Below are positions 1 to 64,000 of a stretch of 64,000 bases of DNA, piece by piece. The stretch spans positions 37,695-101,694 of the IMG/VR virus record IMGVR_UViG_3300046048_000227; one strand, given 5' to 3'. Origin of the DNA: a virus. Every line of letters begins with the position of its first letter. Position 1 is the first letter of the stretch. Below the pieces are notes generated by a model. That model searched no databases and was not told the DNA's origin. It saw only the letters and a list, made by a program, of their open reading frames with translations. The position numbers and the translations under genes are program-made.

Positions 1-26
1 GCGACCTAGACGTAACTCTAGACTAA
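1..26 (+). CDS. 3' end of an upstream gene (...DLDVTLD*), probably a small virion structural protein
   Basis: GAC CTA GAC GTA ACT CTA GAC TAA at 3-26; resembles the C-terminus of small phage proteins that precede Gly/Thr/Ala-repeat genes (from memory, unverified). Confidence 0.4.
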
Positions 27-109
27 TTATATAAGGTGGTCTACGCATGGAAAAGCTCCTGCTGTTTGCATTACAGTCGGAGCATTCTTTGCTTTAGGAG
101 GAGATTGCT

Positions 110-403
110 ATGGCTGTACAGATTATAGAATTTTGGACAGATTTACTTGAAGATGCTGGTGTTACTTGGAACATAGAATTTCACATGCTAGTTAGACAAG
201 CTAATGATGATCTTGAGTGGCACTATTACGGCACTGATCCAGTAGCTGTACCACCTACTGGTATATATGCTGGAGAAACAATAATAGAATACGCAAGAGT
301 GCAGTTTCCTTCTGGTTTTAATGACTTACCACAAGGTGAATCAGCACACCACTTGTACCAGCTTGGTAGATTAGCAGGAATGAATAGAGAAGGGCACTAC
401 TAA
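110..403 (+). CDS. hypothetical protein
   Basis: 97-aa ORF, AGGAGG RBS, TAATG coupling to the next gene. Confidence 0.75.
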   Translation: MAVQIIEFWTDLLEDAGVTWNIEFHMLVRQANDDLEWHYYGTDPVAVPPTGIYAGETIIEYARVQFPSGFNDLPQGESAHHLYQLGRLAGMNREGHY

Positions 404-1827
404 TGACAGTTCGTTACGTTGGTAAGGGTGGAAGTGACTCCGCAGATGGGCTATCTTGGGCTAACAGGAAGTTAACACTAAACGGCGCAGAAGACTCCCC
501 TGTAGTAGCTGGAGATATTATTTACGTTGGGCCTGGAGTTTATAGGGAAATGTTAACTTGTGACGTTAGTGGTACCGCTGGTAACTGGATAACTTATGTA
601 GGAGATGTTACAGGAGTCTACACAGATGGTATAGGAGAAGCTGTAACTATTACAGCTTCTGATGACGATATATCTGCTACAAGGTCAAGGGCTGTATATT
701 TAAATGCCACGGACTACAGACGTTTTGAAGGTTTTACTATGTTTGCTGGTGTAAATGACTGTCTTAATGGCTATGATATAGTACACGCTCACTTAGAAAA
801 CTGTACTTTTATGGGTAACGAATCAGCAACCGTAGAGCTAGTAAATATTAGAGGCCCCCTTGATGAAAATTTTTATGTTGGTGTCAAGAATTGTATATTT
901 ATTGGAGCAACAACACAACTAAAACTTTATTCAGACGCCCTTAACCAATTTATTTCTTATGAGGACGTAGAGAGTTGTCTTTTTATTGGTGGGAGAGGAG
1001 GAGGAACAACTACTTATGGTATTTGGTTCCAGCATTATGACGACTTTACAGCAAAAAACTGTACCTTTATTGGACTTGACCGCGCTGTGAGTTTCCAAAA
1101 TTTAGACGTAAGTATTGGCGGCGGAAGGGTATATAATTGTTTGTTTGATAATAACGGCACTGCTTTGTACTCTGACGGTACTGGAGCAGGTACAAAAGTA
1201 ATTGAAAATTTCAATAATGTATCAGACACTAACGAAATAGCTAGAACAAATATTAATACTGGCTCAGATTCAGTAGCGTATGCTACCTTATATAGCTCTC
1301 CAATACTACACGAGGCATTAGCAAGATTTCCTTGGCTGTATGGAGAGCTACTAAGCAGGTCTTCTTTTACAAGAAGAACGGGGACTGCAGCGGATTATGC
1401 AGCCAACGATCTCTACGATATAGTAAGACCAACTACTAATGCAAAAAGGTCTTGGGGTGCCTTTCAGTTTCAAGAAATTGAAAGAGAAACAACTACAGTA
1501 CACGATAGTTCAGTAGCTTCTATTAAACTACCAGATGCTGCTAGACACCAGATATTTTTACCAGTAAAAAATAGCAGTACAACAATTTCTGTTTACTGCT
1601 ACCGTGAAACTAATTATGCTGGCACTCTTCCTCAGTTAGTGGTCAAAGAACCAGGACAATCAAGTAGAACAGACACAGATACTGGAAGTTCTGGCGTTTG
1701 GAACCAGTTATCAATTAATTTTACTCCAGCCGTTAACACTAACTTCGTAGTAGTAGAGTTGGTAAGCAACAACACAGCTATAAGCGGCAGCTATGCTGCA
1801 TTTTTTGACACATTGGGAGTATCTTAA
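403..1827 (+). CDS. right-handed beta-helix (pectate lyase-like) virion protein, paralog 1
   Basis: N-terminal YVGKGGSDSADGLSW...GDIIYVGPGVYRE cap motif and repeated NCxF ladders; shares its C-terminal domain with the next ORF. Confidence 0.75.
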   Translation: MTVRYVGKGGSDSADGLSWANRKLTLNGAEDSPVVAGDIIYVGPGVYREMLTCDVSGTAGNWITYVGDVTGVYTDGIGEAVTITASDDDISATRSRAVYLNATDYRRFEGFTMFAGVNDCLNGYDIVHAHLENCTFMGNESATVELVNIRGPLDENFYVGVKNCIFIGATTQLKLYSDALNQFISYEDVESCLFIGGRGGGTTTYGIWFQHYDDFTAKNCTFIGLDRAVSFQNLDVSIGGGRVYNCLFDNNGTALYSDGTGAGTKVIENFNNVSDTNEIARTNINTGSDSVAYATLYSSPILHEALARFPWLYGELLSRSSFTRRTGTAADYAANDLYDIVRPTTNAKRSWGAFQFQEIERETTTVHDSSVASIKLPDAARHQIFLPVKNSSTTISVYCYRETNYAGTLPQLVVKEPGQSSRTDTDTGSSGVWNQLSINFTPAVNTNFVVVELVSNNTAISGSYAAFFDTLGVS

Positions 1828-3218
1828 TGACTACTTATTACGTAGGTAAAGGCGGAGATAACGCCAACAATGGAACAACTTGGGCACTTAGAAAACTTAC
1901 TTTAAATGGTGCTGAGGACATACCAGTAACTTCAGGTGACGTTGTTTATGTAGGCCCTGGTGTATATAGAGAGCAGTTAACACTAGATGTTTCTGGAACA
2001 AGTACAATAGAGTACATAGGGGATGTTACTGGAGCAAACACAGATGGTATAGGAGGGGAAGTAGTAATATCTGGATCAGATAATGATCAAACAACAACTA
2101 GAAACTACGGAATATGGGGCATTTCTAAAAATAATAGATCATTTACTAATTTTTGTTTCGAAATGCACGGAAGTATATCTATTACTTCAGATGATTCAGA
2201 TGATTTTGTTATAAAAAACTGTGTATTTCGTGGTTATGACGACTATGCTACGGGTGGTGCTATATTCTCTGGTGTTGGTTCTGGTTATACAATTCTTGTA
2301 TCTAGCTGCGCTTTTATTGGGGTAGGTGCAGCAGTTGTATTTTCTTCAATAAGCTCTGTTGATCTTACTTCTCCTAGCGGAGTTAATAATTGCGTGTTCA
2401 TTAATACTTCAACAAACACTACAAGAAGCTCAATAAAATTTACTAATGTAGGTGGTGCCACAGTAAAAGGTTGTACTTTTTTTGGTGCTCTTCGAGGAGT
2501 AGAAACTTCTGCAAGTATAAACTCATCTATAACTGTTATTGATTCTGTGTTCTTAGGCGTTGGATATGCTATGATAGCTGGAACTTCTGGAGACCTGACA
2601 GAAGATTATAACAGTATTTTTGATTGCGAAGTACCAAGAACTTTAGTATTTACTGGATCAAATTCAGACGAAAAGCCTTTATATCCAAAAGAACCAATTC
2701 TTTCAGGCGGTTATAAGTTTCCTAATAATATATTGTTTCTGTCCCAACTAAGTACTATAAAAGACGTAGGTGTTAACTCCTCTTCTCTACCTATAGATTT
2801 ATTTAGTTTAACAAGACCAGTAACAGATTCTAAAAAATCAAGAGGAGCAGTACAATTCAATAATTCTCCTACAAGAGAAACGACTACTACTCACGGAAGC
2901 TCTGCTGCTTCCATAAAACTTACCGACGCTCACAGGCACCAAATATTTGTGCCTGTTTCAGCAGAAAGCACTACAATTACAGTGTATTGCTACCGTGAGA
3001 CTAACTATGCTGGTACACTACCTCAAATGGTGATTAGAGAGCCTGGACAAACAGCAAGAACAACCACAGACACAGGCAGTTCAGGTGCTTGGAACCAATT
3101 AAGCGATACTTTCACTCCTTCTGGAGATACAGATTATGTAATTGTAGAATTAGTAAGTAACAACACAGCAACAAGCGGAGATTACGATGTGTTCTTTGAT
3201 ACTATGGGAGACTTGTAA
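1827..3218 (+). CDS. right-handed beta-helix virion protein, paralog 2
   Basis: YYVGKGGDNANNGTTW...GDVVYVGPGVYRE and NCVF repeats; C-terminal VYCYRETNYAGTLPQ identical to paralog 1. Confidence 0.75.
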   Translation: MTTYYVGKGGDNANNGTTWALRKLTLNGAEDIPVTSGDVVYVGPGVYREQLTLDVSGTSTIEYIGDVTGANTDGIGGEVVISGSDNDQTTTRNYGIWGISKNNRSFTNFCFEMHGSISITSDDSDDFVIKNCVFRGYDDYATGGAIFSGVGSGYTILVSSCAFIGVGAAVVFSSISSVDLTSPSGVNNCVFINTSTNTTRSSIKFTNVGGATVKGCTFFGALRGVETSASINSSITVIDSVFLGVGYAMIAGTSGDLTEDYNSIFDCEVPRTLVFTGSNSDEKPLYPKEPILSGGYKFPNNILFLSQLSTIKDVGVNSSSLPIDLFSLTRPVTDSKKSRGAVQFNNSPTRETTTTHGSSAASIKLTDAHRHQIFVPVSAESTTITVYCYRETNYAGTLPQMVIREPGQTARTTTDTGSSGAWNQLSDTFTPSGDTDYVIVELVSNNTATSGDYDVFFDTMGDL

Positions 3219-3439
3219 TGAATTTTGATAAGTGGGTTAATGGAGTGCCCTTCTTTACAGCATACCCTAACGATCCAGCAATAAGTCCTGTTACCTTTGA
3301 TGTGCCTATCTTAGGGAATATGACTTTTCTTGATATCCCACTACAATCTATTATAAGAACATATCCATTCACAGACGCCTACACAGGTACAACAGGAGAC
3401 CCATGGAATGTGGAAAAATGGGATATAACTTCGGGATAA
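3218..3439 (+). CDS. small protein ending in a free 'PFTDAYTGTTGDPW..KW' strand
   Basis: 73-aa ORF coupled by TAATG; C-terminus resembles that of 4338..6653. Confidence 0.65.
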   Translation: MNFDKWVNGVPFFTAYPNDPAISPVTFDVPILGNMTFLDIPLQSIIRTYPFTDAYTGTTGDPWNVEKWDITSG

Positions 3440-3444
3440 TATAA

Positions 3445-4341
3445 ATGGCAACCAGATTCTATTTACCTTTAAGCGGAACAGCGGCAGTATCTCCATCTTA
3501 TAGCAATCAAGCTTGGGGAGATACAACTATTGCTGCGCGACATGCGGCGGTAACTACTAGAATTAACTCTACTATGACCGACGTAGAGTTTCCAGATGAT
3601 GGGGACGATACCGATAAGGATATTCTGGTTAGACAACACGTATCTGACCCAATAGCCGCTCAAACTATTTCTGCACAAACTATAAAATTCCAAATACGGG
3701 GAGCGGAACCGTTTTCTGTAAATAATTTGTACACCTCTATTGCCATATATGTTGTTTCAAATGATGGCTCTACTGTTCGTGGTGTTATTTTATCTCTATC
3801 TAGAGACACCAGTGAGCTTGCTTTATACTTAGAAAACAGGCAATTCTCAGCAACATCCTCTCAAGTAGTAGCACAATCTGGTGATCGCATAATAATTGAA
3901 ACAGGTTTTGGTGGTAATCCCAATAATAACCAAGACCATGCTGGTACTCTCAGCTACGGTGATGATAGCACTACTGACCTAGGAGAAAACAATACTGATA
4001 CTGCCGCTTACAATCCTTGGGTTGAGTTTGCTAACACTCTGGACTTTGTTGGTACTGCTACATTTGCCTTTCCTGAAGTGGATGGATTTGTGACGATAAA
4101 CTGGAATAAGACTTCTCTTCTGCTAAATAGCATTAACTGGGACGTGAACAGTACTGGGTCTCTCAAGATATTGATGGAAAATGCTGGCACTCCAATTATC
4201 GACCTGGACATTACGTGCCCTAATACCGACAGCGAGGCTATACCTGGAACTTATAATCTAGAAAACTATAACGACCCCGATAAAGGGGAACGGTTGAGAT
4301 GGCCTACTGACCTTGTCTTCCTCGTGAGTATGCAATCATGA
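3445..4341 (+). CDS. putative virion structural protein
   Basis: 298-aa beta-rich ORF inside the appendage cluster; ATGA overlap with the next gene. Confidence 0.65.
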   Translation: MATRFYLPLSGTAAVSPSYSNQAWGDTTIAARHAAVTTRINSTMTDVEFPDDGDDTDKDILVRQHVSDPIAAQTISAQTIKFQIRGAEPFSVNNLYTSIAIYVVSNDGSTVRGVILSLSRDTSELALYLENRQFSATSSQVVAQSGDRIIIETGFGGNPNNNQDHAGTLSYGDDSTTDLGENNTDTAAYNPWVEFANTLDFVGTATFAFPEVDGFVTINWNKTSLLLNSINWDVNSTGSLKILMENAGTPIIDLDITCPNTDSEAIPGTYNLENYNDPDKGERLRWPTDLVFLVSMQS

Positions 4342-6653
4342 CAATAGAGAACGGATACTTTATATACAGTGAGAACGACACTACTCACGATTTAACTGTC
4401 ACAGTCTCAAGTAATAGCGACAGGATATTGGATATTCAGATCATTGTATACGGTGGGGATTATTTATCTAGTGTTGTGCTAGACCCAGGTGGAAATGACG
4501 AGGTTGCACTAGAGTTGCAATCTGGTAATGATGGTGTGGCTTTCTACGGGTCTACCTACTATATAATTAATGCAACTCCTGGAGCAGGTCAAACGCTTAG
4601 AGTAATAACATCTTCTTCCTGTGATGTGCTTATCTCTGTGCTAGATTTGTCCAACATGGACACAACCGCTATTGAAAATGGCTATGCTGTTGGAACTGGC
4701 ACTACCAATGCTCCAACAGTATCATTTTCTACTACCGAAGATGGCGGTCATGTTCATAGTGCGTTTATATCTCAAGCAAATTCCGGTGCAGGAGTAGGAA
4801 CGTGGAGCGGGGTAACTGGGCAAACAACCTTAGATGCAACCGACCAAGGACTCGACCAAACAGGTAGTGCCTATGCTACGCAAACCAGTGCGGGTACTAT
4901 CACTATGAACTACTCAACAACACAAACTGATAACTGGTTGTGTATCGGCACAGCATGGGCAGTTTCATCTGGGCCGGCAGTAGTAACAGGAACAGCTACT
5001 TTATCTGGTACAGGTACATTAACTGCTGCTGGAGATCGAGTACCTATTGTATCTACTGGTTCCGCTACACTAACAGGAACAGGTACGTTAACTGCTTCTG
5101 GCGATAGAGTAATAGTTATTTACACTGGCTCTGTTACAATGAGTGGTATTGGAGCATTAAACGCCACAGCAATAGCCATAAACACAGGATCAGCTACTTT
5201 AGCTGGTACTGGCACATTAGCTGGTATAGGTATAGCATTAAGCTTTGGTACAGCTACGCTTACTGGAACAGGTACATTAACAGCGGCTGGTGAAGCAATA
5301 TCTGCTGTAATTACTGGCTCCGTAACCATGGCTGGAACTGGCACTCTAGCTAGCGCAGGCGTGCAGCTAACTACCGAAGTAGTCATTGGCGAAAACAATA
5401 ATGGTTATATCTCTGCTTTGCCTGGAGAGTATGGTAGAGCTATAAGTAGTATGGCAGACACACAAGATGTAATGCTAACCTACTCTCTACAATTCTCAGA
5501 TACTGGTGGTTCTTTCTTGCATAGAACGTTCTTAAGGGCTTCTGGAGACTGGGCAGCGGCAACATTGCCTACTACTGGTGTAGAATTTGAGATCGACAAC
5601 GTTAACGGTACCGTAGATATCTATAATATAACTACTGGTTCTAGATCAGCGTCACAAGCCAACGGTACCTACACAAATGATACTGTTCTTAAACAAGTTA
5701 AGATAGAAGTAGCTGGTACTACTGCTAGAATAAAAATTTGGAATGACGGTAGCGCAGAACCTGGAACTTGGGCTGCTACATGGTCTTCAGCACCACAAAA
5801 CTCTGGTACTTTACAGCTTGGGCTATGGTCTACCACAGACTGGCACAAAATAACTATAGACGATGTACTAGCCACGTATCCAGCAGTTACTGGTTCAGTA
5901 ACCATGGCCGGTACTGGTGCCTTGACTGCCTCAGCTATAGGAATTTCAAGCAGCACAGCTACGTTAGCTGGACAAGGAACATTGACAGCAACAGCGATAG
6001 CTGTAAGTAATGGTACTGTCACTTTATCTGGTACAGGCACGATTATAGCCGCTGGTTCTGTAATTGGTATCTTGCTAGGAACTGCTACACTGTCAGGAAC
6101 TGGCACGCTAACTGGTACTGGTATTGCTTTAAGCTCTGGAACCGTAACATTAACAGGTACTGGTACTCTTACAGCAGCAGGAGATATAGCTACTGCCATA
6201 GAAACAGGTTCAGCTACATTGTCTGGTACTGGTGTATTAACTGGTATTGGTATAGCCATAAGCAATGGTACAATTACTATGTCTGGAGCGGGTACTTTAA
6301 CAGCTTCAGGAATAGGTATTGCTAATGGCACAGCTACGCTAACAGGTACAGGTACTTTAACTGCTTACGGAACTGTTCCTGCTGGAATAGAGACTGGTAG
6401 TGCTACTCTTGTAGGTACTGGGGCACTAACAGGAATAGGTATTGCTATCTCCTTTGGTACAGCTACCTTAACTGGTGCAGGTACTTTAACAACAAGCAGC
6501 TTGGCTATAACTACAGGAGCAAGCACATTAACAGGAGTAGGCACACTTACAGCAACAGGGCAGGGAGCTTATCCGTTCCCATTCTTTGATGATTTTACTG
6601 GCGTAACAGGCGATCCACTAGACAGCACTAAGTGGACACAGGCGGTAACATAA
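4338..6653 (+). CDS. fibre/appendage protein with ~20-aa GTATLxGTGTLTA repeats and one ConA/LamG-like domain
   Basis: Tandem G[TS]ATL[STA]G[TA]G[TA]LTA repeats flank a beta-sandwich domain (...RIKIWNDGSAEPGTW...IDD). Confidence 0.75.
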   Translation: MTIENGYFIYSENDTTHDLTVTVSSNSDRILDIQIIVYGGDYLSSVVLDPGGNDEVALELQSGNDGVAFYGSTYYIINATPGAGQTLRVITSSSCDVLISVLDLSNMDTTAIENGYAVGTGTTNAPTVSFSTTEDGGHVHSAFISQANSGAGVGTWSGVTGQTTLDATDQGLDQTGSAYATQTSAGTITMNYSTTQTDNWLCIGTAWAVSSGPAVVTGTATLSGTGTLTAAGDRVPIVSTGSATLTGTGTLTASGDRVIVIYTGSVTMSGIGALNATAIAINTGSATLAGTGTLAGIGIALSFGTATLTGTGTLTAAGEAISAVITGSVTMAGTGTLASAGVQLTTEVVIGENNNGYISALPGEYGRAISSMADTQDVMLTYSLQFSDTGGSFLHRTFLRASGDWAAATLPTTGVEFEIDNVNGTVDIYNITTGSRSASQANGTYTNDTVLKQVKIEVAGTTARIKIWNDGSAEPGTWAATWSSAPQNSGTLQLGLWSTTDWHKITIDDVLATYPAVTGSVTMAGTGALTASAIGISSSTATLAGQGTLTATAIAVSNGTVTLSGTGTIIAAGSVIGILLGTATLSGTGTLTGTGIALSSGTVTLTGTGTLTAAGDIATAIETGSATLSGTGVLTGIGIAISNGTITMSGAGTLTASGIGIANGTATLTGTGTLTAYGTVPAGIETGSATLVGTGALTGIGIAISFGTATLTGAGTLTTSSLAITTGASTLTGVGTLTATGQGAYPFPFFDDFTGVTGDPLDSTKWTQAVT

Positions 6654-9600
6654 TGGCACAATTTGGTCGTCCAGATGCAGACATTACCACAACTAACTGG
6701 GGAATAACTCCTTTATTTTCAAAAATAAATGAAGTAAGTCCTTCAGAGCTTGATTACATCACTGCGGTAGCTAACGCAACAGCAACCGCAGAAGTTGGCT
6801 TACCTGATCTGGACGACCCTACTTCTTCTAGCTTACATACAATTAGATTTAGAGCAAGAGCAGAGAAAACTAATAAGGCGGCACTGTTAACAACATCTTT
6901 GGTGCAAGGTACTACCATAATAGGATCGTTAGTACTGGACGCAGAAGTAGACATGACAACAAGCTTTGCGTCGTACTCCTTTACACTAACTAGCGGAGAA
7001 GCTGACAACATAACAGACTATACAGACTTGCGCTTACGTTTTGAACAAACAACTGCTACAGCAGGTAACTTTGTGGAAGTTTCTTGGGCTGAGTTTGAGA
7101 TACCAGATGCCATTGTTATTCATACAGGCACAGTAACTATGTCTGGTACTGGTGCGTTATCTTCAGGCAGCACAGTAATACCAGGAACTACAAAGTCTGG
7201 ATCAACTACGTTAGTGGGTACTGGTGCACTGTCTGCTGCTGGCATACGAATAGGCACAGAAGCAGCAATTAATGCAAATGCGGGAAGGTTATTTGTCCTT
7301 ACTGATAGCAATTATGTACGTGCTAGAGCCTACGTAGAGACTACCCACAGTGACTACGAAGTAAACCACACTCTACAATTCTCTGATATTACTGGTGCTT
7401 ACATATATAGGGTTTACGTGCGTGCTTCAGACGATTGGGCAGACAGTGATAAACCAACTACTGCTGTTGAGTTTGCTATAGACCCTGTAAACGGCACTAT
7501 TAATATATATAACATTACAAGTGGTTCTCGTGGAGCATCACAAGACAGTGATACTTTTACAGCAAACACTAACTTAAAGAATTTACGCATCCAATGTGAC
7601 GGTACTACAGTACGGGCTAAAATTTGGGAAGGCTCAGAACCTGCAACTTGGAATGTATCTTGGTCTTCAGCACCAACTAACAACGGTGTTGTACAAATAG
7701 GTCTTTGGTCTACTACAGGACAGCACTATGTAGACTTAGATGATTTTGACGTTGACGATGTACAAGGAGCAGTGTCTGGTTCTGTCACAATGTCTGGCAC
7801 AGGAACATTATCTGCTTCAGGAATAGCTATAAGTAGGGGAACTGCTACATTAACAGGCACTGGTGCGCTAACTACTGTTGGTTTGGCTATAAGCAATGGC
7901 ACAGCTACACTCTCTGGCACAGGCACATTAACTGCCGCAGGAGATAAGGTTGCAGTTATCTATACTGGCACAGTTACCATGTCTGGTTCTGGCGTGCTAA
8001 CTAGTGTTGGTATAGCAATTAGTTCAGGCACTGTAACATTCTCAGGAACAGGCGCATTAACTGGTATAGGTATAGGAATTGCCTCATCAACAGCTACTTT
8101 GGCTGGTATAGGAACGCTGGCTAGCACAAGTCTGGCGATCTCAAACGGTACCGCAACTCTTAGTGGAGTAGGTACACTGTCTGCTGCTGGAGATGTAGCG
8201 TCTGTCACTTCCTACGGCACTGTAACTATGTCAGGCACTGGTGCATTAAGTGCTTCAGCTATAGCTACCTCTTTTGGAACAGCCACACTAAGCGGGGCAG
8301 GAACGCTAGCTGCAATTGGTTTGGCTATTTCCTTGGGCACAGCTACACTTTCAGGCGTAGGTACATTGTCTGCACAAGGCACAGTAGGCGGAGTAGTAGA
8401 AGGCACTGTAACTATGACAGGGACAGGAGCACTTTCTGCTTCAGCAATTGCTATCAGCAACGGAACTGCTACATTAGCTGGTATTGGCGCATTAGACGCC
8501 ATAGGCATAGCTATAGCTAACGGCACAGCTACGCTATCAGGTGCTGGTGCTTTAACTGCCTTTGCTACAACGTTTGCAGTAGGAAAAGCAACGCTATCAG
8601 GTACTGGAGCGTTATCTGCTACAGCTATAGCGATCTCCACAGGCACAGCTACACTAGTAGGAACTGGAACTCTATCCGCTAGTGGTACAGTAGGTGGAGT
8701 AATCTCTGGTACTGTTACCTTAGCTGGCACTGGAACTATAACAGCTTCAGCTATAGCTATAAGTTCAGGAACTGCTACCCTAAGTGGTACAGGTACGCTA
8801 ACTGCTACTGGAGATAGGGTAGCTGCTATACATACAGGCACTGTTACTATGTCGGGCACTGGTGCTCTGTCTACATTTGGACTCCAGCTAACTAACGAGA
8901 TTATAATTGACGGGAACAGGGCAAAGATCGCCGCTCTTGCTGGTCACTACGGAACACTGATCACTAAGATGGATGATCAAGAACAGGACTACGTAACTAC
9001 GTATTTCCTACAATTCTCCGATACTGACGGTGCCTACGTTCACAGGCTATTTGTACGTGCCTCTGCTGATTGGGCAGCAAGTGACCGACCAACAACAGGT
9101 ATTGAGTTTGAATTTGACAACACAGACGGTTCAATCACTATATATAATATTGTAGCTGGTGTTCGCTCTGCTTCTCAAGACACAGGCACATTCACAAATA
9201 ACACTAACCTGAAACGTGTTAAGATAGAGAATGACGGCACAACAGTTAGGGCTAAGATATGGGATGATGGCTCCGGCGAACCTGGAACATGGGATGTATC
9301 ATGGTCTTCCGCTCCACAGAACGCAGGAGTAACACAAGCTGGTCTATGGTGCACAACTGGTTGGCACTCTATCCACCTAGACGACTTTAACGTATCTTAC
9401 TTAGCAATTACTGGCTCTGTTACTATGTCAGGGACTGGTACATTAACTGCCTCTGCTAGCACAGACGCTTACGCAACAGCTACATTAGCTGGAGTAGGTA
9501 CACTAAACGCAATAGGAATAGCTATTAGTAGTGGAACTGCTACACTAAGTGGCACTGGTACAATTACTGCTTCTTCTATAGCGATCTCTAACGGCACAGC

Positions 9601-10885
9601 CGCACTAACAGGTCTTGGTACCATAACAGCTTACGGTACTGTTGGTGGTATAGTTACTGGTTCAGCTACTTTAGCTGGTACGGGCGCACTAACAGCTACA
9701 GCAATTTCTATAACTAATGGAACCGCTACCATAACTGGTCAAGGAACTTTAACAGCCACAGGTGATGTAGTAGAAGTAGTTGTATACGGCACAGTAACAA
9801 TGTCTGGGGCTGGAACACTAACTGCTACAAGCATAGCTATTTCCTTGGGCACAGCTACACTAAGCGGTGTAGGTATCCTTACAGCATATGGTACTGTTGG
9901 TGGGATTGTTTCTGGTACCGTAACATTATCAGGAAATGGTGCGCTAACAGCTATAGCTATAGCTATCTCCACAGGTACAGCTACTATAGCAGGTACTGGC
10001 ACATTAACTGCACACGCCAACATAGATGCAGTAGCTAGTGCTACCCTAACAGGTGCTGGTAGTCTAACAGCACATGCCAACATAGATGCCCTAGGAAAAG
10101 CAACTTTGTCTGGTATTGGTGCTATATCTTGTTACGGAGAGATAGCTGGACAAGCGTGGGGTAGGGCCATACTGTCTGGAACAGGAAATATCACTGCTTC
10201 TGCTAACATAGACGCAGTAGCTAGTGCCACACTTTCAGGTACTGGTACTTTGTCTGCCTCTGCTATAGCTATAAGCAGCGGAACAACCACACTAACTGGT
10301 AACGGTGCTTTAACGGCGACTGCAATAGCTATTTCCAGCAGCACAGCCACGTTATCAGGTGTTGGTACACTTACTGCTAGTGGTACAAACTTCTCCATAC
10401 TGTACGGTACTACTACATTCATAGGAACTGGATTACTTACTGCTGTTGGCATAGCAATAAGCAGTAGTTCAGCAATATTAACTGGTACTGGTACACTTAC
10501 TGCCTCTGGTATAGCTCTGTCCTATGGTACTGCTACACTTGTTGGTGCTGGCGATCTAACAACTTCTAGCATAGCTATATCCTACGGCACTGCTGTACTA
10601 ACAGGATTAGGGACTATTACAGCACACGCCACACTAAAAATGTGGGGTACTGCTACACTTTACGGTATTGGTAATCTGTATGTAACCATTACAGAATTTA
10701 TGTCAATACCTATCTACGCAGACGCCATAGTAAGCAACTTAATTAATAGATCAGCTAGGTTAAATTCCTTTATTGATGCTGACGCTGAAATGTCTGATGT
10801 AATTAACGTAGATAACGTTAAGGTTAACGATACGATTGTAGTAGATGCAGAGATCATGGAAGAAGACAAAGACATTTACTTCTAA
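6653..10885 (+). CDS. large fibre/appendage protein with GTATL repeats and two ConA/LamG-like domains
   Basis: Likely start ATG 6653 (TAATG coupling, MAQFGRPD); dozens of ~20-aa repeats; two copies of the RAKIWxxxEPxTW domain. Confidence 0.75.
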   Translation: MAQFGRPDADITTTNWGITPLFSKINEVSPSELDYITAVANATATAEVGLPDLDDPTSSSLHTIRFRARAEKTNKAALLTTSLVQGTTIIGSLVLDAEVDMTTSFASYSFTLTSGEADNITDYTDLRLRFEQTTATAGNFVEVSWAEFEIPDAIVIHTGTVTMSGTGALSSGSTVIPGTTKSGSTTLVGTGALSAAGIRIGTEAAINANAGRLFVLTDSNYVRARAYVETTHSDYEVNHTLQFSDITGAYIYRVYVRASDDWADSDKPTTAVEFAIDPVNGTINIYNITSGSRGASQDSDTFTANTNLKNLRIQCDGTTVRAKIWEGSEPATWNVSWSSAPTNNGVVQIGLWSTTGQHYVDLDDFDVDDVQGAVSGSVTMSGTGTLSASGIAISRGTATLTGTGALTTVGLAISNGTATLSGTGTLTAAGDKVAVIYTGTVTMSGSGVLTSVGIAISSGTVTFSGTGALTGIGIGIASSTATLAGIGTLASTSLAISNGTATLSGVGTLSAAGDVASVTSYGTVTMSGTGALSASAIATSFGTATLSGAGTLAAIGLAISLGTATLSGVGTLSAQGTVGGVVEGTVTMTGTGALSASAIAISNGTATLAGIGALDAIGIAIANGTATLSGAGALTAFATTFAVGKATLSGTGALSATAIAISTGTATLVGTGTLSASGTVGGVISGTVTLAGTGTITASAIAISSGTATLSGTGTLTATGDRVAAIHTGTVTMSGTGALSTFGLQLTNEIIIDGNRAKIAALAGHYGTLITKMDDQEQDYVTTYFLQFSDTDGAYVHRLFVRASADWAASDRPTTGIEFEFDNTDGSITIYNIVAGVRSASQDTGTFTNNTNLKRVKIENDGTTVRAKIWDDGSGEPGTWDVSWSSAPQNAGVTQAGLWCTTGWHSIHLDDFNVSYLAITGSVTMSGTGTLTASASTDAYATATLAGVGTLNAIGIAISSGTATLSGTGTITASSIAISNGTAALTGLGTITAYGTVGGIVTGSATLAGTGALTATAISITNGTATITGQGTLTATGDVVEVVVYGTVTMSGAGTLTATSIAISLGTATLSGVGILTAYGTVGGIVSGTVTLSGNGALTAIAIAISTGTATIAGTGTLTAHANIDAVASATLTGAGSLTAHANIDALGKATLSGIGAISCYGEIAGQAWGRAILSGTGNITASANIDAVASATLSGTGTLSASAIAISSGTTTLTGNGALTATAIAISSSTATLSGVGTLTASGTNFSILYGTTTFIGTGLLTAVGIAISSSSAILTGTGTLTASGIALSYGTATLVGAGDLTTSSIAISYGTAVLTGLGTITAHATLKMWGTATLYGIGNLYVTITEFMSIPIYADAIVSNLINRSARLNSFIDADAEMSDVINVDNVKVNDTIVVDAEIMEEDKDIYF

Positions 10886-10894
10886 AGGTGACAT

Positions 10895-11221
10895 ATGGTA
10901 GATAAAAGATCACAAGTACATGTAGGGGATGTAGGAAATGTTATATACCTTACAGTAAGGAATAGAGAAACTAAAGCAGCAATTGATATTTCTCAAGCTA
11001 CACTTATGGAAATTAATTTCTGGCTGCCTGGAGAAACATCTGCTATTAAGAAAACTGGTTCGTTTTATACAGACGGTTCTGACGGAGTAGTACAATATGC
11101 CATTGAAGCAGACATAACTCCTACTGCTGGTGTAATAGACTATGAACTTGAATTAACGCTTCCTAATAGGTTCTGGACTAGTGACCCTATACAATTATAC
11201 GTAAAAGAAAATTTGTCATAA
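10895..11221 (+). CDS. BppU N-terminal-like / Ig-like connector protein
   Basis: HVGD...IDIS.AT...DGSDGVVQY...AG...YELEL pattern typical of BppU-N-like domains. Confidence 0.55.
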   Translation: MVDKRSQVHVGDVGNVIYLTVRNRETKAAIDISQATLMEINFWLPGETSAIKKTGSFYTDGSDGVVQYAIEADITPTAGVIDYELELTLPNRFWTSDPIQLYVKENLS

Positions 11222-11241
11222 TTTAAAAAATGTGGTATAAT
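11213..11241 (+). promoter_or_regulatory. sigma70-type promoter for the tRNA cluster
   Basis: TTGTCA-17 nt-TATAAT with extended -10 (TGTGGTATAAT). Confidence 0.75.
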
Positions 11242-11251
11242 AAGTAATCAA

Positions 11252-11324
11252 GCGTTTATAGTGTTTAACGGTAGCATAACTGGCTTCCAACCAGCAGGTG
11301 AGAGTTCGACTCTCTCTAGACGCT
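11252..11324 (+). tRNA. tRNA-Gly (anticodon TCC)
   Basis: Acceptor GCGTTTA/TAGACGC, anticodon arm CTGG-CTTCCAA-CCAG, T arm GAGAG-TTCGACT-CTCTC, U73 discriminator. Confidence 0.85.
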
Positions 11325-11336
11325 CAGGAGAAAAGT

Positions 11337-11555
11337 ATGGCATTATACGAATATGAGTGTGAAACATGTGGGAACATAGATACTTTGTTTGTTCTATCAG
11401 AAGATCGTGATAACCCGCCACAAAAATGTCCTGTTTGTGGAGAAAGGGAGTATAGAAGGTTCTTTGCTACACCAAGTATAAAAATAAAAAACCCTGTTGT
11501 CCAAACAGGCAACTCTTCTGACGCTGTTATAAAAGAAAGAAGGAATGTTGAGTAA
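11337..11555 (+). CDS. FmdB-family zinc-ribbon protein
   Basis: MALYEYECETCG...CPVCG signature; AGGAG RBS before ATG 11337. Confidence 0.8.
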   Translation: MALYEYECETCGNIDTLFVLSEDRDNPPQKCPVCGEREYRRFFATPSIKIKNPVVQTGNSSDAVIKERRNVE

Positions 11556-11629
11556 GGAGGCGTAGTTTAACTGGTCAAAATATTTGGCTTACATCCAAGA
11601 GATGGGGTTCGAGTCCTCCGCCTCTACCA
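11556..11629 (+). tRNA. tRNA-Val (anticodon TAC), atypical 4-bp T stem
   Basis: Acceptor GGAGGCG/CGCCTCT, loop CTTACAT, GTTCGAGTC, encoded ACCA end. Confidence 0.7.
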
Positions 11630-11634
11630 GAATA

Positions 11635-11674
11635 CCCCTCCAGTCCACGGACATTAACCAGGAGGGGTTTATTT
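11635..11674 (+). terminator. probable intrinsic terminator after the tRNAs
   Basis: ACCCCTCC...GGAGGGGT stem followed by TTATTT. Confidence 0.5.
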
Positions 11675-11728
11675 CAAAAATAGGGCATCTATACACCCTA
11701 GAAAAATAATTCAACCACGAGGCTAAAA

Positions 11729-12013
11729 ATGGCTGCTACGATGAAGTCCGCAATTAGGCTGCTAACCACAAACCATAACGAGTTGGGATCATGGAAAGCA
11801 GTATCAGAAGAAATATACAATGGAAAGATACCACCAGGAACACTCTCTTCAATAGCTAAAGGAAGGGAGCCAAAGAATGAGCTACATAGAGAATTACTTG
11901 GTTTACCTGCTGCCTGTATAGCCTGCGGTAAAAAGAAAAAGAAGCTTACATTTAACAAATGGAGAGACCTACCAACTGCCTTGCTAAAGAAGGCTATAGA
12001 GAACAGGGGCTAG
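11729..12013 (+). CDS. hypothetical, possibly DNA-binding protein
   Basis: 94 aa with an HTH-like PGTLSSIAKG segment and CxxC. Confidence 0.5.
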   Translation: MAATMKSAIRLLTTNHNELGSWKAVSEEIYNGKIPPGTLSSIAKGREPKNELHRELLGLPAACIACGKKKKKLTFNKWRDLPTALLKKAIENRG

Positions 12014-12039
12014 TCAAACAGAACCTAATGTGGTATAAT
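12011..12039 (+). promoter_or_regulatory. sigma70-type promoter
   Basis: TAGTCA-17-TATAAT, TGTGG extension. Confidence 0.6.
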
Positions 12040-12081
12040 GGTTTTACAGCCGTTGTACCACTTTTTATTTATGAGGTAGCT

Positions 12082-12345
12082 ATGACCAATATGTACGCTT
12101 TGACATATACACATTCTATAAGTAAAGATAGGGAAAGACTTAAAGTGTTTACTGTAGTTAAGATATCCCCAAATCAGAGGGAAGGAAATACTGTTTGGGA
12201 TTTCTTCCCTCCAACATTTGAAGGGCATACTTTGTACAACGTAATGTCAGGTAGCATGGGATACACCTTAATTTTAGACGGTACAGCTTTAAGGGAGCCT
12301 ACTATGGAGGAAAGAGCCAATGCCACCAGCGTCCAATCCCTTTAA
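12082..12345 (+). CDS. hypothetical protein
   Basis: GAGGT RBS before ATG 12082 (MTNMYA...), downstream of the promoter. Confidence 0.55.
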   Translation: MTNMYALTYTHSISKDRERLKVFTVVKISPNQREGNTVWDFFPPTFEGHTLYNVMSGSMGYTLILDGTALREPTMEERANATSVQSL

Positions 12346-12688
12346 TTCCCGCTACTACCTAGTCTTAGAGCTTCCGTTTGATAAGCTACTAGTATTTAAA
12401 AAGATTTTCTCCAGCCTAGATGACGCTGAAGAAGTTCTTGACGAGCTACCCTGGTTCTCTTTATGGGATCAACAAAAGTATGAAAACTGTAGTAGCCAAA
12501 AAATACTAATACCACTTAAAAATATGGACAGTAAGGCAAATGAGTATAAAATTGCAGTAAACTTTACTGTAGCAGTACAAGCTAGAGACCCTTATACAGC
12601 ACACAGAACAGTACGTAACACACTAAAGAAACAACTAGACGCTAAAGACGTAACAACCTATATAGAAAAAACAGAGGAGTTACTATAA
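12320..12688 (+). CDS. hypothetical protein
   Basis: 122-aa ORF with GGAGG upstream. Confidence 0.55.
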   Translation: MPPASNPFNSRYYLVLELPFDKLLVFKKIFSSLDDAEEVLDELPWFSLWDQQKYENCSSQKILIPLKNMDSKANEYKIAVNFTVAVQARDPYTAHRTVRNTLKKQLDAKDVTTYIEKTEELL

Positions 12689-12909
12689 TGCCAGCCGTTG
12701 GATTTGTTTTGGTGTCAAGTCTAAACTTAGACAAAAGGATTACTGAACAAGTAAAGAGATGCGAAAGCTACTACGGGTTCACACCAAAATTTATGCTTTA
12801 CTCACCAAATCTACAAAATCAATTGCCAACAGTAGTGGGGATCAGGAGATATGTAGACAGTGACCTATCACCTTCTATGATAGTCTTATCAGATTCTAAA
12901 AATTTCTAA
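12688..12909 (+). CDS. hypothetical protein
   Basis: 73-aa ORF, GAGGAG RBS, coupled start. Confidence 0.55.
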   Translation: MPAVGFVLVSSLNLDKRITEQVKRCESYYGFTPKFMLYSPNLQNQLPTVVGIRRYVDSDLSPSMIVLSDSKNF

Positions 12910-12916
12910 ATTGCCC

Positions 12917-12945
12917 TAGCCAAACGCCTAAAAGTGTGGTAAAAT
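12917..12945 (+). promoter_or_regulatory. sigma70-type promoter for the replication genes
   Basis: TAGCCA-17-TAAAAT with TGTGG extension. Confidence 0.55.
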
Positions 12946-12975
12946 AGGGGTACCTTAGTTACGGAGAAAACCTCT

Positions 12976-13452
12976 ATGAAGTGCCCACACTGCGGAAAAG
13001 ATATATGTAAACTCAATTACAAAGAGTGTATTGAGTGTGGTAAAACTATTGTTGAGTTTGAAGGTTACTACTTCAAATCCTCTCCAATAATTGCAATCCT
13101 TGAACACTTTGAAAAATTAGTATCTAGGCACTTAAGTAAAGAAACCAACGAAAAAATAATCTTTAGAGTTAAAAGAAAAGGTCTCATGTGGCGGTATGAA
13201 TGTGCTAGGGCTAAGCAACTGTTAGCAGAAGCAGACTACGATCTTGACCTACTACTTGAAACACTAACTTATTTGTCTGAAAGCAATAAATATTCCTGGA
13301 GATTTAAAGATACCCTTGGTGCCGTCCTGCCTATGATAAATGCAGGCATATCTATTATCAAATCCAAACGGGATAGAGAGGCACTGAAAGAAGAGAAGGC
13401 TAAAGTATTTGACAGCTACCTAGATGAGAGAGGCGATATATTAAATGTTTGA
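12976..13452 (+). CDS. hypothetical protein with N-terminal Cys zinc finger
   Basis: CPHC...CIECG; directly upstream of the polymerase. Confidence 0.65.
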   Translation: MKCPHCGKDICKLNYKECIECGKTIVEFEGYYFKSSPIIAILEHFEKLVSRHLSKETNEKIIFRVKRKGLMWRYECARAKQLLAEADYDLDLLLETLTYLSESNKYSWRFKDTLGAVLPMINAGISIIKSKRDREALKEEKAKVFDSYLDERGDILNV

Positions 13453-15271
13453 TGATTTCTCTATACCAGACTTTCCGCATACTATAATCACAGACCCAGA
13501 CAAAGTTAGTGAACAGTTCATCCAAAAGGTAGGAAGGCAACCACTCCTATCTTTTGACTTTGAAACTACTGGACTACACTTTAAAAAACATAAAGCTGCG
13601 GGAATAGCTATAGCTAATCAAGAGCACGCTTGGTACATACACGATAAGGCTATGCACCAGCTAACGCCGTGGTTGAAAGATAATTTTGTTGACTCAAACA
13701 TAACATGGGCGGCACACAATTCAATCTTTGATATGCACTTTCTTAAAAATGATTTTAATGTACTGCCTGCTTCGCTAGTAGATACACAGCTTGCCCAGTG
13801 GATGTTAAACGAAGAAGACTCACTTGCCTTGAAAGAAGTTTCCAAGTTCAAACTTGGGATCACTGAAAACTTACCTTCCTTTAGAGACCTACAAAAACAT
13901 GCTAAAGAACTACGGGATATTAAAAAAATTGATGATGTATCTATTTTTGATATTCCAGTAGAAATGCTAGGAATATACGCCGCATTTGACGGAAGACTAA
14001 CCTTTGACTTATGGAATAAATTAGAAGGCGAGTTAGAAGCTGAAGGACTAAGAGAAGTCTATGATGAAAACATTATACCGTTTACCTATGTTCTCCTAGA
14101 CATGGAAGATCGTGGTGCTTACATAGATCGTGATAGAGTAATAGAACTTAAGGATCAGTACGAGGAAATAGCCGATGATCTTTTAACAAAATGGAAAAAG
14201 AAAGTAGGCGACGTTAATCCAAACTCTCCCCAACAGCTAAGGGAACTCCTGTACACTCAAATGAACTTGAGAACAAGCAGGAAAACCAAGAAAACAAAGC
14301 TTCCCTCAACAGACTCTCTCGCCTTACTGCGCCTTAAAAGAAATGATAAAACAGGTATTGTATCTTTGCTAATAGAGTACAAAGAATATAACAAACTAAT
14401 AAGTACGTACCTAACACCACTGCTAAACAAAACTATTGACAACTATATATATACTAACTTCAAACAAACTGGCACTGTAACAGGGCGACTTAGTTCTAGT
14501 GGTGATATCAATCTACAAAACATTCCTAGCCGTACAGAAATAGGAAAAGAAATCAGATCATGTTTTATCGCTCCGCCAGGAAGATCATTATTGGTTACAG
14601 ACTATTCGCAAATTGAACTACGAATTTTAGCACACTATACTAGAGATGAAAATCTAGTAAGAGTATTCTACTGGGGAGAAGACCCGCACCAATTAACAGC
14701 TAACAAAATGGGAGTACCTAGATACGTTGGCAAAACTCTTAACTTTGGTATTATCTATGGAGCACAAGCACGGACAATAGCTGATCAGATTGAGAAAATT
14801 CCTAAGCCAAGACCTAAAGAATCTGTAGCAAGGAAATGGTTATTAGACTTTGAAAAAATTATCTACCCTTCAATCCCTAAATGGAAAAAGACTGTTATAA
14901 ATACCGCTATTCAGCAAGGGTACATAACTACGATTGGGGACAGGCACAGACACGTAACTAACCTGGATCATTATGATGAGTACACTAGAGGACGGGCAGA
15001 AAGACAGACTATTAACAGCTTAATTCAGGGCAGTGCAGGAGATTTTATTAACCAGTCAATGTTATCATCTAGCAACACTGCTAAAGAACTGGATATTTGG
15101 TACCACATTCAGGTACACGATGAACTGGTTACAACCTGCCCAACAGAATTGCTAGATGAAGCTAGCAGATTTATGCAAACCAGCATGGAGTCTATGAGAG
15201 AAGTATTCAACCTATCAGTTCCTATTTTAGCACAGCCTGCTACAGGCGCAAACTGGATGGAGTGCAAATGA
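13445..15271 (+). CDS. polA: DNA polymerase family A (3'-5' exonuclease + polymerase)
   Basis: Exo motifs DFETTG, HNSIFD, YAAFD; polymerase motifs TGRLSS, DYSQIELR, KTLNFGIIYG, QVHDEL. Confidence 0.95.
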   Translation: MFDDFSIPDFPHTIITDPDKVSEQFIQKVGRQPLLSFDFETTGLHFKKHKAAGIAIANQEHAWYIHDKAMHQLTPWLKDNFVDSNITWAAHNSIFDMHFLKNDFNVLPASLVDTQLAQWMLNEEDSLALKEVSKFKLGITENLPSFRDLQKHAKELRDIKKIDDVSIFDIPVEMLGIYAAFDGRLTFDLWNKLEGELEAEGLREVYDENIIPFTYVLLDMEDRGAYIDRDRVIELKDQYEEIADDLLTKWKKKVGDVNPNSPQQLRELLYTQMNLRTSRKTKKTKLPSTDSLALLRLKRNDKTGIVSLLIEYKEYNKLISTYLTPLLNKTIDNYIYTNFKQTGTVTGRLSSSGDINLQNIPSRTEIGKEIRSCFIAPPGRSLLVTDYSQIELRILAHYTRDENLVRVFYWGEDPHQLTANKMGVPRYVGKTLNFGIIYGAQARTIADQIEKIPKPRPKESVARKWLLDFEKIIYPSIPKWKKTVINTAIQQGYITTIGDRHRHVTNLDHYDEYTRGRAERQTINSLIQGSAGDFINQSMLSSSNTAKELDIWYHIQVHDELVTTCPTELLDEASRFMQTSMESMREVFNLSVPILAQPATGANWMECK

Positions 15272-16257
15272 CAGAGTACGATCCAACAATTAGTTCCCTT
15301 CTTGATTTAGCTCAAGTACGATGGGAAAACAGGGAAGAGAACAGAGACCTTTTAGTTAGGTGGGGTATCCCATTCTTAGATAAAAGACTGTTCGGTATAA
15401 ACACTGTTGACGGTGAATTAATATTAATAATTGGAGAAGAAAAACAACGCAAAACTACTCTAGTGATTAACACAATAGTAAACATAATGACAGCAGAGAA
15501 ACCAGAAGTAAAACCGCACACAGTTATAGACACACTAGAAAGCGGTATGCCTCCAGGCAGATACACAGATCAGCTTGTTAGCAACCTAGCTTCCAGGTAC
15601 CTAATGGAGATTGACCACATACCAGCATCCATGGGCAAGTGCCAAGTTTGCGGGGATTTCTGTAAAGAATTACGGTTATCACCAGAACATTTAAACTACC
15701 TACCACTGTCCTCGCAACAAAGAGTAGCAGTAACCAAAGCTGTAGCTCACATGAAAGAGTGGCCCGTAGATATATGGGGTGCTGGAATGAACCAAGGCGA
15801 CACTAGAAACCTAAAGAATACTGTTGGCGATCTTGATCAGGAGTCTAGGTGGATATGGTCAGCAGAAAACAAAGGCAGTAAGATTTTTGTGATAGACCAC
15901 GTTCAACAATACAGGTTTGATGACATTGTTAACTCAGACTACGAAAAACTTATCAGAGCGGTAAACTCTATTGGCTCTTTCGTAGCCGCATACAAGACAG
16001 CAGTGTTCTTAGTGTCACAAATTTCTATGTGGTCTATGAGAGAGGCTAAAGCTGGAGGAAAAGCTAAAGCGTCTGGAGGAAAAAAACCACACGAGGAAGC
16101 TAACGTTATCATTAAGTCGTCTTATGAGGACAACTCTGGTCAGCTTGGCGTATCTCTAGAGGACAGCAGGAAAAGTGGTTCAGGGTTCCAGCATTTAATT
16201 ATTGATGATATCTCTGGAGCAATAGTACCTAATAAGGATAACAACCCATATGAGTAA
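15268..16257 (+). CDS. DnaB/RecA-fold ATPase, putative replicative helicase with deviant Walker A
   Basis: LILIIGEEKQRKTT (Walker A-like), IFVIDHVQ (Walker B), LVSQ motif. Confidence 0.65.
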   Translation: MTEYDPTISSLLDLAQVRWENREENRDLLVRWGIPFLDKRLFGINTVDGELILIIGEEKQRKTTLVINTIVNIMTAEKPEVKPHTVIDTLESGMPPGRYTDQLVSNLASRYLMEIDHIPASMGKCQVCGDFCKELRLSPEHLNYLPLSSQQRVAVTKAVAHMKEWPVDIWGAGMNQGDTRNLKNTVGDLDQESRWIWSAENKGSKIFVIDHVQQYRFDDIVNSDYEKLIRAVNSIGSFVAAYKTAVFLVSQISMWSMREAKAGGKAKASGGKKPHEEANVIIKSSYEDNSGQLGVSLEDSRKSGSGFQHLIIDDISGAIVPNKDNNPYE

Positions 16258-16675
16258 CAAAAAAACAACCAACGAACTACTAATATCTATTAACGATAAC
16301 CTTGGTCTACTGTCTGAGGCACAAGAAGACTTCACTAAAAAGTATCAAGTTAGCCCTATCAGTCATGATGAAAGTATAGCCGCTTTTAGGCGCAGACTTA
16401 AAATTAAACAGATCACGGAGGGCAAGAAACTAGCTGCGTATAACAGAGTACTCTCTAACTGCACGCAAGATACTGTAGAACAGTGCAGGTGTGGGGAAAA
16501 GCACATGGGAATAAAGTTTACTGACGAGTATGGAACAGTGCTTGAAGAAAATATGTGCCCCAGAACATGGTACATAAAACTTGTGAGAATGGCACTTGAG
16601 GAAGGGCACGGCACAAAATTTACAAAAACTAACCCGATCAAAGGGTTCATGAGGTACTATAAAAATGGAAAATAA
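16250..16675 (+). CDS. hypothetical protein
   Basis: 141-aa ORF overlapping its neighbours in the operon. Confidence 0.6.
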   Translation: MSNKKTTNELLISINDNLGLLSEAQEDFTKKYQVSPISHDESIAAFRRRLKIKQITEGKKLAAYNRVLSNCTQDTVEQCRCGEKHMGIKFTDEYGTVLEENMCPRTWYIKLVRMALEEGHGTKFTKTNPIKGFMRYYKNGK

Positions 16676-17744
16676 ACTAGTAAACGAACTAAGCATAACC
16701 TTTACTGAAAACCCAGAGCAAGAAGTCCTTCGCTTAGGCAACGAACTTAAACTTAAGAACATAGTAGAGCAACTGAACTCCGGTAAAGCTCTCTCCGAAA
16801 CGTTTAAGGAAGACATTAAAGACTTGTTATGGATAATTACTGATCTATTTACTACGTCACTGCCTATCCTTGATAGTTCTCCAGAAGAAACTTTAAGGAA
16901 AGCAAGCAGAGACGTTAACCTATCAAGACTTCTTAGGGAGAGGGGCATGGCTAGGCTGTACCTATTATCCCAAAGCAAGAAAACGATAGAAGTTTATGAT
17001 GAACAAAACCAACTTGTGCAAAACATTAAAGTAAACGTGTTCCAAACTATTAAAGACCCTTACTCTGGCGATCCATTTAAGACACAGCAAGACTTTCTAG
17101 CTTGGTTCTGTAAGGACGCCAAGGTATCTAGAGCACTGGTGTTTATCAGATTTGGCACCTACCTAAAACTAACTACTGCTCTTGGCTATACACTAGAAGA
17201 GGCATTCAACATAATTATAACTAAACCAACAGTAATTAAAGACGCCCTTGAAGGTATTGGACAGTGGGAGAAAGGCAGACTTCTTGGGATTAACCCAGAC
17301 ATAGCAAAGAACTTGGTGCACAATATCCTACCTGTTGGTGATGAGCTACGAGAACAGATAGAATGCCTAGCTGACGATGTAATAGATGCCCACAACAGGG
17401 GAGATGAAGAGGAGGAGTATAGACTAGCTGACGAACTAGCCAACATGTCTGTTCCAGCAATTAGAAAACTTATTGAAGAGCTTGCTACGCACGAAAGCGT
17501 AAGGGATGCAACTAAGTTGGTAAAGAATGACATACTTAAATCACCAGAGATTGGCTATTGGTGGGATGACTACTTAGTAGGGATCAAAGTAGAACTTATA
17601 GTTAAAGGTGTTGATGAGAATGGTACAGAAAGGATCAACGATATCTATACTGTAACATTACTACCAGACAGTAAAGAAAAACTACCAGAAGAAATAGTTA
17701 AAGACCTTAGCAAAAGACTTTCTATTAGAAACTCCCTTGACTAA
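16665..17744 (+). CDS. hypothetical protein
   Basis: 359-aa ORF with no motif recognised. Confidence 0.7.
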   Translation: MENKLVNELSITFTENPEQEVLRLGNELKLKNIVEQLNSGKALSETFKEDIKDLLWIITDLFTTSLPILDSSPEETLRKASRDVNLSRLLRERGMARLYLLSQSKKTIEVYDEQNQLVQNIKVNVFQTIKDPYSGDPFKTQQDFLAWFCKDAKVSRALVFIRFGTYLKLTTALGYTLEEAFNIIITKPTVIKDALEGIGQWEKGRLLGINPDIAKNLVHNILPVGDELREQIECLADDVIDAHNRGDEEEEYRLADELANMSVPAIRKLIEELATHESVRDATKLVKNDILKSPEIGYWWDDYLVGIKVELIVKGVDENGTERINDIYTVTLLPDSKEKLPEEIVKDLSKRLSIRNSLD

Positions 17745-17765
17745 GGCACAAGTTTGTAGTATAAT
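17737..17765 (+). promoter_or_regulatory. sigma70-type promoter for ERF
   Basis: TTGACT-17-TATAAT. Confidence 0.7.
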
Positions 17766-17792
17766 TAACTAATAAAGAACAGGAGGATTTAA

Positions 17793-18578
17793 ATGGCAAC
17801 TGCTAAACCTAAAAGTGTGCAAGAAGCTATCCTACGAGTGATGAATGATGTAGGTTACGTAAAGAAAACAGGTACTATGGAATTTGGTAGAACTTCGTAC
17901 ACCTTTGCTCAAGAACGTGAGTTGATCGCCGCTCTACGTCCTAGTATGGTAGCTAATGGTCTTATAATGGTTCCTAAAGGAGTTACTCCTGGAACAGAAA
18001 CATACGATACCTTTACTAAAAACAGCAAGCTTTGGAGAATTTATAGAGCAGAGTTTCGTTTTGAAATTAGCCACCCAGACTCTGATACATCTATCCTAGT
18101 ATCTGTTCCTGGAGAAGGTGCGGATAATGGTGACAAAGCTTCAAATAAAGCGGCTACTGGTGCAGTGAAATATGCTTTACGGCAAACTTTCTTAATTGAA
18201 ACTGGTGACGATCCAGACAATACTAGCTCAGATGAAATATCTGGTGATGAGCATAACACTGTTACCAAGGCAGAAGACAGCAAAGAAAAAGCTACTACAC
18301 CAAAAACAGATGACACAGCTATGCAGAAAGCACTAGCGTACAAAGTACCTGCGGGGCTTCCTCACAAAGGGGACACCATTGCTAAAGCAATGACACAGAA
18401 ACCAACAGGCGTTATGGTAATCAGCTTCTTGGCTGGTATGGAGCCTTCTGGTAATGGCACAATGTATGAGCCAAAAGATGAGGAAGGACAGAAGGTGCAA
18501 GCTGCCGCAAAGTTTGTCTACGGGAACCACGCTGAATTTAAAAAGCTGTTAGCAGAATACAAAAAAACAGTTAACTAG
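17793..18578 (+). CDS. erf: ERF-family single-strand annealing protein
   Basis: GEGADNGDKASNKAATGAVKYALRQTFLIETGDDPD matches the ERF motif. Confidence 0.85.
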   Translation: MATAKPKSVQEAILRVMNDVGYVKKTGTMEFGRTSYTFAQERELIAALRPSMVANGLIMVPKGVTPGTETYDTFTKNSKLWRIYRAEFRFEISHPDSDTSILVSVPGEGADNGDKASNKAATGAVKYALRQTFLIETGDDPDNTSSDEISGDEHNTVTKAEDSKEKATTPKTDDTAMQKALAYKVPAGLPHKGDTIAKAMTQKPTGVMVISFLAGMEPSGNGTMYEPKDEEGQKVQAAAKFVYGNHAEFKKLLAEYKKTVN

Positions 18579-18601
18579 TAATACAGAAACAGGAATAAGA
18601 G

Positions 18602-18632
18602 AAACCCCCCTAAACTAGGGGGGTTATTTTTT
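18602..18632. terminator. probable bidirectional terminator between convergent modules
   Basis: AACCCCCCTA-AAC-TAGGGGGGTT followed by a T-run. Confidence 0.75.
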
Positions 18633-18662
18633 CCTCAAATAGATACAAAAGATACAGCTTAT

Positions 18663-20108
18663 TTAAAATTCCCACTGCTCTCCAACGTCCTCTACCAACT
18701 CAGCTACAATATCTACCTCTTCCCTGCTGCGGACAGTGCCATCGTATAAGTACCCAACACCTTCAGTTACTGGGATTTGGAACGGTACACTATCAAAGAT
18801 ATCATACCTAACAAGAGCTAACCCCTGTTGCCAGACACTTTTAAGTGTACTACCTGGAACTGTTCCATCTATCTTACAAGCTGTGCCAGGGGAAAAGGCG
18901 TATACATGGTCTGTGCCTTCTGCGTATCTAAGGTTATTTGTTGCAAACTCTCGTCTATGTATATGACCAAAAATAGTATTAACATGGCTTTCTCTAGCTA
19001 TCTTAGAGGCTGTCATACCAGCACCAGCAGACACAGTGTTACCGTGGATAACTCTAGTATGCCCATTACCTAACCATACCTCATTATTAGGATAGCCCCC
19101 GTACCAATCTATATCTAAGTTGTCAAAACCTAACAAGTTCGGTATGCTCCAAGCATCAAAACTTTCTACAGCATCAGCAGATCGTAAACCATATGCCCAA
19201 GGTACGTGCTTAGCTATAGCATCTCTTAGTCGTTTGTCATGGTTCCCTTCTATAACATCTATGTCTGCATCTTGTGCCTCTTGTCTAAACTTAGACAACC
19301 ACCAGCTAGCCTCAATAATAGCAGGCTGTGTGTGGCGCACAAACTCAGGTGATCTTAAGAATTTATCAGACCAGTCAGGAAGATCAAGCATATCTCCTAA
19401 GAAGATAACCTTACTTACCTTTATTTCCTGAAGTATCTGTAAAGCTATGTCTAGTACTCTCCTGTCATGGAAAGGCACCAACTTTCTATACTTACTATAT
19501 GGATCAGAAGTAAACCCAAACTGTGTGTCTGGAATTATCAAAGCACTATGGTCATAAAATGTCTTTTTACTTGTAGGGGTCTGGTAATCAAACGAAAAAG
19601 ATACGCTCTGTATTGTTGGGTTTATCGGTACTGGGTTTCTGCGTACTAACCAAACCTTAACTTGGGTTAGCCCTTCTTTATGTATCTTACCGGAGTCTTC
19701 TAACTCCCCTTCTACTACAACACCGTCTATCCACCGCATACTAACTTGTTTATCTTTCCTGCCCATATGCCAGTTATTAACTATGTACCTGTCAATCTTC
19801 CACTCTTCTAAATCAACGTTGCAGTATTCTAATAACTGATCTAAGGTAGTAATCTCACTACCTTTAAGGCTAGATAAAACTTTATGGTTAAGGTCTTCAT
19901 TGTTTTCTTTAATGCCTACACTAGCATCTTCTCCTAGCATTTCTTTAGCAAATCTTCTAAGATACCTTCTTAGACTGTTATCTTTTATGCCGTCTAGATG
20001 AACATCTTCACCTGCTTGGTACCTCTCATATAAATCAAGCTTCTCATCCCACGGCATACTAGACCAGCTACTACGTCCTGGTCTTCCTCTTCTGCGTTTA
20101 GAAGTCAC
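18663..20108 (-). CDS. calcineurin-like metallophosphoesterase
   Basis: PDTQ, GDMLD, GNHD, HG and GHIH motifs. Confidence 0.85.
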   Translation of the reverse strand: MTSKRRRGRPGRSSWSSMPWDEKLDLYERYQAGEDVHLDGIKDNSLRRYLRRFAKEMLGEDASVGIKENNEDLNHKVLSSLKGSEITTLDQLLEYCNVDLEEWKIDRYIVNNWHMGRKDKQVSMRWIDGVVVEGELEDSGKIHKEGLTQVKVWLVRRNPVPINPTIQSVSFSFDYQTPTSKKTFYDHSALIIPDTQFGFTSDPYSKYRKLVPFHDRRVLDIALQILQEIKVSKVIFLGDMLDLPDWSDKFLRSPEFVRHTQPAIIEASWWLSKFRQEAQDADIDVIEGNHDKRLRDAIAKHVPWAYGLRSADAVESFDAWSIPNLLGFDNLDIDWYGGYPNNEVWLGNGHTRVIHGNTVSAGAGMTASKIARESHVNTIFGHIHRREFATNNLRYAEGTDHVYAFSPGTACKIDGTVPGSTLKSVWQQGLALVRYDIFDSVPFQIPVTEGVGYLYDGTVRSREEVDIVAELVEDVGEQWEF

Positions 20109-20112
20109 TATT

Positions 20113-20445
20113 CTACTGCTCCTTGTTCTTTAGGGCTTTGAAAAGTCTCCTGAAATCTCCAACTGTAATTATCTTTGAGTTAATTTCTACTAGCGTTGAA
20201 GAGTCTGGATAATCATTTTTCCAGGCTTTAGCAAATTCTTTTGCCACTGGTTTAAATGGGTCTAACGCTACGTCCAGTGGATCACGTACAGCTTCTATGA
20301 TACTTGGAATAGCCGTTCTTCGTATACCAGCTACAGCTAAAAGCTCTGTCCTAGAGGCAGCTAATACTTTTTCTGGGGTGTCATACTCAGCTTCTATAAG
20401 AGCGTCAGCTATATCTTCAGGTAAAAGTTCTTTAAGATCACGCAT
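20113..20445 (-). CDS. helix-hairpin-helix domain protein
   Basis: ASRTELLAVAGI HhH-like motif; own promoter. Confidence 0.6.
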   Translation of the reverse strand: MRDLKELLPEDIADALIEAEYDTPEKVLAASRTELLAVAGIRRTAIPSIIEAVRDPLDVALDPFKPVAKEFAKAWKNDYPDSSTLVEINSKIITVGDFRRLFKALKNKEQ

Positions 20446-20470
20446 AAAACATACCTCCTACTATAGGTAT

Positions 20471-20499
20471 ATTATACCACACTTATCTAATTTATACAA
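20471..20499 (-). promoter_or_regulatory. sigma70-type promoter
   Basis: Minus strand TTGTAT-17-TATAAT, TGTGG extension. Confidence 0.6.
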
Positions 20500-20503
20500 G
20501 TTA

Positions 20504-20866
20504 TTAGGCTCTAGGAAGTTTCAAAGCAGCAACTGTTACTGAAGCAGTTGACTCATAAGTAACTATAAAAGCTTGTTCAATTGCATTATCAGCGTCATAC
20601 TGTTCGTACATACTTGGGAAGGGGCCAATCATCCGTTCTTCTCCAGCGGTTACTGTTACAACACGATCAGCAATTACTAAGCCATCTGCTGTATTAGGTG
20701 TTGCTATTGTAACATCAACATCCCCGCCGCTGCCATTAATAACATGAAGAAACGTCCTTCTTCCCGCGTTATCTACAGCGTGCCCGTCTCCAGATACAGC
20801 AGCTACATAAACTGCCTCTAGCCCTGTTCTTACAATATCTTGTACTACTAATTGAGTGGTAGCCAT
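20504..20866 (-). CDS. hypothetical beta-rich protein, possibly a virion protein
   Basis: 120 aa, VTVTAGEERMIGPF; GGAG RBS. Confidence 0.6.
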   Translation of the reverse strand: MATTQLVVQDIVRTGLEAVYVAAVSGDGHAVDNAGRRTFLHVINGSGGDVDVTIATPNTADGLVIADRVVTVTAGEERMIGPFPSMYEQYDADNAIEQAFIVTYESTASVTVAALKLPRA

Positions 20867-21177
20867 TATTTTGTCTCCTTAACTTTACTATTACCGTTCA
20901 TATCGGCTAGCTTTCTACTTAAATTTAAAATTATCCTATCTTTCACCAAGCTTTCAGCCTGTGCTTCTATACATTTTTCTTTTAACCTTTCTAGCTCGAT
21001 CCGTAAATAAGCTATTGTCTCTGTTGATGCACCAGCAATTTCATCAACAGCTTCAGTAGTTTTAGTAAATTTATCTAATGGTTCTTTCCTTTTAGCTATA
21101 GCATAATCAAACGCCTTAGTCAAAAGAACAGTAATAATACTAGCAGCTATTGGGAGTACAACATTTAATTCATCCAT
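20866..21177 (-). CDS. membrane protein with coiled coil (lysis cassette)
   Basis: Likely start MDELN at 21177; one N-terminal TM helix then coiled coil. Confidence 0.55.
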   Translation of the reverse strand: MDELNVVLPIAASIITVLLTKAFDYAIAKRKEPLDKFTKTTEAVDEIAGASTETIAYLRIELERLKEKCIEAQAESLVKDRIILNLSRKLADMNGNSKVKETK

Positions 21178-21577
21178 TTCCAAGTCTCCAGTAAGCCCAG
21201 GATGTAAGCAACGTAAGTAGAGCGTATGTGCCTGCTGGAAAGGAAAACGGTATACTCTTAAAAAGAAGTGCTGATACAAAAGCCCATATACCTACAGAAA
21301 ACAGCATAACTCCTCTCTGTAGTCTTACATTACCAAGCGATTTAGCTATAAGGTTCCCAAAACCGCATAAAGTAAAAACTGATATCCAAAAAACATTTGA
21401 AGCGTGCTGTGCCATAGGCACTGTTACACCACAAGCTGGCCCGTTGCAGCCAATAAGATAAATGATCACCCACCACAAAGCAGTGAAGGAAGTAAACAGC
21501 ACAACTGGTGTAGGATCAGCCGTAACGAGGGGCACAAGCAGCGGCTTTACTATTCTTTCGTTTATAAAATTTTTCAT
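21170..21577 (-). CDS. multi-pass membrane protein (holin-like)
   Basis: About four hydrophobic segments, near the endolysin. Confidence 0.55.
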   Translation of the reverse strand: MKNFINERIVKPLLVPLVTADPTPVVLFTSFTALWWVIIYLIGCNGPACGVTVPMAQHASNVFWISVFTLCGFGNLIAKSLGNVRLQRGVMLFSVGIWAFVSALLFKSIPFSFPAGTYALLTLLTSWAYWRLGNG

Positions 21578-21636
21578 ATTAATTCCTCAACCTCTCTCTA
21601 TATCTACAATCGAGTTACCGTTGAGGTTGTAGGATA

Positions 21637-22047
21637 TTAAGGCTCTAAGTCATCCTCTGTAGGTTGTTTAGCCACTTCTTCTGTTGGTTCCTCAAAGAAA
21701 AATGATAGTGTTCTATATGTTGACCCCTTAAGCTTAACATCACCCAACAAATCTTCGGTCATTAAAGGAATAGATATCTCTACTTCTTCGTTTTCTAAGA
21801 AATCATTAAAGGCATCGTCAACTTCTTTCTTTCGACTATCCTTAAGTTTGGCATAGTCAACAGAGACGTTTAATGAAGCAAATAAACTCTTACGTCCTTC
21901 TTCAATAATTTTTAGTTGCTCTACCAATTGCTTAGATAATACACTAATTCTTCTACCAGCCCTTATGTTCCATTCTTTACTTTCAAGTTCTTGTAAAGCT
22001 GGTTGTGTTGCAAATACTTCTCTTAATGTTAGTGTTACTTTTTCCAT
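21637..22047 (-). CDS. hypothetical protein
   Basis: 136-aa helical ORF, GAGGG RBS. Confidence 0.6.
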   Translation of the reverse strand: MEKVTLTLREVFATQPALQELESKEWNIRAGRRISVLSKQLVEQLKIIEEGRKSLFASLNVSVDYAKLKDSRKKEVDDAFNDFLENEEVEISIPLMTEDLLGDVKLKGSTYRTLSFFFEEPTEEVAKQPTEDDLEP

Positions 22048-22113
22048 AATTCCCTCTCAACTCAAATAGGGAGGATATTGCTATCCTCCCTTTAATTCAT
22101 CTCTTATAAAATA

Positions 22114-22518
22114 CTAACCCTGCCCGTCTGGTAGTTCTGGTTCAGTCGGTTGGATTCCAATTTTACCCAACACTCCTGTAAGAACTCCAAAGGATGCAAA
22201 GTGACCAAACAAAGAGGCTAGTATTTTAGCAGACACGGTAGCATATATAGTCCACCCAATACCACTAGACACGGTTTGGTACGCTTCAGGAACAAGTTCA
22301 GCGGGTGCCAAGAGTACAAACTCCGCAACTAACCAACCCAAGATTGGGAGACCGTTGCTTGATAAGTAGTCAGTAATCTTGTCCCATGTAAACCTTTTTT
22401 GAGCTACGGCTGTAAGAACTCCGAAGCCTAAATCTAGCAGTGCAAAAATCACTAGCCAGATCAAAGGTGTCGCCACAGTATTAACATAGGCTAGAAAATC
22501 AGGAAGTATAATATCCAT
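22114..22518 (-). CDS. holin
   Basis: Three TM segments, LLDLGFGVLTA motif, immediately downstream of the endolysin. Confidence 0.7.
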   Translation of the reverse strand: MDIILPDFLAYVNTVATPLIWLVIFALLDLGFGVLTAVAQKRFTWDKITDYLSSNGLPILGWLVAEFVLLAPAELVPEAYQTVSSGIGWTIYATVSAKILASLFGHFASFGVLTGVLGKIGIQPTEPELPDGQG

Positions 22519-22530
22519 GTTGCTCTCCTC

Positions 22531-23634
22531 TTACTCTACAACGTCCACCCACTTCATGAGAGGTGTACCGTTATAGTCTACGAAGCAGACGTACATTTTG
22601 TCTGCACCAATCTTAGCCCATATACGCCCATCTGCCTCTTTAAATAGAGTGCCGTGTACAAAAGGCTTCTGTCCTTTACTTAAGTAACCAGCGTATGTAG
22701 CACTAGATACAATAGGAGCAGTTCTTTGGTTTAACCTATTAATTACTACCTCTGCTGCTCTTGGAGATGTTCCAGCAGGAGGCGGAGGAGGAGGTGTCTC
22801 ACTCATCTTAGGCTTACCAGTTAAAGCTTCCATCCAGTCAGCACCAGAAGTATAAGTAGTGGCGTTATAGTGCTGCCATACTTTATCTAAACTGTATACT
22901 CCATATCCAGGCAGGCTTAACTCATTCACCCTTACCTTAAAAGCTTTAAGGTCTGCTACTGTTGGCCCCCAAGAGCCTTCTACTCCTGGCTTACCTCTCC
23001 AGTAAGCGGGGGCAATAGGAACAAAATCATTAAATGGTGTGTTATCTAGAGCTTTATACTCTACGTAACACCTGTTTAACTGGGCTGTAGGGTTATGGGA
23101 AAACTCCCAATAAACTTGCGGAGAGTTAAAACCATTAACCTTATCGTGCCTTAACGCAGGTTTAAAAGGAAACTGCGGGAAGTTGGTAGGGAACCTATAA
23201 GAGTCTAGGTAAATAGGGATTCTTTTTGGTACAAAAGTAGAATCTAATAGTGTTTCCATTTTACTCTTGCTTCCGTACTGGTTCCAAACTCCTGACTCAG
23301 CATCTAAATCAACAAAACAAAGACCATACTTTTCAAACTTTTCTATAACTTCAGAAATCATAGAACCATCTGGCCCTGGCTTGTACCCGCTGGTATAAAT
23401 CCAAAACCCAACCTTTTTACCGCCGTCAGTCAGCGTTTTGATAAAGTGCGTAACCGCAGCAACATCACCATTTCTCCAGTTATAAGGGAAAGGGCCATCG
23501 ACTCCTGCTGAGTCAATCATCTTAAGGCTAATCCAGTTAGCTCCATAATAATTCATAAACTCAAGGACTTCTTCCGGTGTAGGAAGACTCCTTAGCTGCC
23601 ATGCCATAAAACCAAGACCTTTCTTTACAGTCAT
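22531..23634 (-). CDS. endolysin: GH25-like TIM barrel, Pro linker and SH3-like wall-binding domain
   Basis: DLDAE (DxE) motif, PQVYW, PPPPP linker, LNQRTAP...W SH3b-like end; GGAGG RBS before ATG 23634. Confidence 0.65.
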   Translation of the reverse strand: MTVKKGLGFMAWQLRSLPTPEEVLEFMNYYGANWISLKMIDSAGVDGPFPYNWRNGDVAAVTHFIKTLTDGGKKVGFWIYTSGYKPGPDGSMISEVIEKFEKYGLCFVDLDAESGVWNQYGSKSKMETLLDSTFVPKRIPIYLDSYRFPTNFPQFPFKPALRHDKVNGFNSPQVYWEFSHNPTAQLNRCYVEYKALDNTPFNDFVPIAPAYWRGKPGVEGSWGPTVADLKAFKVRVNELSLPGYGVYSLDKVWQHYNATTYTSGADWMEALTGKPKMSETPPPPPPAGTSPRAAEVVINRLNQRTAPIVSSATYAGYLSKGQKPFVHGTLFKEADGRIWAKIGADKMYVCFVDYNGTPLMKWVDVVE

Positions 23635-23662
23635 ATGTACCTCCACCTTTATATAGTACTTC

Positions 23663-23691
23663 ATTGTACCACACTAGTATCTCTATGTCAA
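23663..23691 (-). promoter_or_regulatory. sigma70-type promoter for the lysis genes
   Basis: Minus strand TTGACA-17-TACAAT, TGTGG extension. Confidence 0.7.
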
Positions 23692-23714
23692 GCTACATAC
23701 TACAATCACGCAGC

Positions 23715-24101
23715 TTATGTGTCTGTTCTGAATTTATTCATAGTCACACGATAGACAGTATCGACTAACGTATCATCACCCTCGACGAACTTTTCGTAGT
23801 TCTGCATCAGGGTGGCAATACTTGCTACGTCGGCGGCAGTTAGCCCAATTGCTTCTAAATCTGCATCAACTATTGGGTCGTCTCCGGCAGCATTATAGCC
23901 GCGGTCAAAATACACCTGTACCATGTCGGGTATTGTGTCACTAACTTTGGCTAGGTCAGTAACCAAGCCTTTCAATGTATTTACAAAAGTAATTTTATTG
24001 CTCATGTTCCACGCCTCCTCGGCCGTGTCAAAACGAATTATTGTGCTAGCATCTAATTGAAGATACCATTGTTCTAAAAGGGGGTCATAGCCAATTTCCA
24101 T
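23715..24101 (-). CDS. hypothetical protein, possibly a fibre chaperone
   Basis: AAGGAG RBS; follows the tail fibre gene. Confidence 0.55.
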   Translation of the reverse strand: MEIGYDPLLEQWYLQLDASTIIRFDTAEEAWNMSNKITFVNTLKGLVTDLAKVSDTIPDMVQVYFDRGYNAAGDDPIVDADLEAIGLTAADVASIATLMQNYEKFVEGDDTLVDTVYRVTMNKFRTDT

Positions 24102-24102
24102 T

Positions 24103-27100
24103 TTATACTCCTTCATACCAGAATGAAGCCTTGATATGTTTGTTAGCTCCGCCAGTAGACCAATTACCGCCAGTTACTGCTGGGAAAAATGCCGCAACTG
24201 TATAGCTTGCATTTATTTGAATTAGCCCCACAGCAGTAGTGCCACTATTAAGTATCCTGCAGAATTGGTATGAGTCAACATTGCTACTATTACGTTGGAC
24301 AGGTAAAGATACTTGACATGCGGTATTGTCACTTAGACCTTCAATATCTATTAGTACGAAAACCATCTTACCAACACGCTTGTAGTAACAGGCTGTTCTT
24401 GACCTAGACGACCATCCAAGAAATGTTGATGGTGTGTACGAAGTCCATGCGTTTCGGTAAACATCGCTGGTCATTGTAATACAATCGTTTGTTGGCGCGC
24501 TGTTATCTCCAACGTGTAATCCACCAGATATTATCGCCATGTTGCTTGCTGGATTGGTGCCAATCGTAGGCCCAACATAAAGACCACCCGTGCCTTTAAT
24601 GTCACCACCAATGGCAAGGACTTGGCCCGCAGTTGGATTGTATGTTCCAGGCGCGATACTGCCGGAGACTATTCCACCACCGACATGAAGGTCATTGTCT
24701 ATACCAAGATAGCCTGAGGCTCCTGATTGCCAAGAAGTCGTGTTATTCCCAATAAAGACACTCCCGTTATTAAGTTCAATATAGCCAGTTGGCGAAGTGG
24801 TCAGCCCTCTAACGGAAATATAAGCGGCTAAGGTATTATCAGGATAAGTCCATATTCCAACCTGAGCATAGGTTGATGTGGCAGACGATTCGGCTATAAG
24901 GTCAAGGTAAGCATCTTCACCAGAGTAATTTCTCGCAAATCCTACGACGGTTGTATAGGATTCAACACCTTGCAACCAGTGACTATTCAAATATCCAACA
25001 GAGTCGCCATAAATATTAACAAGTCTATAAGAATGAACATCTGCATAATGGTCTCCGACAGTCATACTTATTCCACCAGCATCAATTTTGACTGAACCAG
25101 AACCAGCAGTAATCACGCCTGGACTTGTAACATCCAATGTCCCTATTATCTGAGCATTTCCAGATGATGGCAAAGTAATAATATTAGTTGTACCCCTTCT
25201 CAGGTACAGAGTTGATGCGCTGTAATCGTACCAAAGATTGCCAATCGTACCCGTACTTAGGCCAATATGCACATCACCACTACTTAACAGTTGCATCGTG
25301 TTATAAGTACCACCGTACATATAAATACCAGCACTTGAAACGGTTACATATTCGCCACCAGCCACTCTACCAACGGTTACTGTTGAATCTTTGACAGTAA
25401 ACCACGCATTGCCGTCAGATATAAATTCCATCCCAGTTCCGCTTGCCTTCAAGTAATCACCAGAATCACCATAGATTCGAACATCTACTCCTGTGTAGTA
25501 GAAAACACCACTTGCAGAGTTGCCTATTCGCATCTTATAAGTTCCGCTATCGACACCCATCCAAATGCCGTTTCCACTAGCATAAGTATCTGTGGAAGCT
25601 CCATCACCCATGACAAACTTCGGCGTAGCAGGGTCTAGCCAAACTGTATTTGTTGTTCCTTCGTACAGCTTGAGGTCAAGACCATGTGCCTCAAATGATG
25701 TATCGGTCAATAGTAAATAGGTGTAGTTGGTATCCTGCCCCGCATAAAGCCCATACTCGCCCGTGAATCCAAGACCTGTCAGTTCACCCAAACGAGTATG
25801 AGTAGTGAAATTGGCAGGAGTCCACGGATTGGTTGTCCATGTGGTCACTTGACTGTAAGGCGCACCTGCCGCGTCGAGTACAGTTGCTTCCCAAACTCCA
25901 TTACCAGATGCGCCGTAGTCAAGAGCAATCGAGCCTGTAAAGACTGTGGCTAATGGAACGCCTCCATCGTCCATAGCATCCCACATCCATCGTTGTTCGC
26001 CGCCTGTCAGGTCTGTATAAGTATAAACTTGACCCCATACATCTGTAACTATTAGACCTCCGCCGCTAGTATCAATTACTCTCAGCTTTACATAGTCTCC
26101 AGAAGCAAAGATAGAAACATCTTCCCACCCTTCTAAGTCCTCTACATACAGGTCTTGCGCCATGTGCAGAGTACCATCAGCGACAGCACTTGGAATTTCT
26201 GTTGTCACGTAAATATCAGTTTCATCGTTTCCACTATCGTAGCTTGTGCTTGAAATGGTATACCAACCATTATTTCCTGTTGAGTTTTTAACACGACAAT
26301 TTTGTCTTGGGTTATCATCTATTTCTGTTGTCAAGTCACCAGCAACTGAAAAGTAATCGAGCGTTTGGTTGACCCCTACGATAGCACCTGGGTACACTGG
26401 AACAGTAAAATCTCTGCTTAGTCTAGCCCTGCTTTTAGTGATAATCAGACCACCAACAACAGCTTGATAAATGTCCGCTATAAAGGCTTGTACATGCAAC
26501 TCATCAGCATACAACGAGCGGAAATCGCCATGTCCTGCATAAGTTATGCCCCACCCTGTACTCTGGGACACCCAATGATCTGACTTCAAGGTTACATCTG
26601 TATACATCTCTACAGTACTAGTACCTCCAGGATGGAAAGTAATATCTCCATCAACAGTTCCTATTACCGTAGCATCTGAAAATAAAATGTCTCCGCCATA
26701 GTAGTCAAATGAACTAGCAGTTTCATCGAACACAATACGCAAACCTGTGGCGTCACCAATCCCACCCCCGTCTGTCATCTGTATCCAATTATCAACACTG
26801 CACACCTCACCAATACCAAGACGCAATAATTGCAGTTGTCCAGTCGTATCAGAAGCAAGGATAAAATCATTGGCTCCTGGATTAGAAGAAGTTGTAACAG
26901 CATGTTCGTGATCTGCTCTTACAAAAGAAGTACTGGTTCCTTCCACATTAGCAGTAGACTCTACATCAAGCGTAATTGGGGCGGCTGCTACTATAGCATG
27001 TACATGGTCTGCTCTAGAAAAAGAAGTACTAGTACCTTCAGCAGCAGCATCGTCAGGCTGTATAGTACCAGCAGCCGCAGCAGCTATAGCATGAGTGTGG

Positions 27101-27729
27101 TCTGATCTAGCTAAAGAAGTACTTGAGCCTTCAGCCGCACTAGCATCTGGCTGTATTGTGCCAACAATAGCAGTAGACACAGGATGTTCATGATCGTGGT
27201 GTGAAGGATAAGCACTAGCACCTGTGCTTCCAGCGTCTCCAGCGTTAACAGTTGTAGGTGTTGTACCAGAGAAATCAAGTGATACTTGCTGTCCTGTAAT
27301 ATCCAAGCCTGTAGTTACAGTAACTAAATCATGATGAGCATCAACATCAATTATGTGTGCATTGTAAGCAATCTCAAATGTAGCAAGATCAACACCATCT
27401 ACAGTACCGCCAAGTATTATATTCCTTTCAACATTTAAGTCTGCTTCGTATGTAACATCTGTATTTTGTATATATACAGTAGTGTGCTGTCCAGCATGAA
27501 CAGGCTCTATATTCATGTCGCCGCCGTATGTCCATGTTTGACCACCAAGTGTGCCACCTATAGTATCAGCAGTAATTGACTTAGCATAAACATTGTCATA
27601 ACGCCTATTAGACGCACCAAGATCATACGTATCTGTGGCACTGGGACGAATATCACCGCTGTGTACTTGATCCTTATCTTTTCTTACAAAATAAGGAGTT
27701 AATAAACTTACTTGTTGCTGGTCAGCCAT
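24103..27729 (-). CDS. tail fibre / receptor-binding protein
   Basis: 1208 aa after the hub gene; four RxDHxH-type repeats; C-terminal YKRVGKMVFV...SLPV fibre-tip motif. Confidence 0.75.
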   Translation of the reverse strand: MADQQQVSLLTPYFVRKDKDQVHSGDIRPSATDTYDLGASNRRYDNVYAKSITADTIGGTLGGQTWTYGGDMNIEPVHAGQHTTVYIQNTDVTYEADLNVERNIILGGTVDGVDLATFEIAYNAHIIDVDAHHDLVTVTTGLDITGQQVSLDFSGTTPTTVNAGDAGSTGASAYPSHHDHEHPVSTAIVGTIQPDASAAEGSSTSLARSDHTHAIAAAAAGTIQPDDAAAEGTSTSFSRADHVHAIVAAAPITLDVESTANVEGTSTSFVRADHEHAVTTSSNPGANDFILASDTTGQLQLLRLGIGEVCSVDNWIQMTDGGGIGDATGLRIVFDETASSFDYYGGDILFSDATVIGTVDGDITFHPGGTSTVEMYTDVTLKSDHWVSQSTGWGITYAGHGDFRSLYADELHVQAFIADIYQAVVGGLIITKSRARLSRDFTVPVYPGAIVGVNQTLDYFSVAGDLTTEIDDNPRQNCRVKNSTGNNGWYTISSTSYDSGNDETDIYVTTEIPSAVADGTLHMAQDLYVEDLEGWEDVSIFASGDYVKLRVIDTSGGGLIVTDVWGQVYTYTDLTGGEQRWMWDAMDDGGVPLATVFTGSIALDYGASGNGVWEATVLDAAGAPYSQVTTWTTNPWTPANFTTHTRLGELTGLGFTGEYGLYAGQDTNYTYLLLTDTSFEAHGLDLKLYEGTTNTVWLDPATPKFVMGDGASTDTYASGNGIWMGVDSGTYKMRIGNSASGVFYYTGVDVRIYGDSGDYLKASGTGMEFISDGNAWFTVKDSTVTVGRVAGGEYVTVSSAGIYMYGGTYNTMQLLSSGDVHIGLSTGTIGNLWYDYSASTLYLRRGTTNIITLPSSGNAQIIGTLDVTSPGVITAGSGSVKIDAGGISMTVGDHYADVHSYRLVNIYGDSVGYLNSHWLQGVESYTTVVGFARNYSGEDAYLDLIAESSATSTYAQVGIWTYPDNTLAAYISVRGLTTSPTGYIELNNGSVFIGNNTTSWQSGASGYLGIDNDLHVGGGIVSGSIAPGTYNPTAGQVLAIGGDIKGTGGLYVGPTIGTNPASNMAIISGGLHVGDNSAPTNDCITMTSDVYRNAWTSYTPSTFLGWSSRSRTACYYKRVGKMVFVLIDIEGLSDNTACQVSLPVQRNSSNVDSYQFCRILNSGTTAVGLIQINASYTVAAFFPAVTGGNWSTGGANKHIKASFWYEGV

Positions 27730-28883
27730 TAGCTCATACTCCCTACTGAATATCCTAATCTTGTCATCAAGAAATCAAATGCCGCTGCTTTAGTTCCTAG
27801 TGTGATAGAAATAGCACCAGAACCTATATTGTAGCTAGTGGAAAACACGATACCTTGAGCTACCGCCCTTCCTGGATTATCAGAATCTCCAAAATCTACT
27901 GCTGTATCAACACTGTCTACCCTAACTACTTGTCCTGCTCTCATAAGATGTTCTTTTCTTCCTCCTTTTCCTTTTATATAACCAGTTTGCCTGTTAATGT
28001 TGAGCGTAAAAGATTGTTCAGGTTTAGCATATCTTGTCAATAACATTTGTGCTACTAAAATAGCCAAGTTAGAAGTACTTTCTCCTAAAGAGTAAGAACC
28101 TTCTACTAAACCGTACAAATCTTGACTTTCTAAGTCTGAGTACCAAGCACTAAAATCCGCTCCATCTAAGTCTGGGTCATCGTACAATACTTGTATCTTA
28201 TTAAATATATTATCTATAGATAAAGTAGTTGCTACTGCTCCGTTTGTTCCAGGAACTACCCAAGCAATATAGTCTGGATCATCTGTATCTACATCAGTCT
28301 CGCTAGATAAATGACAAACCCTATCATCCCACACTTGAAAGTGCATACGCTTTGGTGGACTATCGTCATTGCCAAACTTCAAAACTTCTTCTATAGCGTC
28401 CTTTAATTTTTTTTCTCCAGTAAAATCAAGAGGTGTTATGTCTGTTATTGTGTTTTCCACAAATGCTTTTGATGTATCCCATGTATTTCCAACATCTATT
28501 ACGTCTTCTATAACATCAGATATACTCGTTGGTGTTGACGTAGGATATACCAAACCAAAATGTAAATCTTTAGCTTGACTGTAAAAACCAACAAAAAACA
28601 TTTTTATCCCTTTGCCTCCCACTTCACATTTTGTTATCTTTCCTTCAAATACTCTATTCCCTAATTCATCATAGACAACTCCTTTTTTCCCTAAAACCTT
28701 GCTATATACAATTCTAGCAAGCGTAGGAGGAAGGTACACCTCCATAAATGCAGTTTTATAGCCGCCATCTATACTAGTACTATACGTTCCATTATCCACT
28801 GGATAAGTAAATAGAACATTTGCATCTATATCAAAATTATCCAAAGGATTTTTAGCAATATGTAGTGTAAACCTACTAGACAT
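27729..28883 (-). CDS. tail tip / baseplate hub (Tal-like)
   Basis: Synteny TMP-Dit-hub; ESQDLYG, RAGQVVRV. Confidence 0.6.
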   Translation of the reverse strand: MSSRFTLHIAKNPLDNFDIDANVLFTYPVDNGTYSTSIDGGYKTAFMEVYLPPTLARIVYSKVLGKKGVVYDELGNRVFEGKITKCEVGGKGIKMFFVGFYSQAKDLHFGLVYPTSTPTSISDVIEDVIDVGNTWDTSKAFVENTITDITPLDFTGEKKLKDAIEEVLKFGNDDSPPKRMHFQVWDDRVCHLSSETDVDTDDPDYIAWVVPGTNGAVATTLSIDNIFNKIQVLYDDPDLDGADFSAWYSDLESQDLYGLVEGSYSLGESTSNLAILVAQMLLTRYAKPEQSFTLNINRQTGYIKGKGGRKEHLMRAGQVVRVDSVDTAVDFGDSDNPGRAVAQGIVFSTSYNIGSGAISITLGTKAAAFDFLMTRLGYSVGSMS

Positions 28884-30346
28884 TAAAACCCTCCGTAAGT
28901 AATGGAAGTAGGAACAGTATAGACTGAAACAGCAGCATCAATGGAACTAACATATTCTAGTCCTCCGTAAGTTGGCACTACTCCACCCAAGAATAAAAAT
29001 TTAATAATAAACGGAGTGTTAGAAGGCACCCAAAGTGGATTATGTAAAGCTTGCACCATAGCTGCTGTATCAAAATAATCTGAGCCTCCAAGACTCCCTC
29101 TAAAAGCATCATCCCACATATCACTAGTGTACAATAATGGATCACCAGTAAACTCATAAACTCTATATCCTAAATCTTGTGGTATAAAGTATAAAGCATC
29201 AAACTCTACTTGAGTACTAACCCCATCTGTAGTCCAAAAGTAGAGCCAAGGAGTAGGTCTTTCTGTGCTAATAGAAGTCATGTATGGGTCAGCAGTATTA
29301 GGGTTGTAGAAACTTCCTAAGTCCAGCGTGTACAACTCACTTATATTAGAAGGTTTGTAAGAGATAGGCCCAAAATCACTTACACTTTGTGTGTACCCCA
29401 AGCGCAGTTGGCACTTTATGTTATCTGGAACACTGCTTCTAAAAATAGCAAACACTCTAAAAATTCCTTTAGCTGGAAGGTTAGTTTCCCACCTAGCAAA
29501 AGCAGACCTATTATCTGTTGTTGCTACGTTAAAACGCTTATACTGGTCACTAGAAGAAAAACCAGTATTGGTTTGTGTAGATTCGCTAGTTACACCTGAC
29601 CAAAGAGAGGCAGACTCTCCTTCTTTAACATACCTTGCACTATTATAAGTACCATCTTGTTTTCCAATACCTACTATAAGTCTTGTAGTTGCTCCCCCAT
29701 TAGGACTAACAGATATGTAAAGCGGATTTAGATAATCTCCTTTTGGTAAACTTGTAGTTATACTAAGTCCATTATCATCAGAACCATCAATCTGATTTTC
29801 TATAGTTCCTCCGCCTACTAACGAATAAATACTTATCCTATTTAAATTTGTAGGGTCAACCCCGTAAAAAAATGGTTTACAAGTAAGAGTAAGTACAACA
29901 TCCCTTAGATAGTATGTGCCTGTAGTTGCATTAAATTGGGATATTTGGGCAGCAGAAAAAGCATTTCCTGGTAATTGTACTCTCCCAGACAACACCCACA
30001 GATAGTGTGTATTTGTCTCAGCACCTATTTTTACAGCAAGACTAGCTACTTCTCCGCTACCATGAGAAACATAATATGTCCAAGCTTGTGAACATGCTTT
30101 ATCTATGGCTGCTAAGTTAGCTATTAAATCATCTTCATTTTCTCCGTAAACACTAAATCTTATCACCACTGTTCTGTTAGATAAAGTTTTGTTTTCTGGT
30201 ACTTCTCCTTCTGGTGTAGAAATATACTCTTCCTTAATGTTAGGTGAGTTTATTTGTAAGCCTCCATCAGCTAACTCATAGTTAGTACCTGAAATAAAAT
30301 CTAAGTTGCCTCCAGAAGCTGTACGTAAATATAGTGTTGTTGCCAT
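28883..30346 (-). CDS. distal tail protein (Dit) with inserted domain
   Basis: Directly after the TMP; LTLTCKPFFYG Dit-type motif; 487 aa implies an insertion. Confidence 0.65.
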   Translation of the reverse strand: MATTLYLRTASGGNLDFISGTNYELADGGLQINSPNIKEEYISTPEGEVPENKTLSNRTVVIRFSVYGENEDDLIANLAAIDKACSQAWTYYVSHGSGEVASLAVKIGAETNTHYLWVLSGRVQLPGNAFSAAQISQFNATTGTYYLRDVVLTLTCKPFFYGVDPTNLNRISIYSLVGGGTIENQIDGSDDNGLSITTSLPKGDYLNPLYISVSPNGGATTRLIVGIGKQDGTYNSARYVKEGESASLWSGVTSESTQTNTGFSSSDQYKRFNVATTDNRSAFARWETNLPAKGIFRVFAIFRSSVPDNIKCQLRLGYTQSVSDFGPISYKPSNISELYTLDLGSFYNPNTADPYMTSISTERPTPWLYFWTTDGVSTQVEFDALYFIPQDLGYRVYEFTGDPLLYTSDMWDDAFRGSLGGSDYFDTAAMVQALHNPLWVPSNTPFIIKFLFLGGVVPTYGGLEYVSSIDAAVSVYTVPTSITYGGF

Positions 30347-30357
30347 CTAATTTCTCC

Positions 30358-33300
30358 TTATCTGTACCCTACTCCAAAAGCCATTCCATTATTTATGGAC
30401 TCTTCTACTTTCCTTATAACTTCTTCTGCTAACCTATCAGCAGTCTCTGCACTGTCTACTGATCCAATCTCAAATGTTAGATTTACCTGCATTCCTCCAC
30501 CGCCCATACCATCTGCACCCGCATAACTATTTATTCTATTAAGTAAAGAAGGTAACTTGCTTAGTGGTATGATCGCTTCAGGTACTTCACCAACTATAGC
30601 ACGCATACGGGAAGTAACAATACCGCCAGTAGCAAACTCAGCGTCTCCTCCTCCACTGTTGTCTTCAGTTGTATCGCCATCACCACTCCAAGGCAACTTT
30701 ATCTTTGGCATTTTAGGAGGATTATTAACAAAATTAAGGATTTTTTGAATAACATTTAATAATGGTTGTATAGCTTCTATAGCTTTTTCTACCAAACCTT
30801 CGAATGCGCCAACTACTGCACTTACTCCACCATCAATACCATCCTTAATAGCTGTTAGCCAACCTTCTGCCCACTCAAAAAAACTAGTTTTTAAACCCTC
30901 TGCCCAAACTCTAAAGTTCTCTTTTATAGTATCTATACTAATTCCTATTGCTGTTTTTATTTCTTCCCACTTAGTAGAAAAACCTTCTTTAACGGTTTCC
31001 ATAAACACATCAAAATCGCTTATTCTCTCTGCTATCCACTCACCTATTTTGTTTGTAAGATTAAAAAAACCAGCAATGAATCTCAATCCTAAGCTAACAA
31101 AGAAAATTGTAATCTTTGTTTTAATTGACTCTATCCAAGCGTCCCACTTAGCCTTAGATTCATCTGCAAACATAGTAATTCTTGCTAATAGCGTAGCAAA
31201 ACCAGTAATGAAGGCTTCTCTTACTTCCCCTAAAATCCTAGGAGCAGATTCTTTTAAGTAATCCCACAAAGCTCCTAAGAAAGCAATAGCGTTGTTCCTA
31301 AAGGTAAGAATATTAGCTAGGATGTACTCCCACATAATACCCCAAATAGCTTTTAACTTCTCTCCAAAGGACAAGTTATCGTCAAGCAGGATAGCAAGAT
31401 AGTCCATTATGAAAGAAATAGCGTGTAAAACATAGTCAACAAACATACTAAACAAAAATACAAAACCGCCAATAAACATAACTGCTATATTAGCCAACCA
31501 ACCAAGAACAACACCTAACATTAAGAAGAACGCTCCTAGCTTTCTCATAGCAGAGCTTTCTTTAAACTTGCTTTTAAGATTATCCCAAGACTCTCCTAAC
31601 TTGTCTACAGCAGGTGCCACGGCTTTTTTAAAACCTTCCCAGATTATTTGAAGACCTTTTAGAGCAGGCCCAAAAACTAGAGTAAGCACTAATCCTATCC
31701 CTTTAAAGACTCTTTCAACACTTTCCCAAGCCTCTATTGCTCCTGGTGGAAGTTCTACCCCACCGCCAAACACATTAGATATGGCGTCACTTAGATTACT
31801 CATTGTAGTAGTTATGTCTGTATACGTCTTATTAATCTTAAGACCTATCTCATTCATAGTGTAGAATAACTCTATGTCTTTTGGCTGAACTCCAGCATCC
31901 ATAGCTCTTTGCTGTCTTCTCTCACTAAGAGGAACATCAATCAACATTTCATCAGTAATAACAGCTTTAGTTGTTTCTCCTCTTAAACCAGCCATAAATG
32001 AATCCCAAAGACCCTCTTTGGATTTAATTCTTAGTTCTAGCTCAATAATAGGTGCTGCCATTTCTCCAAAAATATCTTCTGGCTCAGGTGGTTCGTCTCC
32101 TCCTAAACCACCAAACTCAAAATCGGTTTCTGCCATACCACCAATAGCACTAGCTAAATCTTCAAGAGTTTCTACTAGTTTACTTTGTATATCATCCTGC
32201 TTCTGCATAGCTTCTATCATAGCTCTTTGTGTTTCTAGCTGTTCTTCCGCTATAGTCTTTTGCTTTTCAAGTTCTTTTTCCTCTTTTGCTATAGCCTTAA
32301 GCTCATCATTACGAGCACGCATAGCGTCCCTGATCAAACTAACTCGTTCTTCAGCAGATTTCCCTGAGCCAGCTATATCGTCAATTTGTGAAGCATAAGA
32401 TTCTTGTGTATCAGTTCTTCTTTGTTCTAAAGCAAGTAATGCTTTTTCTATACCAAGCATAGTTAGCTCTAGCTTTATTAATTCTTTTACTTCTTCCTTA
32501 GCAGAGCGTAAATGCTTAACTATATCGTTAAGTACTTTCTCTGAAATTTTACCAGTCTCATTCCAAATAGATAGCAGTTTTGCTAAATTCTGTCTAGCCT
32601 GCAATAATAACTTATACTGTTTTTTGTCACCAAGGATTCCTACTAATTCAAATGTAGCAAAAATCTTTCCTATTGTGTCCCCTATCTTGGACAGTATAGA
32701 AAAGTCTGCGCTAGCCATACCCTTTAGGTATGTGTCCATTAAAGTTTCTCCCCATTTATCTATGTGGGAAAGAGGCCCAACATCAGGAGGTGAGTGACCT
32801 TCAAGGAAAGAAGCTATTAGGTTAGCTATCGCTGTAAGAGCTTTAGCTATAAATTTTACTGCTCCAGATATTAGTCCATTAGCTATGTTGGCAGATAAGC
32901 TTTCTCCCCAAGCAGTGGCTTTCATTGCTAATCCTCTAAAGAACCCAGAAACATCTTTTCCCATATTCTCTAGAACTTTAAGTATACCACCAGCAGCTAC
33001 AGCTAAAACTCCAACTAAGGCAAGTATCCAAACATTTAAACTTGCCAGACCAACAAGGACAGTTCCTATAGCCTGTCCAGCACCATACAGCACACCCACG
33101 AACTTAATCAAACCCAACCCAACCATAGTTAGACCAAAAAATATCTGAGAGAACAAGAACAGCAATGGCCCTATAGCTACAACAGCAGCAGTTATCCCTG
33201 CTGCCATGTATATTAGTTGAGGATTAGTAGCAGCAGTTACTTTTATAAACTCAACTATTCTTCTAGCAGCAGGGATTAGCAACTCTATAAAGTCATTTAG

Positions 33301-34563
33301 TATAGGAAGAAGAGTGTCTCCAAGTTCTATTGCTATGTCAGTTACGTTATTTTTCATAATAGACATATGACTTTGTGTAGACTCCAACTGTCTATTATAC
33401 TCTTTAACTAAGGATGAAGCTTCCTCCCACTCCATTCTAGCAATATTCATTGCTTCACCCAAGTTTGCGTGACCAGCAGCTAAAGCACCAAGAGCACGAC
33501 CACCACGTAGACCTACAAGATCGAAAGCAGCAGCAAGCTTACCAGCCCTATCATCTGTGTTGCCCATCATCTCAATTAAATCTTGCAATACCTGTACAGC
33601 ATCTTCGTTAATAGCATTAGTAACATCTGAAGCTTCTGCGTATTTTTCTGTACCAGCAGCAAGCTTAGCAAATTCTTCTGTATTCTGAGTTAGCTTAACG
33701 TACATAGTACCAAGTCTTGTACCAGAAGATTCAGCACTAACACCTACAGAGATAAGAGCAGCAGCTAGTGCAGCAGCGTCAGCAGCAGCTATGTTTAGTT
33801 GGTTAGCAATAGGAGCAAACCTAAACAAAGCATCTGCTATTTCTCCAGCAGTTGCCGCTGTATTATTTTCTAGCTCATTTAGTACGTTGGAAAGTCTTAT
33901 TATATTATCTGCGCTTTCGTCAATGTTCCAACCAAAAGCTACAGCAATTTTACCCATAGTCTTCACTACTTCGTCAGCAGTAATGTTAGTAGAAGACGCA
34001 AGTATTTCCATCCACCTAACAAACGTAGTAATACCTTTAGCAGACTTAATACCTAGCTGACCTGCTTGCTCAGCCATCATACCTAATTGGGTGTGACTTG
34101 TTGGAGCTTGCCTTGCTATTTCTCTAAGTCCTGCTGTCAATGTTTTCAGGTCATTGCCAGACTTAGCATAGTTTGGAAGATCAGTAACCTTAGCTACTTT
34201 AACCATCTGTTCTTCAAAATCTACAGCAGCTTGAAAACCTTGACGCAAAAACATAGCCAGAGGAAGGCTTATAAAGAAAGTAAGAGCACGACCAGCAGAC
34301 ATTAAACCTTGGGTAACAAGTCTAAAACCATCTACAAATCTTTGCGCTGTACCTAAAACCCCCTTTATGACAGCACCAAGCCCACCAAAACCTTTGCTGC
34401 CGGCCATTATGCCAGTAGCAGCACCAGTTTGCCTGCTTGTGCTGCCTATTTTTCTAGTAAGCTCGTTTAATCTGCCATTTAAAGTATTAATGGCAGCAAC
34501 AGCACCTTTGGCGTCTCCGCCGAAAACTAGAACAGCGTTTAGTTGATTACCACCAGCAGCCAC
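30358..34563 (-). CDS. tape measure protein (TP901-like)
   Basis: AAVDFEEQMVKVAKV, AGQLGI, Trp/Phe-periodic helical repeats, FATGGIV...GE.PEAIIPL C-terminus. Confidence 0.92.
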   Translation of the reverse strand: MAAGGNQLNAVLVFGGDAKGAVAAINTLNGRLNELTRKIGSTSRQTGAATGIMAGSKGFGGLGAVIKGVLGTAQRFVDGFRLVTQGLMSAGRALTFFISLPLAMFLRQGFQAAVDFEEQMVKVAKVTDLPNYAKSGNDLKTLTAGLREIARQAPTSHTQLGMMAEQAGQLGIKSAKGITTFVRWMEILASSTNITADEVVKTMGKIAVAFGWNIDESADNIIRLSNVLNELENNTAATAGEIADALFRFAPIANQLNIAAADAAALAAALISVGVSAESSGTRLGTMYVKLTQNTEEFAKLAAGTEKYAEASDVTNAINEDAVQVLQDLIEMMGNTDDRAGKLAAAFDLVGLRGGRALGALAAGHANLGEAMNIARMEWEEASSLVKEYNRQLESTQSHMSIMKNNVTDIAIELGDTLLPILNDFIELLIPAARRIVEFIKVTAATNPQLIYMAAGITAAVVAIGPLLFLFSQIFFGLTMVGLGLIKFVGVLYGAGQAIGTVLVGLASLNVWILALVGVLAVAAGGILKVLENMGKDVSGFFRGLAMKATAWGESLSANIANGLISGAVKFIAKALTAIANLIASFLEGHSPPDVGPLSHIDKWGETLMDTYLKGMASADFSILSKIGDTIGKIFATFELVGILGDKKQYKLLLQARQNLAKLLSIWNETGKISEKVLNDIVKHLRSAKEEVKELIKLELTMLGIEKALLALEQRRTDTQESYASQIDDIAGSGKSAEERVSLIRDAMRARNDELKAIAKEEKELEKQKTIAEEQLETQRAMIEAMQKQDDIQSKLVETLEDLASAIGGMAETDFEFGGLGGDEPPEPEDIFGEMAAPIIELELRIKSKEGLWDSFMAGLRGETTKAVITDEMLIDVPLSERRQQRAMDAGVQPKDIELFYTMNEIGLKINKTYTDITTTMSNLSDAISNVFGGGVELPPGAIEAWESVERVFKGIGLVLTLVFGPALKGLQIIWEGFKKAVAPAVDKLGESWDNLKSKFKESSAMRKLGAFFLMLGVVLGWLANIAVMFIGGFVFLFSMFVDYVLHAISFIMDYLAILLDDNLSFGEKLKAIWGIMWEYILANILTFRNNAIAFLGALWDYLKESAPRILGEVREAFITGFATLLARITMFADESKAKWDAWIESIKTKITIFFVSLGLRFIAGFFNLTNKIGEWIAERISDFDVFMETVKEGFSTKWEEIKTAIGISIDTIKENFRVWAEGLKTSFFEWAEGWLTAIKDGIDGGVSAVVGAFEGLVEKAIEAIQPLLNVIQKILNFVNNPPKMPKIKLPWSGDGDTTEDNSGGGDAEFATGGIVTSRMRAIVGEVPEAIIPLSKLPSLLNRINSYAGADGMGGGGMQVNLTFEIGSVDSAETADRLAEEVIRKVEESINNGMAFGVGYR

Positions 34564-34991
34564 TATCGGTCTCTCCTAAGTACTTTGCTATCTTTAAACA
34601 AAGGATCATCTTTAGAATCACCTGGGTCTAAGAGAACAACTACTTCGCCTTCTTTTACTCCCATTCTCTTTAGTCTTTCTCTGTTGTACTTCCTAGAATT
34701 AATCCACGGAGTTAGACTATCTAACTGGGCATTAACACTCTTCTGATACTTCGTCATCTCTCTTCCGCCGCTCTTCGACATTGGAGACCTTGCTAGTGGC
34801 ATTAATGTTGCCAATAGTTTATAGTGTTCTTTCTTGTCTTCTTGTATGTACTTATACGTTTCGTCTAACCAGTCAGTACCAGACTGTAGGATATGATCTA
34901 AAATTTGATCATATGTCCAACCGTATGCTGCGCTTATTGCGTGGAGGATTCTTCCTCTTCCTCCTTCTCTGAGCTTTGAGAGGAGAAAAAA
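34563..34991 (-). CDS. tail assembly chaperone T segment, reached by -1 frameshift
   Basis: The -1 frame is open from the slippery site TTTTTTC (34991-34985) to 34563: FLLSKLREGGRGRILHAISAAYGWTYDQIL... Confidence 0.75.
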   Translation of the reverse strand, partial: FFLLSKLREGGRGRILHAISAAYGWTYDQILDHILQSGTDWLDETYKYIQEDKKEHYKLLATLMPLARSPMSKSGGREMTKYQKSVNAQLDSLTPWINSRKYNRERLKRMGVKEGEVVVLLDPGDSKDDPLFKDSKVLRRDR

Positions 34992-35335
34992 CGCTGTACA
35001 ACACTCCTAATTCCTGGTTGGTTATCCCAAAGAATAGTAATAGACTCAATCAAAATTCCTATATCAAAATACTCTTTTGATACTTTTTGTGTACAACCAA
35101 TAACAACGGAAAACAAAGATAGCAAAGCTTCTGGTTCAAGGTTCTCAAACAGCTTTGCAAACATATCTAAGTATGATCGTTCTCCCTCTTCTTCAACATC
35201 TAGGGTACTGATAACTGGCATACCATATTCTGTTAACCATTTTCCTACTTGGATTACCTGCGCAGCTTGGTCGTACCCTCTTTTAACAAGCTCATACTCT
35301 TTACCACCTACCTCAACAATATGTTCGTCTAACAT
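34934..35335 (-). CDS. tail assembly chaperone G
   Basis: Between major tail protein and TMP; slippery heptamer near its 3' end. Confidence 0.8.
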   Translation of the reverse strand: MLDEHIVEVGGKEYELVKRGYDQAAQVIQVGKWLTEYGMPVISTLDVEEEGERSYLDMFAKLFENLEPEALLSLFSVVIGCTQKVSKEYFDIGILIESITILWDNQPGIRSVVQRFFSSQSSEKEEEEESSTQ

Positions 35336-35424
35336 ACTCTCCTCCTAATTTAAAAATAGCCCAGACCCGTACCACACCGATCTGGGCTTTGTAATCTGGT
35401 AACAACATACTAGCAGTACTACCT

Positions 35425-35844
35425 TTACGGAGCAGTACGTGATAGTGTTGAGTCACCCTCAAAGTCAACGGACAACATGGCAAAGTCATCTGTAGTTACG
35501 CTGTGATCAACAGACGTTAGAACTGCCTGTCCTTCCCAGTAACGTGTAAGGTCACTTCTTGTTGTGTAGAAGCGAAGCAGAATGATATCACCAGCAACAA
35601 CTGTATCAAAAATGCTGTCGTCAGTGTCGTCATAGTAACCTGCAAGTGAACCGCTCCAACTCATCCATGTTCTAGCCTTTCCTACCCAAGCATCTGAAAT
35701 GCTTGCTACGAAAGGTCGGTGTTCCGCTACGTCAACAGCTACATTAATAGAAAACTCGTTCCTCTCAGAAAATGCTGTCCACGACGGCGTAGTTAAATCT
35801 GTTGAATAATCAATACGGGCATCAATGCCTACTAAAGCACTCAT
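35425..35844 (-). CDS. major tail (tube) protein
   Basis: WSGSLAGYYD, YWEGQAVLTS, SVDFEGD, TP901-like tube pattern; synteny. Confidence 0.8.
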   Translation of the reverse strand: MSALVGIDARIDYSTDLTTPSWTAFSERNEFSINVAVDVAEHRPFVASISDAWVGKARTWMSWSGSLAGYYDDTDDSIFDTVVAGDIILLRFYTTRSDLTRYWEGQAVLTSVDHSVTTDDFAMLSVDFEGDSTLSRTAP

Positions 35845-35964
35845 GGTGTTCCTCCTAGTTTATGATAGCACCTCCTTCTCACCAGGAAGTGAAGACTAAT
35901 GTTTGTTTTTAAGCTCTTCGTACTACTATACTCATAATCTACAATTGGTACTTTAAAAGATACG

Positions 35965-36414
35965 TTAAGCTTTGTCCCAAAACTCAACTGCAAATGATAT
36001 TAACTTCCACGGCTGATCACTTATATATACTTCTTCTGGTATATCTATAGATGTAATCTTGGCATAATCAACAGTACCGCCTAGTCTAGGATCGTCGTCA
36101 AATAAACCTTTAAGTACTTCTATAGCCTCTTCTGTTTCATTCTCTATCTCTTCTGCGTCACCCTCATATCTAGCTAAAAGGGTACAGTAAACAGACCATA
36201 TCCAAGTTCTACCTCTGTTAGAGCCTACTTGCAATGCTTCAGTTGCTGCTCTATTTCCTCCAGCAAACGACAGTACACAAGCATACTTAATCTTGTTCCT
36301 GGCTGCTACCTTCATAACTTTGTCTATAGATATTCCTGTTGCATCTGGAATAATATTAAAGGCAGCAGATATTTTTGCTGCAAGTGCTTTTCTTCCATCA
36401 ATATAGCGTCCCAT
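35965..36414 (-). CDS. tail terminator / completion protein
   Basis: DPRLGGTV motif; synteny. Confidence 0.55.
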   Translation of the reverse strand: MGRYIDGRKALAAKISAAFNIIPDATGISIDKVMKVAARNKIKYACVLSFAGGNRAATEALQVGSNRGRTWIWSVYCTLLARYEGDAEEIENETEEAIEVLKGLFDDDPRLGGTVDYAKITSIDIPEEVYISDQPWKLISFAVEFWDKA

Positions 36415-37175
36415 TATAGTACTCTCACTCTCTTGGAACCCCAAGACGTTCTCTGCCTAGACCCAGTTTTCATGTAATGTACCATTAACCTGTTAATCAT
36501 TGGCATCTGCGTCTGCGCCATAACAGAATACAATTTTTGTACCATCTTTTTTCTAACAACAGCGTATCCTACGTAGTCAAATCTTTTTTGATTTCCTGGG
36601 TACAAAGACTTGTGCCCTCGTGAAGTACCGTACTTTTTAATCGAACCAGATATAGCCCAAGCCAAATCGTCTAGTGGACTTCTACTAGGAGTACCAATAT
36701 GTGTGACTTGGTTTGGCCCAGATGCTAACTGATTAGGGTTTCTTTTCGGTGGCTTCCTTTTTAAAGCAAAACTGCTAAACCCTTTTGTCATAATCCATTC
36801 TTTTATATTATCAAGAGGAGGGTTTTTACCCTTCTTTCCTCTAGCTGCTGTACCAGTTCGAATAAACTGGTTAGCTGGAGTTTTTGTGCCTTCGTATACA
36901 GCGTGGGCAGGGCCGGCTAAACCAGAAGCTAGCTCAGCAACCTCTATATTTTTGGATGACATACCGGAAGCACCAACTCTAACTCCATCTACTATATTAC
37001 CAGGCCAAAGCAGCCAAGCTAGTCCAGTCATAGAACCAAACGCCATAAACTTAGTAGCTTGCCTAAGTATGTCCTCATTTACCATAGTAGCAAAAGTTTT
37101 AGGATCGTAAAGACCTTTTATCTCGTCTTGTGTCATCCTTACATTAAGTTTTAGTACTTCACCAGAAAAAGGCAT
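36414..37175 (-). CDS. neck / tail completion protein (HK97 gp10-like)
   Basis: Basic protein with GT...PPLDNIKEW...AWAI..SIKKYGT. Confidence 0.55.
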   Translation of the reverse strand: MPFSGEVLKLNVRMTQDEIKGLYDPKTFATMVNEDILRQATKFMAFGSMTGLAWLLWPGNIVDGVRVGASGMSSKNIEVAELASGLAGPAHAVYEGTKTPANQFIRTGTAARGKKGKNPPLDNIKEWIMTKGFSSFALKRKPPKRNPNQLASGPNQVTHIGTPSRSPLDDLAWAISGSIKKYGTSRGHKSLYPGNQKRFDYVGYAVVRKKMVQKLYSVMAQTQMPMINRLMVHYMKTGSRQRTSWGSKRVRVL

Positions 37176-37747
37176 TAACTAATCCTCACTTTTTCTCTCT
37201 TGAGAAGTCCTACCATAATTCTTTTTAGGTGAGATATTAAACCTATATTAAAAGAGGGTGATCTTTCTCCGCCTTCTTGTGTGGTTTCTGCTGGTACTCC
37301 CCAAATGATAGACCCATCTGCCCCTTGCCTTCCCTGATAATTAATAAGAGCTATCATCATGCTAATTGCCGCCATCCTAACACTAGTAGGAACAATAGAA
37401 GAGCCTGAAGTGTAGTCTAAAATAATGTTAGCTCTACCAGCAGTAAACACTCCACTAAGAAGTTGTATTTTGTGGGTGCCAACTATATAAGTAGAGGGGT
37501 CTACAACAGCACTATCTATCATCAAAGACTGCACTGACACAATTAAAGGTTTCTTTACCATAAGGGTGTCAGAACCATTCCCGTTATAATACTCATCTGT
37601 AATAACAGAGGTTGTTCCTAAGTACGGTGCGCCCATGTACTCACGAATAAGACCTTCTACTAGATCACTGTGGATTGCAAGTAGGTCTGATTCTTCTATA
37701 GGGTATAGAGCTTGAACATCTTCTTTTGTGCATAGTTCCCAAGCCAT
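37175..37747 (-). CDS. head-tail adaptor
   Basis: EYYNGNG...P.VSV...NIILDYTSG...VP.SVR.A pattern; follows the capsid gene. Confidence 0.7.
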   Translation of the reverse strand: MAWELCTKEDVQALYPIEESDLLAIHSDLVEGLIREYMGAPYLGTTSVITDEYYNGNGSDTLMVKKPLIVSVQSLMIDSAVVDPSTYIVGTHKIQLLSGVFTAGRANIILDYTSGSSIVPTSVRMAAISMMIALINYQGRQGADGSIIWGVPAETTQEGGERSPSFNIGLISHLKRIMVGLLKREKVRIS

Positions 37748-37807
37748 ATTCTTCTCCTAGTCTAAACTTATACTGCATATTCTACAATCGTTATTTGCTC
37801 TAAAAAG

Positions 37808-37843
37808 ACAAAGAGCACCAGTCGCGAAACTGGTGCCCTTGTG
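37808..37843 (-). terminator. hairpin/terminator downstream of the capsid gene
   Basis: ACAAAGAGCACCAGT-CGCGAA-ACTGGTGCCCTTGT with a U-run on the minus strand; a second dyad ATATACCCCCT/AGGGGGTATAT lies at about 37868-37895. Confidence 0.55.
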
Positions 37844-37909
37844 TGAGAAGAGGTAGTACCAATAGTAATATACCCCCTCGTAAAAGGGGGTATATAATTA
37901 AAGTTAATA

Positions 37910-39247
37910 TTAGGCAAGCTTCGCGTGACGGATCATAGCAACCAAATTTGGGTGAACCAAACGTGCGGCTAAGTAACCTTTCAACATATAGTCGTAGGTA
38001 TCCTTCACTTGTGCCAATGGAACGTAGCGGAACAATGTGTCAATCGGACGACCATTTTCGTCAACGTTTCCAATAAATGCCGCTCCTCTGCGTGAGTTAC
38101 GGTTAACAAGAAGGATGTTCTCTTCGCCTGTGGACAAAGGCTTAACAGCGACAGGTGTTCTAGAACCGTCATCTGTGTAAGCTTCCACTACGCCGTTAAC
38201 TGTACCAGCAGCATCGTAAGTCAAAGCAGGAATAATATCTAGTAACTGAAGGTTAGCATTTCCTGTAGTTAAACCACGCCAGATCATATAAGCAACTGCG
38301 TTAGCATCTGCTGTCCATGTTAGGTCAATGGCATCACTACCGCCTGTAACAGCGGTGCTATCCTCAGTTCCAGCTACTTGCTCACCGTAAACGGTAATGC
38401 TGGAAATGTTGTAGAAATATTCATCTGCGGGAAGCGCACCTGCCCCTGTATCTTCAGCACCAGCCAAGTCGGTAGGACTTGTGCTTGTGGAAGCAGGAAC
38501 AATGAAGTCGCTTTCCAAAATAGGAACACCGTTGTAAGCAGCCATGATAATCTTACCATCAGCTAGTTCAGCCTCAGTCAGAGGAATATTAACTGCGGTC
38601 TGGAGACCGTCAACAACATTCTTCATCTTAAGACCCATCAGCCAAAGCTTAGGATCACCACGTACACCACGGAAACCCGCAGCAGCCGCAATAGCGTTAT
38701 CAAGATCAGGTAAACCAATCTTGTCTCCACCAGCGTCAATAACGTTGCCAGGAGCATACGCTAGTAAACGGGGAATAATACCGCTGTACTGATAAGCATC
38801 ACCAGTAAACCCAACGTCATTTGCAACACCCCACATAGAGCCAAACTCTAACACGTTAGACATTCCTTCAATAGAACCTTCCAGTTCTGTAGCAAGAGCA
38901 TCAATAAACATGTCATCAACAACCTGTGCATAGCCAGTTACAGAACCCCAGATTCTTTGAATCTTAGTCTGAACGGTCTTACGTGCGTAAACACTGTTCT
39001 TAGCGTTTGCAGGAGTTGTTTCACCTTCGAACCAAGCTTGGGGATGACTTGAACGAACATTATATTCGTGTGTCTTTCCGCCAGCAGGTAGGATATCCAA
39101 AAGTTCTGCCAATGGCTGAAGCTTTAGAAGTTCCTCATGAAGGATAGGGTCAAGATCATAGGGGTTAAGGGCTGCACCGTCTCCACTAGACGTAAGTGCC
39201 TTTTGGAGTTCGGTTTCAACATTTCGTTTAATGCTATAATTAGCCAT
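37910..39247 (-). CDS. major capsid protein (HK97 fold) with internal Fn3/Ig-like insertion
   Basis: KALTSSGDGAAL.PYDLD start, YNGVPILESDF; insert YFYNISSI...GE...IDLTW...Y.IWRG...YTDDG. Confidence 0.85.
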   Translation of the reverse strand: MANYSIKRNVETELQKALTSSGDGAALNPYDLDPILHEELLKLQPLAELLDILPAGGKTHEYNVRSSHPQAWFEGETTPANAKNSVYARKTVQTKIQRIWGSVTGYAQVVDDMFIDALATELEGSIEGMSNVLEFGSMWGVANDVGFTGDAYQYSGIIPRLLAYAPGNVIDAGGDKIGLPDLDNAIAAAAGFRGVRGDPKLWLMGLKMKNVVDGLQTAVNIPLTEAELADGKIIMAAYNGVPILESDFIVPASTSTSPTDLAGAEDTGAGALPADEYFYNISSITVYGEQVAGTEDSTAVTGGSDAIDLTWTADANAVAYMIWRGLTTGNANLQLLDIIPALTYDAAGTVNGVVEAYTDDGSRTPVAVKPLSTGEENILLVNRNSRRGAAFIGNVDENGRPIDTLFRYVPLAQVKDTYDYMLKGYLAARLVHPNLVAMIRHAKLA

Positions 39248-39261
39248 TTTACACCTCTAGT

Positions 39262-40527
39262 TTATGTACGACGACGACGGATTACAGCGTTACCTGTGCT
39301 CCTTGAACTTACGTACCTGCCAACAGCAGAGCGCAAGTCTTCAGGCTTATCAAGGTTTTCTGCATCCTCTTCGTCTTCGTTAATTTCTTCCACTTGCACT
39401 GCGGCAGGACGAACCTTTGGCAGTGAGAGTAGGTATTCTACGGAGTCTTGAAGTTCCTTTACTTCTTCGTTAAGTGCAGCGTTAGCAGCTTCAAGTTCAG
39501 CCACTCTATCAGTTGTGTCTTCCTCTACTGCTTCTTCATCAGCAGACTTATCGCTATCTTCTCCTTCCTCCTCTAGAACAGGAGCTTCGGGAGTACTAGC
39601 CTCTTCGTCAGCTTCGTGAATAAACAATTCGAAAAGATCAACTAATCTTGTGAGCGCATCATTTTGTTTAATAAGTAGCTCTTTAAGTTCTTGAGTACTT
39701 ACACTATCTTCAATAGACTCTTCAACATCTATGTCAAGTTCTTCTTCAGTTTCAGCAATTTCCTCTGTTTCAATAGCGTCTTCGCCTGGAACAGTAACAT
39801 CAAACTCCTCTTCAGTTTCAACAGCAGTTTCTACCTCAAGGGTTTCAACTTCTGCCTCTACTTCCAAGTCTTTCTCTTCAGTTGGCTCTTCATCTTCAGC
39901 TTCTGGAGCCTCTTCTGTCTCAATATCTTTCTCTTCAATTACTGCGCCTTCTACTTCAGGTTCAGCAATTTCGTCTTCCTCTGCATCATGCAAAGATAAG
40001 GAACGTACAGCACTATACACTCCCTCAGACCTAGCTTTATCCCTGAAGTCTTCTGGTAAAGCAGCAAGGTCTAATTTAGCGTCGTAGTTAGCTGGATGAT
40101 CAACTAGAGAAATCTCTGCTAGTGTGTAGCTGTTAATCTGCCAACCACCATCGTCTAACAATTCGAAGTCATCCCAACCAAAAGAGATACCTACGCTTAA
40201 GGCAGACAGCAAACCATTCTCCACCTGAAAGGCGGCGTCAGGATCAAGAACCTTGATTTCAACTTCGTTCCAATCAAGATCATCGTCTGAACCAATACGA
40301 GAAACCTTACCCACTGGGCGAGGTTGGTGCATATAACGGATATTACCCCACTGTCTATATGCGCCGATAGCATTTTCTGTAGCGTCTTTGGTGATGATAT
40401 CACCTAGCATGTCCTTCTGGTCGGAAGTGAACTTTCCTCTAACAAGTGGATGACCATCTTCACTGTGCGTGATCTCCTTACTTAGAGGGATACCAAAAAC
40501 CTTAGTTTTCATTTTTGTGTCTTTCAT
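39262..40527 (-). CDS. prohead protease fused to an acidic scaffold
   Basis: YMHQ, ALSVG, EISLVDHPAN catalytic motifs; Glu-rich coiled-coil C-terminus. Confidence 0.88.
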   Translation of the reverse strand: MKDTKMKTKVFGIPLSKEITHSEDGHPLVRGKFTSDQKDMLGDIITKDATENAIGAYRQWGNIRYMHQPRPVGKVSRIGSDDDLDWNEVEIKVLDPDAAFQVENGLLSALSVGISFGWDDFELLDDGGWQINSYTLAEISLVDHPANYDAKLDLAALPEDFRDKARSEGVYSAVRSLSLHDAEEDEIAEPEVEGAVIEEKDIETEEAPEAEDEEPTEEKDLEVEAEVETLEVETAVETEEEFDVTVPGEDAIETEEIAETEEELDIDVEESIEDSVSTQELKELLIKQNDALTRLVDLFELFIHEADEEASTPEAPVLEEEGEDSDKSADEEAVEEDTTDRVAELEAANAALNEEVKELQDSVEYLLSLPKVRPAAVQVEEINEDEEDAENLDKPEDLRSAVGRYVSSRSTGNAVIRRRRT

Positions 40528-40543
40528 AATTCATTCCGTCCTT

Positions 40544-40816
40544 TTACCTAGTTACTTGGTTAGTTTCCGCAACACTCAAAAGTTCCTTAGCCGCTCTTAC
40601 GCCATATACTTTCTTTAACTCTGAGTACCCCACAGAAGCAACCATCTCACAAGTAATAACTGTTGTGCCTCCTCTGTGCATAATTGGCGTTCCCCATTCA
40701 TCTTTCCATCTATCGTACAGCTTTAGTGCAGTAGCACTATCAAGGAACCCGTCAATTCTGACCCCTTGTGTTTTTCCAAGCCCAGACTTTGTACGCAAAA
40801 CTACATCGTTGTACAT
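40544..40816 (-). CDS. hypothetical protein
   Basis: 90 aa, GAGGTG RBS. Confidence 0.55.
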   Translation of the reverse strand: MYNDVVLRTKSGLGKTQGVRIDGFLDSATALKLYDRWKDEWGTPIMHRGGTTVITCEMVASVGYSELKKVYGVRAAKELLSVAETNQVTR

Positions 40817-40869
40817 AGCTCACCTCATATCCTACAATTATATTTAAAATTATATTGTCAATTTGCACG

Positions 40870-41154
40870 TTATTTAGAAAAATCTTGTAACTCTCTTGAT
40901 ACTTTCTTTACCATACGCTCTGCTGAGACCGTAGTAACTGTATCAATTAGTTGATAGATAGCTCTAACTATTGGATCAGCGGTATACCAGACTTTGACAG
41001 TATCACAAGAAGGACACTTAATTGCTAAGTTAACTCCCCTAGTTTGCAAATTGGTAACTTCTTCGCTAACTTCTAATTCTGATCCAAGCACCCTACCAAG
41101 GACAAATCCACAACTTTGGTTTATACAAAACCACCTAGTGTCTCTTCCCTCCAT
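40870..41154 (-). CDS. zinc-ribbon protein (Com-like)
   Basis: CxxxxC...IKCPSC. Confidence 0.55.
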   Translation of the reverse strand: MEGRDTRWFCINQSCGFVLGRVLGSELEVSEEVTNLQTRGVNLAIKCPSCDTVKVWYTADPIVRAIYQLIDTVTTVSAERMVKKVSRELQDFSK

Positions 41155-42754
41155 GATTAACTCCTTTTATTACGTCTAAGATATCATCCATAAACTCCTT
41201 AGCTTCACTAATTTCTGTGAGCGTAAGGGCACGTTCATTAATGTCATCCATAATCTCTTGCGGAATTATGTCTGACTTAAACTCTCTTAAAGGTTTCCCT
41301 TTCCTAATACTATTCACTAAATAAGACCTAGCCTTAAGAATTTCATTACGCCACTTAATGCTTTCATCATCATGGTTATCCCCCCTTGGCGGGTCTTGGT
41401 CATCATTAGTTGGTTCCCCTGTATTTGCTGGTGCATCTGGTTCATCTTCTCTGCCTTCTGGGGGAGAGCCAGTATCTGGATTTTCTAGAGGAGTGTTAGA
41501 AGGAGCATTCATTTGATCAACTTCATCTACAAACATGTCTCCTAGCTCATCTGTACGTTCATCCAAACCACGCTGGTTCCGAATCTCATTAGGAGTAAGG
41601 GTACCAATAGAATAGTACCGCATATCTACAGTAGCTTTTTCTACTTCTGTTAAGAAGTCTGGCATCTTAAATTTAAAGTCCCAACCAGAATAATCAAATT
41701 CTCTAACATGAATTTGATCATAAAATCCTTGCTCAACAAAAGTAAAGATAGGCTCCATAGATGATTCATGAAATTCACGCCTCAGTTCTCTAAGGTTCCC
41801 ACCAGACAAGTCCTCACTAATACCTAGCTTAGCTCCTGGTACACCAGAAACAGCTAAGTTCTCAGTCCTTGTATCTTTCCTAGCTTCTTGGTATGGCAGG
41901 TCTCTAGGAAGTTGTCTCGTTTCTTTAATATCAAGCTCTCCCTGTAGTACAACAGGATTTCTACCAATGTTACTTGGCCCGCTATACTTAGCCTCAATAG
42001 CTCCAACAAGCTCGTCAAAAGCTGTATCACTTATATCATTTGACACAATGTAAAATGCCTCTGGCTTGTTCCTATTCTTAAGATACTCTCTAGCTGCTGT
42101 CTGCAAATAGATATCAAGAGGTAAGGAGTAGTTAACCAACGACCTAATATCTGTACCACCAGTAGAGTACCCTTCCCAATCTGGGTTTACTAAATACACT
42201 ATATCTCTTGGATCATTGTAACTTACAAACTTTCTTCTGTCGTTTAGAGGGAATTGAAAAAAAGCTCCACCTTCTTTAAAGTAACCCATTTCATCAACAT
42301 TAGGAATAACAAATCCATGGAGAAAATCCATGCCTATAGGTCTATCTGCGTTATCTCTAAGTATATGGAAAGCAGCCTGCCCGAAGTAGCGAAGGTACAT
42401 AACAGAAATCATTAACTTATAAGGCATACCGTAATAATCTTTGATATTGTCCCATTCCCTTTTCTTCATGAAGTAAAACTCTTTTAGTTTCCTTCTTTGC
42501 AAGTCTCTAGCTTTTTCCTTATTTTCCTTGTTCTTAACTATATCAAACCATGTGCCTACGGATGTTCTACCAATAACGCTCATAGCTGCACGAGTGTAAC
42601 CATGGGCATTGATAGTATCCATTAAATCCCAAAACAATGTAAAACGATCATCAGTTGTTAGTTCATCATCAACCGTCTTAACTGGTGCCGTATTATTCTG
42701 TAAAACTTTTACGTTACCTGGGGAGTATTCTCTACCAAAACTGTGTACACGCAT
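41135..42754 (-). CDS. portal protein (HK97 family)
   Basis: FGQA, GVPGAKLG, GTLTPNEIR..GL; GGAGG RBS before ATG 42754. Confidence 0.88.
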   Translation of the reverse strand: MRVHSFGREYSPGNVKVLQNNTAPVKTVDDELTTDDRFTLFWDLMDTINAHGYTRAAMSVIGRTSVGTWFDIVKNKENKEKARDLQRRKLKEFYFMKKREWDNIKDYYGMPYKLMISVMYLRYFGQAAFHILRDNADRPIGMDFLHGFVIPNVDEMGYFKEGGAFFQFPLNDRRKFVSYNDPRDIVYLVNPDWEGYSTGGTDIRSLVNYSLPLDIYLQTAAREYLKNRNKPEAFYIVSNDISDTAFDELVGAIEAKYSGPSNIGRNPVVLQGELDIKETRQLPRDLPYQEARKDTRTENLAVSGVPGAKLGISEDLSGGNLRELRREFHESSMEPIFTFVEQGFYDQIHVREFDYSGWDFKFKMPDFLTEVEKATVDMRYYSIGTLTPNEIRNQRGLDERTDELGDMFVDEVDQMNAPSNTPLENPDTGSPPEGREDEPDAPANTGEPTNDDQDPPRGDNHDDESIKWRNEILKARSYLVNSIRKGKPLREFKSDIIPQEIMDDINERALTLTEISEAKEFMDDILDVIKGVNHGGKRH

Positions 42755-42863
42755 TAATATCCTCCGTGATAAGGTATACCTGTCATATTCTACAATCAAA
42801 GTCTTCTATAAAATGCAAAAAGCTGACGGCTAAGCGTCAGCTTCGGCAGATAAACTTACTCTA

Positions 42864-43742
42864 TTATAGTTTTACTAAAATTGGTGGGGCACCTGCTAGG
42901 TAAGACAATCTCTGTCCCTCCTTATCAACAAATACATGTGACCCCGCCGTACTATCAAGGCTAACCCAACCTAAACTTTTAGCTTTTACTTTAAACTCCT
43001 CTAATGTTGTTACACCATCTGGAACTTCGTAGGCATTCTTGTAGTTCTTAGACATAACTTCTTTGCGGTACTTACTTATTACAGCTTCAACTCTGTTTTG
43101 AAGTGCCCAATAATTCCTAAACACTACCCTTGCTCCTCCTATAGCAGTATGTACCTTATCTTCCTCTTCAACATTCAATGCCTGTGAGATAGAGTGACCG
43201 TTGTACCTTCCGCCCTTAGTCTTAAGGGTAGGATCATACTTCATGGCGTGCTTCATAATATCAATAACATCAACAAAGTCATCAAAAGGAAAACCAACAA
43301 ACTGTAAACTATCCCCCATAAAGTGGTTCAAAAACCTAAGATCAAACTTTGGGTTTTGTCCAACACAAAATACTTTAGTACTAGCCAACTTATTTAACTC
43401 TGGGGTATTTAGTTCAAGCAACCAAGTAACTAGTTTGATCTGAGCATCTAATAAAGAAATACCCTCTTTCTCTAAGTAGTCCCAGGTCATGCCGTTAACT
43501 TCTAAAGCTTTTGGACTGGCAACAGCCCACTCTTCTTGAGTAGGCTTAATAACAAGCTCAAGTTCTTTTGTTGGTGCCTTCTCCATACGAACATCATCTA
43601 CTTGTTGCTGGAATATAAATGCAGCAGATAAGATAACAGCACCCTCAGCTTCACTAAGCCCAGATGTTTCTATGTCCAAGTAAATTCTTGGACGTTCCTT
43701 GAAATACTTACTTCTAGTTCTCACTGGATCGGGTTTGAACAT
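42864..43742 (-). CDS. DEDDh 3'-5' exonuclease (DnaQ-like)
   Basis: DIETSG, ALEVNG, GQNPKFD, HTA; the last Asp appears replaced (HTAIGG). Confidence 0.8.
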   Translation of the reverse strand: MFKPDPVRTRSKYFKERPRIYLDIETSGLSEAEGAVILSAAFIFQQQVDDVRMEKAPTKELELVIKPTQEEWAVASPKALEVNGMTWDYLEKEGISLLDAQIKLVTWLLELNTPELNKLASTKVFCVGQNPKFDLRFLNHFMGDSLQFVGFPFDDFVDVIDIMKHAMKYDPTLKTKGGRYNGHSISQALNVEEEDKVHTAIGGARVVFRNYWALQNRVEAVISKYRKEVMSKNYKNAYEVPDGVTTLEEFKVKAKSLGWVSLDSTAGSHVFVDKEGQRLSYLAGAPPILVKL

Positions 43743-43914
43743 TCTCTTCTTCCTTTCGTGCAGCTACTATAGCCGCAGCATGTACCTTGTCCCAATCAAA
43801 GGTATTGTTTTTAGCCCATTCAGCGTACTCGTTTATCACAATATCTACAAAGTCATCAACTGATAGGCTTGCAAGTTTCTCAAACTCTTTAACGTACTTT
43901 TGTACCTTAACCAT
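43714..43914 (-). CDS. hypothetical protein
   Basis: 66 aa, tightly coupled to neighbours. Confidence 0.55.
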   Translation of the reverse strand: MVKVQKYVKEFEKLASLSVDDFVDIVINEYAEWAKNNTFDWDKVHAAAIVAARKEEENVQTRSSEN

Positions 43915-44151
43915 TTAGTACTCCAATAGCTTTACATTACCAGCTACTATAACTAACTTTATGTTCGGTGTATCCTCTAAACCAAGCACATCATATAATA
44001 GCTTGGCAGTCTCATCTGCTTGCTCTTCTTCTCTCACAATAAGAAGGTACCTTTTGTTTTCATCAAGTTCTGAGATTCCATCTTTAATGGCTTGTGAAAG
44101 CATACTCACAATCTCATCTCTCTGGTTTTTAGATAAAAAACTTAGTACCAT
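43915..44151 (-). CDS. hypothetical protein
   Basis: 78 aa, GGAGAGG RBS. Confidence 0.6.
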   Translation of the reverse strand: MVLSFLSKNQRDEIVSMLSQAIKDGISELDENKRYLLIVREEEQADETAKLLYDVLGLEDTPNIKLVIVAGNVKLLEY

Positions 44152-44164
44152 AAACCTCTCCTAG

Positions 44165-44618
44165 TACATCTCTATATAGTAGTACTATATTAAAGCTAAG
44201 TACATTACTTTAGTTTTGTTTGCTCGACCTATTCACAACTTAGCTACACCTCCCCCATACGGTGTAAGCTATTAGCCCTAGCTTACAACATATGAAGGAG
44301 GAGCAGTCACGGTACATGTTTGATCTTGGAGCACCAAGATAGGGAGATTTTGAGCCTAAGAAGACTCCATGATCCCTTTTACACGCTGTATCTGCTTATT
44401 GTCAGGAGCTATGCTCCACTGCCCAGGTAGGTCTTTACCAGCTAGCTTTCGCTATGACAATAACTCCCTTGCTCTCACGAGCAACCTTACGGTGTCCCTA
44501 ATGGGTTCTGGGATTGGGCTAGGACAGTACCTAAGAAGGCGTCCTTCGTCCGCGGACAACAATCGGGGGGTTCCCGATATTAGTCTATGTACTTCACGTT
44601 TCCGCATTCGTGAAGATT
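44165..44618 (-). ncRNA. candidate large structured non-coding RNA or structured 5' leader
   Basis: ORF-free on the transcribed strand, behind a consensus promoter; many stems with GAAA, GUGA and GUAA tetraloops and long-range pairings. Confidence 0.6.
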
Positions 44619-44624
44619 ACAGTT

Positions 44625-44653
44625 ATTATAACACACTACAGTTACAAAGTCAA
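44625..44653 (-). promoter_or_regulatory. strong sigma70-type promoter driving the structured RNA
   Basis: Minus strand TTGACT-17-TATAAT with TG extension, overlapping the terL stop codon. Confidence 0.78.
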
Positions 44654-46534
44654 GGACTTGTCTGCGTGTAAGTACTTAATGGCGTATCTAACAACGTTCT
44701 CTGGGTAAGCTGCTCTAGCTTTAACCAACGTAACGGACAACGGGAATGGGGTTTTCTCTGTGCCTTCTTTGTTATCAATGAACCACTTAAGCTGGTCTAA
44801 AGGTACCTGTGCTAGGAAATAAACTGCACCTGATAAAGCACCCCTAGTAATCCCTTCGTCAACTATTTCGTTTGGATCGTTAAGCGTTGATACTCTCCCT
44901 CCAGCACCTACTACTACAATTTTGTAATCTTTTCCTCTTGCTATTTCTACAGCAGTCATTAAGTACAGTAAAGCATGTGCATAGTGAGACGGTCTTAGTT
45001 CTACCCATACAGGCTCTTCTACAACACCACTAGGTTTCTTTACTTCTCTAAGGTCTCTCTTAATAGCAGTAAGGTGATCAATAATTGTTTCTGTTTCCTG
45101 GGGCAACTCACTAAGACTTCCAGGTAATAGCACACCACCGTCTTTAATTTTTTCCATAAGCCTGTCAAACCCTTCAGACCTGCCTATTAAAACACTGGTA
45201 TTTACTCTTCCGTCTTTCTCTTTCTTCAGTGTCCACTCAATACTACTTTGAGTATAGTCTGCTAACAACAGCTTACCCATAAAATCTTTTTGTAGATTTC
45301 TAGCTGAGTGTCTATTTGGATCAGCGTCTAGTACAGCTTTGTTAACATTAAACAAGCGCATAAGTACGCCTAGCCTATCAAACCCAATCTCGAATGGGAT
45401 AGACTCCATGTGTACAATTCTAGGTATGCTTTCACCCTTCGGTATTTTAGCTATTAAAACTTGCAACTCGTTGCCCTGATCTGCACCCAAATAATAAGTT
45501 GAGTTTCCATCATAGGATTCTTCTAAGGTAACATAGAACTCGCTAGACAATGTGCTAGCTAGAATATCATCTCTAGAAAGAGAGCCGACACCGCTCTCTC
45601 TAGGAACACCTAAGTTTTTCCTATAAAATTCCCGTATCTTAGTTAGTGGGTCACGGTATACAGCGTACAAATGGGGTGCTGTGTGTGTCATCATCTGTGA
45701 GATGCTATAGCCAACCATAGTACTGCTGCGCTCTGGGTATTCTGGTACCCACATACCTTCTTGAATTTGTTCTAAAGTTAGGGGTTTGTCGCAACGAGCA
45801 CAGCCAAAGAACACTTTGGTCGGATTAGCCTCTGGCCCCTTTATACGTAGATTAACTTCCCAATTTAGTACTTGTAGGTGGTTACAAGCAGGGCAGGAGA
45901 CAAACCATTGCCGACGGTCACTAATACTGTACCTAGCATTAATGCCGTAGTTAGCTAGGGTAGGGGTGGAGAACATAAGAGATAGCTTCCAGTCTGAATC
46001 ATCCATTCTGTTCTGCGCTGTAGATACATTATTCATATCAGATAAATCTAACTCATCTATGAATACTACATCAGCAGGCATCATCCTAGGTTCTACTGTT
46101 GATTCCATAAAGAAGAGAAAGGAGTTACCAAATTTTTTAGCTCTGGTAGAGTCAGGAGAACCTAACAATCCTCTCAACCTATCAGAGTTAGAGATCATTG
46201 GGTCTATACGAGTAGTAACAAAGTCTATGTAGTCTTGCTGTCTTGGCAACATGTACATAGCTCTGATTGACCAAAAATCAGCAAAGTGAAATAGCCGCAC
46301 AGCAGCCATAGTTGTCATACCACATTGTGTTGACTTTTGAATAACTAAATTTTTAGCTTCACCCACTGGATTGTTCTCTATCCTGTATGGGTTAACTGAT
46401 TTATATATTTCAGGAGTCCACTTACGTTCAGCAATTTCCCACTTTTTGCTCTCTAGCAAATCAACATAAGAAATACCGTAAGTTAATATATCTCTCCTAG
46501 CTAGCGTCTCTATCTTCTTCTGTTTGTTCATCAA
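44642..46534 (-). CDS. terL: terminase large subunit (lambda GpA-like)
   Basis: QKSTQCGMT Walker A, FIDELD Walker B, STPT, SDRRQWFVSCPACNH, nuclease GADQG. Confidence 0.9.
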   Translation of the reverse strand: MMNKQKKIETLARRDILTYGISYVDLLESKKWEIAERKWTPEIYKSVNPYRIENNPVGEAKNLVIQKSTQCGMTTMAAVRLFHFADFWSIRAMYMLPRQQDYIDFVTTRIDPMISNSDRLRGLLGSPDSTRAKKFGNSFLFFMESTVEPRMMPADVVFIDELDLSDMNNVSTAQNRMDDSDWKLSLMFSTPTLANYGINARYSISDRRQWFVSCPACNHLQVLNWEVNLRIKGPEANPTKVFFGCARCDKPLTLEQIQEGMWVPEYPERSSTMVGYSISQMMTHTAPHLYAVYRDPLTKIREFYRKNLGVPRESGVGSLSRDDILASTLSSEFYVTLEESYDGNSTYYLGADQGNELQVLIAKIPKGESIPRIVHMESIPFEIGFDRLGVLMRLFNVNKAVLDADPNRHSARNLQKDFMGKLLLADYTQSSIEWTLKKEKDGRVNTSVLIGRSEGFDRLMEKIKDGGVLLPGSLSELPQETETIIDHLTAIKRDLREVKKPSGVVEEPVWVELRPSHYAHALLYLMTAVEIARGKDYKIVVVGAGGRVSTLNDPNEIVDEGITRGALSGAVYFLAQVPLDQLKWFIDNKEGTEKTPFPLSVTLVKARAAYPENVVRYAIKYLHADKSLTL

Positions 46535-47294
46535 TACCCTTTATGACCTCTGAGATTGTGCCAGGGGCTAGCATGAATATTGTTTCATACATCTCTGACG
46601 ATAGTTTTTCTTTTATCCTGATATGAATATCAAGTCTTTCAAATCGTTTTCCACAAACATGACAAAGAATACCTTCTTTGTTTTTCTCAAGCACACCAAG
46701 CTCCCCATGGTTAGGGTTTCCCTCTTCATCAAGCAGTGGCCCTTTAGGCTCTTCCTCAATAATTCTAATAGTAGTCTCTATTGCATCGTCCTCGTAGTCT
46801 TTTGCGGTGTCTACTACGTAATCAAGAGCACTCTGCCTAGCTTTAAATAAAGGAGTTTCCTCGCTGATCTTAATATTGATATCAAGTTTGTTTCCGAAGA
46901 ATAGGGATAGTACATAACGAGCGTGCTGTGCTTTTATTCCTAGTAGTTTAGCGTTAACATCTTCGTTGGCAGAAAACACATCAGCAGATGTTTTTAGTGC
47001 CTCTAAAAATTGCTGTTCCATCTGACTCATCCGCCACAGTGACAAATCTTTCCTAGCCAGTGCCACTGCTCTTGTCATGTCAGGATATTTTGTCATATAA
47101 TTTTTAACTGTCTGACGTTTGACGCCTAATTTGTCAGCGATTTTGTATGTCGGATATCCTGCCACTAACATCTCTGCCATTTCTACAATCTTGTTTGGCA
47201 TGTCAGATTCTACTAATGTTTCTGTCAAAGTATTGATTGTTTCTTGCCAAGTTACTGCATCAATCTCTGGGTATTTTACTATCTCGTTTGTCAT
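46497..47294 (-). CDS. putative terminase small subunit (HTH + C-terminal zinc finger)
   Basis: IADKLGVKRQTV HTH; CHVCGK..L..H; directly upstream of terL. Confidence 0.55.
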   Translation of the reverse strand: MTNEIVKYPEIDAVTWQETINTLTETLVESDMPNKIVEMAEMLVAGYPTYKIADKLGVKRQTVKNYMTKYPDMTRAVALARKDLSLWRMSQMEQQFLEALKTSADVFSANEDVNAKLLGIKAQHARYVLSLFFGNKLDINIKISEETPLFKARQSALDYVVDTAKDYEDDAIETTIRIIEEEPKGPLLDEEGNPNHGELGVLEKNKEGILCHVCGKRFERLDIHIRIKEKLSSEMYETIFMLAPGTISEVIKGIDEQTEEDRDAS

Positions 47295-47295
47295 G

Positions 47296-47526
47296 TTAGT
47301 ACTCCAGGCTATCAGTGTCACGTTCAAGATCGGTTAATGGCACTTCGTTATTTGTTACTCTAGTATCTTGTCTGCGCTCTCTTTGTTCTGCATTCCACAA
47401 GTATCTTAACCAGTTGGGCCAATCTCTCGAACTTCTCCCATATATTTTTTCGCAGCTAGAACAAATTGCAAATCTCCACGTTATTCGTCTCCCACAACCA
47501 GTTAAGCATTCATGGTATCTGGACAT
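47296..47526 (-). CDS. small Cys-rich protein
   Basis: CxxGC...CSSC. Confidence 0.5.
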   Translation of the reverse strand: MSRYHECLTGCGRRITWRFAICSSCEKIYGRSSRDWPNWLRYLWNAEQRERRQDTRVTNNEVPLTDLERDTDSLEY

Positions 47527-47870
47527 TTTATTTTTCCTCGTATTAAAATCTTCAAAGAGGCGAGGGCTTCCAGCTTTTTACTCCAGATGGTAGTTCTCGA
47601 TACCTCCAATATAGTACATATCTCTGTTTGTTTAAAACCAGCAGTTATTAGGGCAATTATAGCTTGTTGGTCTTCAGGCAAACAGTCAACAGCCTCCCAT
47701 AGAGCAACAGTATCTAGGTACTCTACGTGGCTATGGTCTGTCATATAATCCATTTCTTCTGGTAGCACTTGTTCCTCCTCACCTTCCAGGTAACTGTGCC
47801 AATAATGTTCTTTTTCTATGTAAAACTTTACTTTGTCAATCTCCAACAACCAAAGAGGGCTACTCATCAT
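47502..47870 (-). CDS. sigma-70 region 4 / ECF-like transcription factor
   Basis: LPEDQQAII.L...GFKQTEI...L.VSRTTI. Confidence 0.7.
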   Translation of the reverse strand: MMSSPLWLLEIDKVKFYIEKEHYWHSYLEGEEEQVLPEEMDYMTDHSHVEYLDTVALWEAVDCLPEDQQAIIALITAGFKQTEICTILEVSRTTIWSKKLEALASLKILIRGKIKCPDTMNA

Positions 47871-47898
47871 GCTCCTTTCAGCTATAATGTCCCGCTTA

Positions 47899-47961
47899 AT
47901 TATACCATAACAATCTTATTTTGTCCAGAACATTGACTCTTTGCGAGTTATGTAGTATAAT
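47899..47961. promoter_or_regulatory. back-to-back divergent promoters
   Basis: Minus TGGACA-17-TATAAT (47927-47899); plus TTGACT-17-TATAAT (47933-47961). Confidence 0.72.
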
Positions 47962-47998
47962 GATATCAAACATCTTGGTAGAGAAAAAGGAGTAGTAA

Positions 47999-48349
47999 AT
48001 GAATTTCAATCTTTGTATTTTTACAGGACGGTTGGGAAAAGACCCAGAGTTTAAAGAGCATGGGGAAACGCAAGTAGCTAAGTTCTCTTTAGCTGTTGAC
48101 AAGTATAACTCTGAAGAACCAAACTGGTTTAGGATCACAGCTTTTGGAAAGAACGCTGTAAACTTAACCAAACTGGCACATAAGGGTGATTTTGTCACTG
48201 TACTATGTCGGGCAGAAAATAGTACATACGAGAAAGAGGGAGAGACTAGGTACTCTACTGACTTTATTGTTGACCGTTGGGACTTAGTATTTACAGGCAA
48301 CACTGGTAACAGCAAAAATAAAGAAGAGGAAGAAGACTACGGTTTCTAA
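47999..48349 (+). CDS. ssb: single-stranded DNA-binding protein
   Basis: GRLGKDPE, FSLAV, KG..V, acidic C-terminal tail. Confidence 0.9.
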   Translation: MNFNLCIFTGRLGKDPEFKEHGETQVAKFSLAVDKYNSEEPNWFRITAFGKNAVNLTKLAHKGDFVTVLCRAENSTYEKEGETRYSTDFIVDRWDLVFTGNTGNSKNKEEEEDYGF

Positions 48350-48682
48350 ATGAAGGGAGCATATCCAAACCATGAGGACATGATCAAATTTCTGTCGGGG
48401 GAGACTGACTTAACCTCCGACAGAGATTGGTCAGCGGAAATTTTAATGTTCATTGCCCTTGCAATTAATGCTTGTAATCAATTGAAGAAACTAGGGTATG
48501 ATGCAAGGTTTAAGAACAGAAAAATAATATTACCCTCACTGGAACGTGCGTGGCGAGAAGCAATACATCAAAGACAACAACTACCTCTAACTTACTTTAC
48601 AGAAAACCCAGACAGTAAGGCAGTAGAGGTGACAAGGTTTGGGAACATTGAAAACAAAACCAAAGGTAGAGATATGGACTGA
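48350..48682 (+). CDS. hypothetical protein
   Basis: 110-aa ORF in the operon. Confidence 0.55.
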   Translation: MKGAYPNHEDMIKFLSGETDLTSDRDWSAEILMFIALAINACNQLKKLGYDARFKNRKIILPSLERAWREAIHQRQQLPLTYFTENPDSKAVEVTRFGNIENKTKGRDMD

Positions 48683-49178
48683 TGGTTCAGTATACCCGCA
48701 AAATCCAGGTACAGGTGGGTGGGGAGTAGTCTTAATATACGACCACCCAGACAATACCAGAACGATTTTACAAAAAAACGGTACTATGGAAGATGGTGAA
48801 GTTACTAAAAGTGACGGGACTACTGTTATAGGGACAACGAACAATCAGGCAGAAGCGCAAGCATTAATAGAAGGAATTAAATTACTCAACAAACCTGCAA
48901 TAGTTAATATAATTACAGACAGCAGGTATGTTGAGATTTGTTATAAAAAAACTATGGCAGGAAATCTTCCTAATAAGAACAAAGAGGTTTGGAAAGAGGC
49001 TAGGAAAGCTGTAAAAAACGGTAAACACGTTGTATCTATAACGAGGGTAAAAGGGCACTCTAACTTTCGTTTTAATACTATGGCAGATAAACTAGCATAC
49101 GCCGCTGCCACTAAACAAGAACCTATTGAAATAAGGGAACAGCACAATGGACATAAACCGACCTTTGAGGATATATAG
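48639..49178 (+). CDS. rnhA: ribonuclease HI
   Basis: TDGS..NPG.GGWG, TNNQAE, TDSRYV, VKGHS...N..ADKLA. Confidence 0.9.
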   Translation: MGTLKTKPKVEIWTDGSVYPQNPGTGGWGVVLIYDHPDNTRTILQKNGTMEDGEVTKSDGTTVIGTTNNQAEAQALIEGIKLLNKPAIVNIITDSRYVEICYKKTMAGNLPNKNKEVWKEARKAVKNGKHVVSITRVKGHSNFRFNTMADKLAYAAATKQEPIEIREQHNGHKPTFEDI

Positions 49179-49461
49179 AGAAACCAACTACATGCTCTGT
49201 GTTGACAGAGACTTGGCTTCTTGCGTTATCTGTTGGTTTAATGAAGGAGTTAAAACACCGTACAACCATGTTCACCACGTAATGGGGAGAGGAACAGAAG
49301 CAGGAGATACTAGAGAGCATTACAAAAGTTTGATGTGCGTGTGTGCTGATTGTCACCCATCTCCAGCACAAGACGCTGGAAGTAAACAACGATGGGTTAT
49401 CGACCTTTTGGATAAAGCTAATAGCACTCCAATAAACAAAAGTTTTGAACATCAAGAATGA
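49147..49461 (+). CDS. HNH endonuclease-like protein
   Basis: RD..CVIC...HHV..RG...LMCVCADCH. Confidence 0.75.
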   Translation: MDINRPLRIYRETNYMLCVDRDLASCVICWFNEGVKTPYNHVHHVMGRGTEAGDTREHYKSLMCVCADCHPSPAQDAGSKQRWVIDLLDKANSTPINKSFEHQE

Positions 49462-49904
49462 TTATAAAGCTTTCCCCTAGTGATTACGAGCTAGTCTGTG
49501 AGTTTACTATTCCTGGAAAGCTACCCAGAAAATCTAATTCTAGGATATTTGTTGGTACCAAAGGTACTCCTAGATTAATTAAAAGTAAAGAAGCAATTGC
49601 ATATGTAAAGAACCTTACAGAAGAAGTGTCGGAAGAGTACAGAAATGAGATAGGATCGCTAACGGAACACCTGCTTGTTGTAGCAAATGTGTATTATCCG
49701 TCTAGAAGATCAGACCTTTCAACAGAGCTATTATTAGATGGGCTAGAGGAAATAGGGGTTTTTAAAAATGACCGCTATGTAACAGAGAAGCTGGAATCTG
49801 GCTTAGTTGATCCAGATAACCCAAGGGCAGAGGTACAGGTTTACAAGGTTCTTAACAATCACACGCCTATTAAGGTTATCTTGGAGGATGACAATGACGA
49901 ATAG
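49458..49904 (+). CDS. rusA: RusA-like Holliday junction resolvase
   Basis: IPGK..RKSN, RRSDL...LLDGL..GV..ND, DPDNPR. Confidence 0.75.
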   Translation: MIIKLSPSDYELVCEFTIPGKLPRKSNSRIFVGTKGTPRLIKSKEAIAYVKNLTEEVSEEYRNEIGSLTEHLLVVANVYYPSRRSDLSTELLLDGLEEIGVFKNDRYVTEKLESGLVDPDNPRAEVQVYKVLNNHTPIKVILEDDNDE

Positions 49905-51795
49905 TTGGTTTCCTAATAAGTTTGCTGAAGATATATGGAGGAAAAAGTATGCGGGGAAGTACGCAGAAGGACTAAAAGTAAAAGAATATTTTAAAGACAT
50001 GGCAACTACAGTTGCTTTGGGGGATAAAGAGCTTGAGAAAAAGTTCTTTGATATCTTATTTGGTAAGAAGTTTTCTCCTGGTGGAAGGATACTTGCTTGG
50101 ATAGGAAGACCAAACTCAAAAGTATCCTTAATGAATTGCACAACTCACAGTATTGAAGAAGACACAATAGAAGCTATAGCTGATACTACCTACTCTGTTA
50201 TGCGTGCTAGCAGCAGAGGTCAGGGTATTGGCATTAATTTATCTAAACTTAGACCTGCTAATGCTCCAGTAAATAACTCAGCGATAACCTCTACTGGTTC
50301 GATTTCCTTTATGGAATTAATAAATCATGCTGGAGGGATTATAGGGCAGCAAGGACGACGCGCTGCCCTGTTGTTTAGCTTAGACATTGATCATCCTGAT
50401 TTATGGAGACCAGAGAACTTAGACCTAGAATGTACTAATTGTTCTGGAAAGGGTTGTATGAGGTGCAGAGGAAAGGGGAAGTTTCCCTACGATTTTCTAA
50501 ATGTTAAAAAGGTAGCAGGAAAAATAGAGAATGCAAACATATCAGTCAATATATCTGACGTTTTTATGCAGGCAGTGGATGACGATGCTATGTGGGAAAT
50601 GAAATTCAGTGGGGATAGCGATGGTGAAAGTTTTTCTGATTCATCAAAAGTACCAGCAAGAGCACTGTTTAACGCTCTGGCTAGCTCTGCTTTTGTGTCT
50701 GCTGAGCCTGGAGTTTTGTTTACGGATAACACAGTAAAGTACTCTAACTCCGATCTATTTGGTAAGCGATGGAAAGTTGTAGGAGTAAACGCTTGCACAG
50801 AACAATTATTAGATCAAGACGGTGTTTGTAACTTAGGATCAATGAACCTAGCAGCCTACGTAGAAAATGCTTTTACAGGTGCTGCTAGTTTTGATTCAGA
50901 AAGTTTTATGGAAGATGTTGACACTGCAATAAGGTTCTTAGATAACGTAATAGATATTGAAGTAAAACGAGGATTTTCTATTAGTGATAGCCAGAGAGAG
51001 TCTTTAGTATTCCTGAGAAGGATAGGTCTTGGGGTAATGGGGTATGCTGATACTCTAACAATGATGAACCTACAGTACACTCACGATGCACCAACTATTA
51101 CTTTCACTAAAAGAATCTTTTCAATGTTACGGGACAGTTCATATTTAGCCTCTATAGCTGTTGGAAAAGAAAAAGGAAAAGCTTTAGCATGGCATACTAC
51201 CCCAGGGCTTGATACAAAAAGTATAGTGTCTGGTGGTTTTTTCAAAACACTACCAGCTAAAATAAAAGAGTATATAATAGAGTACGGGACTAGAAATATA
51301 ACTACAATGTGCATAGCCCCTACTGGTTCTATATCTAATTTGTATGGGGTATCCTCTGGTATTGAGCCTCTTTTTGCACTGGAGTATACACGTAGAACAC
51401 GTATGAACGGGCATGAAGAATACGTAAACTACGTGCATCCGTCTGTCCAGAGATCAAGAGATTTAAAACTCCCCGATAATATCTGGAAAACCGCTTATGA
51501 AGTAACCCCAGTAGACCACGTAATGATACAAGCTTTAATTCAAAACTACGTAGATCAATCCATTAGCAAAACAACCAACTTACCAGAAACTGCTACAGTA
51601 GAGGATGTTGCCACTGTATATAAACTTGCCCATGAGATGGGCTTAAAAGGCATGGCTGTGTACGTTAATGGAAGTAGGGATAAACAAATACTATATGAAG
51701 CTACACAATGCCCAGAGTGTGAAGATGGTGGAAATGTTATAGAGGAGGGAAGTTGCAAAACCTGTGTTGCTTGTGGCTGGTCAATGTGTACCTAA
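49894..51795 (+). CDS. nrdJ: class II (B12-dependent) ribonucleotide reductase
   Basis: PGGRIL, NC, RRAA, EPG, NACTE, CNLGS.NL, GLGVMG, APTG, DQSISKT, C-terminal CPEC..C..CG.S.C; no class I beta subunit nearby. Confidence 0.9.
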   Translation: MTNSWFPNKFAEDIWRKKYAGKYAEGLKVKEYFKDMATTVALGDKELEKKFFDILFGKKFSPGGRILAWIGRPNSKVSLMNCTTHSIEEDTIEAIADTTYSVMRASSRGQGIGINLSKLRPANAPVNNSAITSTGSISFMELINHAGGIIGQQGRRAALLFSLDIDHPDLWRPENLDLECTNCSGKGCMRCRGKGKFPYDFLNVKKVAGKIENANISVNISDVFMQAVDDDAMWEMKFSGDSDGESFSDSSKVPARALFNALASSAFVSAEPGVLFTDNTVKYSNSDLFGKRWKVVGVNACTEQLLDQDGVCNLGSMNLAAYVENAFTGAASFDSESFMEDVDTAIRFLDNVIDIEVKRGFSISDSQRESLVFLRRIGLGVMGYADTLTMMNLQYTHDAPTITFTKRIFSMLRDSSYLASIAVGKEKGKALAWHTTPGLDTKSIVSGGFFKTLPAKIKEYIIEYGTRNITTMCIAPTGSISNLYGVSSGIEPLFALEYTRRTRMNGHEEYVNYVHPSVQRSRDLKLPDNIWKTAYEVTPVDHVMIQALIQNYVDQSISKTTNLPETATVEDVATVYKLAHEMGLKGMAVYVNGSRDKQILYEATQCPECEDGGNVIEEGSCKTCVACGWSMCT

Positions 51796-51797
51796 CA

Positions 51798-51841
51798 CTA
51801 GTTACAGAATACTTGACTCTAGTTACAGAATATGGTAAAAT
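51798..51841 (+). promoter_or_regulatory. promoter embedded in a 14-bp direct repeat
   Basis: CTAGTTACAGAATA at 51798 and 51819; TTGACT-17-TAAAAT. Confidence 0.7.
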
Positions 51842-51847
51842 ATATTA

Positions 51848-52744
51848 ATGGATTACACAACATATGCTACAGAGAACGATGTTTGCTGGCAGTATAAGGT
51901 AAAGCAAAGTACGGTCTTAGAGGATTACAGCAAATACGGCTTGTCTCCAGGAGACATTTCTGTAAAAGACTTAAGGTTTAAGTACATCCCTAATACTAGC
52001 AAGAAAGTTAAGGATGTAAAAAATTTCATAGAAAGATATGAGTGGCTAGGCAAGATGCCTGTATGGGTCACTCATAGATTCGGAGCATACTTCAATGACT
52101 TGTTAGTATGCTCTGTTGTTATGGCTACACCAAATAGCTTTTCAAATATGCTAGGCAAAGAGAATAAGAACAGGGAAAAACTTATCTCTAGAGGTGCCTC
52201 TATTTCGTTTGCACCAAAAAACGTAGCTTCTTGGACAATAATGAATAGCATACGTTGGATGGCAAAGAATACAGACTTTGTTTTCTTTACCGCCTACTCC
52301 GATCCCATGGCAAACGAACTTGGTACTGTGTACCAAGCATGTAATTTTATATACTTAGGAAATACATACGGCGGAAGCAAAGTATTTGTACATCCAGAGA
52401 CTGGACAGATGTACAGTTCAAGTTATTTCAATCAGAGAAGCGTTATAAAGAAAATTGCTATTGCTTCTGGAGTACAGTGGCAGCAAGAGTACATTAAACC
52501 TAATAGGTCAGGCTCTAAGAGGATAATAAATTGGGATGCTATACCTAAACCACTAATAGCTTACATAAAAGAGAAAGTTAAAGAAGAGAAGAGCAGGTAC
52601 CACGAGGTACTTACTATGCCCAAGCATAAGTATGGGTATATCTTAGGAGAAAATAAGACAGAAACCAAGTACTTCAAAAGGTTATTTGCTGACCTAAACC
52701 CTGAACTAGTAAATTTACCTTATCCAGGAGTACGAGGACTATGA
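51848..52744 (+). CDS. Mom-like (GNAT-fold) DNA modification protein
   Basis: AYSDP...E.GTVYQACNF.YLG and KHKY motifs recall the Mom family. Confidence 0.65.
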   Translation: MDYTTYATENDVCWQYKVKQSTVLEDYSKYGLSPGDISVKDLRFKYIPNTSKKVKDVKNFIERYEWLGKMPVWVTHRFGAYFNDLLVCSVVMATPNSFSNMLGKENKNREKLISRGASISFAPKNVASWTIMNSIRWMAKNTDFVFFTAYSDPMANELGTVYQACNFIYLGNTYGGSKVFVHPETGQMYSSSYFNQRSVIKKIAIASGVQWQQEYIKPNRSGSKRIINWDAIPKPLIAYIKEKVKEEKSRYHEVLTMPKHKYGYILGENKTETKYFKRLFADLNPELVNLPYPGVRGL

Positions 52745-52980
52745 AAACTTTAACAGGAATAATAACTACCCTAGAGAGAATGAATACTAACTGGAACAAT
52801 AAGTATATGTTATTCGCTGACAGTGGCTATTTATGTATTATTAACCGTGATGACGGACATGTTATACGAACCTTTGAAAATATTGTATGCGATGGAGGAG
52901 ACCCAGACGATATATATATTGATGGTGAAAGGTACTTAAAACACTATTACTACTTATCTAAAGGAGAAGCGATAGGATGA
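52741..52980 (+). CDS. hypothetical protein
   Basis: 79 aa, CDGGDPD. Confidence 0.6.
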   Translation: MKTLTGIITTLERMNTNWNNKYMLFADSGYLCIINRDDGHVIRTFENIVCDGGDPDDIYIDGERYLKHYYYLSKGEAIG

Positions 52981-53546
52981 ATAACGGAATTAAAAAAGTG
53001 ATAACGGCTATACTATTCTTGTTGTTGTTTGCTGGTTTGATTGCTTTTGAGATGTTTAACTTTGAGACTACTAAGACTGCTCTTACCTATATCATGGGAA
53101 CCACGCTCTTTCTTGGAATATCCAGAGCAGCGTGGTTAGCACTAGGTGCTTGTGCAATGGATTTTGGTGGCTTATCTAGAATGTTTACAGCAGAGAAGAG
53201 ATTTGCTAAAGAATCTATGGAAGTTAAAGCTATGTTCCTAGCTTGGCTTGCTGCATCCTTCTTCAATGCGATCCTTACATGGTGGGTTATTATGGTAGCC
53301 CTAGAGGAAGCAGGAAGAACGTTGCCAACAATGCTTGTCGGATATGAACCTTATATAGCGTTTGGTATTGCTACGTTTGTGTGGCTGATCAGGATACTTA
53401 CTGTGTTTGGCTTTGCTACTGCTGGAGATAACTTTGATGTTAGTTTTCCTTCTTTTAGTTTACCAAAAAAAGGCAGAATTACTTCATATCAACCAAAACA
53501 ACCTACGACAGCACCACAAGCTCTTAGCTTAAAAAAAGTAAGGTAA
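52977..53546 (+). CDS. four-TM membrane protein, probably extended by frameshift into an HTH
   Basis: Four hydrophobic segments; ends just after an A7 run. Confidence 0.7.
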   Translation: MNNGIKKVITAILFLLLFAGLIAFEMFNFETTKTALTYIMGTTLFLGISRAAWLALGACAMDFGGLSRMFTAEKRFAKESMEVKAMFLAWLAASFFNAILTWWVIMVALEEAGRTLPTMLVGYEPYIAFGIATFVWLIRILTVFGFATAGDNFDVSFPSFSLPKKGRITSYQPKQPTTAPQALSLKKVR

Positions 53547-53680
53547 GACCTGCTAAGGGAAAGCTACTAAAGCGGGTCGAGAAACTTATGGGCAGCCTAT
53601 CTCCGGCAGAGATAGGTAAAAAGCTTGGTAAATCTGAAAGAACGATCTATAGATATATAGAGGAAATAAATAAACAATGA
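53531..53680 (+). CDS. helix-turn-helix segment in the -1 frame (not in the ORF track)
   Basis: Translates to ...LMGSLSPAEIGKKLGKSERTIYRYIEEINKQ*; its stop overlaps the next ATG (ATGA). Confidence 0.6.
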   Translation, partial: KKSKVRPAKGKLLKRVEKLMGSLSPAEIGKKLGKSERTIYRYIEEINKQ

Positions 53681-53892
53681 GTAACTACAAAGGTTTGACG
53701 ATTTATGGAAGCGTTTCAGAATACGAAGATACTTTTTATTGTGATGGGATTGCTGTATTTACCCCACTAGACATGGAGGAAAGAAGGCTGTTTATAAATT
53801 GTATTAATATTGCAGAGTCAGTATTTGAGCGCAAGCTAACCTTAAAACAAGTAAACAGAATTATATACTTAATAAATAACAGAGAAAGATAG
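53677..53892 (+). CDS. hypothetical protein
   Basis: 71 aa. Confidence 0.5.
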   Translation: MSNYKGLTIYGSVSEYEDTFYCDGIAVFTPLDMEERRLFINCINIAESVFERKLTLKQVNRIIYLINNRER

Positions 53893-53899
53893 GAGAGGT

Positions 53900-54106
53900 A
53901 TGTCATTTAAATTAATAGCATTAATGGATGGGAAAGAAGTAAAATCACACATGGTATTAAAATCAGATACTAATCCAACACATACTATGTGCGGCTTAGA
54001 AATACGTAGGCACACAATGGCGAAGCTAGTTCCTACTCCAAATACGTGCATGAACTGCTTCACCATTGCAGCTAAAGATAAAGGGAAGATTACTAAAGAA
54101 ACTTAG
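53900..54106 (+). CDS. small Cys/His protein
   Basis: H...CG...CxxC; GGAGAGG RBS. Confidence 0.55.
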   Translation: MSFKLIALMDGKEVKSHMVLKSDTNPTHTMCGLEIRRHTMAKLVPTPNTCMNCFTIAAKDKGKITKET

Positions 54107-54551
54107 AAAGGTCACTAGCAACACGTATTCCTTTTCTATCTTCTTTTGTAACGAACTCTTGGTCTGGATCGTTTATTGCAAGTTCAGCTACTTTATCAGT
54201 ATCTGAGATAGTTAATAGGTAGGCTAGGTTATGATCCAAGCACCACTTAACAGCCTTATCCGTATCTGTAATAATATACGTAGGAGATACTGTGGCAGTA
54301 AGAACAGAAGTAATCTTCTGAATCCCCGTTTCTTTGAAAAGACGGTGAGAAATGACTAGTAGCTTTTCTCTTATCTTTCTCTCTCTTGCTCCTGTTTCTG
54401 TTATCGCAGCCTTTACTTTAGCGTACTTAGTTTCTAACTCTAGTTCTTTCTTAGAATCTTGTGCATTCTTTTTCCTAACAGAGTTTGCTGCTAAAGCTTT
54501 CAATAGCCTGTTAACCCTAGTCATATCTTTCCTTACTTCTGCTTTGTCCAT
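54093..54551 (-). CDS. coiled-coil protein, possibly Gam/Gp157-like
   Basis: AAGGAG RBS before ATG 54551; own promoter; helical N-terminus, D.DKAVKW motif. Confidence 0.5.
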   Translation of the reverse strand: MDKAEVRKDMTRVNRLLKALAANSVRKKNAQDSKKELELETKYAKVKAAITETGARERKIREKLLVISHRLFKETGIQKITSVLTATVSPTYIITDTDKAVKWCLDHNLAYLLTISDTDKVAELAINDPDQEFVTKEDRKGIRVASDLSKFL

Positions 54552-54568
54552 AACACGCTCCTTTTCTA

Positions 54569-54623
54569 CAATTATATCATGGAAGATACCCATTGACAAG
54601 ACTGAATCCTCATGATATAATTG
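54569..54623. promoter_or_regulatory. symmetric divergent promoter with overlapping -35 boxes
   Basis: Plus TTGACA-17-TATAAT; minus TTGTCA-17-TATAAT; 13-bp inverted repeat CAATTATATCATG/CATGATATAATTG. Confidence 0.78.
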
Positions 54624-54645
54624 ACCCATAAACTAGGAGATTAAA

Positions 54646-54780
54646 ATGTACACAGGTCGATACAGCGGGCCACCAACAAGAAGATTAAAGAGCACAGGAA
54701 CAGGTTGTTGCGGTTGCTCAACTCTAGTAATTATGCTGGTTTGCGTAGCTATTTTGTCTGCAATACTAATAGGAGTTTAA
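54646..54780 (+). CDS. small membrane peptide (44 aa, not in the ORF track)
   Basis: AGGAG RBS; MYTGRYSGPP...GCCGCSTLVIMLVCVAILSAILIGV. Confidence 0.55.
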   Translation: MYTGRYSGPPTRRLKSTGTGCCGCSTLVIMLVCVAILSAILIGV

Positions 54781-54963
54781 ATGTTACCAGAGATTTTACT
54801 TATTTACTTACTAATTGGTACTATACTTGTAGGGATATCTGTACTACTTGGAGTGAAAGAAGGAAAGATAAAGCTTGAGTTAGCTACAGTTATTGCTATT
54901 TTTCTTTGTATTATTGGATGGCCCGTTTTAGTAGGTTCTGCTATTTATAGGAAAGCACGATGA
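54781..54963 (+). CDS. small membrane protein
   Basis: Two TM segments. Confidence 0.55.
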   Translation: MLPEILLIYLLIGTILVGISVLLGVKEGKIKLELATVIAIFLCIIGWPVLVGSAIYRKAR

Positions 54964-55229
54964 AAACTTTAGAAGTCACTGTATCAGACAACGGAGAACT
55001 ATTAAATATAAGCGCAATATCTAACTTACAGATTAATACATTTAGGATTAAATATATATCTGTGTTAAGCCTAGTAAAAATGGGGGGTAGTTATTACGTT
55101 ACTATTGAGCTTTCTAACAGGGAAGAATATAGTTATTATATATCTGGCGAAAACGAAAAAGCAGAAGAAGAAGCCAAAGAATTGTATAACACTTTGAGAG
55201 GAATACTAGCTGACTATGTTCAGAGGTGA
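54960..55229 (+). CDS. hypothetical protein
   Basis: 89 aa, ATGA coupling. Confidence 0.55.
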   Translation: MKTLEVTVSDNGELLNISAISNLQINTFRIKYISVLSLVKMGGSYYVTIELSNREEYSYYISGENEKAEEEAKELYNTLRGILADYVQR

Positions 55230-55662
55230 CTTTAAACAAACAACAAAAATATGCCAGGAAGTAGAGAATTTTGGCAAAGATACAGAAGACTTAATAGATG
55301 AGCTTTTTACTTTATGCTCCGACGAAGCGCATATAGGATTAGCTGCACCTCAAATAGGCGTTGATAAAAGAGTTTTTGTAGTAACCTACGAAGACATAGT
55401 AGACGCCTTTGTAAATCCACAAGTAACTATTTTAGTTCCATACACCTTTAGTCACTGGGAAGAATGCCTATCTCTCCCTACTATTACTGCGCTAGTTGAT
55501 AGGTACTATAAGATAAAAATAGTATACTTAGATCGTGAAGGCAGGACAAGAACAAGAGTTTTACAAGAATTTAAAGCTGCTGTAATCCAGCACGAAATGG
55601 ATCACCTAGTAGGAAAAATGATACACACAGTAGGAAGTCAAGTACAAAGGGTAGAGAGATGA
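55216..55662 (+). CDS. def: peptide deformylase
   Basis: IGLAAPQIG, EECLS, QHEMDHL.G. Confidence 0.9.
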   Translation: MFRGDFKQTTKICQEVENFGKDTEDLIDELFTLCSDEAHIGLAAPQIGVDKRVFVVTYEDIVDAFVNPQVTILVPYTFSHWEECLSLPTITALVDRYYKIKIVYLDREGRTRTRVLQEFKAAVIQHEMDHLVGKMIHTVGSQVQRVER

Positions 55663-55716
55663 CAACTAGTAGCCCTATTTCAAAACTAACACAACACCTA
55701 AAGGAGAATAGTAACA

Positions 55717-56316
55717 ATGGCAAAGACTAATACAATTCAAGCAATTTTTTTGCTAGATGAATCAGGTTCTATGAACACGGTCAAAAAACAGGTTATCAGC
55801 GGGTTTTATGAGTATCTTCGATCTCTTAAAGAAAGAAAAGACAAGGTTAAATTTACCCTTACTCTATTTAACTCTGACAAGATAGAGCACAGGTACATAA
55901 GCAAAAATATTAAAAAGGTTGAAGACCTTACAGAGGAAAACTACCAACCAGACATGCTAACTCCTCTATATGATGCTATTGTGCATACTATCAAAGCAGT
56001 GGAAAAAGCTGTGGGCAAAGATGACATTGTTTTGTTTGCCATTCAAACTGATGGTATGGAAAATTTCAGTAAGGAGTGTGAGCCAAAACTGGTTGGTGAG
56101 CTTATTAAGGAAAAACAAGATGCCGGATGGGAGTTTGTATTCTTAGGTGCTGATCAAGATGCTTTCTTAGCTAGCAATGCTATAGGTATTCATAATAGTA
56201 TTAATTACGAAAGTAGAGAAACCTTTTCTACACTCACCAGTCTAGCACAAGATACAAACCAGTACTTAGACAGAAAACAAGCAGACCCTGATGCTAAATG
56301 GGATCAGTCCACATGA
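55717..56316 (+). CDS. von Willebrand factor A domain protein
   Basis: LDESGSM (MIDAS), TPLYDAI, TDG.EN.S, FLGA. Confidence 0.88.
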   Translation: MAKTNTIQAIFLLDESGSMNTVKKQVISGFYEYLRSLKERKDKVKFTLTLFNSDKIEHRYISKNIKKVEDLTEENYQPDMLTPLYDAIVHTIKAVEKAVGKDDIVLFAIQTDGMENFSKECEPKLVGELIKEKQDAGWEFVFLGADQDAFLASNAIGIHNSINYESRETFSTLTSLAQDTNQYLDRKQADPDAKWDQST

Positions 56317-56636
56317 TGATAGACGCTGGTGAACGTGTTGCTGTCTCTATTACTAAAGATGATGGAGAGATAATAGACTTTGCTGGACTTGTAAGTTCTC
56401 TGTCGTGTAACATGCACTATGATGGTCTTGTTACTCTAGACTTAGAGATTACTGGTACAGCAAAGGATATCTTTAATACTACAGCAGACGAAAAAGCTAA
56501 AAAGTACAAGAAAAGAAAAGAAGAAAAAGAGTGGCTATGTATTTATTGTGGTACTGTAAACAACTGGAATGATAAAGTTTGCGGAGAAAATGTAAGATAT
56601 GGATGTGATGCAAGAAGACCTTGGGAGTATGATTAA
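56313..56636 (+). CDS. hypothetical protein with RanBP2-like zinc finger
   Basis: WLCIYCGTVN...C...C..RRP; ATGA-coupled start. Confidence 0.55.
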   Translation: MMIDAGERVAVSITKDDGEIIDFAGLVSSLSCNMHYDGLVTLDLEITGTAKDIFNTTADEKAKKYKKRKEEKEWLCIYCGTVNNWNDKVCGENVRYGCDARRPWEYD

Positions 56637-56795
56637 CCTATGCTAGACAGTGAAAACCAACGAAGACGAGAGTTCTGGGGAGCTTGTCTGTTCAATACAT
56701 TCCTATATTTAATCCTAGTAACTGGAGGTTGTGCGTTAGGAATTTTTGTATTGTACTTGTTCGCTTACTTTATAATATAAGAGAGAGTATAACAA

Positions 56796-57305
56796 ATGAA
56801 TGACATTGAAAGACAAATTTACGATGAGTGTGTTATTGCAGCAAGTTATAGTGACTGTACAAAACGAAGGTTTGGTGCTGTTGCTTACTACAATACTCCG
56901 CATAAAAACACAAGCGGCATACTAGGAGTATCTAACAACCACATAATGCTATACCACAAGTTTCTTTGTGCTGGTGGATGTATAAGAAATACAATAAACT
57001 CTGGTACAGATAGTATGCTAGGTTCTTGCGGTCATGCTGAAGAAGAGTTAATGTGGAGATTAGCAAAACAAGGAAAAACAAATTACGACATTTATATTAT
57101 GCAAGTAGGACTAGACGATAACCCGATCCCAAAGGAAGATAAGTATTTTTACTGTGCTAGATGCGCTACAGCTATGTATTACGCAGAGGTTCGTGGAGTC
57201 TGGGTACTATTAAAAAAACAGGGGAAGCCTGTTTGGAGTTTCTTATCTACTAAAGAAGCTATTGAATCATCTTACAAATTTGCTTTAAGAGAAAAGGTAG
57301 TATGA
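56796..57305 (+). CDS. dCMP/cytidine deaminase-like protein
   Basis: S.C.KRRFGAV, HAEE, CARC zinc motifs. Confidence 0.75.
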   Translation: MNDIERQIYDECVIAASYSDCTKRRFGAVAYYNTPHKNTSGILGVSNNHIMLYHKFLCAGGCIRNTINSGTDSMLGSCGHAEEELMWRLAKQGKTNYDIYIMQVGLDDNPIPKEDKYFYCARCATAMYYAEVRGVWVLLKKQGKPVWSFLSTKEAIESSYKFALREKVV

Positions 57306-57520
57306 CAGTTAATTTTATTTTTGAAGTTTACGATATAGAATGTCCAAACTGCGGGAAAAAACATGCTGCTGGTTATACCCCTGGAGAATATAGTGTTAAG
57401 GAAACTATAAAACTACCTGAGACACTTTTAACTTGCCGCAAATGTAAACAGTATTTTACAGTAGAGATACTTTTAAAGCCTATTCTAATTGTAAATAGCT
57501 TGGAGAAAACAAAATCATGA
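57302..57520 (+). CDS. zinc-ribbon protein (1 of 3)
   Basis: CPNC...CRKC. Confidence 0.65.
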   Translation: MTVNFIFEVYDIECPNCGKKHAAGYTPGEYSVKETIKLPETLLTCRKCKQYFTVEILLKPILIVNSLEKTKS

Positions 57521-57744
57521 CAATACCTTTTACACTATCATTAACTAACTTAAAATGTCCGCACTGTGGTAGTATATTTAACGTAGACTACAGTATGTAC
57601 GAGATTGAATCTTTTACTGAAAACAAGACTGTTGACCTAATAGATAAAGCAGTAACTTGCTGGAATTGTAAGAAGTACATTGCTGTGGAAGCACACCTAC
57701 GTCCTACAATAACTGTATCAGCTTTAAATAAGGAAAAGCCATGA
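57517..57744 (+). CDS. zinc-ribbon protein (2 of 3)
   Basis: CPHC...CWNC. Confidence 0.65.
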   Translation: MTIPFTLSLTNLKCPHCGSIFNVDYSMYEIESFTENKTVDLIDKAVTCWNCKKYIAVEAHLRPTITVSALNKEKP

Positions 57745-57959
57745 TTGAATTAACTGTACAAGACGTAGTATGCCCTCATTGTGGTATTAGTGCAGGTACA
57801 AAAATAATTAAAGCAGGCAGTCGATACTTTACTCCAGGAAAAGATAATTACGCACATGAATTATATGCTAGGTGTTATAGTTGTAAAAAACCTTTTCTTA
57901 TACAAGCAAGGATAACAGTAAATTTACTTATGGAAGCACTAGAACCTATAAATGTTTAA
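57741..57959 (+). CDS. zinc-ribbon protein (3 of 3)
   Basis: CPHC...CYSC. Confidence 0.65.
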   Translation: MIELTVQDVVCPHCGISAGTKIIKAGSRYFTPGKDNYAHELYARCYSCKKPFLIQARITVNLLMEALEPINV

Positions 57960-58866
57960 AACATTCCTGCCCATAATACAGAAAGAAACATACGAACCAG
58001 AGTTGGGTGCCCATGTAGTAAGTCCTAACGCAGACCGTATGCAGTATGCTGTGGATGGGCAAAGCGTAGCTTGGGTAATAGAAACTGATAAGATAGAAAA
58101 GCTTGATGAAGGGGGATCAGTTTTCTTGGACTGGTCATTGTACGACAAACAGTACGAACATATACGTTATTTCCCTACTTGGATACAAGTCAAGTACTCT
58201 CCAGAATGGATGAGGAGCATTAAAGACAAACGGTGTTCTGCCCCGTTTGTGCAGTACTGGGAGCATTTTGCTGACATGACTGTTAAGGTACTAGACAGGT
58301 ACAAACCTTTCGCTGTTGAAATATGGAATGAACCAGAGATACGTCCAGATGCTGTTGACGATTTCTGGTCTAATATATATGGTTGCTGGTGGTCTGGTAG
58401 AGAGTTTGGTTTATTTTTAGATGCTATATACCCAAGAATTAAAGAAGCTCACCCGTTTGTTACTTTTATGGGCGGAGCATTAATGTTAGAAAGTGACTAT
58501 CACTACGAATTTGCTGAGCAAATGAGCAGGTACGGACAGTTTGATGTACTTTCTTTCCACGCTTACCCAGGTTTTGGACAAAAGAATTATGACGAACCTT
58601 TAAGGAAAGCAGAAAAGTTAATGCAGTTTACAGATAAACGATTGTGGTTATCAGAGACAGCGTATAGAACCAGGGAGTGGTACGCGAACTTTGAGCAGGA
58701 AAAGAAAGAGTATTTAGCTTATCTGTGGAAGTACGCCCTTGATTATAGAATACATATGATCATGTGGTACACACTAGCAAATAACAATTGGGATTTTACA
58801 GACCTAGTACTTAAGAGCATTAAGAATCCAGCATGGTATTTGTTCAGAGACTTAACAAAACCCTAG
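57952..58866 (+). CDS. clan GH-A glycoside hydrolase (GH5/GH39-like)
   Basis: EIWNEP acid/base, FDVLSFHAY, WLSET nucleophile. Confidence 0.8.
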   Translation: MFKTFLPIIQKETYEPELGAHVVSPNADRMQYAVDGQSVAWVIETDKIEKLDEGGSVFLDWSLYDKQYEHIRYFPTWIQVKYSPEWMRSIKDKRCSAPFVQYWEHFADMTVKVLDRYKPFAVEIWNEPEIRPDAVDDFWSNIYGCWWSGREFGLFLDAIYPRIKEAHPFVTFMGGALMLESDYHYEFAEQMSRYGQFDVLSFHAYPGFGQKNYDEPLRKAEKLMQFTDKRLWLSETAYRTREWYANFEQEKKEYLAYLWKYALDYRIHMIMWYTLANNNWDFTDLVLKSIKNPAWYLFRDLTKP

Positions 58867-58898
58867 ACAAGAGAAGAACTATAGAGTATAATACTTAT

Positions 58899-59210
58899 AT
58901 GATTGATTATAGTAGATGTGATGTATGCGGAGACAAGTTAATAGAAATATCAAGAGAAGAATTAACTGAAGGCATACTTAAGTACATACACGTAGAGTGT
59001 AAGAAGAAGCACTACTCCTTCTATTGGGAAAACGGATGGACTTATAAGTTCCTTGACTACACCTTAACTCAACAGTACATAGTACAACCTAAACGATCAG
59101 ATAAAATTAACCATTATATAATAATTAAATATATTAGAATAAAAGAAAGATTAATTAAAATAATAAACAATTTATTTAAATTAATTCACAGTTTTAAACA
59201 AAAATTGTAG
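58899..59210 (+). CDS. hypothetical protein, probably leaderless
   Basis: TAGACA-17-TATAAT (58864-58892), then ATG 6 nt downstream. Confidence 0.45.
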   Translation: MIDYSRCDVCGDKLIEISREELTEGILKYIHVECKKKHYSFYWENGWTYKFLDYTLTQQYIVQPKRSDKINHYIIIKYIRIKERLIKIINNLFKLIHSFKQKL

Positions 59211-59223
59211 AGGAGATTGAGAG

Positions 59224-59571
59224 ATGCTAGCAGACTTAACGTTTAAAGACAGCAACAAGAATAGATGGCACTTGTTCTTCAGAGAGCGGGACGAAGTAAT
59301 AACTGTGCTTGACTCTGGTAAGGTAGTTGTGCGTGCTGGTGTAGCATGTGATGTTGCTGTGCGAGTAAAGGTTTCAGACACCCGTCCTAAGTATGCTGAT
59401 CGCTTTGTATCAAAAGGCTCGTCAGCTAAGCACCCTAAAGATAAGAACATAACCTTTTATACTGGTGCAAGGTTTGCTTTAGCAGAGGCTTTACTTCCTT
59501 TTCCTAAGCAAACAAGGGCAGACATATGGGCTGGTTTCTTAAAACATTTCTATTCTAATATACAAGCATGA
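59224..59571 (+). CDS. hypothetical protein
   Basis: 115 aa; HPKD...G.R.AL..AL motif seen in phage proteins. Confidence 0.6.
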   Translation: MLADLTFKDSNKNRWHLFFRERDEVITVLDSGKVVVRAGVACDVAVRVKVSDTRPKYADRFVSKGSSAKHPKDKNITFYTGARFALAEALLPFPKQTRADIWAGFLKHFYSNIQA

Positions 59572-59735
59572 GCAGGGATATCAGAAAGCTTGCGGCTATA
59601 GCAGCGTCAGGCTGTATGCTTATGCTACTAGTGTATACTGCTACTGAATTTGATATAGCTATAGCTTTAATTCTAGCAGGAGCCATTGTGTTACTTTATC
59701 TGATCCTACTTGAGCTTGGTTCTAAATGAGGTAAA

Positions 59736-62350
59736 ATGGGCTGGATTGAATTATGCCAAACAGACATAGCTACCTTATACACAGGAGACGATCCTTGGGA
59801 TATAATGGGAGAGGCTGTAGAAAAGCTGAAGGCTGTGTATCTCAGAGACATAGGTAGACTTCCTTACTTAGAAGAGATCAAAGATACTTTAAGGTTTGTG
59901 ATTGGTGACGATATTGAAAGAGCAGGAACACCTTATGTCCAGCTAGAGTTGCCTTTAGGAGAAAAATTGTGATAACAAAACAGTCTAATACAGAAGCTGT
60001 GAGCAAAGCAGCATTACTTTCTGTAATAAGGGACAGGGTAAGGTAAGAATGAGTCATTCTGTAAACTGGAAAGATGCTTATAAAATATTTTTAGTTGAAA
60101 CTCCGTTTGAAGACTTACTAGCAGATTTAGTTGAACAGTACATTGACGCCTGTAAAGAAGAAAGTGAGTACCAGAAAAAGTCTAAGTGGAGGTACTTCGC
60201 CTGTAAGGGAGAAATACTTAAGAGGTGGAATGAAACTACGAATTGAAGACATAACTGCATTAGAAAATACCGTCCGTAAATACAAGAATGGTTGGTATGA
60301 GGGTATTGAGATCAAAGCGTACAACGAAGCTGATGCTAAAAAATTAATTGCCTACGCAGAAAGTAGGTGGCCGAATATTAACTGGTATTGTAGCTGGCTA
60401 GATTTTGGAGAACTATGACCCTAGCCCATAAACACAACTGGAGTATAACCAGAACAATTTGGCCTTACGCAGATGGGTGGGGCACCTACTGTGATAAGTG
60501 CAAAACAGTAGTAGACACTGGTTTAGAAAAAGAGGAAGCAATAAAAAGAAGGGATGCACTAAGAACAAAGGAAGGGCTAAATGTTTAACTGGAAAGTTTT
60601 ATGGGGTATTATTGGGACTGCTGTATCTGGTTTTTGTATGCTCACAGCTATTGACATGCTAAGAAGTGGATTACTAACTGGGGAAGAAACATTCTCTATA
60701 ACTGTTGGTTTTATTTTATTTGCCCTAGTTTTTATTGCTAGTATTGCCGCTATCTTTATAGATGAATAAGAGACATACATGACTTGTATTGTTGGATTAG
60801 CACACGAAGGAGGAGAGAAAATGAGTATTGATCACATTACTGTAGGTCAGCTAATGGCTCTTTCTGATAAGATTTTAGAAGACAAAAAGTTAACTCTTGA
60901 AGGATGGAAAAACATAGTTAGAGAGTTTGGAAAAGAAAACAACCTAACAAATAAAGAAGCTGTATTTATCGCTAGGCTAGCCTATAGGAGTTTCGGATGG
61001 TAATAAACATGCAGACGCTACAAAAATATGTAAATACAATAGGCATAGGAGATAGGGTTAACGAAATAATAGTAACTGATTATGCAGAAGGCATAACCCT
61101 AGTTACTGTTAAAGCTACTGGTACTAAGTACATTGTCATGGATAAGAAGTCCTGGGAAGAACTTCAAGAGTTTGTTGCAAAAGATATGGACGGTTTAAGT
61201 GATGATGTAGAGAACTTAAGATGGTATGGCATACCTATTCGTATTATGAGGAACGTGTATGAAGACTGAAAAAGTGCACGCAAGAAGTGGTGACAGAAGA
61301 GTAATTAAAAAATTTGCTTTATTCCCAATAACCATTACAGAGTTTAATCCTTCTGAACAGCGATATAAAAGTAAAATTAGGTGGTTAGAACGAGTAAGAA
61401 TTTTACAGGTGTTTGTAGAGCCTTTAGATGGAAGGAAAGGATACTGGGTTAATTGGTGGTTTCTAGAGCCAGAAGATAATGAGGAGGATTGTGTCTAATG
61501 CTTCAGGATAATTCTCCTACATGTGGTTGTTACTCATATGGCTATGCTGGTGAGTTTATTGAATACTGCGTTGTACACGCAAACGCAGAGAAACTTTTTA
61601 CCTCTGTTTCTCTCACAGCAGAGCTACCAACATTCCATGGTAATTGCAACTGTAGGTACTGCAACGCAATTAATATTGCAAAAAATACTATGGCTGATAT
61701 ACTAAAGGAGCAACAAGGTGGCGATAATTAATAAGATGCTGCTTTCGTGTTGTGGGTGCGGTGTAGATGTAGGTATTAAAATTACACTTAGAGAAAACGG
61801 AATAGTACAATTTAATATTCCTGATACTTGGCTTTCTCGGTGGGATTCCCTTGCACAGCAACATAAATACTTTTGCGAAAAGTGCAAGAAACTTTACGCT
61901 AAAAAAGAGGAAGACAGTTGATCTGCCTAGTCTGTAAAGAACCAGCTTATAGTGGCGCAAGAGATTTAATTGAAACGACGCCAGTGGCAGATAAGAACGG
62001 TGTACTATGGAAGACATATAAGTATGCTGGAGAAGCACGCTACGGCTGTAAAAAGCACCCTCCAGCTAGAAGTAAGCTAACTACCAGAACTACGCAAGAA
62101 ATGTTTTTACAAGCGAATAGCCAAGTATTATTAGAGAGGAGTTATGAAAGCTATATTAAAGAAGGACATAACTGTTACTAGCTACTCTGACAAAACACTT
62201 GTTCCTAAAGGAACAGAAGTAAGAATAGTACTAGATAGAGGAGTAAATGGATATTATAGAGTAGCTACAGAAGAAGGGCTTGCCTTTACAGCTTATGAAA
62301 ATGAGCTAGCTTTTTTGTGCCAAGAGTGCGGAAAAGTTTGTGGCCGTTAG
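59736..62350 (+). other. array of small, translationally coupled hypothetical ORFs
   Basis: ORFs at 59736, 60049, 60230, 60415, 60581, 60821, 60997, 61259, 61489, 61718, 61918 and 62144 with overlapping starts/stops; several are Cys-rich. Confidence 0.55.
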
Positions 62351-62351
62351 G

Positions 62352-62750
62352 ATGAATAAAACCTTACTTGTTGTGTTACAAAACGCCTACGGTGTAGAAG
62401 AAGGGTATCGTCCTTCCTACGAGAGAGAGTCCTTTGTTAACTGCCATACAGGTAGACGCCTTCGGGAAGCCTTGCCCACTAACTGTATGGTAGAGATAAT
62501 TAACTCAAACCCTGCTATTGGCAATAACCCAGACTCTTGTTTTAAACCTGCGCCGGAGTACGTAAAAGATTGGATCGCTAAAATAAAACCTGATGTTATC
62601 CTGGTCTGTGGTAAGGTCGCTAAGAAGACTATGCAACTACTCACTATTGATATCCCCACAGTTTATATGCCACATCCTGCTTACAGAGCATTGAGTAAGC
62701 AGATGACTAGCAGTACTAGAAATTCTTTACTTAGCTTGTTGGAGGAGTAA
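62352..62750 (+). CDS. uracil-DNA glycosylase-like superfamily protein
   Basis: LQNAY, TGRRL, PDVILVCGKVA, MPHPA. Confidence 0.6.
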   Translation: MNKTLLVVLQNAYGVEEGYRPSYERESFVNCHTGRRLREALPTNCMVEIINSNPAIGNNPDSCFKPAPEYVKDWIAKIKPDVILVCGKVAKKTMQLLTIDIPTVYMPHPAYRALSKQMTSSTRNSLLSLLEE

Positions 62751-63028
62751 TGGATAGTTGTCGTAAGTGTAGGTATGATGAAGATTTTGGTTGTGTAATA
62801 TTTTGTAAAGAACATCTTCAAAAATTTAAAGAAGCTTGTGGTGGTTGGTTACGTTCTGATCTTGATCGTCTTATGGACATGACTGCCGAAGAGTTTTTAA
62901 GTGAAAAAACTATTGAAGAGTTCGTTGATCAAGATGAGCTTGTACATTTTAATGTAGCAGCTATGGCTGATCGTAGAGAGTTATGGCTTAAAGTAGCTAA
63001 GTGGAGATTTGGGGGACATGATGGATAG
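62750..63028 (+). CDS. hypothetical protein
   Basis: 92 aa, GGAGG RBS. Confidence 0.55.
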   Translation: MDSCRKCRYDEDFGCVIFCKEHLQKFKEACGGWLRSDLDRLMDMTAEEFLSEKTIEEFVDQDELVHFNVAAMADRRELWLKVAKWRFGGHDG

Positions 63029-63125
63029 TATTGGTTTAAGAATTGTCTCAATCGTGACTGATAATGTCACGAGTAGGATGATTTTCAACGGATGCTGAAA
63101 AGGAATGGATTAGTGAAAGGAGTGA

Positions 63126-63335
63126 GTGATGAGATACATAACAAAGCGTAATATTCCTAATGAGCTATGTCAGTGCATAAAGAGCGATTGTGTTTATAAC
63201 GATGAAGATAGTTTATGTGACGAACCGAGGATCAATCGTGGCAATAGTGATGCAAAATGTTTTCGCATACGTCCGAGAATTGTGTTGACTTGGCTGTGTG
63301 AATATAATGACAACTTCCATTTTACGATTGAATAA
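63126..63335 (+). CDS. small Cys-rich protein
   Basis: 69 aa, AAGGAG RBS. Confidence 0.45.
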   Translation: MMRYITKRNIPNELCQCIKSDCVYNDEDSLCDEPRINRGNSDAKCFRIRPRIVLTWLCEYNDNFHFTIE

Positions 63336-63377
63336 CCTATACAGAAGTGTATAGGATAAGGAGAGAGTGATGGGCGA

Positions 63378-63617
63378 ATGAACCGAAAATTTTGTGAGAA
63401 ATGTACTAGACATAGCTTTGCGAATGATGTGGATATTATTGAACTCTGCCCGAAGCATCGCATGGTTGATGAATTGATAGCGGTGGTGAAGGCAGTAGAA
63501 TTTGACACTGGTCTATGCCCATGGTGTCAAGCAATTTTTCAGCACATGGAAGATTGTCAACGGCAAGCAGTCCTCGCTAAAGTGGAGCCGAAGGAGAATG
63601 GGCAAAATGAAGTATGA
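63378..63617 (+). CDS. small Cys-rich protein
   Basis: CEKC, CPKH, CPWC...H..DC. Confidence 0.5.
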   Translation: MNRKFCEKCTRHSFANDVDIIELCPKHRMVDELIAVVKAVEFDTGLCPWCQAIFQHMEDCQRQAVLAKVEPKENGQNEV

Positions 63618-63838
63618 TATACTGTGACGGTGTACATGTCGTTAGCGATACTTCCCTACAGGAGCTACACGACTGGGCAGTTTCTGTAGGGATCGGGCTG
63701 CACTGGTTTCATAATAGTAGGATTAAGCACTACGATATCCCTGTGCGAAGGCGAGGAGAAATATTTGCTGGTGTGAGTTATGCGGGGGAAAGGGGACTGG
63801 TTGTGGTGTATATGGGTGGGAATTTTAAAACAAAATAA
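63614..63838 (+). CDS. DUF4031-like protein
   Basis: H.VSD...ELH..A..IG....WF......HYD. Confidence 0.6.
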   Translation: MIYCDGVHVVSDTSLQELHDWAVSVGIGLHWFHNSRIKHYDIPVRRRGEIFAGVSYAGERGLVVVYMGGNFKTK

Positions 63839-64000
63839 AAAATATCGAGCGACCCCCCTCCCATGGCGAAAATCGCCAAAATTCCCCAACTACCCCCTTC
63901 ATTGTGGCGCACGCGCGACCTGACGACACCTGACGATCTTCATTGGCACGCGCGCGTGCATATGCGCCCGCACGTTAAATCGAATCACGCGTGAATCTTA

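Follow-up and report, generated by a model that had tools for sequence, protein, structure and literature searches.

Split lectin domains and portable head segments in the fibre module of an uncultivated phage

Chaperone-usher pilins are Ig-like proteins without a last strand, to which an N-terminal extension is donated in a system that comprises a periplasmic chaperone and an usher. Donor-strand exchange has also been described for TasA fibres (PMC9674648). In phage Tuc2009, BppU carries 25 additional residues at its C-terminus by which a beta-sheet of BppA is completed, as seen in a crystal structure (PMC4742702), and in the Pseudomonas podophage A1002, gp39 and gp42 together re-form a single nozzle through complementing beta-strands (PMC13730344). 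Given these two precedents, fold completion between virion proteins is already known, also in phage appendages, where the initial annotation of the locus described here had been aware of none. The literature on complementation of strands or folds in the fibres of phages yielded no description of the lectin split outlined below.

The locus is a fibre module from the 101,694-bp genome, with terminal repeats, of an uncultivated dsDNA phage, and was studied in a window of 64,000 nucleotides (the whole stretch of DNA analysed). As in the BppU-BppA pair, a C-terminal extension of about 25 residues would anchor a carbohydrate-binding-type protein, by a docking that we infer here, and, again as in Tuc2009, the extension is restricted to lineages that possess a partner (P0005 and the donor of an unrelated phage, G001). 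The two systems have no sequence relation and differ in several respects. The part donated in Tuc2009 is a beta-hairpin and its acceptor a small Ig/titin-like domain, whereas here a single first strand together with a Trp-rich loop would complete a lectin jelly roll, and the domain to be completed is itself of a sugar-binding type. Moreover, the “plug” is found on several unrelated carriers, and the “sockets” lie inside repeat stalks, with up to two per chain.

The split nozzle of A1002 is similar in that one ancestral domain is divided between proteins, its rebuilding being a proposal in the present case; both phages also encode Gp80-type fibre proteins. However, in A1002 it is a core tail protein whose beta-propeller and platform are distributed, one to one, over two adjacent genes, while the phage studied here splits a peripheral lectin domain and uses a movable tag with several plugs and sockets. 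The likeness to chaperone-usher pili and TasA, an incomplete beta-sandwich that would be completed by a strand of another subunit, is an analogy and not a membership. The close parallel with chaperone-usher pili drawn at the outset breaks down at the fold, the donated chain end and the missing strand: here a jelly roll lacks its first strand, and a C-terminal tag would be the donor. The neighbouring genes scanned gave no match to a chaperone or usher family.

Genes and features of the fibre module

The genes and domains of the module are compiled in Table 1. All three homologous domains, the ORFs and the peptides singled out in the initial annotation are present where it had placed them. GenBank phages contain no DNA or protein matching the region or domain 1.

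Table 1. Features of the fibre module (window positions, unless given as genome positions)
Feature	Position	Strand	Remarks
P0005, 500-aa DNRLRE-domain protein	genome 35768-37270		424 nt upstream of window start
Head peptide 1, end of P0005: FPFSDNFTGTPGDPWAAANWTTSVG, then stop	C-terminus, outside window		head sequence
P0006, Gp80-type fibre monomer	genome 37346-37720		PF23140 match, 1.3e-34
Tailspike-like protein, 474 aa	403..1827	+	translation; paralogue of 1827..3218 gene; fibre-module context
Second tailspike-like paralogue, 463 aa	1827..3218	+	
P0001, 73-aa putative donor protein	3218..3439	+	
Head peptide 2, end of P0001: RTYPFTDAYTGTTGDPWNVEKWDITSG, then stop	3356..3436	+	split-head HMM 60.9 bits, 0 residues before stop
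P0002, 298-aa protein	3445..4341	+	
P0003, 771-aa fibre protein	4338..6653	+	putative acceptor and donor both
Headless lectin domain 1, aa 343-516 of P0003	5364..5885	+	profile match 8e-90
Head peptide 3, end of P0003: AYPFPFFDDFTGVTGDPLDSTKWTQAVT, then stop	6567..6650	+	split-head HMM 51.4 bits
P0004, ~1410-aa fibre protein	6653..10885	+	putative double acceptor without head
Headless lectin domain 2, in P0004	7247..7771	+	310 bits vs domain profile
Headless lectin domain 3, in P0004	8885..9406	+	332 bits vs domain profile

The genes of the two tailspike-like paralogues have a 255-nt direct repeat (71% identical) in common at their ends. From its sequence pattern, the N-terminus of the 474-aa protein seems to resemble a parallel beta-helix protein; its Pfam match is DUF5123 alone, and a weak one. 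The stop codon of the second paralogue and the start of the P0001 gene overlap by 1 nt, and a GGGAG sequence is located 8-13 nt 5' of the P0001 ATG. A search of 5.8 billion proteins gave no homologue of P0001 of comparable length. The N-terminal domain of P0002 is fused to a repeat-lectin-repeat-head body in the relative P0007. P0003 itself consists of an N-terminal domain, 20-aa repeats, a headless lectin domain, further 20-aa repeats and a head. P0004 is encoded by an ORF at 6632-10885 (1417 aa) with the ATG at 6653 as its likely start, and comprises an N-terminal RPDADI-type domain and two headless domains, which are preceded, separated and followed by repeats, and an acidic C-terminal region.

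Headless domains and their intact relatives

The three headless domains span ~174 aa each, are 48-60% identical to each other in pairs and match the domain profile over its full length with 310-332 bits. The two motifs described initially are present in each: E-x-x-I-x-x-N, starting at 5376, 7259 and 8897, and (I/L)DD, at 5856, 7736 and 9377. All three lack a preceding head of the form FxDDFTGxxGxxWxxxxW, and repeat sequence leads directly into the second strand.

The domain family comprises at least 554 proteins (E <= 0.001), with relatives reaching down to 1e-8 among the best 150 matches. Among 117 comparable family domains, 85 carry the FxDDFTGxxGxxWxxxxW segment directly N-terminal to the domain (81 recognized by HMM, plus 4 degenerate heads judged by eye), which bears out the assertion that intact homologues begin in this way; the remaining 32, including the three of the window, have no upstream head. 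On the domain tree the headless state requires 1-2 changes, compared to about 28 with shuffled labels. Headless domains cluster on this tree, and the three domains of the window belong to one evolutionary branch of the family. The alternating hydrophobic pattern of the last (DD) strand is, by sequence, alike in the headless and intact clades. A headless subgroup of about 14 proteins (~450 aa, with a “YPRIMGHR” linker), which includes P0013, P0015, P0017, P0026 and P0027, has no head in the same chain. Curated resources contain no Pfam, NCBIfam or PHROG family that covers the three domains at E <= 0.1; the domains have no sequence match to PF06439, PF13385, PF00139 or similar families, and none in the PDB.

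An AlphaFold2 model of domain 1 (pLDDT 93.2) contains 13 strands, the first at model residue 12. It resembles the CBM66 structure 4azz (Foldseek E 9e-8) and superimposes on ERGIC-53 (3WHT) and CBM66 (4AZZ) with Z 17.0-17.1 (VIA). Judged by this model, the domains are ConA-like jelly rolls of the L-type lectin/CBM66 kind, in agreement with the fold first suggested for them. CBM66, ERGIC-53 and legume lectins have the same jelly roll (rmsd 2.8-3.0 over 150-175 residues), yet their chains are uninterrupted and have the first strand in place, and CBM66 and L-type lectins are 10-15% identical in sequence to the headless domains. When aligned with legume lectins and CBM66 (4b1m), the model has its first confident strand at a position about 12-20 residues into their chains. 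From their fold, the headless domains may bind sugars.

Head peptides and their recurrence

The segment that the domains lack has free homologues at the C-termini of P0005, P0001 and P0003. All three heads are located at the extreme C-terminus and end 4-6 residues past the second conserved W-position (W or L); the YPF... of head peptides 2 and 3 begins at 3362 and 6570, respectively, and both peptides extend to within 4-6 residues of a stop codon. With a split-head HMM run against the 968 six-frame ORFs of the phage, the heads score 49-61 bits and the next best ORF 6 bits, and therefore they are not chance matches. A head HMM made from intact homologues still gives head peptide 2 a score of 25.8 bits. 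The conserved residues of intact domains (F, D/E, F/Y, T/S, W and W) are kept in the heads, and nine split heads, eight of them non-orthologous, have a common end point.

The initial annotation had listed two such peptides; both are real, but a third, on P0005, had been missed. As this third head lies just outside the window, the phage has three heads for three headless domains (one in P0003 and two in P0004), and the rest of the genome is at noise level. The head is the best-conserved segment between P0003 and its closest relative P0007 (89% identity; the lectin domain reaches 80% and the repeats 61-70%). Among the 119 homologues of the DNRLRE protein listed, only P0005 carries a head, and among 112 homologues of the G001 donor, only the G001 protein does so; the genomes of both encode headless domains. 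The distribution of these sequences marks the head as a portable tag on virion proteins.

The split recurs elsewhere. G001, an unrelated phage of 92 kb rated complete, encodes exactly one head, which forms the C-terminal end of a LamG protein, and exactly one headless domain; the latter is encoded by the following gene, with a 4-nt overlap between the two. Head and socket counts were compared in these two whole genomes and amount to 3:3 and 1:1. The metagenomic proteins P0007, P0020, P0024 and P0033 have an N-terminal domain, repeats, a headless domain, repeats and a C-terminal head; their repeats belong to three unrelated types of 20, ~21 and 13 aa. Hence, headless domains and heads also co-occur outside this phage, in line with the initial idea.

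Scans of DNA for the head motif added little to this set. In metagenomes, one true match was obtained, a head-only protein (L077), and most other matches belonged to an unrelated YPFHESFTG...W...W family. The viral scans gave a single true match (L017); the first of them mostly retrieved a giant-virus Nudix family. A tightened pattern had no match in 185,579 prokaryote species genomes. Viral contigs contained no loci related to those of P0024, P0013 and P0027, and P0013 and P0024 had no DNA or protein match in GenBank phages.

Proposed fold completion and alternative explanations

Since headless domains coexist with C-terminal copies of the missing strand, the proteins probably clip together, the heads completing the fold of the headless domains. 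In the branch to which the window's domains belong, the first ~25 residues of the fold, that is the first strand and the Trp-rich loop, no longer precede the domain; as a portable tag, this segment now forms the C-terminal end of virion proteins, either the same ones or others. Each tag would insert into a headless domain, complete the beta-sandwich and thereby join the proteins non-covalently. The plugs of P0005, P0001 and P0003 would fit into the one socket of P0003 and the two of P0004, in a pairing that we infer, and yield a serial or branched fibre with several sugar-binding domains. The idea of a strand supplied by free peptides, put forward initially, is thus strengthened by the split, the homology and the co-occurrence, but not by modelling. 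When the whole of P0033, in which socket and plug are ~90 aa apart, was modelled as a single chain by AlphaFold2, the domain reached a pLDDT of ~96 and the head stayed unstructured (~45, no strand). This is weak evidence against docking, because only 5 sequences occupied the head columns of the alignment.

The same model can be read in favour of self-sufficient headless domains, in which the first strand is not needed or the preceding repeat takes its place. The heads would then be kept for another task, for instance to make Trp-rich contacts with a further virion component, with a chaperone or with the host surface, and would co-occur with the domains by common descent rather than docking. 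Indeed, domain 1 folds confidently on its own (pLDDT 93), and therefore a need for an extra strand is not demonstrated; many headless proteins also have no head in the same chain. We nevertheless consider this explanation unlikely: the heads preserve the residues conserved in intact domains as well as their common end point, the counts match in both genomes, the DD strand keeps its hydrophobic alternation in both clades, and the repeat residues upstream of the domain are of low confidence and not strand-like in both AlphaFold2 models. If the stalk looped back instead, the head could fill the domain of its own chain only, equivalent to a circular permutation with a long insert, and heads on domain-less proteins would be unrelated to assembly. 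In its favour, ConA-type folds can accommodate permutation, the fold matches of the domain model include pro-concanavalin A, and five proteins combine one socket and one plug. However, P0005, P0001, the G001 donor and L077 carry a head without a domain, and a head is missing from P0004, with its two domains, and from the G001 acceptor; thus at least these proteins would need to pair in trans. Together with the failure of the P0033 head to dock in cis, this makes an exclusively intramolecular completion quite improbable.

Rearrangement is frequent in fibre genes, and repeats abound in the region; hence joining at the level of nucleic acids or translation (shufflon- or Gin-type recombination, frameshifting or ribosome hopping) and an assembly or gene-calling artefact were also considered. 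No support for these was found, and they are most improbable: head ends and domain starts share no DNA motif longer than 9 nt, the junctions lack inverted repeats, the domains are preceded by 200-750 in-frame codons within long ORFs, the downstream genes possess start codons of their own, overlapping the preceding stops, and the split recurs in independent assemblies.

A wider reading of fold completion by heads, namely that the 25-residue head and the headless domain form a general portable plug-and-socket that orders and branches phage fibre assembly, is possible but more doubtful than the docking itself. In such a system the DNRLRE-domain protein, the LamG protein and the 73-aa adaptor would hang extra binding modules on the main fibre, and proteins with both parts could chain head-to-socket like pilus subunits. 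If docking occurs, the architecture of virion appendages could become readable from sequence, with plug and socket counts indicating which proteins join. It would also account for otherwise puzzling features of phage genomes: very small ORFs, domains that look truncated, and conserved structural proteins with short C-terminal tails. Moreover, it would extend fold completion from the solved cases of Tuc2009 and A1002 to the lectin jelly roll, with a movable tag kept across long divergence. The short completing peptide would then be a candidate non-covalent tagging pair for protein engineering or laboratory work with phages.

The podophages GP4, VP1 and A1002 have rope-and-bead (chain-like) fibres, and a Gp80-type monomer (P0006) is encoded here too. 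Rope-and-bead is doubtful as a general explanation of the repeats: G001 has similar repeats without a Gp80 match. In A1002, 226 aa of rope serve 11 dimers, or ~20 aa each, which the repeat period of 20 aa in the present phage resembles.

Lectin-type domains with a detached first strand

The window encodes three homologous lectin-type jelly-roll domains (48-60% mutual identity), each of which starts at E-x-x-I-x-x-N and ends in (I/L)DD, as described in the initial annotation (see table). When 1.84 billion representative proteins were searched with a profile built from the three, 554 relatives emerged at E <= 0.001, and the presence of the "head" (or "plug"; the FxDDFTGxxGxxWxxxxW segment, i.e., first strand and Trp loop) was judged on 117 domain copies from the best 150 of these. 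In 81 copies v-l-F-s-D-D-F-T-G-t-n-G-x-x-W-x-x-x-K-W-T-T immediately precedes the domain, about 10 residues ahead of the strand v-D-I-Q-s-N-q-G-r-L, and four further copies carry a degenerate yet contiguous head, as judged by eye. The window domains start at this second strand (TEVVIGENNNGY, TEAAINANAGR, NEIIIDGNRAK), while the window heads terminate exactly in the loop separating head and second strand. The earlier claims that intact homologues open with FxDDF...W, and that the window domains lack this strand, are therefore borne out; these "headless" domains ("sockets") really lack a piece that their intact homologues carry.

Two free C-terminal peptides had been named as donors and were located as claimed (3362-3421 in P0001, 6570-6635 in P0003), with the proteins stopping 4-6 residues beyond each. 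Scanning the complete genome in six frames revealed a third head that had been missed: P0005, which is encoded outside the window, ends in FPFSDNFTGTPGDPWAAANWTTSVG*. Among the 968 ORFs of the phage, a split-head HMM scores the three heads at 49-61 bits (next best, 6 bits), and exactly three domains in the genome match the domain profile; hence, the phage harbours three heads and three headless domains.

Features of the fibre module (window positions unless marked genome)
Feature	Position	Strand	Remarks
P0005, 500 aa	genome 35768-37270	+	just upstream of window; DNRLRE-type domain, NF033679, 3e-12
P0006, Gp80-type fibre protein	genome 37346-37720 (window -348 to 26; L004:13347-13721)	+	PF23140, 1e-34
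97-aa ORF		+	after P0006, before tailspike-like pair
Tailspike-like paralogue	403-1827	+	
Tailspike-like paralogue	1827-3218	+	
P0001, 73 aa	3218-3439	+	
P0002, 298 aa	3445-4341	+	
P0003, 771 aa	4338-6653	+	
Headless domain 1	5364-5885	+	
P0004, ~1410 aa	6653 (ATG) to 10885	+	
Headless domain 2	7247-7771	+	
Headless domain 3	8885-9406	+	
Family A DNA polymerase	from 13445		downstream of P0004

In the lectin jelly-roll fold, the N-terminal strand adjoins the C-terminal strand. An AlphaFold2 model of headless domain 1 (P0003 residues 335-521, 54-sequence alignment; pLDDT 93.2) is a 13-strand sandwich, with its first strand beginning at residue 12 of the model. Foldseek and VIA-align identified CBM66 (4azz, 4b1m), ERGIC-53 and legume lectins as structural neighbours (Z 15-17, rmsd 2.6-3.1, identity 5-15%). 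For legume lectins, the alignment begins at chain residues 13-23, and for ERGIC-53 at residue 59 or 67, according to the numbering of the entry; in 4b1m (161 residues, ending at 677) the chain starts near 517, and residue 529 matches model residue 11. Since the alignments start inside these chains, the intact folds own an N-terminal strand that is absent from the confident part of the model, in agreement with the predicted missing strand.

Recurrence and evolution of the split

A scan with the head DNA pattern identified one other viral contig, the second phage G001 (92 kb, rated complete). G001 encodes a single head (53 bits; runner-up, 3.7), which forms the C-terminus of a 319-aa LamG-type protein, and a single headless domain. 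The latter lies in a 1219-aa repeat protein, the product of the following gene, which overlaps the head-bearing gene by 4 nt. The initial annotation had proposed a check for co-occurrence, and headless domains and heads do co-occur elsewhere: one to one in G001, and within single proteins in the metagenomic relatives P0007, P0020, P0024 and P0033. The latter share the layout of P0003 (N-terminal domain, repeats, headless domain, repeats and head at the extreme C-terminus), with repeats of three unrelated kinds (20-aa GTATLxGTGTLTA, ~21-aa GISSAESFG and 13-aa SDSQEAYIAG). One more protein, on the metagenome contig L077, bears a head only. All nine split heads have [FY]-P-F-x-[DE]-[DNA]-[FY]-[TS] in common; eight of them have a W 7-8 residues past [TS], with L there in P0003 and P0007, and all nine show a W five residues beyond that position and a chain end 3-10 residues past the last W. 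The metagenome scan was dominated by a large marine, glycosyltransferase-like family (YPFHESFTGxEPNAWCIHRWYNLALW...LYLDADT; L041-L160), which fits the pattern by chance.

The 32 headless domains, whose largest subgroup comes from proteins of ~450 aa, group together in a maximum-likelihood tree of all 117. They occupy one side of one branch in a quick tree (SH-aLRT 93), and in a careful tree the headless state requires 2 changes, owing to a long-branch join that was flagged. One change suffices in 55% of bootstrap trees, against about 28 with shuffled labels. Paths of up to 1.6-1.8 substitutions per site within the headless group show the split to be ancient. A comparison of P0003 with P0007, its closest relative, gave identities of 20% in the N-terminal domain (P0007 bears that of P0002 instead), 61-70% in the repeats, 80% in the lectin domain and 89% in the head, the best-conserved segment, which is not what a relic would show. 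In P0007, the repeat-lectin-repeat-head body known from P0003 thus follows a P0002-type N-terminal domain, so anchor domains at the N-terminus are exchanged where the repeats begin.

Judged by its distribution, the head behaves like a portable tag. In the large family of P0005, a conserved ~470-aa core ends in ...SSDHATTGYRPKLVVxYT and is followed by a highly variable tail; among the 119 homologues listed, only P0005 carries a head. Likewise, the G001 donor is the only head carrier among 112 homologues of its LamG family (PF13385), and for P0001 no homologue of similar length was found. The tails of the DNRLRE-core family (P0005, L004:11769-13271; P0156-P0274) are short peptides or 250-330 aa of varied repeats, and in P0157 AYxxG-type repeats join the core to an RPDGDI-type domain resembling the P0004 N-terminus. 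Both socket-only proteins, P0004 (10657-10882) and the G001 acceptor (L031:14329-14520, minus strand), close with ~70 aa of non-repeat sequence in which Asp, Val, Ile and Asn abound; the two may have this end module in common, whether it is distal or proximal.

Proposed docking of heads, and related systems

The separation of a lectin-type domain into two parts, a plug at the C-terminus and a socket inside the chain, is real and conserved, and the counts match in the two genomes checked. The best-supported mechanism, which we infer to be the probable one, is fold completion in trans, where the C-terminal plug of one protein would complete the internal socket domain of another. Docking exclusively in cis cannot cover all cases, as it fails for head-only and socket-only proteins. 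In a whole-chain AlphaFold2 model of P0033, where socket and plug lie ~90 residues apart, the domain reaches a pLDDT of ~96, while the head (~45) forms no strand; given only five sequences in the head columns and the long linker, this is weak evidence against cis docking and silent on docking in trans. The main rival, that headless domains are self-sufficient and heads serve another purpose, appears rather improbable. It is unlikely that head and domain become joined at the level of DNA or RNA, since head ends and domain starts share nothing beyond chance 8-9-mers, the junctions lack inverted repeats, the repeats are merely 60-80% identical at the DNA level and the domains lie deep within ORFs.

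The initial annotation was unaware of this mechanism in phage appendages, yet two solved cases exist. In phage Tuc2009 the C-terminus of BppU is extended by 25 residues, whose hairpin completes a sheet of BppA, an accessory protein that binds carbohydrate (PMC4742702), and in podophage A1002 one nozzle is rebuilt by two proteins, each giving the other's missing strands (PMC13730344). The suggested likeness to chaperone-usher pili holds as a functional analogy and nothing beyond, and the same applies to TasA fibres. A1002 also forms rope-and-bead fibres, with Gp80-type dimers on a rope at about 20 residues per dimer (PMC13730344). The phage studied here encodes a Gp80-type protein, and the repeat period of P0003 and P0004, 20 aa, is close to this spacing; by analogy these stalks might be ropes carrying Gp80-type dimers. 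G001 lacks Gp80.

Gene neighbourhood

The window covers bases 37695-101694 of an IMG/VR virus record that measures 101,694 bp and has 127-bp direct terminal repeats; no DNA or protein similarity to the region was found in GenBank phages. The genes around the split are all encoded on the + strand, and P0006 lies between the first donor, P0005, and the tailspike genes. The two tailspike-like paralogues resemble parallel beta-helix (pectate-lyase-like) proteins at their N-termini and share a beta-rich C-terminal region (final 255 nt 71% identical); their products are likely tailspikes or depolymerases. About 3 kb 5' of the fibre module lies an RtcB RNA ligase gene (genome 31750-32916; L004:7751-8917; PF01139, 7e-66), accompanied by genes for a sulfotransferase-like NKWYS protein and a SLOG/YspA protein.

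What the first reader, a model, noticed from the sequence alone, without database searches (positions are those of the whole stretch)
44165..44653. Independently promoted ~450-nt highly structured RNA between terminase and portal
Seen: the largest non-coding gap in this dense phage lies behind its own consensus promoter (TTGACT-17-TATAAT, minus strand, start near 44618). Read on the minus strand it is packed with helices: CUUCACG/CGUGAAG, AUCGGG/CCCGAU, ACC-GUAA-GGU, UUGCUC-GUGA-GAGCAA, AUCUUGG/CCAAGAU and UGUAAGCUA/UAGCUUACA. A 9-bp UUAUUGUCA/UGACAAUAA helix (44463-44455 with 44404-44396) closes a multibranch domain containing UAGC-GAAA-GCUA and GGAGC/GCUCC. A long-range GUACAU/AUGUAC pair could close most of the molecule. 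The three tetraloops are GNRA only on the promoter-driven strand. The loop GGGCUA is complementary to a distant UAGCCC (possible pseudoknot), and GUCCGCGGAC (44548-44557) is self-complementary (possible dimerisation). Established: GNRA loops and multibranch junctions mark folded RNAs. I do not recognise it as tmRNA, RNase P RNA, SRP RNA or an intron. Inference: an undescribed large phage ncRNA, ribozyme or leader, co-transcribed with two small ORFs and a DEDDh nuclease inside the packaging module. It could act in packaging (a pRNA analogue) or in an RNP with those proteins.
Basis: partly seen in the sequence, partly recalled or inferred. Interest (0 to 1): 0.85.

Follow-up and report, generated by a model that had tools for sequence, protein, structure and literature searches.

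The report
Enlarged EGFOA-type phage RNA gene
The gene-free stretch between the terminase and portal genes is a real, promoter-driven, roughly 390-base folded RNA. Its core belongs to EGFOA, a catalogued phage RNA family of unknown function, so it is an enlarged variant of a known orphan RNA and not a new class.

Summary
Window 44152-44641 has no conserved ORF. It lies behind a near-consensus sigma-70 promoter (TTGACT-17-TATAAT, extended -10) that overlaps the terminase stop codon. On the minus strand it folds better than shuffled controls (z = -5.0).

It is not an undescribed RNA. Window 44396-44517 (minus) matches Rfam EGFOA (RF02955) at 36.9 bits, against a cut-off of 37.7 (E 8.4e-5). Phages with a related terminase carry EGFOA above the cut-off (37.8-49 bits) in the same slot, including one on a Chloroflexia MAG contig.

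The native RNA is about 3.5 times longer than the 108-position Rfam model. It has four parts:
- a lineage-specific 5' domain;
- the pseudoknotted core;
- a two-hairpin middle domain;
- a conserved C-run/G-run terminal hairpin.

The evidence for structure is compensatory change: against a 60%-TerL relative, across 13 family members, and in a ~95% identical marine-sediment variant.

Clear EGFOA copies in other phages lie next to replication or lysis genes, sometimes before convergent genes. Relatives that lack EGFOA carry tRNA arrays in this slot. A packaging (pRNA-like) role is therefore not supported. The most likely reading is a stable, trans-acting, self-assembling RNA. Function is unknown.

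This scan has already reported enlarged EGFOA-type RNAs on other DNA, one in the same terminase-portal arrangement.

The parts
44625..44653 (-). Sigma-70-type promoter: -35 TTGACT (44653-44648), 17-nt spacer holding the TerL stop codon, TG-extended -10 TATAAT (44630-44625). Start expected near 44618.
   Evidence: 11 of 12 matches, TG present. A TTGACN-16/18-TATAAT site at the TerL stop recurs in most related loci.
44231..44618 (-). Body of the structured RNA, about 390 nt. The 5' end is inferred from the promoter. The 3' limit is inferred from where conservation ends in a ~95% identical sediment variant.
   Evidence: The X3 contig aligns to 44231-44635 with 20 differences, and its flanks are diverged or cannot be aligned.
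44516..44615 (-). Lineage-specific 5' domain: hairpin CUUCACG/CGUGAAG (44592-44615), hairpin AUCGGG/CCCGAU (44562-44578), palindrome GUCCGCGGAC (44548-44557), hairpin GGAC/GUCC (44522-44544), UAGCCC (44516-44521).
   Evidence: It cannot be aligned with L122 but is kept in the X3 variant.
44396..44517 (-). EGFOA-type core: Rfam RF02955 match over model positions 1-108.
   Evidence: 36.9 bits, cut-off 37.7, E 8.4e-5. E 1.7e-6 for the whole phage record, only one hit.
44508..44512 (-). 5' strand of the pseudoknot (CCCAG). It pairs with CUGGG (44422-44426) in the P4 loop.
   Evidence: CCCAG/CUGGG in 11 loci, UCCAG/CUGGA in L122, L128 and L130, and U.G in L168.
44469..44484 (-). P1 hairpin UUGCUC-GUGA-GAGCAA. 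It is part of the Rfam consensus but absent from most TerL-linked relatives.
44455..44463 (-). P2 closing helix, 5' strand UUAUUGUCA. It pairs with UGACAAUAA (44396-44404).
   Evidence: all 8 P2 pairs show changes on both sides across the family. U44463-A44396 becomes C-G in the X3 variant.
44396..44404 (-). P2 closing helix, 3' strand.
   Evidence: As for the 5' strand.
44443..44454 (-). P3 hairpin UAGC-GAAA-GCUA. Its length varies across the family.
44418..44442 (-). P4 hairpin carrying the family's most conserved loop, GGUAAAG....CCUGGGC.
   Evidence: Helix 3: 100% of cells paired, 4 of 5 pairs with changes on both sides.
44405..44417 (-). P5 hairpin GGAGC-AUA-GCUCC. It is an optional insert, often with a GNRA loop in relatives.
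   Evidence: In the X3 variant it is remodelled to GGAG-GCAA-CUCC.
44314..44386 (-). Middle domain: helix GCGUGU/ACAUGU (44381-44386 with 44314-44319) enclosing hairpins 44342-44376 and 44323-44340. It is preceded by a junction motif (GAURC...AAAGGG) shared with several relatives.
   Evidence: compensatory changes against L122, none broken; sequences.
44249..44303 (-). Terminal hairpin with a conserved C-run/G-run base (CUCCUCC...GGGGGAGG). It is a candidate 3'-end or stability element. No U-tract follows it.
   Evidence: The same kind of hairpin follows clear EGFOA cores in unrelated contigs. No intrinsic terminator was called.
44152..44248 (-). AU-rich, GTAC-rich spacer before the next gene. 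It is not conserved in the X3 variant.
43915..44151 (-). Conserved 78-aa protein of unknown fold (ELDPxKxYILVVP...VKLLEL family). It follows the RNA in nearly all related loci.

Best explanation
This is the phage's copy of an enlarged EGFOA-class structured non-coding RNA gene.

How it is made (inferred). Host RNA polymerase starts at a near-consensus, TG-extended sigma-70 promoter that overlaps the terminase stop codon. It makes an RNA of about 370-390 nt.

How it folds (shown by comparison). The RNA has four parts:
- a lineage-specific 5' domain;
- the EGFOA core, in which helix P2 closes a junction holding P3, P4 and an optional P5, a 5' CCCAG pairs with CUGGG in the invariant GGUAAAG...CCUGGGC loop to form a pseudoknot, and there is a P1 hairpin beside the CCGU motif;
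- a two-hairpin middle domain;
- a terminal hairpin with a conserved C-run/G-run base.

How it acts (inferred). The terminal hairpin probably defines or protects the 3' end of a discrete, stable RNA. That RNA acts in trans and probably as a homo-oligomer, as shown by cryo-EM for two core-only EGFOA RNAs in a preprint. It would serve as a scaffold or decoy for an unidentified host or phage factor. No intrinsic terminator follows, so the same promoter probably also reads through into ORF78, the exonuclease and the portal gene.

My odds: EGFOA-type RNA gene 0.9; discrete trans-acting RNA rather than a pure leader about 0.55.
For: Identity:
- RF02955 hit at 36.9 bits, E 8.4e-5, minus strand only. 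It is the only hit in the 101.7-kb record.
- The same slot just downstream of TerL holds EGFOA above the cut-off in L124 (49.0), L136 (42.9), L138 (40.8), L140 (38.5) and L132 (37.8), and on a Chloroflexia MAG contig (41.7).

Structure:
- Against L122 (TerL 60% identical): 75 consensus pairs, 18 with both sides changed, none broken.
- Family alignment A11: 94% of cells paired against 78.6% in shuffles (0 of 500 reach it); 12 of 17 pairs with changes on both sides; slid controls 33-46%.
- The pseudoknot covaries.
- A marine-sediment contig keeps the RNA at ~95% identity while its flanks diverge. Its changes are one compensatory pair in P2, two G-C to G-U changes, seven at unpaired positions, one broken loop-closing pair, and a P5 remodelled to a GNRA hairpin.

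Discrete RNA rather than leader:
- EGFOA in L032 (44.7 bits) and L082 (44.2 bits) is followed by convergent genes.
- L128 and L130 place a tRNA gene and a second promoter in front of the RNA.
- TerL relatives without EGFOA carry 5-12 tRNA genes in this slot.
- Conservation in the X3 variant stops about 80 nt before the next start codon.
- A C-run/G-run hairpin follows the core in the TerL clade and in three of four unrelated EGFOA loci.

Oligomerisation: trimer, hexamer and strand-swapped dimer of EGFOA RNAs in bioRxiv 10.64898/2026.07.01.735769.
Against: - The Rfam score is 0.8 bits below the curated cut-off.
- My own covariance models (R1, R2) recover the window only locally.
- The terminal hairpin has no U-tract, and no terminator-like site lies between the RNA and ORF78. 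A discrete 3' end is therefore unproven, and the RNA may exist mainly as a 5' leader.
- The 5' domain has support from one near-identical variant only.
- Oligomerisation has been shown only for other, core-only members and only in a preprint.
- Nothing here shows what the RNA binds or does.
Confidence: 0.6

Rival explanations
1. Cis-acting leader of the head-morphogenesis operon. The promoter-proximal RNA would modify RNA polymerase (processive antitermination, as HK022 put or EAR RNAs do), or stabilise or regulate the mRNA for ORF78, the exonuclease, the portal and the head genes.
For: - There is no terminator between the RNA and ORF78, and no other promoter-like site before ORF78 on that strand.
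- The order promoter, RNA, ORF78-family gene is conserved across the TerL clade.
- In L083 a 72-bit EGFOA also lies upstream of same-strand genes, including DNA polymerase.
Against: - EGFOA in L032 and L082 is followed by convergent genes.
- The promoter is kept in relatives that have no EGFOA (L003, L004, L171).
- Relatives without EGFOA have tRNA arrays downstream, so stable RNAs occupy this slot.
- Conservation ends about 80 nt before the start codon.
- No put, EAR or other cis-regulatory Rfam model matched.
Confidence: 0.22
2. Packaging or head-assembly cofactor. An oligomeric RNA would dock on the portal or terminase (a phi29 pRNA analogue), or form an RNP with ORF78, ORF66 or the exonuclease.
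For: - The position between TerL and the portal is conserved in this clade.
- EGFOA RNAs self-assemble into trimers and hexamers.
- An unexplained small protein is always next to the RNA.
Against: - The best-scoring EGFOA copies lie beside DNA polymerase or lysis genes in other phages, with no TerL or portal homologue nearby.
- No match to the pRNA model or to any other family.
- From established knowledge, phages with a canonical two-domain TerL and a portal package DNA without an RNA. This phage has GpA-type TerL.
- TerL relatives that lack EGFOA keep the same packaging genes.
Confidence: 0.05
3. Ligand-sensing or self-cleaving RNA: a riboswitch or ribozyme of an undescribed class built on the EGFOA core.
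For: The core has an intricate pseudoknot with invariant unpaired nucleotides (GGUAAAG, CCGU, CCUGGGC), as aptamers and ribozymes do.
Against: - No riboswitch or ribozyme family matched.
- The gene context varies between phages, so no common regulated gene exists.
- Solved EGFOA structures were described as oligomeric assemblies, with no ligand or cleavage reported.
Confidence: 0.05
4. Not an RNA at all: a protein-coding stretch (the 100-aa antisense ORF or the 51-aa sense ORF), or a DNA-level element such as a pac/cos site or an origin next to the terminase gene.
For: - ORFs of 100 aa (plus strand) and 51 aa (minus strand) exist.
- Packaging sites often lie near terminase genes (established knowledge).
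Against: - The ORFs have no Pfam match and are not kept in L122.
- Substitutions preserve base pairs, including G-U pairs that work on one strand only.
- The covariance-model hit is strand-specific.
- The record's terminal repeats lie elsewhere.
Confidence: 0.02

Closest known systems
EGFOA RNA motif (Rfam RF02955). The cryo-EM preprint 10.64898/2026.07.01.735769 describes it as putative small RNAs in unusually large gene-free regions, citing its reference 41, which I take from memory to be Weinberg et al. 2017 (PMC5737381); EGFOA does not occur in that paper's main text and its supplements were not held.
   Same: - The P2-closed junction and the P4 hairpin with the GGUAAAG...CCUGGGC loop.
- The 5' CCCAG, the CCGU motif and the P1 hairpin with a GNRA loop.
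- Minus-strand full-length model match (1-108) at 36.9 bits.
- Orthologous position to above-threshold members.
   Different: - The score is 0.8 bits below the cut-off.
- CCGUAAGG replaces the consensus CCGUCCU.
- There is an extra P5 hairpin.
- The native RNA is about 390 nt, not 108. It has a 5' domain, a middle domain and a conserved terminal hairpin that the Rfam model does not cover.
- Its promoter and its terminase-portal slot are defined here.
GOLLD and ROOL large ornate RNAs (described in PMC5737381 as often near tRNAs and in prophages)
   Same: - A large, multi-domain, phage-borne RNA of unknown function.
- It shares a slot with tRNA genes in relatives.
- It belongs to a family that self-assembles.
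   Different: No sequence or structure match to either model at E <= 10. It is smaller, and its core is different.
phi29 packaging RNA (pRNA)
   Same: A phage-encoded, oligomerising structured RNA. In this clade it is encoded inside the packaging module.
   Different: - No model match.
- This phage has a canonical GpA-type TerL and a portal, not the phi29 system.
- Family members elsewhere are not linked to packaging genes.
HK022 put and EAR processive-antitermination RNAs
   Same: A promoter-proximal structured RNA ahead of a long operon, with no terminator in between.
   Different: - No model match.
- It is several times larger.
- Some family members are followed by convergent genes.

Membership tests
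EGFOA (Rfam RF02955) | Covariance-model score at or above the curated gathering cut-off (37.7 bits) | tested here: not met
   36.9 bits, E 8.4e-5 over 1.2 kb; E 1.7e-6 over the whole record. It misses by 0.8 bits.
EGFOA (Rfam RF02955) | P2 helix closing the junction, with covariation | tested here: met
   UUAUUGUCA/UGACAAUAA, 9 bp. All 8 modelled P2 pairs covary in A11. U-A becomes C-G in the X3 variant.
EGFOA (Rfam RF02955) | P4 hairpin with the conserved loop GGUAAAG..AGACCUGGGC | tested here: met
   GCUGGUAAAGACCUACCUGGGCAGU at 44418-44442. The P4 helix is 100% paired across 13 sequences.
EGFOA (Rfam RF02955) | 5' CCCAG complementary to CUGGG of the P4 loop (pseudoknot) | tested here: met
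   44508-44512 with 44422-44426. C-G changes to U-A together in L122, L128 and L130.
EGFOA (Rfam RF02955) | Conserved CCGUCCU motif followed by a small hairpin and GG | tested here: inconclusive
   The window has CCGUAAGG and then the P1 hairpin UUGCUC-GUGA-GAGCAA and GGG. The CCGU is kept but the CCU is not.
EGFOA (Rfam RF02955) | Orthology: the same genomic slot as clear members in related genomes | tested here: met
   Five IMG/VR relatives and one Chloroflexia MAG contig carry above-threshold EGFOA a few hundred nt downstream of the homologous TerL.
EGFOA (Rfam RF02955) | Homo-oligomerisation (trimer or dimer seen by cryo-EM) | not testable with these tools
   Known only from the preprint, for two other members.
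phi29-type pRNA | Match to the pRNA family, and a phi29-type packaging system | tested here: not met
   No Rfam match at E <= 10 other than EGFOA and chance miRNA hits. The phage has GpA-type TerL and a Phage_portal protein.
GOLLD / ROOL | Match to the family covariance models | tested here: not met
   All 4227 Rfam models were scanned over 43800-45000 with permissive filters. Neither was reported.
Group I / II introns, RNase P, tmRNA, SRP | Match to the family covariance models | tested here: not met
   No such hit in this region. TerL is full length against its homologues, so no gene is interrupted.

The most novel reading that the evidence does not exclude
In this phage clade the oligomeric EGFOA-type RNA is a head-assembly or DNA-packaging cofactor. 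It would be a pRNA-like ring or scaffold that docks on the portal, the terminase or the conserved 78-aa protein, in a phage that uses a canonical terminase.
Probability: 0.05. Interest if true: 0.9.

Novelty: new variant of a known kind. Interest (0 to 1): 0.45.

Why it matters
EGFOA is an orphan RNA. It has a curated model and, according to a 2026 preprint, cryo-EM structures, but no known biology. This locus and its relatives add four things.

- They give it a defined transcription unit: a consensus host-type promoter.
- They point to possible hosts (contigs of MAGs labelled Chloroflexia and Anaerolineales).
- They place it in a phage clade where it shares a 'stable RNA slot' with tRNA genes, as GOLLD and ROOL do.
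- They show that the 108-nt motif is only about a third or less of the conserved native RNA. A middle domain (in part of the clade) and a C-run/G-run terminal hairpin lie outside the Rfam model. If the constructs solved by cryo-EM match the Rfam motif, as the preprint's 'under 200 nucleotides' suggests, they would lack these parts; I did not check the constructs.

This matters for interpreting the oligomeric structures and for designing functional tests.

Tried and rejected
- INPHARED phage search with the 601-nt region (blastn, distant mode): no match.
TerL homologues could therefore not be traced to their contigs; I used the search for related loci instead.
- The 14-base pattern scan of viral contigs gave mostly chance hits. 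Only six of its loci hold EGFOA-type RNA (L035, which is the contig of L135, and L006, L032, L051, L082 and L083).
- nhmmer and blastn with the window RNA found only L122/L139 (and L179, which is identical).
- Model R1 (window + L122) found distant relatives only through the P4 hairpin. Model R2 (four typical members) aligned nine loci globally but the window only locally at 14 bits. The window is therefore tied to the family by the Rfam model and by synteny, not by my own models.
- MAFFT alignments A3, A8 and A9 misalign the P2 3' strand and were not used for pair counts.
- Sequencing runs: no RNA holder was listed, so expression could not be examined.
- Structure of the 78-aa neighbour: AlphaFold2 mean pLDDT 74, with no Foldseek match at E <= 0.001 in PDB or BFVD.
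- GTAC clustering in the spacer is not unusual for this genome.
- RF02956 and RF02957 were tried as possible EGFOA-associated motifs. They are unrelated families (DUF2693, EFASI) and gave no hit.
- The supplements of PMC5737381 are not held. The original description of EGFOA and of any 'EGFOA-associated' motifs could not be read, so I cannot say whether the middle domain or the terminal hairpin were described there.

Full report
**Setting.** The window is bases 37695-101694 of a 101,694-bp IMG/VR phage record with direct terminal repeats. Around the finding, every gene lies on the minus strand:
- an HTH protein that may be the small terminase subunit (46497-47327);
- a GpA-type large terminase, TerL (44642-46534; PF05876 E 5e-25, phrog_675 E 6e-80);
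- the gap;
- two small ORFs (43915-44151 and 43714-43914);
- an exonuclease (42864-43742; phrog_192);
- the portal (41135-42799; PF04860).

The DNA comes from a sediment metagenome.

**Observation.** The gap is real.
- The only sizeable ORF in it is antisense (44369-44671, 100 aa). It has no Pfam match and no counterpart in the nearest relative.
- A TG-extended TTGACT-17-TATAAT promoter lies at 44653-44625, and the TerL stop codon is in its spacer.
- The minus strand folds to -165.1 kcal/mol, z = -5.0 against dinucleotide shuffles. The plus strand gives z = -3.3.

**Identity.**
- Rfam at gathering thresholds reports only two tRNAs in the window.
- With permissive thresholds, 44396-44517 (minus) matches EGFOA (RF02955) end to end at 36.9 bits. 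The cut-off is 37.7 and E is 8.4e-5. The next hits are chance miRNA matches.
- It is the only EGFOA hit in the phage.

**Relatives.**
- TerL has over 100 homologues at 36-63% identity.
- Loci fetched with a TerL alignment show EGFOA above the cut-off a few hundred nt downstream of TerL in L124 (49.0 bits), L136 (42.9), L138 (40.8), L140 (38.5) and L132 (37.8). Sub-threshold matches occur in L141, L135, L129 and L122.
- A 255,880-bp contig of a Chloroflexia MAG has it at 41.7 bits. IMG/VR classes three relatives as proviruses. This may be an integrated prophage, which would mean that at least part of the clade is temperate and may infect Chloroflexota; I did not check for bacterial genes flanking the element.
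- The window's core is therefore an orthologue of clear EGFOA RNAs, although its own score is borderline.

**Structure support.**
1. L122 (TerL 60% identical; L139 and L179 are identical copies) has a homologous RNA (nhmmer E 7.5e-20). The two-sequence consensus has 75 pairs, 18 with both sides changed and none broken.
2. A model built from four typical members aligned 13 loci. 94% of cells are paired against 78.6% in shuffles (0 of 500 reach it). 12 of 17 pairs change on both sides. Slid controls give 33-46%. P2 has a different sequence in almost every locus.
3. The 5' YCCAGA and the P4 loop covary: CCCAG/CUGGG in 11 loci, UCCAG/CUGGA in L122, L128 and L130, and U.G in L168. This supports a pseudoknot.
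4. A 652-nt contig from a marine-sediment run of another study aligns to 44231-44635 at about 95% identity. The TerL end next to it is diverged, and the spacer beyond 44231 cannot be aligned. Its listed changes are:
   - U44463-A44396 to C-G in P2;
   - two G-C to G-U changes;
   - seven at unpaired positions;
   - one broken loop-closing pair;
   - P5 remodelled from GGAGC-AUA-GCUCC to GGAG-GCAA-CUCC.

   This also sets the conserved block at roughly 44231-44635.

**Architecture beyond the Rfam motif.**
- Upstream of the core lies a ~100-nt domain specific to the window's lineage.
- Downstream lies a helix-closed pair of hairpins (44314-44386), preceded by a junction motif (GAURC...AAAGGG) that L122, L132, L141, L135 and L155 share.
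- Then comes a terminal hairpin (44249-44303). Its base is a conserved C-run/G-run (…CUCCCCCC / GGGGGGAGU…) and its distal stem varies freely. It is present in most TerL-clade loci.
- The same kind of hairpin follows clear EGFOA cores in three of four unrelated contigs (L051, L083, L082; L032 has a different GC-rich hairpin there).
- The native RNA is thus about 390 nt, against 108 model positions.

**Function.** No intrinsic terminator or further promoter-like site lies between the RNA and ORF78, so read-through into the head genes is likely. Three findings argue that the RNA is more than a leader and is not tied to packaging.
1. EGFOA copies above the cut-off in unrelated phage contigs have no TerL or portal homologue nearby:
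   - L083 (72.2 bits) lies upstream of DNA polymerase;
   - L051 (73.6 bits) lies after endolysin-like genes;
   - L032 (44.7 bits) and L082 (44.2 bits) lie before convergent genes.
2. L128 and L130 insert a tRNA gene and a second promoter before the RNA. TerL relatives without EGFOA carry 5-12 tRNA genes in this slot. The TerL-portal slot therefore acts as a stable-RNA island behind a conserved promoter, and that promoter is kept even where EGFOA is absent.
3. A preprint reports that EGFOA RNAs form trimers, hexamers or strand-swapped dimers on their own.

I therefore favour a discrete, stable, self-assembling trans-acting RNA whose target is unknown. The terminal hairpin would act as a 3'-end or stability element, and the promoter would also drive the downstream genes. 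A cis-acting leader role (antitermination or mRNA stabilisation) is the main rival. A pRNA-like role has no support beyond position.

**Neighbours.** A ~75-aa protein family (ELDPxKxYILVVP...VKLLEL) follows the RNA in nearly all clade members. Its model (pLDDT 74, alpha-beta-alpha-beta) matches no known fold. Whether it binds the RNA is open.

**Earlier notes of this scan.** They list at least 20 genomes with enlarged EGFOA-type phage RNAs. One (e1-5994565) has the same promoter-in-terL, terminase-portal arrangement. My own tests reach the same reading, so the class is no longer new to the scan.

**Verdict.** This is a real RNA gene, a new enlarged variant of a known orphan family. It is of moderate interest because it supplies context, extent and possible hosts for EGFOA.

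Noticed in passing
L133, L134, L137, L160, L167, L157 (downstream of TerL, + strand): TerL relatives without an EGFOA match carry arrays of up to about 12 tRNA genes (one in the short L157 fragment) on the same strand, after the ORF78-like gene. The TerL-portal slot looks like a stable-RNA island.
   Followed up: partly
L128:5280-5360 and L130:5175-5260 (approx.): A tRNA gene and a second TTGACA-17-TATxxT promoter lie between the TerL stop and the EGFOA-type RNA.
   Followed up: partly
window 43915-44151 (-): A 78-aa protein belongs to a conserved family (ELDPxKxYILVVP...VKLLEL) that always lies next to the RNA in this clade. It has no Pfam or PHROG match and no fold match.
   Followed up: yes
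L156:5342-5832: The closest metagenome relative by TerL (58% identity) has a ~490-nt gap with a promoter-like site and a G-run hairpin. No EGFOA P4 motif was found and neither of my models hit it. The slot may hold a different or very divergent RNA.
   Followed up: partly
L083 (oriented: 1-1268) and L051:6350-7174: High-scoring EGFOA cores (72-74 bits) lie 490-560 nt downstream of consensus-like promoters, inside gene-free regions of over 1 kb. Those RNAs may be much longer than the motif too.
   Followed up: partly
window 44636-44794: In a marine-sediment relative, the 3' end of the terminase gene is far more diverged (under 80% to 87.5% identity) than the adjacent RNA (~95%). This points either to stronger constraint on the RNA or to a mosaic junction at its 5' edge.
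   Followed up: no
window 11252-11324 and 11556-11626 (+): Two tRNA genes (Rfam 53 and 59 bits). Earlier notes of this scan list a tRNA island, a tmRNA and further ornate RNA candidates elsewhere in this phage.
   Followed up: no
window 44165-44210 (-): Three GTACT repeats lie in the AU-rich spacer before ORF78, and similar GTAC clusters occur in L122. GTAC is common throughout this genome, so this may mean nothing.
   Followed up: partly
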